IMG/VR virus record: IMGVR_UViG_2690316200_000011
Location: 1 to 6,529 of that record
Length of the DNA: 6,529 nt
Direction: 5' to 3' (one strand)
DNA from: a virus
Taxonomy: Duplodnaviria > Heunggongvirae > Uroviricota > Caudoviricetes
In this document: piece by piece, positions 1 to 6,529 of the stretch
Layout of the letters: each line of letters starts with the position of its first letter
Position numbering within the stretch: position 1 is the stretch's first letter
The notes under the pieces: model-generated
Seen by the model: the letters and a program-made list of their open reading frames with translations, nothing else
Database searches by the model: none
Told to the model about the DNA's origin: nothing
Translations under genes and position numbers: made by a program

Positions 1-47
1 AAAAAAAGAACAAATGGTAGTGTCCGCTATTGCCAGTACACCTCAGG
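1..47 (+). mobile_element. IS3-family insertion sequence, 3'-terminal segment of a second copy lying mostly upstream of the window
   Basis: Bases 1-47 are identical to 1925-1971, the segment that follows the orfB stop codon (1924-1926) of the in-window IS3-family element. Identity ends at 47/1971, where the flanks diverge (gtataag vs atagcgg). The element probably ends at the CA at 44-45 / 1968-1969. Confidence 0.6.
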
Positions 48-172
48 GTATAAGGGGTTATGGCCACCGGACTACCAAACGGCTGCCAGCCCTCTTTCAG
101 TTTATGTGTCAGCTTTTCCGCAAGATCTGACGGCGGCGCCGCCCTGACAACATCATAGTGTTTAAATGCCAT
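48..172 (-). pseudogene. Small hypothetical protein gene, C-terminus removed by the IS end; reads MAFKHYDVVRAAPPSDLAEKLTHKLKEGWQPFGSPVAITPY and then continues into IS sequence without a stop
   Basis: ATG at 170-172 on the minus strand, preceded by GGTGGAAAGAACC as a possible RBS. The translation has balanced, protein-like composition and sits in a GC-normal stretch. The open frame runs through the IS-derived bases 1-47. The EGWQPFG motif resembles small phage-associated proteins (DUF1737-like is a recollection, not verified). Confidence 0.4.
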
Positions 173-432
173 GGTTCTTTCCACCATCTGAAAAATAATT
201 CTTTAAAATACCTGACATGTAATACAGAAAAAACACAAAACCATACCTTAAATAAAAACCTGATTATCAAGCAGATATGCATGGATAAACTACAAGACGA
301 GATATAAACCACCCTGCATTTAAATAAACAATAAACAACATCAGAAAAATAATTCTGCTCTATGGTTTACATTCAAAAATATCATTTATACTTTTCAGAA
401 CATCACCAGCAAGGCATAAACAAGGAAACTAA

Positions 433-768
433 ATGAAGTGGATTGTGATTGATACAGTTATCCAGCCATCATGCGGAATATCTTTTTCAGTCATATGGAG
501 TAAAATAAAATTAATAATCTGGTATCAATCGGATGCTTTCTTACCTCCTGAAAGTATATTTACACTGACTCACACAGGCATCATGCTCAATAACAAAGTG
601 CTACCTGTAACCATTTACAACGTAGTACCATTCAATAAAACATTCTGGAATTCAATCAAAAATAGCCAGGAATGCCCTACAAATACAGATAACGTATTGA
701 ATGAATGCTTTAATAACCGTTGCACTCTGCAAATATGTCCTTATGGACTAAAACAACAAAGTCCATAA
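433..768 (+). CDS. Hypothetical protein, 111 aa, AT-rich orphan ORF
   Basis: ORF from the six-frame track. ATG at 433 is preceded by AAGGAAACTAA, a plausible Shine-Dalgarno with good spacing. The sequence is AT-rich and the protein is Cys/Trp/Asn-rich with no recognisable motif, so it may be non-coding. Confidence 0.25.
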
Positions 769-770
769 GG
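739..770. repeat. Perfect inverted repeat: 11-bp stem (ccttatggact / agtccataagg) with a 10-nt loop
   Basis: Read directly from the sequence. It overlaps the stop codon (766-768) of ORF 433-768. There is no T-run on either strand, so it is not a canonical intrinsic terminator. Confidence 0.5.
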
Positions 771-805
771 AGTTTACTCACATCTGACAAAATCAATATA
801 AACAG

Positions 806-819
806 CCCCTCCGGAGGGG
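806..819. repeat. Perfect 14-bp palindrome CCCCTCCGGAGGGG abutting the assembly gap; possible minus-strand terminator hairpin
   Basis: The sequence is its own reverse complement. On the minus strand it is followed by CTGTTTATATTG, which is T-rich. A related hairpin recurs at 2160-2177. Confidence 0.4.
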
Positions 820-831
820 NNNNNNNNNNNN
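820..831. other. Assembly gap (12 N) of unknown true length
   Basis: Run of n characters. The orfA reading frame is open right up to the gap, so the IS 5' end and the orfA N-terminus lie inside it. Confidence 0.95.
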
Positions 832-832
832 T

Positions 833-1072
833 GAAAATCAACTTTCGATCAGTGAAGGCGCTTCCCGATTATCTCTTCCTGAAGGCACTTTAGGACAATG
901 GGTTACCGCCGCCAGAAAAGGGCTCGGTACTCCTGGTTCCCGCACGGTGGCTGAACTGGAATCTGAAATTCTGCAACTGCGTAAGGCGTTAAATGAAGCT
1001 CGCCTTGAGCGAGATATATTAAAAAAAGCAACAGCGTATTTTGCACAGGAGTCGCTGAAAAATACGCGTTAA
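833..1072 (+). CDS. IS3-family transposase OrfA, partial (N-terminus in gap)
   Basis: The frame is open from the gap to TAA at 1070-1072. The translation ...EGASRLSLPEGTLGQWVTAARKG...ELESEILQLRKALNEARLERDILKKATAYFAQESLKNTR shows the HTH tail and heptad leucine zipper typical of IS3 OrfA proteins. Confidence 0.75.
   Translation, partial: ENQLSISEGASRLSLPEGTLGQWVTAARKGLGTPGSRTVAELESEILQLRKALNEARLERDILKKATAYFAQESLKNTR
1021..1027 (+). other. Programmed -1 ribosomal frameshift heptamer A_AAA_AAA (followed by G) joining orfA to orfB
   Basis: In the orfA frame the codons are TTA AAA AAA GCA. A -1 slip gives ...KKSNSVFCTGVAEKYALIEQWRQQFPIEAMCQVFG..., which is in frame with orfB. This matches the IS3-family OrfAB mechanism. 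Confidence 0.6.
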
Positions 1073-1107
1073 TCGAACAATGGCGACAACAATTTCCCAT
1101 TGAAGCG

Positions 1108-1926
1108 ATGTGTCAGGTATTTGGTGTATCCAGGAGCGGTTATTACAACTGGGTACAGCATGAACCCTCAGACAGAAAACAAAGTGATGAGCGGCTAAAA
1201 CTGGAGATTAAGGTGGCACATATCCGCACTCGCGAAACATATGGAACCCGGCGGCTCCAGACGGAGCTGGCAGAGAATGGCATCATCGTTGGTCGTGACC
1301 GACTGGCACGTCTTCGTAAGGAGCTAAGGCTACGCTGTAAGCAGAAACGCAAGTTCAGAGCGACTACGAACTCGAACCACAATCTGCCAGTTGCGCCAAA
1401 TCTGCTGAACCAGACGTTCGCTCCTACAGCACCAAATCAGGTCTGGGTGGCGGACCTGACGTATGTTGCCACACAGGAGGGATGGTTGTACCTCGCTGGC
1501 ATCAAAGATGTTTATACGTGCGAAATTGTCGGCTACGCCATGGGAGAGCGCATGACAAAAGAGCTGACAGGTAAAGCCCTGTTTATGGCGCTCAGGAGCC
1601 AGCGCCCACCTGCCGGGCTAATCCACCACTCTGATCGAGGTTCACAGTACTGCGCATACGATTACCGGGTCATACAGGAGCAGTCTGGTCTGAAAACATC
1701 AATGTCGCGTAAAGGTAACTGTTACGACAACGCTCCGATGGAAAGCTTCTGGGGAACGCTGAAAAATGAGAGCCTGAGCCACTATCGTTTTAATAACCGG
1801 GATGAAGCCATCTCAGTAATACGGGAATACATTGAGATTTTCTACAATCGTCAGCGTCGTCACTCTCGTCTGGGGAATATCTCCCCGGCAGCCTTCAGGG
1901 AAAAATATCATCAGATGGCTGCTTAA
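1108..1926 (+). CDS. IS3-family transposase OrfB (DDE/integrase catalytic domain); in vivo most likely made as an OrfAB transframe fusion
   Basis: 272-aa ORF. It begins MCQVFGVSRSGYYNW and carries the motifs HSDRGSQY...SMSRKGNCYDNAPMESFWGTLKNE...YNRQRRHSRLGNISP, which are characteristic of IS3-family OrfB. The frame is open upstream of the ATG back to the slippery site. Confidence 0.9.
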   Translation: MCQVFGVSRSGYYNWVQHEPSDRKQSDERLKLEIKVAHIRTRETYGTRRLQTELAENGIIVGRDRLARLRKELRLRCKQKRKFRATTNSNHNLPVAPNLLNQTFAPTAPNQVWVADLTYVATQEGWLYLAGIKDVYTCEIVGYAMGERMTKELTGKALFMALRSQRPPAGLIHHSDRGSQYCAYDYRVIQEQSGLKTSMSRKGNCYDNAPMESFWGTLKNESLSHYRFNNRDEAISVIREYIEIFYNRQRRHSRLGNISPAAFREKYHQMAA

Positions 1927-2150
1927 AAAAAGAACAAATGGTAGTGTCCGCTATTGCCAGTACACCTCAGGATAGCGGTCATGTGATGCCGGTTTCCCGG
2001 TAACTCAGCACCGGTATCTGAGTCAACGTTTTCTCTACTGGGTCATTTCCGATACGCCCTGCCTGCTGACAGGCTTTCATCACATCTGAAAATATAGCAC
2101 CCTGACTGATACTGTAGTACCTAAGGTTCCAGAAACTGTGATGTATCCGG

Positions 2151-2177
2151 CACAGAAAAGCCCCTCCGGAGAGGGCT
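2151..2177 (-). terminator. Putative rho-independent terminator (GC hairpin gcccctc-cgga-gagggc with a T-run on the minus strand)
   Basis: Bulged GC-rich hairpin at 2160-2176. The plus-strand agaaaag immediately 5' gives TTTTCT after the hairpin on the minus strand. Confidence 0.4.
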
Positions 2178-2569
2178 GGAGAGTGGCGCTATGTGCCATT
2201 GCATGATGCCGGGTGCCTCCCGGTGAATTCAGTACCAGCACCTGAATCCGCGATTATCCCATATACCTACTCGCTGATTGCCCCTCCGCACAGGGGGATT
2301 CACCATGCCAGTTTCTTTTAACAAACTCCCCGCAAACCAGACAACAGTCAACCGCCTGAATTGTGAAGTATTTAAAAATTTCTCCCGCTAACTGATACCC
2401 GGCTAACAGTCTGGCGTTTTCTTTTTCAGCAACGGGAAAGCAACAACCACCACACCCGCCACCAGCACACCGTCAGCCAGCACTGACATTATCCGGCTGC
2501 TGCAATGCCATTCACAAAAACAGTAAGCAATCACTTTTTACCGTAACAGGTGATAATCCAGATATGTAT

Positions 2570-2923
2570 CTACCCCAGATGAGTAATCCGAAGTTCATCC
2601 ATACCACAGGTCCTGGCTATTCTGTTGTACTCCTGAACAAGAGCAAATAATTCTGAATTAGCAACCATGAACTCATCGCAAACCCTCTGTATAGCATCAC
2701 TATTCAGAATAATAACGTCTCTTCCCGAAAGACGATCAGGAGTACAGAACAAAACTGTCAAACGGCTGAAGGCCTTTGCTCGTGCTGCATTGACTATATC
2801 AATACGCTGCCTAAGGATGAAACACCCCGACGCCTCATCAATATTCACTCTACCCACACCATATGAATGATAAATATTTAATGCTGAAAAAACCATTAGA
2901 CCGTATAACAAACACTCAATCAA
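2570..2923 (-). CDS. Hypothetical protein (cargo/moron candidate), 117 aa from a TTG start or 108 aa from the ATG at 2894-2896
   Basis: It is the longest ORF in a moderately AT-rich stretch, on the same strand as and directly downstream of the tRNA cluster. The translation is protein-like (…RVNIDEASGCFILRQRIDIVNAARAKAFSRL…ELFALVQEYNRIARTCGMDELRITHLG). There is no convincing RBS for either start and I recognise no family. Confidence 0.5.
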   Translation of the reverse strand: MIECLLYGLMVFSALNIYHSYGVGRVNIDEASGCFILRQRIDIVNAARAKAFSRLTVLFCTPDRLSGRDVIILNSDAIQRVCDEFMVANSELFALVQEYNRIARTCGMDELRITHLG

Positions 2924-3033
2924 TACTTAACAGAACTTTTATTTTTGACAAACATAAAATATTTTCAACAATATCCTGAGCCAGGTATATTTCAGTATAA
3001 GGCTCTGCCGGAAGGAATCTGGAAGAATGAATA

Positions 3034-3110
3034 TGGCGCGCTGTACTGGATTCGAACCAGTGACCGATTGCTTAGAAGGCAATTGCTCTGTCCGGCTGAG
3101 CTAACAACGC
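3034..3110 (-). tRNA. tRNA-Arg (anticodon UCU), phage-type argN-like
   Basis: The minus-strand RNA GCGTTGTTAGCTCAGCCGGACAGAGCAATTGCCTTCTAAGCAATCGGTCACTGGTTCGAATCCAGTACAGCGCGCCA folds as a 77-nt cloverleaf: 7-bp acceptor stem with one G-U pair, D-arm GCTC/GAGC, anticodon loop CTTCTAA, T-loop TTCGAAT, and an encoded CCA. Confidence 0.9.
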
Positions 3111-3123
3111 TGAATACCGATAA

Positions 3124-3203
3124 TGGACCGCCATCGGGGACCCGCCCCCGCACCAACAACCCTGTTATCGTGTCGTCTGCTCTTCCTGATAAGCTAATGG
3201 CGG
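3124..3203 (-). other. Degenerate tRNA-like relic (pseudo-tRNA)
   Basis: The minus-strand RNA is CCGCCAT-TA-GCTT...GAGC-...-CGGGG-GCGGGTC-CCCCG-ATGGCGG-T-CCA. The acceptor stem is perfectly complementary and a D-arm, a T-stem and a 3' CCA are present. No canonical anticodon hairpin can be formed and the T-loop is non-canonical. Confidence 0.3.
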
Positions 3204-3210
3204 TTTGTGA

Positions 3211-3286
3211 TGGTGGCCCTTGCTGGATTTGAACCAGCGACCTGGCGATTATGAGTCGCTCGCTCTCACCACTGAGCTAAAGGGCC
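3211..3286 (-). tRNA. tRNA-Ile2 (anticodon CAU, lysidine-type; ileX/ileZ-like), copy 1
   Basis: The minus-strand RNA GGCCCTTTAGCTCAGTGGTGAGAGCGAGCGACTCATAATCGCCAGGTCGCTGGTTCAAATCCAGCAAGGGCCACCA is a 76-nt cloverleaf with anticodon loop CTCATAA. It is very close to the remembered E. coli tRNA-Ile2 (ileX) sequence, which argues for Ile2 rather than Met. Confidence 0.85.
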
Positions 3287-3321
3287 GGGAGCAGAATAAT
3301 AACGGTCCGTAATTAATTCCN

Positions 3322-3346
3322 CCCATAAGCGCTAACTTAAGGGTTG
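3322..3346. repeat. IS186 left terminal inverted repeat
   Basis: 25-bp perfect inverted match with 4640-4664. Position 3321 is an ambiguous n. Confidence 0.8.
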
Positions 3347-3378
3347 TGGTATTACGCCTGATATGATTTAACGTGCCG

Positions 3379-4491
3379 ATGAATTACTCTCACGATAACT
3401 GGTCAGCAATTCTGGCCCATATTGGTAAGCCCGAAGAACTGGATACTTCGGCACGTAATGCCGGGGCTCTAACCCGCCGCCGCGAAATTCGTGATGCTGC
3501 AACTCTGCTACGTCTGGGGCTGGCTTACGGCCCCGGGGGGATGTCATTACGTGAAGTCACTGCATGGGCTCAGCTCCATGACGTTGCAACATTATCTGAC
3601 GTGGCTCTCCTGAAGCGGCTGCGGAATGCCGCCGACTGGTTTGGCATACTTGCCGCACAAACACTTGCTGTACGCGCCGCAGTTACGGGTTGTACAAGCG
3701 GAAAGAGATTGCGTCTTGTCGATGGAACAGCAATCAGTGCGCCCGGGGGCGGCAGCGCTGAATGGCGACTACATATGGGATATGATCCTCATACCTGTCA
3801 GTTCACTGATTTTGAGCTAACCGACAGCAGAGACGCTGAACGGCTGGACCGATTTGCGCAAACGGCAGACGAGATACGCATTGCTGACCGGGGATTCGGT
3901 TCGCGTCCCGAATGTATCCGCTCACTTGCTTTTGGAGAAGCTGATTATATCGTCCGGGTTCACTGGCGAGGATTGCGCTGGTTAACTGCAGAAGGAATGC
4001 GCTTTGACATGATGGGTTTTCTGCGCGGGCTGGATTGCGGTAAGAACGGTGAAACCACTGTAATGATAGGCAATTCAGGTAATAAAAAAGCCGGAGCTCC
4101 CTTTCCGGCACGTCTCATTGCCGTATCACTTCCTCCCGAAAAAGCATTAATCAGTAAAACCCGACTGCTCAGCGAGAATCGTCGAAAAGGACGAGTAGTT
4201 CAGGCGGAAACGCTGGAAGCAGCGGGCCATGTGCTATTGCTAACATCATTACCGGAAGATGAATATTCAGCAGAGCAAGTGGCTGACTGTTACCGTCTGC
4301 GATGGCAAATTGAACTGGCTTTTAAGCGGCTCAAAAGTTTGCTGCACCTGGATGCTTTGCGTGCAAAGGAACCTGAACTCGCGAAAGCGTGGATATTTGC
4401 TAATCTACTCGCCGCATTTTTAATTGACGACATAATCCAGCCATCGCTGGATTTCCCCCCCAGAAGTGCCGGATCCGAAAAGAAGAACTAA
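3379..4491 (+). CDS. insL: IS186 transposase InsL (IS4-family DDE transposase)
   Basis: The ORF track starts at GTG 3373; the ATG at 3379 gives the 370-aa product MNYSHDNW.... The C-terminal YRLRWQIELAFKRLKS is the Y-R-E signature typical of IS4-family transposases. The ORF is bounded by the inverted repeats. Confidence 0.88.
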   Translation: MNYSHDNWSAILAHIGKPEELDTSARNAGALTRRREIRDAATLLRLGLAYGPGGMSLREVTAWAQLHDVATLSDVALLKRLRNAADWFGILAAQTLAVRAAVTGCTSGKRLRLVDGTAISAPGGGSAEWRLHMGYDPHTCQFTDFELTDSRDAERLDRFAQTADEIRIADRGFGSRPECIRSLAFGEADYIVRVHWRGLRWLTAEGMRFDMMGFLRGLDCGKNGETTVMIGNSGNKKAGAPFPARLIAVSLPPEKALISKTRLLSENRRKGRVVQAETLEAAGHVLLLTSLPEDEYSAEQVADCYRLRWQIELAFKRLKSLLHLDALRAKEPELAKAWIFANLLAAFLIDDIIQPSLDFPPRSAGSEKKN

Positions 4492-4639
4492 CTCGTTGTG
4501 GAGAATAACAAAAATGGTCATCTGGAGCTTACAGGTGGCCATTCGTGGGACAGTATCCCTGACAGCCTACAAAACGCAATTGAAGAACGCGAGGCATCGT
4601 CTTAACGAGGCACCGAGGCGTCGCATTCTTCAGATGGTT

Positions 4640-4664
4640 CAACCCTTAAGTTAGCGCTTATGGG
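4640..4664. repeat. IS186 right terminal inverted repeat
   Basis: Reverse complement of 3322-3346. Confidence 0.8.
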
Positions 4665-4725
4665 ACTTGAACCCCGCGCAGCCAGCTTCGAAGGCTGGCG
4701 CTCTTTCCTGATGAGCTAATGGCGG
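4665..4725 (-). pseudogene. Truncated tRNA-Arg(UCG)-like gene: 5' part retained, 3' T-stem/acceptor strand replaced by IS186
   Basis: The minus-strand RNA is CCGCCAT-TA-GCTC-ATCAGGAAA-GAGC-G-CCAGC-CTTCGAA-GCTGG-CTGCG-CGGGG-TTCAAGT-CCC followed by the IS186 IR. The D-arm, anticodon arm (anticodon TCG) and T-stem/T-loop are canonical; the 3' acceptor strand and CCA are missing. The acceptor 5' strand starting with C is unusual, so the assignment is tentative. Confidence 0.45.
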
Positions 4726-4732
4726 TATGTGA

Positions 4733-4808
4733 TGGTGGCCCTTGCTGGATTTGAACCAGCGACCTGGCGATTATGAGTCGCTCGCTCTCACCACTGAGCT
4801 AAAGGGCC
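4733..4808 (-). tRNA. tRNA-Ile2 (anticodon CAU), copy 2, identical to copy 1
   Basis: 76 nt identical to 3211-3286. The flanks are similar but not identical (several mismatches in the 5' and 3' flanking 30-40 bp). Confidence 0.85.
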
Positions 4809-4848
4809 GGGAGCCGCATAATAACGACGCGTAATTAATTCTTCAATA

Positions 4849-5907
4849 TCATCCGTTCTGGCTGACTAAATCCTGTACTTCCCGAACCGTCTGCTCAAAA
4901 CGTTCAGTCTCCAGCTCAACGCCAATTGCACGACGCCCGAGCGCCAGTGCCGCTTTCACTGTCGAACCCAACCCCATGAAAAAATCTGCAATCAGGTCAC
5001 CCGGACGACTGCTAGCGCTGATTATCTGCTGCAGCATTTCTGCCGGTTTTTCGCACGGATGTTTCCCGGGATAGAACTGCACCGGTTTATGCGTCCACAC
5101 ATCGGTATACGGCACCTGCACCGTCACGCCAAAATACCGCCGCAGATGTTTATATTCACTCAGCAGCTCCGCATACTGCCGGTTCAGTGAGGTATACGTA
5201 TCCACCAGCTGGTGGTGGAGCTTTTCCAGTTCACCACGCCGATGCTTCTCTTCTGCCACCCGGGCAAACAGCGCCTGTAATTTCAGATAATCGCTTTCAT
5301 TCGGCAACTGCCACTGACCGGCACTGAACCAGTGCGACACCATGTTTTTCTTTCCTGTGGCATCTGCAATCTGTTTTGCCGTTATCCCCAGGGCAGCTCG
5401 CGCATCACGAAAGTAAGAAATCAGCGGGGCCATCACATGCTGTTTCAGTGCACTGCCCTTCGCCGCATACCCGGCATCTTTCGGACGATACGGCCCCTGA
5501 TAATGTTCCGCGAACAGAATGCGCTCTGTGGCGGGGAAATACGCCCGCAGGCTTTCCTTGTTGCATCCGTTCCAGCGTCCGGACGGCTTCGCCCAGATAA
5601 TATGGTTCAGCACACTGAAGCGTTCACGCATCATGATTTCGATATCAGATGCCAGGCGATGACCACAGAACAGGTAAAGACTTCCGGCAGGTTTCAGCAC
5701 CCGCCAGAACTGCGCCAGACACTGGTCCAGCCACTTCAGGTAATCATCGTCGCCCTTCCACTGGTTATCCCAGCCCTCAGGCTTCACTTTAAAGTACGGC
5801 GGGTCCGTGACTATCAGGTCAACAGAATTTTCGGGTAACGACCGGATAAATTCCAGGCAGTCGGCGTTGATTAACTCACAACTGGATATTTTTACAGTAT
5901 TAAGCAT
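4849..5907 (-). CDS. DNA N6-adenine methyltransferase, beta-class (YhdJ-like / N6_N4_Mtase family), orphan
   Basis: 352-aa ORF with motif IV near the N-terminus (SVDLIVTDPPY) and motif I near the C-terminus (GDLIADFFMGLGST), preceded by HPCEKP. This order defines beta-class amino-MTases and the layout parallels E. coli YhdJ as I remember it. No restriction endonuclease gene is adjacent. Confidence 0.9.
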   Translation of the reverse strand: MLNTVKISSCELINADCLEFIRSLPENSVDLIVTDPPYFKVKPEGWDNQWKGDDDYLKWLDQCLAQFWRVLKPAGSLYLFCGHRLASDIEIMMRERFSVLNHIIWAKPSGRWNGCNKESLRAYFPATERILFAEHYQGPYRPKDAGYAAKGSALKQHVMAPLISYFRDARAALGITAKQIADATGKKNMVSHWFSAGQWQLPNESDYLKLQALFARVAEEKHRRGELEKLHHQLVDTYTSLNRQYAELLSEYKHLRRYFGVTVQVPYTDVWTHKPVQFYPGKHPCEKPAEMLQQIISASSRPGDLIADFFMGLGSTVKAALALGRRAIGVELETERFEQTVREVQDLVSQNG

Positions 5908-6000
5908 GGATCATTAAGCCTGTCTCTGATAGGCTCATTCTGCTTTTGCGCAAAGCAGTGGGCCTGAGGTTTGCTTGTGAACCCAACGCATGAGCAGATG

Positions 6001-6029
6001 GCTGGTGGGTGCCCCTAACACCCACCAGC
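6001..6029. repeat. Perfect 11-bp-stem hairpin (gctggtgggtg / cacccaccagc, 7-nt loop) in the methyltransferase leader
   Basis: Read directly from the sequence. It lies between the terminator at 6045-6071 and the methyltransferase start, along with two further hairpins at 5917-5935 and 5940-5958. Confidence 0.5.
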
Positions 6030-6044
6030 CGCCCATTTACCACA

Positions 6045-6071
6045 AATAAAAAAGCCTTCACTGCGGAAGGC
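6045..6071 (-). terminator. Rho-independent terminator (stem gccttc/gaaggc, loop actgcg, then TTTTTTATT on the minus strand)
   Basis: The minus strand reads GCCTTCCGCAGTGAAGGC followed by TTTTTTATTTG. The hairpin overlaps the stop codon of ORF 6058-6255. Confidence 0.6.
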
Positions 6072-6255
6072 GTCTGTAACAACCGAACTGATAGTCTGCC
6101 AGACCCGCCATAACCAGCTGGGTCAGTATTAACTGGCAGCGTTCGCGTGAAAGGTAAGTATTCTGCGCTATCTCCCCGACTGTCGCCGGTTCGGTAACGC
6201 TTAATTCATTAAACACCACTCTGGCGGTTTCTGTCATATCCTGCTGTTTTAGCAT
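6058..6255 (-). CDS. Small hypothetical protein, 65 aa, possible winged-helix DNA-binding protein (PapI/FaeA-like pattern)
   Basis: The ATG is preceded by AAGGAAAAGAC, a strong Shine-Dalgarno. The translation MLKQQDMTETARVVFNELSVTEPATVGEIAQNTYLSRERCQLILTQLVMAGLADYQ resembles small winged-helix regulators by pattern only. The gene is bracketed by terminators at 6376-6398 and 6045-6071. Confidence 0.45.
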   Translation of the reverse strand: MLKQQDMTETARVVFNELSVTEPATVGEIAQNTYLSRERCQLILTQLVMAGLADYQFGCYRRLPQ

Positions 6256-6375
6256 GTCTTTTCCTTTTCCGGTTAACGTGACACACCAATAACTCTTGTC
6301 GAAAAAGCCAGCAAGCTGAAAGACAGGTATTCACCGCCACCAGCGCGTTTACTGTACTGACGCGATTTCAGTCAT

Positions 6376-6398
6376 AAAAAACCCGCTCGGCGGCGGGT
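6376..6398 (-). terminator. Rho-independent terminator (stem cccgc/gcggg with a T6 run on the minus strand)
   Basis: The minus strand reads AACCCGCCGCCGAGCGGGTTTTTTATGA. It lies roughly 85-100 bp downstream of a minus-strand reading frame that enters from beyond the window end (stop near 6482 or 6497, depending on frame). Confidence 0.6.
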
Positions 6399-6529
6399 TG
6401 TAGAAACTCTTCTAACGTCAGGCATAAAACGCCCATCGTTATGACGAATTTACCACAGATTCCGGAAAAATCAACCTTGTTACCTAGTTACCTTTTTTAA
6501 CTGCCGCTCAGCCCATGCTTCTTCAATAT

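What the first reader, a model, noticed from the sequence alone, without database searches (positions are those of the whole stretch)
2570..3033. Unrecognised AT-rich cargo ORF at the position where Stx phages carry stxAB
On the minus strand the gene order is DNA methyltransferase, then tRNA-Ile2, then tRNA-Arg genes, then this ORF. That matches the known arrangement in Stx-converting lambdoid phages, where ileZ-argN-argO sit immediately upstream of stxA-stxB. Here the toxin slot holds a single 108-117-aa ORF. It is not stxA or stxB (wrong size and sequence), its GC content looks lower than its surroundings by eye, it has no clear RBS, and I recognise no family. Morons at this locus are often virulence or fitness factors, so this is the strongest candidate for something undescribed. 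Whether the linked rare-codon tRNAs matter depends on a count of AUA/AGA/AGG/CGA codons in the ORF, which I have not done.
Basis: partly seen in the sequence, partly recalled or inferred. Interest (0 to 1): 0.7.

Follow-up and report, generated by a model that had tools for sequence, protein, structure and literature searches.

The report
Small unknown gene in Shiga-toxin slot
The flagged ORF is a real, conserved 92-codon prophage gene of unknown function that sits exactly where related phages carry the Shiga toxin genes, but it belongs to an already catalogued family and nothing suggests it is a toxin.

Summary
It runs from GTG 2848 to TAG 2570 on the minus strand (92 aa). The 108/117-aa extensions are not conserved.

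Coding evidence:
- It has equal-length homologues at 20-63% identity in Escherichia, Citrobacter, Salmonella, Serratia, Morganella and Xenorhabdus.
- dN/dS is about 0.26.
- None of 71 near-identical copies carries a stop or an indel.

An alignment with an Stx2a phage shows that window 3025-2367 (this gene plus a DUF3927 gene) replaces stx2AB exactly. The swap lies between the tRNA-Arg(UCU) gene argO and the STnc100 sRNA.

The protein matches phrog_2873 and phrog_4827, both of unknown function. It has no Pfam, NCBIfam, PADLOC or PDB relative. AlphaFold gives a two-helix hairpin (pLDDT 87) with no signal peptide. Relatives lie almost always between antiterminator Q and the holin, often close to tRNA genes.

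The locus is in 1,183 of 5,426 complete E. coli genomes, and PGAP left it unannotated in every genome sampled.

Best reading: a cytoplasmic late-operon accessory protein that acts by binding a partner. Its function is untested. It is a new member of a known kind, of moderate interest.

The parts
2570..2848 (-). Conserved CDS: GTG start, TAG stop, 92 aa. A two-helix hairpin protein of family phrog_2873/phrog_4827.
   Evidence: Same-length open frame in L005 and L006, with start and stop at the same positions. dN/dS 0.26-0.27. Across 71 copies there are 6 synonymous and 5 non-synonymous changes and no indel or stop. PHROG match E 5.6e-58. The N-terminal NIDE aligns with the family's M-x-x-INFEA N-terminus. 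AlphaFold pLDDT 82 and 87.
2849..2923 (-). In-frame 5' extension that produces the 108-aa (ATG 2896) and 117-aa (TTG 2923) readings. It is not conserved as coding and is probably 5' leader.
   Evidence: Stop codon in L005 and a different frame in L006. 6 polymorphic sites in 75 nt, including a 1-bp deletion at 2892, against 10 sites in the 279-nt CDS. No Shine-Dalgarno sequence before ATG 2896 or TTG 2923.
2924..3033 (-). AT-rich spacer between tRNA-Arg and the ORF, with a sigma-70-like site (TTGAAA, 16 nt, AAAAAT at 2968-2941).
   Evidence: Consensus scan, 9 of 12 matches. GC 0.36. 10 polymorphic sites in 110 nt. Promoter function is not shown.
3034..3110 (-). tRNA-Arg(TCT), the argO equivalent. 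It marks the left edge of the cargo slot.
   Evidence: ARAGORN and Rfam. Homology with the Stx2a phage ends 8 nt past this tRNA.
3211..3286 (-). tRNA(CAT), annotated tRNA-Ile (ileZ type) in relatives. The spacer 3111-3210 aligns with argN of Stx phages but is no longer a detectable tRNA.
2403..2534 (-). DUF3927 / TciB-like 43-aa small hydrophobic protein. It is the second gene of the cargo segment, 35 nt downstream of the ORF.
   Evidence: Pfam PF13064 E 1.7e-27. phrog_1470. PGAP annotates it in relatives as WP_000562553.1.
2148..2337 (-). STnc100 sRNA with an intrinsic terminator at 2177-2159. It marks the right edge of the cargo slot.
   Evidence: Rfam RF02076, 122.5 bits against a gathering score of 47. 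Terminator scan. The same element follows stx2B in L100 (4354-4568) and follows the cargo in L016.
3322..4664 (+). IS421/IS186-like insertion sequence (transposase 3373-4491) lying between the late promoter region and the cargo. It interrupts a tRNA-Arg(TCG).
   Evidence: Perfect 25-nt inverted repeats. IS4-family transposase. PGAP name in relatives. Truncated tRNA at 4659-4719.
4733..5907 (-). Upstream late-region genes: N6/N4 DNA methyltransferase 4849-5907 and a first tRNA(CAT) copy 4733-4808.
   Evidence: Pfam PF01555 E 7.9e-42. tRNA. 94.4% identity to the Stx2a phage over window 6399->4662.

Best explanation
**Shown**
- Window 2570-2848 (minus strand) is a real protein-coding gene under purifying selection.
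- It encodes a 92-aa, mildly acidic (pI 5.7) protein. It has no signal peptide or membrane segment by inspection, and it is predicted to fold as an antiparallel two-helix hairpin.
- It belongs to a small Enterobacterales phage family (phrog_2873/phrog_4827) of unknown function.
- Together with the DUF3927 gene it fills the known moron insertion site downstream of Q and PR'. It occupies exactly the segment that stx2AB occupies in Stx2a phages, between argO and the STnc100 sRNA.

**Inferred**
- It lies in late-gene orientation with no terminator before STnc100. It is therefore probably transcribed by Q-antiterminated read-through from PR' on induction, and perhaps also from a weak promoter in the AT-rich spacer.
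- The likely transcript is ORF92, DUF3927, STnc100.
- Eight of its 92 codons (AUA, AGA, AGG) are read by the two tRNAs just upstream.
- It has no catalytic motif and a plain helical-hairpin fold with a few invariant polar residues (R23, N75; nearly invariant N64, A78).
- It most likely acts stoichiometrically in the cytoplasm during the late (lytic) phase, by binding a host or phage partner as a small regulator or inhibitor. It is unlikely to be an enzyme or an exported toxin.
- In this genome the IS421 copy between PR' and the gene may weaken late expression.
For: **Coding**
- The frame is intact, with equal length and the same start and stop, at 59-63% identity in L005 and L006.
- dN/dS is 0.26-0.27 in all three pairs, with differences concentrated at third codon positions.
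- Homologues at 20-43% identity and 89-110 aa have ATG starts; Shine-Dalgarno sequences at the equivalent start were checked in four of them.
- In 71 near-identical copies there are 6 synonymous and 5 non-synonymous changes over about 62 and 214 sites, with no stop or indel. Flanks vary 2-2.5 times more.
- Antisense frames are closed in the distant homologues.

**Slot**
- Alignment edges against Stx2_95, and STnc100 to the right of the cargo in both.
- The moron site at PR', with sRNAs 3' of the moron CDS, is described by Tree et al. 2014 (PMC4104026).

**Synteny**
Family members lie between Q and the holin or lysis genes in E. coli, Citrobacter (44), Salmonella (92), Serratia (86), Morganella (87), Xenorhabdus (94) and two further lineages (49, 93).

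**Fold**
- Helices at 3-33/35 and 50-81, pLDDT 82 and 87.4.
- Only generic coiled-coil hairpins match it.

**No enzyme or toxin family**

**Codons**
Against: - There are no expression, translation or phenotype data of any kind. The mode of action is inference from fold and position.
- This copy has a GTG start with only a weak G-rich Shine-Dalgarno sequence (GUGGGU).
- PGAP does not call the gene in any sampled genome with the 99% copy.
- Only one of 50,697 sequenced phage records carries the family.
- Some weak family members lie in tail modules or on a plasmid-like contig, so the late-operon slot is not universal.
- A helical hairpin can also bind nucleic acid or membranes.
Confidence: 0.55

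Rival explanations
1. The protein is one half of a cassette with the DUF3927 small membrane protein, and with a TerB-like 141-aa protein where present. The pair would act at the membrane, for example in superinfection exclusion, colicin or phage resistance, or modulation of lysis timing.
For: DUF3927 starts 35 nt after the ORF with no terminator between them. In Citrobacter L007 and in L019 the order is ORF, TerB-like, DUF3927, then holins. PHROG labels the DUF3927 family as TciB-like, 'inhibition of cell division or resistance to colicin'.
Against: Most lineages have the ORF without DUF3927 nearby: L005, L006 and L015 by tblastn, and Serratia, Morganella, Salmonella and Xenorhabdus by their gene tables. 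Phages of the vB_EcoS-813R8 type keep DUF3927 but lack the ORF. The link is frequent but not obligatory, as expected for shuffled morons.
Confidence: 0.15
2. The family has a tRNA-related role. It might bind, protect or regulate the phage-borne tRNAs or their use, for example against anticodon nucleases.
For: 7 of 14 sampled lineages have a same-strand tRNA gene within 700 nt, with differing identities: Ile2/Arg, Thr, Thr+Gly, Met+Gly, Asn, and Phe just downstream. One is a plasmid-like contig with tRNA-Thr 580 nt upstream. The tRNA-binding arm of seryl-tRNA synthetase is among the generic hairpin matches.
Against: The Q-downstream slot is where lambdoid phages keep tRNAs anyway, so co-location may be positional. 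Five lineages have no tRNA nearby, and in two more the nearest tRNA is about 2.2 kb upstream. The tRNA blocks and the ORF are separate homology pieces with variable spacers. Four of the five other members checked are acidic (pI 4.75-5.7), which is poor for RNA binding. No RNA-binding family matches.
Confidence: 0.08
3. In this genome, and perhaps in the whole near-identical E. coli/Shigella lineage, the ORF is silent. It would be a decaying passenger of a defective prophage, preserved only by recent common descent.
For: GTG start with a poor Shine-Dalgarno sequence. PGAP does not call it. The prophage here is broken by IS421 and IS600-like elements, and IS421 lies between PR' and the gene. Copies are 95-100% identical, so there has been little time for decay.
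Against: pN/pS is about 0.24 within the near-identical set, and none of 71 copies is disrupted while the flanks carry an indel. Long-range dN/dS is 0.26, and the gene length is kept down to 20% identity.
Confidence: 0.1
4. It is an exported toxin or virulence factor, functionally analogous to Stx.
For: It sits in the same slot as stx2AB. Morons at this site include virulence genes (PMC4104026).
Against: It has no signal peptide or membrane segment, and it is a soluble helical hairpin. It has no toxin, RIP or AB5 family match. It is found in 22% of complete E. coli genomes, including environmental and commensal isolates.
Confidence: 0.03
5. The real feature is the plus-strand ORF 2667-2870, or a non-coding RNA, and not the minus-strand ORF.
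For: The plus-strand frame shares wobble positions with the sense frame, so it also gives dN/dS of about 0.27. It is open in L005.
Against: That frame has an internal stop and loses its ATG in L006. It has 4-7 stops in four distant homologues. Rfam finds nothing in 2570-3033.
Confidence: 0.01

Closest known systems
stx2AB cassette of Stx2a-converting lambdoid phages (e.g. Stx2_95, LC567838.1)
   Same: It occupies the same insertion slot with the same flanks. On the left are Q, a small ORF, the DNA methylase, ileZ, argN and argO. On the right is the STnc100 sRNA. It has the same orientation as the late operon.
   Different: There is no sequence or fold relation. Here the cargo is about 660 bp and encodes a 92-aa cytoplasmic helical hairpin plus a 43-aa DUF3927 protein, not a secreted AB5 toxin of 1.37 kb.
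PHROG families phrog_2873 and phrog_4827 (unknown function)
   Same: It matches phrog_2873 over its full length (E 3.8e-70 for the long ORF, 5.6e-58 for the 92 aa). All 24 aligned relatives hit phrog_2873, and 21 also hit phrog_4827.
   Different: The phrog_2873 profile is 108 positions long because it includes the non-conserved ATG extension. The conserved protein starts at profile position 17.
Morons at the PR' site of lambdoid prophages (Juhala et al. 2000, as cited in Tree et al. 2014, PMC4104026)
   Same: It is extra DNA between PR' and the lysis genes. It is present or absent among otherwise homologous phages, has atypical base composition, and is followed by sRNA genes.
   Different: An own promoter and terminator, typical of classical morons, are only suggested here. 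This family recurs in the slot across six genera, which is more than a one-off insert would.
Small prophage-encoded protein-binding regulators such as the neighbouring anti-adaptor IraM
   Same: It is a small, non-enzymatic cytoplasmic protein carried in the same prophage late region (IraM at 433-768). This is the kind of mechanism proposed here.
   Different: It has no sequence relation to IraM, IraP or IraD models. The resemblance is a working analogy only.

Membership tests
phrog_2873 / phrog_4827 | Significant full-length match to the family profile | tested here: met
   phrog_2873 E 3.8e-70 (residues 10-117 of the long ORF) and 5.6e-58 (92 aa). phrog_4827 E 2.2e-5, and 1.1e-19 for relatives.
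phrog_2873 / phrog_4827 | Shared size (about 90-110 aa) and conserved motifs (N-terminal INFEA/NIDE, R23, ANxEL, EYN) | tested here: met
   Alignment of 24 members: R23 and N75 are invariant, and M1, L12 and A78 are nearly invariant.
Moron at the lambdoid PR' insertion site | Lies between Q/PR' and the lysis genes, in late-gene orientation | tested here: met
   IS-free relative L016 has Q, small ORF, methylase, tRNAs, ORF, DUF3927, then the holin. The same holds in five other genera.
Moron at the lambdoid PR' insertion site | Present or absent among otherwise homologous phages, with sharp boundaries | tested here: met
   Window 3025-2367 against stx2AB at L100 2957-4324, between shared flanks.
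Moron at the lambdoid PR' insertion site | Own promoter and terminator | tested here: inconclusive
   A 9-of-12 sigma-70-like site at 2968-2941, and the STnc100 terminator at 2177-2159. These are consensus matches only.
Moron at the lambdoid PR' insertion site | Base composition unlike the neighbouring phage genes | tested here: met
   GC is 0.44 for the CDS and 0.36 for its upstream region, against 0.50-0.54 for the methylase, Q, holin and lysozyme.
Shiga toxin (StxA RIP N-glycosidase / StxB pentamer) | RIP domain or B-subunit fold, and signal peptides | tested here: not met
   No Pfam or NCBIfam hit. The model is a two-helix hairpin.
Genes dependent on phage tRNA-Ile2 / tRNA-Arg(UCU) | Enrichment of AUA, AGA and AGG codons | tested here: met
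   AUA is 3 of 9 Ile codons, and AGA+AGG are 5 of 10 Arg codons. That is 8.7 per 100 codons, against 1.1-6.2 for neighbouring genes.
Genes dependent on phage tRNA-Ile2 / tRNA-Arg(UCU) | Expression actually limited by those tRNAs | not testable with these tools
   This needs reporter or recoding experiments. Homologues without nearby tRNAs are also rich in these codons (L005: 5.4 per 100).
Anti-adaptors IraM / IraP / IraD | Match to the curated family models | tested here: not met
   NCBIfam gives 0 families for the ORF, while the neighbouring gene 433-768 matches IraM at 4.7e-48.
Known anti-phage defence proteins (PADLOC) | Match to a PADLOC model | tested here: not met
   0 families for the window protein, and one chance-level hit among 11 relatives.

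The most novel reading that the evidence does not exclude
The family is a dedicated late-phase factor kept just after PR' and the phage tRNAs across Enterobacterales. It would be a new kind of small host-takeover, anti-defence or tRNA-linked protein that alternates with stx as the payload of the same slot. It has been overlooked because standard annotation skips it in more than a thousand complete E. coli genomes.
Probability: 0.15. Interest if true: 0.6.

Novelty: new member of a known kind. Interest (0 to 1): 0.35.

Why it matters
**What the result clarifies**
- It defines the cargo slot of Stx-type prophages to the base: from argO to STnc100.
- It shows that a non-toxin payload, a 92-aa protein plus DUF3927, is the common occupant in E. 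coli, present in 22% of complete genomes.

**What it fixes**
- It corrects the gene model to 92 aa with a GTG start.
- It flags a systematic annotation gap.
- It ties two PHROG families into one family that recurs between Q and the holin in at least six genera.

**What would raise the interest**
A defined late-phase role, such as lysis control, anti-defence or tRNA use, would explain why this slot is so often filled. It could also affect how Stx-type prophages behave on induction. As things stand, it is an uncharacterised accessory gene of a familiar kind.

Tried and rejected
**Family and structure searches that found nothing useful**
- Pfam and NCBIfam gave nothing for the ORF or for 11 relatives; only single chance-level hits appeared.
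- PADLOC gave nothing.
- PDB sequence profiles gave a best E of 0.04-0.1. The weak GapR/UPF0335 and Rop matches are at chance level.
- Foldseek against PDB and BFVD gave no hit below E 0.1.
- The afdb50 library was not available.

**Other dead ends**
- Literature searches for WP_001017777, phrog_2873, DUF3927, and ileZ/argN/argO with prophage found nothing on this gene.
- The K-12 iraM region holds no copy.
- The search for related loci with the diverse alignment failed for lack of a conserved stretch.

**Ideas considered and dropped**
- The idea that tRNA-Arg and the ORF form one indel cassette was dropped. The vB_EcoS-813R8-type deletion runs from inside tRNA-Arg to inside DUF3927.
- dN/dS alone could not separate the sense frame from the wobble-sharing antisense frame. 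Stop codons in the relatives settled it.

Full report
**1. What is in the window**

Read on the minus strand, the window is a piece of a lambdoid prophage late region. In order it holds:
- the PR' region and a small phrog_331 ORF (6058-6255);
- an N6/N4 DNA methyltransferase (4849-5907);
- tRNA(CAT) (4733-4808);
- a truncated tRNA-Arg(TCG) (about 4665-4719);
- an IS421/IS186-like element (3322-4664, perfect 25-nt inverted repeats, transposase 3373-4491 on the plus strand);
- a second tRNA(CAT) (3211-3286);
- tRNA-Arg(TCT) (3034-3110);
- the flagged ORF (2570-2923);
- a DUF3927/TciB-like gene (2403-2534);
- the sRNA STnc100 (2148-2337);
- an IS3-family element (orfB 1108-1926);
- the anti-adaptor gene iraM on the other strand (433-768).

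IS-free E. coli relatives show the plain order: Q, small ORF, methylase, tRNA-Ile, tRNA-Arg, about 500 unannotated bases, DUF3927, STnc100, iraM, holin.

**2. Is the ORF a gene, and which ORF?**

Length alone proves nothing, because one search also lists antisense shadow ORFs of 102 and 168 aa.

The locus is present at 95-100% identity in 1,183 of 5,426 complete E. coli genomes. PGAP annotates nothing over it in any sampled row.

Diverged copies exist at 72-76% DNA identity and 59-63% protein identity. One is annotated as a 92-aa hypothetical protein (L005, WP_001017777.1). The other is unannotated (L006). In both, the reading frame is open for exactly 92 codons, from a GTG that corresponds to window 2848 to a stop that corresponds to 2570. 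Upstream of that GTG, L005 has a stop codon and L006 is in another frame.

dN/dS is 0.26-0.27 for all three pairs, with twice as many differences at third positions. It gives the same ratio, as expected. However, it has an internal stop and no ATG in L006, and 4-7 stops in the four distant homologues checked.

Among 71 near-identical copies from IMG/VR and other loci:
- the 279-nt core has 10 variable sites (6 synonymous and 5 non-synonymous changes, pN/pS about 0.24) and no indel or stop;
- the 75-nt extension has 6 variable sites, including a 1-bp deletion;
- the spacer and DUF3927 vary at about 9% of sites.

Distant family members (20-43% identity, 89-110 aa) start with ATG, and four of them were checked and carry a good Shine-Dalgarno sequence. 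Their conserved M-x-x-I-N-F-E-A N-terminus aligns with M-N-I-D-E-A of the 92-aa version.

Conclusion: the gene is 2570-2848, 92 aa. The 108/117-aa readings are artefacts of an open leader. The PHROG profile, 108 positions long, includes that leader too.

**3. The Stx slot**

I aligned the window with Stx2a phage Stx2_95.
- Window 6399->4662 matches L100 1103-2845 (94%). This covers the PR' region, the methylase, ileZ and argN, up to the IS.
- Window 3317->3026 matches L100 2666-2956 (89%). This covers ileZ to 8 nt past argO.
- Homology then stops. It resumes at window 2366->2280, matching L100 4325-4411, just after stx2B (which ends at 4279).
- That resumption is the STnc100 element in both sequences.

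Window 3025-2367, the 92-aa gene plus DUF3927, is therefore an exact positional alternative to stx2AB (L100 2957-4324). The IS-free relative L016 gives the same picture.

This matches published knowledge. The sequence downstream of the Q-antiterminated PR' tolerates moron insertions. Stx2 is one such moron, and sRNAs lie 3' of the moron CDS (Tree et al. 2014, PMC4104026). STnc100 is a known prophage sRNA related to PasD (bioRxiv 10.64898/2026.05.13.724894).

No Stx phage in the 50,697-record phage set carries the gene. Only Escherichia phage mEp460_ev081 does.

**4. What the protein is**

It has no Pfam, NCBIfam or PADLOC family. It matches phrog_2873 strongly and phrog_4827 weakly, both of unknown function. 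All 24 aligned relatives hit the first and 21 hit the second, so the two are one family.

An exhaustive HMMER search of 1.84 billion representatives found only 22 clusters. A profile search of the larger set found 45 proteins. All are 'hypothetical', none carries a Pfam domain, and they come from Escherichia/Shigella, Citrobacter, Enterobacter, Salmonella, Serratia, Morganella, Providencia and Xenorhabdus.

AlphaFold gives the same model from 5 and from 24 sequences:
- helix 3-33/35;
- a loop with a short bridge;
- helix 50-81;
- a short tail (pLDDT 82 and 87.4, pTM 0.68 and 0.73).

**5. Context of relatives**

Family members lie between the Q antiterminator and the holin or lysis genes in:
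- Citrobacter (ORF, TerB-like, DUF3927, holins);
- a P0024 lineage;
- Salmonella;
- Serratia;
- Morganella (Q, small ORF, methylase, ORF, holin, the same layout as here);
- Xenorhabdus (beside a Tad2-like gene);
- a lineage with HicAB beside it.

Weak members lie in tail modules. One lineage lies on plasmid-like contigs next to a fimbrial operon.

Seven of 14 lineages have a same-strand tRNA gene within 700 nt, of varying identity. However, tRNA blocks and ORF blocks are separate homology pieces, and this slot is where such phages keep their tRNAs anyway.

DUF3927 is adjacent in three lineages and absent in most others. DUF3927 also occurs without the ORF.

**6. Rare codons**

The 92 codons include 3 AUA (of 9 Ile) and 2 AGA plus 3 AGG (of 10 Arg). 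That is 8.7 per 100 codons, the highest among the neighbouring genes (1.1-6.2). Homologues range from 1.1 to 6.4, including 5.4 in L005, which has no tRNA nearby. The two upstream tRNAs would decode these codons, but the pattern is explained by AT-richness as well as by co-adaptation.

**7. Most likely mechanism**

Shown: this is a conserved coding gene in the stx slot, and its product is a helical hairpin with no known family.

Inferred:
- It is transcribed with the late operon by Q-dependent read-through, possibly also from a weak sigma-70-like site at 2968-2941.
- There is no terminator before the STnc100 terminator at 2177-2159.
- The product acts in the cytoplasm in the late phase by binding a partner.
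- In this genome IS421 lies between PR' and the gene, and the prophage is broken by IS elements, so expression here may be impaired.

The rivals are listed with their tests: a cassette with DUF3927, a tRNA-linked role, a silent remnant, an exported toxin, and an antisense or RNA feature.

**8. Verdict**

This is a real, uncharacterised cargo gene at the stx position, but several points lower its novelty:
- it is already catalogued as a family of unknown function;
- it is widespread in all kinds of E. coli;
- it is shorter than proposed;
- it shows no sign of being a toxin.

It is a new member of a known kind (a PR' moron), of moderate interest.

Noticed in passing
window 2148-2337 (-); L100 4354-4568; L016 6169-6358; L006 3667-3879, 5639-5834, 5898-6107, 6169-6367, 6429-6618: The sRNA STnc100 (RF02076) lies directly to the right of the cargo in the window, in IS-free relatives, and after stx2B in an Stx2a phage. 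One stx-less relative (L006) has five copies, four of them in tandem just after the ORF homologue. The element looks like the recombination junction of the slot. A weak second hit lies at window 1921-2109.
   Followed up: partly
window 3322-4664, 4665-4719, 3183-3319 and 4705-4841: An IS421/IS186-like element with perfect 25-nt inverted repeats cuts a tRNA-Arg(TCG). A 137-nt direct repeat (95%) on either side carries two tRNA-Ile2 copies. Two late-region left ends therefore appear to be joined at the IS: one Stx-phage-like with ileZ-argN, the other of the L016 type.
   Followed up: partly
window 3111-3210 (-): The 100-nt spacer between tRNA-Ile and tRNA-Arg(TCT) aligns with argN of Stx phages, but ARAGORN and Rfam no longer detect a tRNA there. 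It is a decayed tRNA gene.
   Followed up: partly
window 1-50, 433-768, 820-831, 1108-1974, 3321: IS3-family element ends at 1-50 and 1925-1974 (98% identical) bracket iraM (433-768, plus strand). A 12-base N run lies at 820-831, beside a terminator-like copy at 801-819 (89% alike to 2156-2174). A single N at 3321 abuts the IS421 repeat. The IS load suggests a Shigella-like genome.
   Followed up: no
E. coli complete genomes: PGAP annotates nothing over the 99%-identical gene in every sampled genome, and 1,183 genomes hold the locus. Yet it annotates the 63%-identical L005 type as a 92-aa hypothetical protein. This is a systematic annotation gap, probably due to the GTG start and the weak Shine-Dalgarno sequence.
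   Followed up: partly
L112 3373-4158; L110/L111 3527-4181; L109 3154-3705: In other genera the same Q-to-holin slot also carries a Tad2-like gene (Xenorhabdus), a HicAB toxin-antitoxin pair, and an ORF6N-domain gene (Salmonella) next to the family member. This fits a hot spot for accessory and counter-defence genes.
   Followed up: no
L105-L107 and L014: A 91-aa family member lies on plasmid-like contigs (Rep3 replicase, integrase, K88-like fimbrial operon with PapB), with a tRNA-Thr(TGT) about 580 nt upstream. A tRNA gene in such a setting is unusual and suggests a captured piece of a phage late region.
   Followed up: partly
L019 (JAEWMQ010000075.1): A 2.7-kb contig binned as a Bacillota MAG carries an L005-type copy (62% identity to the window protein) followed by TerB-like and DUF3927 genes. 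It is most likely an enterobacterial contig that was mis-binned.
   Followed up: no
window 6256-6529 (-): The stretch upstream of the phrog_331 ORF aligns with the region of the Stx2a phage that follows Q. It carries a weak Trp-leader-like Rfam hit (6373-6479, E 0.68), possibly the short terminated PR' transcript.
   Followed up: no

Follow-up and report, generated by a model that had tools for sequence, protein, structure and literature searches.

A probable scaffolding join of two Shigella sonnei-type prophages at an IS186 copy flanked by two tRNA-Ile2 genes

Introduction

IS186/IS421 belongs to the IS4 family and is highly site-specific. Its legitimate site has the form GGGG(N6/N7)CCCC, a half-site being GGGG plus the core of 6-7 nt (Lee et al. 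2016, PMC5009759), and the GGGG/CCCC palindrome was perfect in 52 of 59 reconstructed sites, with the other seven off by just 1-2 bases (PMC5009759). Recombination between IS copies is frequent in E. coli (98 events in mutation-accumulation lines; PMC5009759). An exchange of flanks between two copies combines flanks from different loci and leaves no target-site duplication (TSD). Scaffold misjoins across collapsed repeats in draft assemblies are recognized by N at the joins, ends at repeat boundaries, repeat branches placed in series and the loss of a short segment flanked by repeats.

In Stx and other lambdoid phages (933W type), a cluster of three tRNA genes, ileZ, argN and argO, follows the methylase and Q genes. 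The ileZ gene is of the tRNA-Ile2 type, for which lysidine at C34 and hence AUA decoding are characteristic.

The window analysed here (the whole stretch of DNA, 6,529 nt) resembles each of these systems in part. Its IS186 copy shares with the described element 99.9% identity, perfect inverted repeats and a right flank that is an N7 half-target, but it has no duplication and its left flank is unlike a target. Its tRNA genes keep the order of the Stx-type cluster, with about 90% identity to Stx2 phages, but no stx gene follows. As in a flank exchange, the flanks of the element come from different loci without a TSD, yet one of them is not a credible site for so site-specific an element. The four marks of a misjoin are all present; the window differs from the usual picture in that one stretch common to two prophages (S1, see below) and one IS boundary are crossed without N.

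Results

Two prophage loci of S. sonnei, termed P_A and P_B, are interleaved in the window. In finished genomes these form direct repeats separated by about 670 kb (in CP104423.1, P_A at 2.53 Mb and P_B at 1.86 Mb). P_A, which has IraM and is without the methylase, accounts for window positions 1-819 and 2337-3320, and P_B, with the order methylase-ileZ-argN-argO, for 832-2336 and 4662-6529. The window is composed as follows.

1-45, plus strand: right end of IS600, adjoining P_A as in S. sonnei (window 1-47 is identical to 1925-1971)
46-819: first P_A segment (match to L017), with a truncated DUF1737 gene and an IraM/PmrD-like gene (433-768), ending 13-16 bp inside a stretch common to P_A and P_B
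820-831: run of 12 N in the sequence, where P_A is joined non-homologously to the inside of an IS600 copy
832-1969, plus strand: IS600, left end truncated by about 127 bp (99.9%; annotated 'IS3-like element IS600 family transposase')
1970-2336: P_B-specific sequence, then the common stretch S1 (three-way alignment and SNP table)
2337-3320: second P_A segment (L017 match and alignment)
3321: ambiguous base n at the very position where homology to P_A ends; P_A reads g
3324-4662, plus strand: IS186/IS421, 1339 bp long when it is read as CATAAG...CTTATG; identity to E. coli copies 99.9%
4849-5907, minus strand: N6/N4 DNA methyltransferase of P_B, 352 aa (Pfam PF01555, E = 8e-42)
6374-6529: block downstream of the Q gene, P_B allele (alignments to S. 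sonnei P_A and P_B)

Identity to S. sonnei P_A is 99.9% for window 1-819 (L017 5569-6387) and 99.7% for 2156-3320 (L017 6369-7534); identity to P_B is 99.5% for 832-2378 (L007 6930-5385) and 100% for 4662-6529. Relative to all S. sonnei loci the window has one private base, the non-coding position 817, which lies two bases ahead of the N run and is the sole position at which the window departs from all ten P_A loci (SNP table). The right end of the longer IS600 copy adjoins P_B sequence exactly as in S. sonnei P_B, and the exact methyltransferase protein of P_B is present in S. sonnei genomes including 53G. Downstream of argO in the second P_A segment no stx gene was found.

P_A and P_B have several near-identical stretches in common, namely S1 (about 2159-2378), argO, the ileZ block and the post-Q block, and Q_A and Q_B are 94% identical at the right end of the window. 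The switch from P_B to P_A lies inside 2207-2336, where both prophages are identical over 130 bp (three-way alignment and SNP table). In P_A a 94% identical copy of the post-Q block directly follows the prophage's own ileZ spacer, so this spacer, and with it the left IS186 junction, ends 1-3 bp before P_A turns into a repeat of sequence found elsewhere in the window; in S. sonnei, P_A goes on as gcaataaaaaacccgctcgg... and reaches the Q_A antiterminator gene. Repeat boundaries lie within 16 bp (S1) and within 3 bp (post-Q block) of the ends of the P_A pieces. Ambiguous bases occur in the window solely at the two non-homologous P_A/P_B joins (820-831 and 3321). The caution voiced in the first-pass annotation about the n and the assembly was well placed.

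The tRNA genes comprise two copies of ileZ, one argO, one argN fragment and one argN relic, a combination absent as a single locus from the finished genomes examined.

3034-3110, minus strand: argO, tRNA-Arg(TCT), P_A copy (ARAGORN; Rfam 68 bits)
3124-3203, minus strand: argN relic of P_A, without ARAGORN or Rfam match
3183-3319, minus strand: ileZ block copy 1, P_A type, tRNA at 3211-3286 (ARAGORN tRNA(CAT); Rfam 72.5 bits)
4662-4725, minus strand: argN, tRNA-Arg(TCG), P_B copy, 5' 64 nt, cut in the T-arm (Rfam partial match)
4705-4841, minus strand: ileZ block copy 2, P_B type, tRNA at 4733-4808 (ARAGORN tRNA(CAT); Rfam 72.5 bits), 100% identical to L007

The assignment of both ileZ genes to tRNA-Ile2 is based on the full fold with a CAT anticodon, and homologues are annotated tRNA-Ile or ileZ in RefSeq and phage records. 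A repeat search returned one direct repeat of 137 nt, 95% identical, at 3183-3319 and 4705-4841 on the two sides of IS186; the second copy had previously been placed at 4699-4838, a few bases off. In a base-by-base alignment the copies agree across the whole tRNA (the identical stretch of the two genes is about 90 bp) and differ solely in its flanks, as the first-pass annotation had described. Its view that this is not a recent duplication is borne out as well. Copy 1 with its surroundings is 99.7% identical to S. sonnei P_A, copy 2 together with the methylase 100% identical to P_B. The spacer of copy 1 is of the methylase-less kind and matches L003 (Q-ileZ, without methylase); its homology to copy 2 ends at gtaattaattc, where it had been seen to end. 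The two arginine tRNA labels had to be corrected: the fragment to the right of the IS is argN, and the intact tRNA-Arg to the left of copy 1 is argO, both names resting on the anticodon and on Stx-phage annotation (methylase-ileZ-argN-argO-stx2A).

The IS186 copy has perfect 25-nt inverted repeats (3322-3346 and 4640-4664), perfect repeats of roughly 23 bp (CATAAGCGCTAACTTAAGGGTTG) being typical of the element, and a single DDE transposase of 370 aa (3379-4491; Pfam DDE_Tnp_1, E = 1.6e-26) that is identical to those of four E. coli IS186/IS421 copies (annotated WP_001300563.1 in IS421 copies). Its sole private base, 4287C, is synonymous.

The right junction is a genuine IS186 insertion into the T-arm of the P_B argN. 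The element ends in the middle of a different tRNA gene, as had been noted, leaving the 5' 64 nt of argN (Rfam partial tRNA match, 31 bits, model positions 7-64). The argN T-arm GGGGACTTGAACCCC carries a known IS186 target, GGGG(N7)CCCC, of which acttgaa-cccc, the right flank, forms the right half. In S. sonnei locus L007 argN is intact at 5183-5259, as are all three tRNAs (ileZ, argN, argO) of P_B. In E. coli, IS186 is found in this T-arm in four allelic contexts, always with a clean duplication. E. coli Z1323PEC0012 carries the element at the position seen here, cleanly duplicated. In E. coli L005 argN is cut at the same point, and the duplication is 13 bp long, gggacttgaaccc. The corresponding sites of L006, L001 and L003 are likewise occupied and duplicated, and duplications were found in all IS186 copies compared (L001, L002, L003, L005 and L006). 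In L001 and L003 the element sits in the argN relic that corresponds to that of P_A, and the P_A relic in the window still holds an empty IS186 target, GGGGACCCGCCCCC, at 3136-3149 (motif search).

The left junction is, judged by its bases, not a plausible IS186 half-site. The window reads TAATTAATTCC[N]CCCATAAGCGCTAAC. Outside ATAAGC...GCTTAT, the left 13 nt read attaattccnccc and the right 13 nt gggacttgaaccc; six of the 12 readable positions match, three of them being the generic ccc. The right flank alone fits GGGG(N6/N7)CCCC; the left one is AT-rich (ttaattaattcc) and fails GGGG(N6/7) entirely. A simple insertion whose TSD is hidden by the n is ruled out, since no base at 3321 creates a duplication, in agreement with the first-pass annotation, which had reported the TSD as absent. 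The n itself may be just a low-quality base call, which would speak against a misjoin.

The uninterrupted P_A spacer reads TAATTAATTCCGCAATAAAAAACCCGC, with agaataataacggtccgtaattaattcc as its P_A-specific part, and is uninterrupted in all finished genomes read. Aligned to the window, it goes on as gcaat... past the left join, and the cc beside the IS is therefore not P_A sequence. The two bases cc at 3323-3324 correspond to the G/C bases seen next to all IS186 copies examined; c3322 agrees both with the next P_A base and with the base that would end the argN duplication. We also considered ccc beside the left inverted repeat as part of IS186 itself, the TSD then being the 6-7 nt core in the wording of Lee et al., and rejected this for the outermost base: the counterpart bases in L002 are gcc, taken from the target, and the two inner c's are ambiguous between IS and target.

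Neither the left IS186 junction nor the N12 join occurs in any of 5,426 complete E. coli genomes (0/5,426 each). Exact scans for the IS186 junctions, the left one with N as a wildcard, gave no match in GTDB representatives, IMG/VR or JGI metagenomes, and the structure is absent from the records of the phage collection. No IS186 was seen at the P_A or P_B locus in the contigs read (37 and 33 contigs, with 24 assembly blocks per look-up), finished S. sonnei chromosomes included.

Discussion

What had been termed a chimeric junction is, as far as the sequence tells, likely not biology: three contigs from a collapsed two-prophage repeat would have been scaffolded together, and the joins are probably assembly products. 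They carry N, the contig ends lie at repeat boundaries, and the joins are missing from the finished assemblies of the lineage that were read. IS186 inserted into the argN T-arm of a methylase-ileZ-argN-argO prophage of the S. sonnei type (P_B), which produced the right junction. According to our proposal, the sequence to the left of the IS would be a contig of the second prophage of the same genome (P_A), put there by assembly or scaffolding. Short-read assembly would collapse the near-identical stretches of P_A and P_B, and the resulting two entry and two exit branches would then have been set out in a single line. The predicted layout is P_A-left, N12; P_B-left plus S1 plus P_A-right, n; IS186 plus P_B-right. 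The true left flank of the IS would start with the argN 3' end, ...tcggggacttgaaccc, and go on with argO, in total about 140 bp; made up of tiny unique pieces between repeats, it would have dropped out. The sequences expected at the true left junction are GGGGACTTGAACCCATAAGCGCTAAC and GGGGACTTGAACCCATAAGCGC. Against a misjoin stands that neither the right IS186 junction nor the switch in S1 has an N, which means that the assembly passed through one repeat or more without leaving a gap. Furthermore, IS-driven rearrangement is known in S. sonnei genomes and lambdoid prophages recombine readily, which also counts against it.

A real rearrangement of some kind is unlikely. Taken literally, the window would come from one S. 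sonnei-like strain in which IS186, already present in the P_B argN, had a DNA end at its left terminus that was joined by an illegitimate event to the P_A ileZ spacer, at the point where the spacer ends. Combined with a homologous exchange in S1, this would yield a hybrid prophage that carries ileZ twice. The given sequence does read this way, the switch from P_B to P_A lies in the 130-bp identical stretch as that of a true crossover would, and there is just one ambiguous base at the IS join. We nevertheless regard such a structure as rather improbable: no fewer than three events are required, and the two non-homologous ones among them are exactly those that carry N and lie at repeat boundaries; simple recombination of direct repeats about 670 kb apart deletes or duplicates but does not interleave, and the junction is absent from every finished genome examined. 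It is decidedly doubtful that IS186 drove a one-ended rearrangement, in which its left-terminus end was joined without homology to the ileZ spacer 670 kb away, creating a late region of hybrid origin that has the rare-codon tRNA-Ile2 gene twice; to our knowledge, a rearrangement of this type has not been described for IS186, a cut-and-paste element.

The first-pass annotation had favoured recombination, either between two IS186 copies or between two prophage tRNA loci. In the former case, one copy in the argN of P_B and another next to the ileZ of P_A would have swapped flanks. Recombination between IS copies classically shows itself in exchanged flanks that lack a TSD, and such events are frequent in E. 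coli, but the AT-rich left flank is not half of a legitimate IS186 site, with no corresponding base fitting GGGG, and no finished P_A locus read carries IS186. The model, which we consider very improbable, predicts a reciprocal copy whose left side would adjoin the 3' end of argN and whose right side would adjoin P_A aataaaaaaccc. As to the prophage loci, the flanks do come from P_A and P_B; a crossover between them would be expected inside shared sequence, and the join lies outside it. This weighs equally on unequal crossing-over between the tRNA clusters followed by insertion of IS186 between tandem ileZ copies. Their identity over about 90 bp could support recombination, but a later insertion would leave a TSD and the argN 3' end on the left, both of which are absent. 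With no duplication for any base at the n, this course of events is already contradicted and extremely improbable.

For IS- and prophage-rich genomes such as those of Shigella, the joining of three contigs proposed here calls for caution: where mismatched IS flanks stand beside an N, an assembly join should be suspected before a recombination scar. The underlying biology is ordinary. The T-arm of the phage argN is a perfect IS186 target that has been hit repeatedly in independent prophage lineages, and insertion of IS186 into argN would inactivate a rare-codon tRNA.

Gene content of the window

Phage transcription follows the minus strand in the window, and the features are listed from right to left. 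The first-pass annotation had reversed the two tRNA-Arg labels relative to phage nomenclature: argN is the fragment to the right of IS186, and argO the intact gene to its left.

Features of the window
6374-6529: block downstream of an antiterminator Q gene
Between this block and the methyltransferase: 65-aa ORF
4849-5907: N6/N4 DNA methyltransferase, 352 aa (Pfam PF01555)
4733-4808: ileZ copy 2 (tRNA-Ile2)
4662-4725: argN, tRNA-Arg(TCG), first 64 nt
Between the argN fragment and 3321: IS186
3321: ambiguous n
3211-3286, after a short spacer: ileZ copy 1
~3124-3203: argN relic, recognised by neither ARAGORN nor Rfam
3034-3110: argO, tRNA-Arg(TCT)
2379-3033: ~650 bp without recognisable domain, specific to prophage P_A (see below), including a 117-aa ORF (2570-2923, minus strand)
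832-1969: IS600, 5'-truncated
820-831: N12 run
433-768: IraM/PmrD-like gene, 111-aa ORF
Left end: another copy of IS600, of which only the final 45 bp are present

Stx2 phages have the same methylase-ileZ-argN-argO order, followed by stx2A; the window contains no stx gene. The segment at 2379-3033 occupies the position downstream of argO that is the stx site in Stx phages, and its 117-aa ORF gave no Pfam match. RefSeq E. coli homologues of the prophage-borne 433-768 ORF, which is identical in ~4,000 assemblies, are annotated as "anti-adapter protein IraM"; precomputed hits are to the PmrD family, and a Pfam scan of this ORF gave no match at E <= 0.01. A 47-bp exact repeat (1-47 and 1925-1971) represents the IS600 right end plus two flanking bases, which places the window start inside another IS600 copy, as in P_A of S. 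sonnei.

Two Shigella sonnei prophages as sources

By exact-protein look-up, the methylase and the IraM-like protein were found in thousands of assemblies, among them finished chromosomes of Shigella sonnei, for example 53G (HE616528.1) and CP104423.1. In the finished genomes the two genes belong to different prophages. P_B (1.86 Mb in CP104423.1) reads Q_B-orf65-methylase-ileZ-argN-argO-...-IS600, Q_B being its antiterminator gene; P_A (2.53 Mb, same orientation) reads Q_A-ileZ-argN relic-argO-...-IraM-DUF1737 fragment-IS600 and has no methylase. The ~650-bp segment at 2379-3033 is wholly missing from P_B.

Source of the window segments in S. sonnei
1-819: P_A, 99.9% identity
832-2378: P_B, 99.5% identity
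2156-3320: P_A, 99.7% identity
4662-6529: P_B, 100% identity

Outside 820-831 and 3321-4661, S. sonnei sequence at >=99% identity covers the whole window. The piecewise matches thus show the window to interleave the two loci in the order A-B-A-(IS186)-B; finished genomes have these loci ~670 kb from each other. About 140 bp of P_B expected to the left of IS186 (the argN 3' end and argO) are missing.

IS186 and the ileZ repeat

The IS186 terminal repeats are perfect over 25 nt (3322-3346 and 4640-4664), and E. coli IS186/IS421 copies encode an identical transposase. Over 1337 bp the sole difference from four such copies is a synonymous C for T at 4287. The element is flanked by the 13-nt sequences attaattccnccc and gggacttgaaccc, which cannot become one sequence whatever base stands at 3321, so that the proposed absence of a target-site duplication holds. 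IS186 almost exclusively targets 5'-GGGG(N6/N7)CCCC-3' (Lee et al. 2016, PMC5009759), and the argN T-arm, GGGGACTTGAACCCC on the window plus strand, is a perfect N7 site.

IS186 insertions in E. coli comparison loci
Z1323PEC0012 (L005): same argN position as in the window (L005 1743-1755); duplication gggacttgaaccc
TUM9803 (L006): corresponding site in a different argN allele (L006 1743-1755); duplication gggactcgaaccc
14EC017 (L001) and TUM2805 (L003): relic allele (L001 4136-4148, L003 4069-4080); duplication gggacccgcccc
DLI.5a (L002 4998-6340): within the methylase gene, at ggggaaatacgccc; duplication gggaaatacgcc

These insertions, together with the N7 site, identify the right flank as the product of a genuine insertion: the right junction is that of a normal insertion of the element. 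We take the insertion in argN as real in view of the seamless junction, the S. sonnei-type flank and a position exactly at the canonical target. The left flank expected for it, ...tggaccgccatcggggacttgaaccc|ATAAGC, is not present in the window. The counterpart in the window (~5534-5545) of the L002 methylase site, an imperfect IS186 target in an E. coli prophage, is intact.

The ileZ block does occur on both sides of IS186, as first noted, its two copies (3183-3319 and 4705-4841) forming direct repeats of 137 nt with 95% identity; the tRNA is identical in both copies, every difference falling outside it. Position 3242, within the tRNA gene of copy 1, is T in 4 of 10 S. sonnei P_A loci and C in the other six and in the window; with this C, copy 1 matches copy 2 exactly. 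Within S. sonnei, the variation is either a polymorphism or the result of gene conversion between the ileZ genes of the two prophages.

Breakpoints and assembly

The window switches source three times. The P_B to P_A switch (2207-2336) lies within a stretch identical in both prophages, and either a real crossover or an assembler's choice of the wrong branch would give it. The P_A to IS600 switch (819/832) is non-homologous and carries the N12 run, beyond which P_A gives way to IS600 from position ~128 onward; at its right end this IS600 adjoins P_B as in finished S. sonnei. The P_A piece ends 13-16 bp past the convergence of P_A and P_B at hairpin agcccctccggagaggg, and only base 817, two bases before the N run, sets the window apart from all ten finished P_A loci, which is what a ragged contig end would be expected to produce. 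The P_A to IS186 switch (3320/3322), likewise non-homologous, carries the n. Here the P_A piece ends at aattcc; in P_A only gca separates aattcc from ataaaaaacccgctcgg..., a block also found at window 6374. The "cncc" beside the left inverted repeat, initially considered of unclear origin, can be accounted for: P_A has g at the n position, then c, and the cc before ATAAGC represents the G/C bases found beside every IS186 copy examined. The two N blocks (13 of 6,529 positions) coincide with the only two non-homologous breakpoints. This is not chance: the record itself marks both joins as unresolved.

Most economically, the window is probably three contigs scaffolded together, all from a genome with both prophages. 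Since P_A and P_B have in common S1 (window ~2159-2378), argO, the ileZ block and the Q-downstream block, they would form a two-in, two-out repeat graph. The scaffold order would be P_A-left; P_B-left, S1 and P_A-right; then IS186 and P_B-right, with N placeholders between. The genuine P_B route between S1 and IS186, made up of 13-33-bp unique pieces alternating with shared ones, would have been lost. Some scaffolders place a single n where a contig overlap is predicted yet none is found.

An illegitimate join that truly took place at the end of IS186 is unlikely: at least three events would be needed, and the two non-homologous ones would have to meet repeat boundaries and ambiguous bases by coincidence. 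Neither the left IS186 junction nor the N12 join occurs in any of 5,426 complete E. coli genomes, and both IS186 junctions were absent from GTDB representative genomes, IMG/VR and JGI metagenomes. IS186 was absent from the P_A and P_B loci of all contigs read, including finished S. sonnei chromosomes, and argN and argO are intact in their P_B. Recombination between two IS186 copies is very improbable, as IS186 is so site-specific that the left flank offers it no credible site; still less credence goes to unequal crossing-over with a later IS186 insertion, which founders on the lack of both a duplication and the argN 3' end. The first-pass annotation had read the arrangement as a recombination scar; its observation stands, whereas its interpretation is only partly supported. 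What it found is most likely an ordinary IS186 insertion with an artefact of assembly or scaffolding around it.

Recurrent insertion into argN

Prophage argN and its relic each have, in the T-arm, a perfect match to the IS186 target motif GGGG N6/7 CCCC (window 4662-4675 and 3136-3149); the relic's target in the window is still unoccupied. IS186 occupies this T-arm in at least four allelic contexts, in E. coli and the S. sonnei-like window, and each such insertion destroys a rare-codon tRNA-Arg. These recurrent hits follow from the published target motif of the element, and the recurrent targeting of the prophage argN T-arm by IS186 is the one biologically neat point to emerge.

Follow-up and report, generated by a model that had tools for sequence, protein, structure and literature searches.

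The insertion sequence IS186 is highly specific for targets of the form 5'-GGGG(N6/N7)CCCC-3' and inserts into them in either orientation (Lee et al. 2016, PMC5009759). Among the 59 IS186 insertion sites found in mutation-accumulation lines, 16 had the N7 core, and only 54 occurrences of the motif exist in the K-12 genome (PMC5009759). Table 1 of that report gives 68 insertions and no recombination events for IS186, and its authors state that IS-associated deletions and aberrant insertion events do occur (PMC5009759). Known hot spots of the element are, for example, fimA, menC and the lon promoter (Lee et al. 2016, PMC5009759; SaiSree et al. 2001, as cited in PMC3045373).

The window, by which we mean the whole stretch of 6,529 nucleotides analysed here, holds an IS186 copy that interrupts a tRNA-Arg(UCG) gene, argN, in its T-arm, and the evidence supports both this interruption and the T-arm being the IS186 target. 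The ileZ-argN-argO island to which the gene belongs was reportedly first described by Plunkett et al. in 1999 in phage 933W. In the Stx and lambdoid phages the island has the same genes, the same order and the same place, after Q or the methyltransferase gene and before the late and lysis genes, and the part of the window that we call locus A is 99.6-100% identical to intact islands. It differs from the Stx-phage island in that argN is interrupted and the prophage is a defective Shigella sonnei remnant, with no stx gene in the window. The element and the motif are the same at argN and at the hot spots of IS186, but in argN, a prophage gene, it is the secondary structure required of a tRNA T-arm that provides the motif. 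Phages and islands that integrate into tRNA genes likewise place a mobile element in the T-arm or the 3' part of the gene. However, the likeness is in location only, and the mechanisms are unrelated: integrases carry out recombination at an attachment site, after which the 3' end of the tRNA is usually restored, whereas IS186 has a DDE transposase that recognizes G/C runs and destroys the gene. Our literature search found no paper linking IS186 with argN, and it returned nothing useful on the combination of ileZ, argN and argO or on IS186 in S. sonnei.

The remnant of argN lies at positions 4663 to 4725, where the minus strand from 4725 to 4663 reads CCGCCATTAGCTCATCAGGAAAGAGCGCCAGCCTTCGAAGCTGGCTGCGCGGGGTTCAAGTCC (63 nt). 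In order, it comprises the 7-nt 5' strand of the acceptor stem, a D-arm (GCTC/GAGC), an anticodon arm (CCAGC-CTTCGAA-GCTGG) whose loop CTTCGAA gives the anticodon UCG, a 5-nt variable loop, the T-stem strand CGGGG, the T-loop TTCAAGT and two C of the 3' T-stem strand. The gene is cut off after C62 by IS186, and base 4662 is already the first base of the terminal repeat of the element. The Rfam tRNA model RF00005 gave the fragment 31.2 bits, above the gathering score of 29, over model positions 7-64 of 71. ARAGORN, which requires a whole cloverleaf, made no tRNA call on the 63 nt; the rest of the 3' T-stem strand, the 3' acceptor strand and the CCA are absent. On folding, the fragment was unable to form the acceptor or T stems, and its free energy was unremarkable (z = -0.44).

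The fragment is 100% identical to the start of an intact gene of S. sonnei 53G (L066, 11183-11259), which ARAGORN calls as tRNA-Arg(tcg), Rfam scores at 58.0 bits over its full length, and whose minimum free energy fold is a cloverleaf (z = -2.85). In complete S. sonnei genomes the gene goes on as ...GTCCCCGATGGCGGTCCA. The NCBI annotation and GenBank Stx-phage records name it tRNA-Arg or argN; the names ileZ, argN and argO are taken from the records AP012533.1 and NC_049944.1. In the intact locus argN lies between ileZ and argO (tRNA-Arg UCU), and the ileZ-argN-argO synteny downstream of Q or the methyltransferase gene is present in lambdoid prophages. Judged by its sequence, the 63-nt stretch is the start of the argN of a lambdoid ileZ-argN-argO island and not a chance resemblance, because the 63 nt are identical to a gene called as a tRNA by both ARAGORN and Rfam. 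That the stretch is merely tRNA-like by chance would agree with the missing ARAGORN call, the z of -0.44 and the first base C. However, such an accident has next to no probability given the complete identity to the first 63 nt of a gene called tRNA-Arg by ARAGORN, Rfam (58 bits) and NCBI, the conserved ileZ-argN-argO synteny and a fragment score that passes the Rfam gathering score; the intact S. sonnei homologue refutes it.

An earlier note on this DNA had described the fragment as the first roughly 60 nt of a tRNA, from the D-arm to the T-loop, and the 63-nt identity to S. sonnei argN bears this out. It had proposed to abandon the idea if no homologous tRNA existed or if the sequence scored as something other than a tRNA; an intact argN does exist in S. 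sonnei and is called as tRNA both by ARAGORN, as Arg(tcg), and by Rfam, at 58.0 bits. Its remark that an acceptor stem starting with C was a warning sign was unfounded, since C1 pairs with G72 in the intact gene (CCGCCAT...ATGGCGG-T-CCA).

The IS186 copy, a member of the IS4 family, lies on the plus strand at 3324 to 4662 and was identified by its perfect 23-nt inverted repeats and by the identity of its transposase. The repeat arms at 3324-3346 and 4640-4662 are 100% complementary (CATAAGCGCTAACTTAAGGGTTG on the minus strand), and the length between their outer ends is 1339 bp. The transposase gene (3379-4491, plus strand, 370 aa), which is antisense to the tRNAs and to late transcription, is intact; its product is identical to WP_001300563.1, annotated as 'IS4-like element IS421 family transposase' in Escherichia coli Z1323PEC0012 (L001). 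As a whole, the element is 99.9% identical to the E. coli copies in L001, L035, L050 and L092.

The T-arm of argN reads GGGG-TTCAAGT-CCCC, an N7 site that fits the IS186 target, and it was struck because the four G:C pairs of the T-stem and the 7-nt T-loop spell out this motif. The site before insertion is GGGGTTCAAGTCCCC in S. sonnei, and it agrees with the right flank of the element only. Apart from one motif in each IS600 copy, it is the sole GGGG(N6/N7)CCCC of the 21-kb locus A. The IS600 copy in the window has GGGG-AATATCT-CCCC at 1872-1886, and each IS600 is a potential IS186 target; no IS186 insertion in IS600 was seen in the S. sonnei loci fetched. In a scan of a genome collection, all enterobacterial IS186 ends read CTTATG followed by GG-N6/7-CCCC, which agrees with cleavage two bases into each run. 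Judged from finished genomes, the cuts are placed symmetrically, and with the element taken to extend from CATAAG to CTTATG the duplication measures 10-11 bp. The earlier note had held that IS186 cut a tRNA-Arg(UCG)-like gene at its T-arm, on which the intact homologue, the Rfam score and the target rule agree, and that the element prefers a G-run, a spacer and a C-run, with the T-arm as such a sequence; the published motif GGGG(N6/N7)CCCC (PMC5009759) is of just this form.

The right junction reads ...GGGGTTCAAGTCC (argN) joined to CATAAGCGC... (IS186). We are very confident that it is real, because it contains no N, its two partners share only GGG, and it matches a finished genome base for base. 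It might instead be an assembly chimera, in which argN is intact and an IS186 contig was wrongly attached to it, and it is true that the window is evidently a gapped scaffold and that IS186 is a repeat. However, an overlap of GGG between the end of the element and the T-arm is too little for a false join, no N stands at the junction, and the break point is exactly that of L001 and falls where the published target rule predicts, so that a chimera at this point is very improbable.

The same hit was found in other genomes. Among 5426 complete E. coli genomes, ten have a junction of IS186 with the 5' part of the tRNA like that of the window, and seven have both junctions. In E. coli Z1323PEC0012 (L001), IS186 lies in argN and is followed by an 11-bp duplication, GGTTCAAGTCC, then by CCGATGGCGGTCCA and argO; its break point is that of the window base for base, and its argN allele differs from that of the window at 4 of 63 nt. 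In 14EC017 (L002) and TUM2805 (L092), the element lies in a decayed argN paralogue, whose T-arm remnant is GGGG-GCGGGT-CCCC (N6), with a 10-bp duplication, GGGCGGGTCC. These three carry the same IS186 in the same orientation and T-arm position as the window, but they are complete simple insertions with both halves of the gene and an 11-bp (argN) or 10-bp (decayed argN) duplication, whereas the window has the 5' half only. Complete S. sonnei genomes have an otherwise identical locus A in which argN is intact. This, together with the different allele in L001, indicates that the insertion in the window is recent and independent of the other cases. Counted conservatively, the T-arm has been hit independently three times. 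The transposase is antisense to the tRNA in four of four contexts (the window, L001, L002 and L092), too few to establish a bias, whereas at the hot spots of Lee et al. both orientations occur at one site. The decayed argN of the window has its own T-arm remnant at 3136-3149 (GGGG-ACCCGC-CCCC on the plus strand, N6), an intact IS186 target that is empty here and that holds IS186 with a 10-bp duplication in E. coli 14EC017, 2013C-4991, TUM2805 and others. A search of viral and metagenome contigs for IS186 at the same position in any tRNA T-loop (GGTTCNANNCC followed by CATAAG...) gave no match.

The scan of genome contigs also returned IS186-like sequences elsewhere. Fragments 99.6-100% identical to the IS186 of E. 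coli occurred on contigs of 210 bp to 2.3 kb (L010, L022, L039, L044, L046, L049, L053 and L058) in assemblies labelled Marinobacter, Prevotella MAG, Kocuria, Bradyrhizobium, Aerococcus MAG, Streptosporangium, Enhygromyxa and Corallococcus. Some of them had flanks of the E. coli K-12 type, and the fragments are most likely contamination by E. coli DNA. Another group (those among L005-L061 from Acidobacteriota, Anaerolineae STL-CHL21 with about 10 copies, Terriglobia, Desulfobacterales and other MAGs) matched 21 nt of the IS186 terminal repeat exactly and had no further nucleotide similarity to IS186 by blastn on these contigs. Their flanks were often GG-N-CC-like, e.g. GGCCTCGTGCC, and they may be distant elements of the IS186 group with a common terminal repeat.

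The left side of the element is different. A single N stands at 3321, 3 nt outside the left end of IS186, where the IS186-bearing sequence joins a second locus, locus B. The left flank, GGnGGAATTAATTAC, is without the C run of the IS186 target, unlike all enterobacterial flanks examined. On the minus strand the sequence beyond this end is CTTATG-GGnGGAATTAATTACGG..., and a second ileZ, a decayed argN and an argO then follow. The earlier note had overlooked the N, this second cluster and the fact that the left flank is not argN. A simple insertion into locus A would be expected to continue after the element as ...CTTATG followed by GGTTCAAGTCCCCGATGGCGGTCCATTATCTGCATCATGCG, with the argN 3' end GGTTCAAGTCCCCGATGGCGGTCCATTATCTGC and the A-specific spacer and argO (TTATCTGCATCATGCG...ACGCGCCACACTT); a real fusion of loci A and B would be expected to have ...CTTATGG joined to GCGGAATTAATTACGGACC, the leader sequence of locus B being GCGGAATTAATTACGG. 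The target duplication, the locus A argN 3' end (CCGATGGCGGTCCA) and the locus A argO are all missing from the window. The left junction is absent from all 5426 complete E. coli genomes, and the window junction is absent from the 57 loci matched by an exact-pattern scan of genome contigs with an IS186 end. Neither of the two window junctions had a match in the scans of viral contigs and metagenome contigs, and no open reading frame of at least 20 aa runs across either of them. We rejected a second genuine IS186 target upstream of the locus B ileZ as the origin of the left flank; the native sequence there, ...GGGTTTTTTATTGCGGAATTAATT, is without the GGGG...CCCC motif.

The island of locus B lies on the minus strand at 3034 to 3320 and consists of a leader (3287-3320), ileZ (3211-3286), a decayed argN (psi-argN, 3121-3203) and argO, tRNA-Arg(UCU) (3034-3110); between the terminator and ileZ the locus reads TTTTTTATTGCGGAATT. 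In S. sonnei the order of locus B is Q_B, terminator, leader, ileZ, psi-argN, argO, ..., iraM and IS600. Window positions 3020-3320 are 100% identical to a prophage of E. coli 042, and an island of this type, with decayed argN, is present in about 2080 of the 5426 complete E. coli genomes. The psi-argN (83 nt, 3203-3121, minus strand) keeps the acceptor stem CCGCCAT/ATGGCGG, the D-arm, the T-stem and the 3' CCA, and has an irregular hairpin in place of the anticodon arm and a 6-nt T-loop, GCGGGT. Neither ARAGORN nor Rfam calls it, and the region 3020-3320 that includes it is 100% identical in many of the roughly 2080 complete genomes that hold it; it may be dead as a gene, or its product may be a tRNA-like RNA that serves some other purpose. 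It is not the missing 3' half of the cut argN, being a complete and separate element of locus B. The locus B sequence also contains, at 433-768 (plus strand), a 111-aa open reading frame with a PmrD domain (PF11183); its annotation in E. coli 042 and TUM2805 is anti-adapter protein IraM.

The window is a patchwork of the two loci. Locus A is a defective lambdoid prophage that adjoins ompW in complete S. sonnei genomes (e.g. 53G, HE616528.1) and is riddled with IS600 and IS1. It accounts with 100% identity for positions 6529-4662, including ileZ upstream of argN (4733-4808, minus strand; Met(CAT) by ARAGORN, tRNA-Ile by NCBI) and the gene of a DNA N6/N4 methyltransferase (4849-5907, minus strand). 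Next come IS186 (4662-3324), locus B (3320-2207, 100% identical to S. sonnei L083) and again locus A (2336-1969, 100%), which runs into IS600 (1971-832) at locus A's own insertion site. Twelve N follow (831-820), and locus B sequence (819-1) then ends in 46 nt of IS600. The change from B on the right side to A on the left side falls at 2207-2336, in a stretch of 130 bp that mismatch maps show to be identical in loci A and B of S. sonnei and that lies inside an STnc100-like sRNA gene. Positions 2148-2337 (minus strand), just downstream of the tRNA island, match the Rfam STnc100 sRNA with 122.5 bits (E = 2.5e-27), and a weak second match at 1921-2109 (21.8 bits) is below threshold.

At the gap (820-1971, plus strand, for the gap and the IS600 copy together), the IS600 copy at 832-1971 is without its first ~124 nt, which rules out that the N at 820-831 mask real bases; in complete genomes the counterpart of 2177 comes directly after 819. 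Bases 817-819, at the edge of the gap, are unlike every reference and form a perfect palindrome, CCCCTCCGGAGGGG, which looks like a contig-end error. Both ends of the window lie within repeats, with the final 46 nt of IS600 (repeat D2) at positions 1-46. At the Q terminator, loci A and B share an exact repeat of 63 nt, and the end of the locus B piece at 3320 is 3 nt away from it; other exact repeats common to both loci, one of 87 nt (ileZ) and one of 69 nt (argO), are found close by. In S. sonnei CP104423.1, loci A and B are about 0.67 Mb apart and, by our reading, in direct orientation.

Taken as a whole, an IS186 insertion in argN of an S. sonnei-type locus A, with the left flank as a scaffold artefact, is the explanation that we consider moderately probable. 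The insertion itself is highly probable, and for the artefact on the left side we have, by inference, reasonable but lesser confidence. According to this explanation, an intact IS186 would have transposed into argN, in the island just downstream of the Q antiterminator and methyltransferase genes of locus A. By analogy with the finished genomes, it would have cut two bases inside each run and duplicated GGTTCAAGTCC, and the gene, split after C62, would give no tRNA that could be folded or processed. The element would actually be followed, in the genome, by the duplication, the argN 3' end (CCGATGGCGGTCCA) and then argO. The window would be a short-read scaffold in which the paralogous loci A and B were strung together around the repeats that they share. 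This would account for the N at 3321, the A/B switch in the 130-bp repeat, the 12-N gap and the left flank that is not a target, and the order of left arm A, left arm B, shared repeat, right arm A and right arm B would be that of a scaffolder linearising a two-copy repeat. Two of the three locus switches are at N runs and the third is inside the 130-bp exact repeat. The scaffolder SSPACE writes a single 'n' when it joins contigs on read pairs with a negative gap estimate and finds no overlap.

However, some observations speak against the artefact. The locus B piece stops 3 nt before the 63-nt repeat, although k-1 bases of the repeat would normally be expected at the end of a de Bruijn contig, and the artefact model does not fully explain this. 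The assembler was able to span some repeats, since both copies of the 87-nt ileZ repeat are correctly resolved in this scaffold. In addition, the arrangement of 1975-3320 is contiguous and natural in two E. coli prophages (H76 and H77; 99.3%), so that a real mosaic is, in principle, a possible source of the A/B switch at 2207-2336.

Alternatively, the window may be taken as true to the genome. An IS186-associated deletion or illegitimate recombination, together with an exchange in the 130-bp repeat, would then have swapped the argN 3' end and argO of locus A for the patch of locus B, leaving a hybrid prophage with two ileZ in which the 3' half of argN was truly lost. The window as given reads in this way, natural prophages with a contiguous 1975-3320 exist, and Shigella genomes are rich in IS-mediated rearrangement. 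IS-associated deletions and aberrant insertions are also mentioned by Lee et al. (PMC5009759). We nevertheless regard a true fusion as unlikely. Within 6.5 kb, two or three rare events would have had to occur separately, each at an N run or an exact repeat; base 3321 at the junction is N, and the left flank has no target motif. The junction is absent from complete E. coli genomes, and an IS600 124 nt short that abuts locus B was not seen in the S. sonnei complete-genome loci examined. A reciprocal exchange between the directly oriented loci A and B would delete about 0.67 Mb (CP104423.1), and for IS186 Lee et al. counted 68 insertions against no recombination events (PMC5009759, Table 1). The claim of the earlier note that the 3' acceptor strand and CCA were replaced by the IS is correct for the window and probably not for the genome. 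On insertion IS186 duplicates its target and both halves of the gene are retained, as in L001; their absence here coincides with an N and a switch to the paralogous locus, and a scaffold artefact or a secondary rearrangement is the likely cause.

At this locus argN is inactivated, since neither an acceptor stem nor a T stem can form from its 5' fragment. The earlier note had also concluded that a decoder of CGA/CGG codons was lost from the phage tRNA set. This is plausible for the prophage's own set, in which argN is predicted to read these codons, though the effect of the loss is probably small because the host has its own CGA/CGG decoders, the prophage is riddled with IS elements and decayed argN is widespread. 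In E. coli, CGA is read by the tRNA-Arg with inosine-34 (argQVYZ) and CGG by argX. The presence of the decayed-argN island in about 2080 of 5426 genomes suggests that argN is often dispensable.

IS186 also separates the Q-dependent promoter region from the genes downstream by 1.3 kb of DNA in antisense orientation. A more ambitious reading would make the T-arm of prophage argN and of its decayed paralogue a landing pad to which IS186 returns repeatedly and perhaps under selection. With the Q-dependent late promoter on one side and the late genes on the other, insertions at this site would help to silence or domesticate lambdoid prophages; here IS186 would, in addition, have joined two prophages into one hybrid whose tRNA island is duplicated. 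We find this reading quite improbable. IS186 is common in E. coli and Shigella. The element, the target motif and the tRNA island are all known, and the insertion is an ordinary one, of low significance beyond annotation. As a caution for the reading of such records, a short-read scaffold that interleaves paralogous prophages can mimic gene truncation or prophage fusion.

As examined S. sonnei complete genomes have argN intact at this place, IS186 in argN is a possible lineage marker. That a prophage tRNA T-arm is a recurrent IS186 site follows directly from the published motif. The constraint on a tRNA T-arm, with its G:C-rich 5-bp stem and 7-nt loop, can by itself create the rare GGGG(N7)CCCC, and this makes particular prophage tRNA genes predictable and recurrent targets of IS186.
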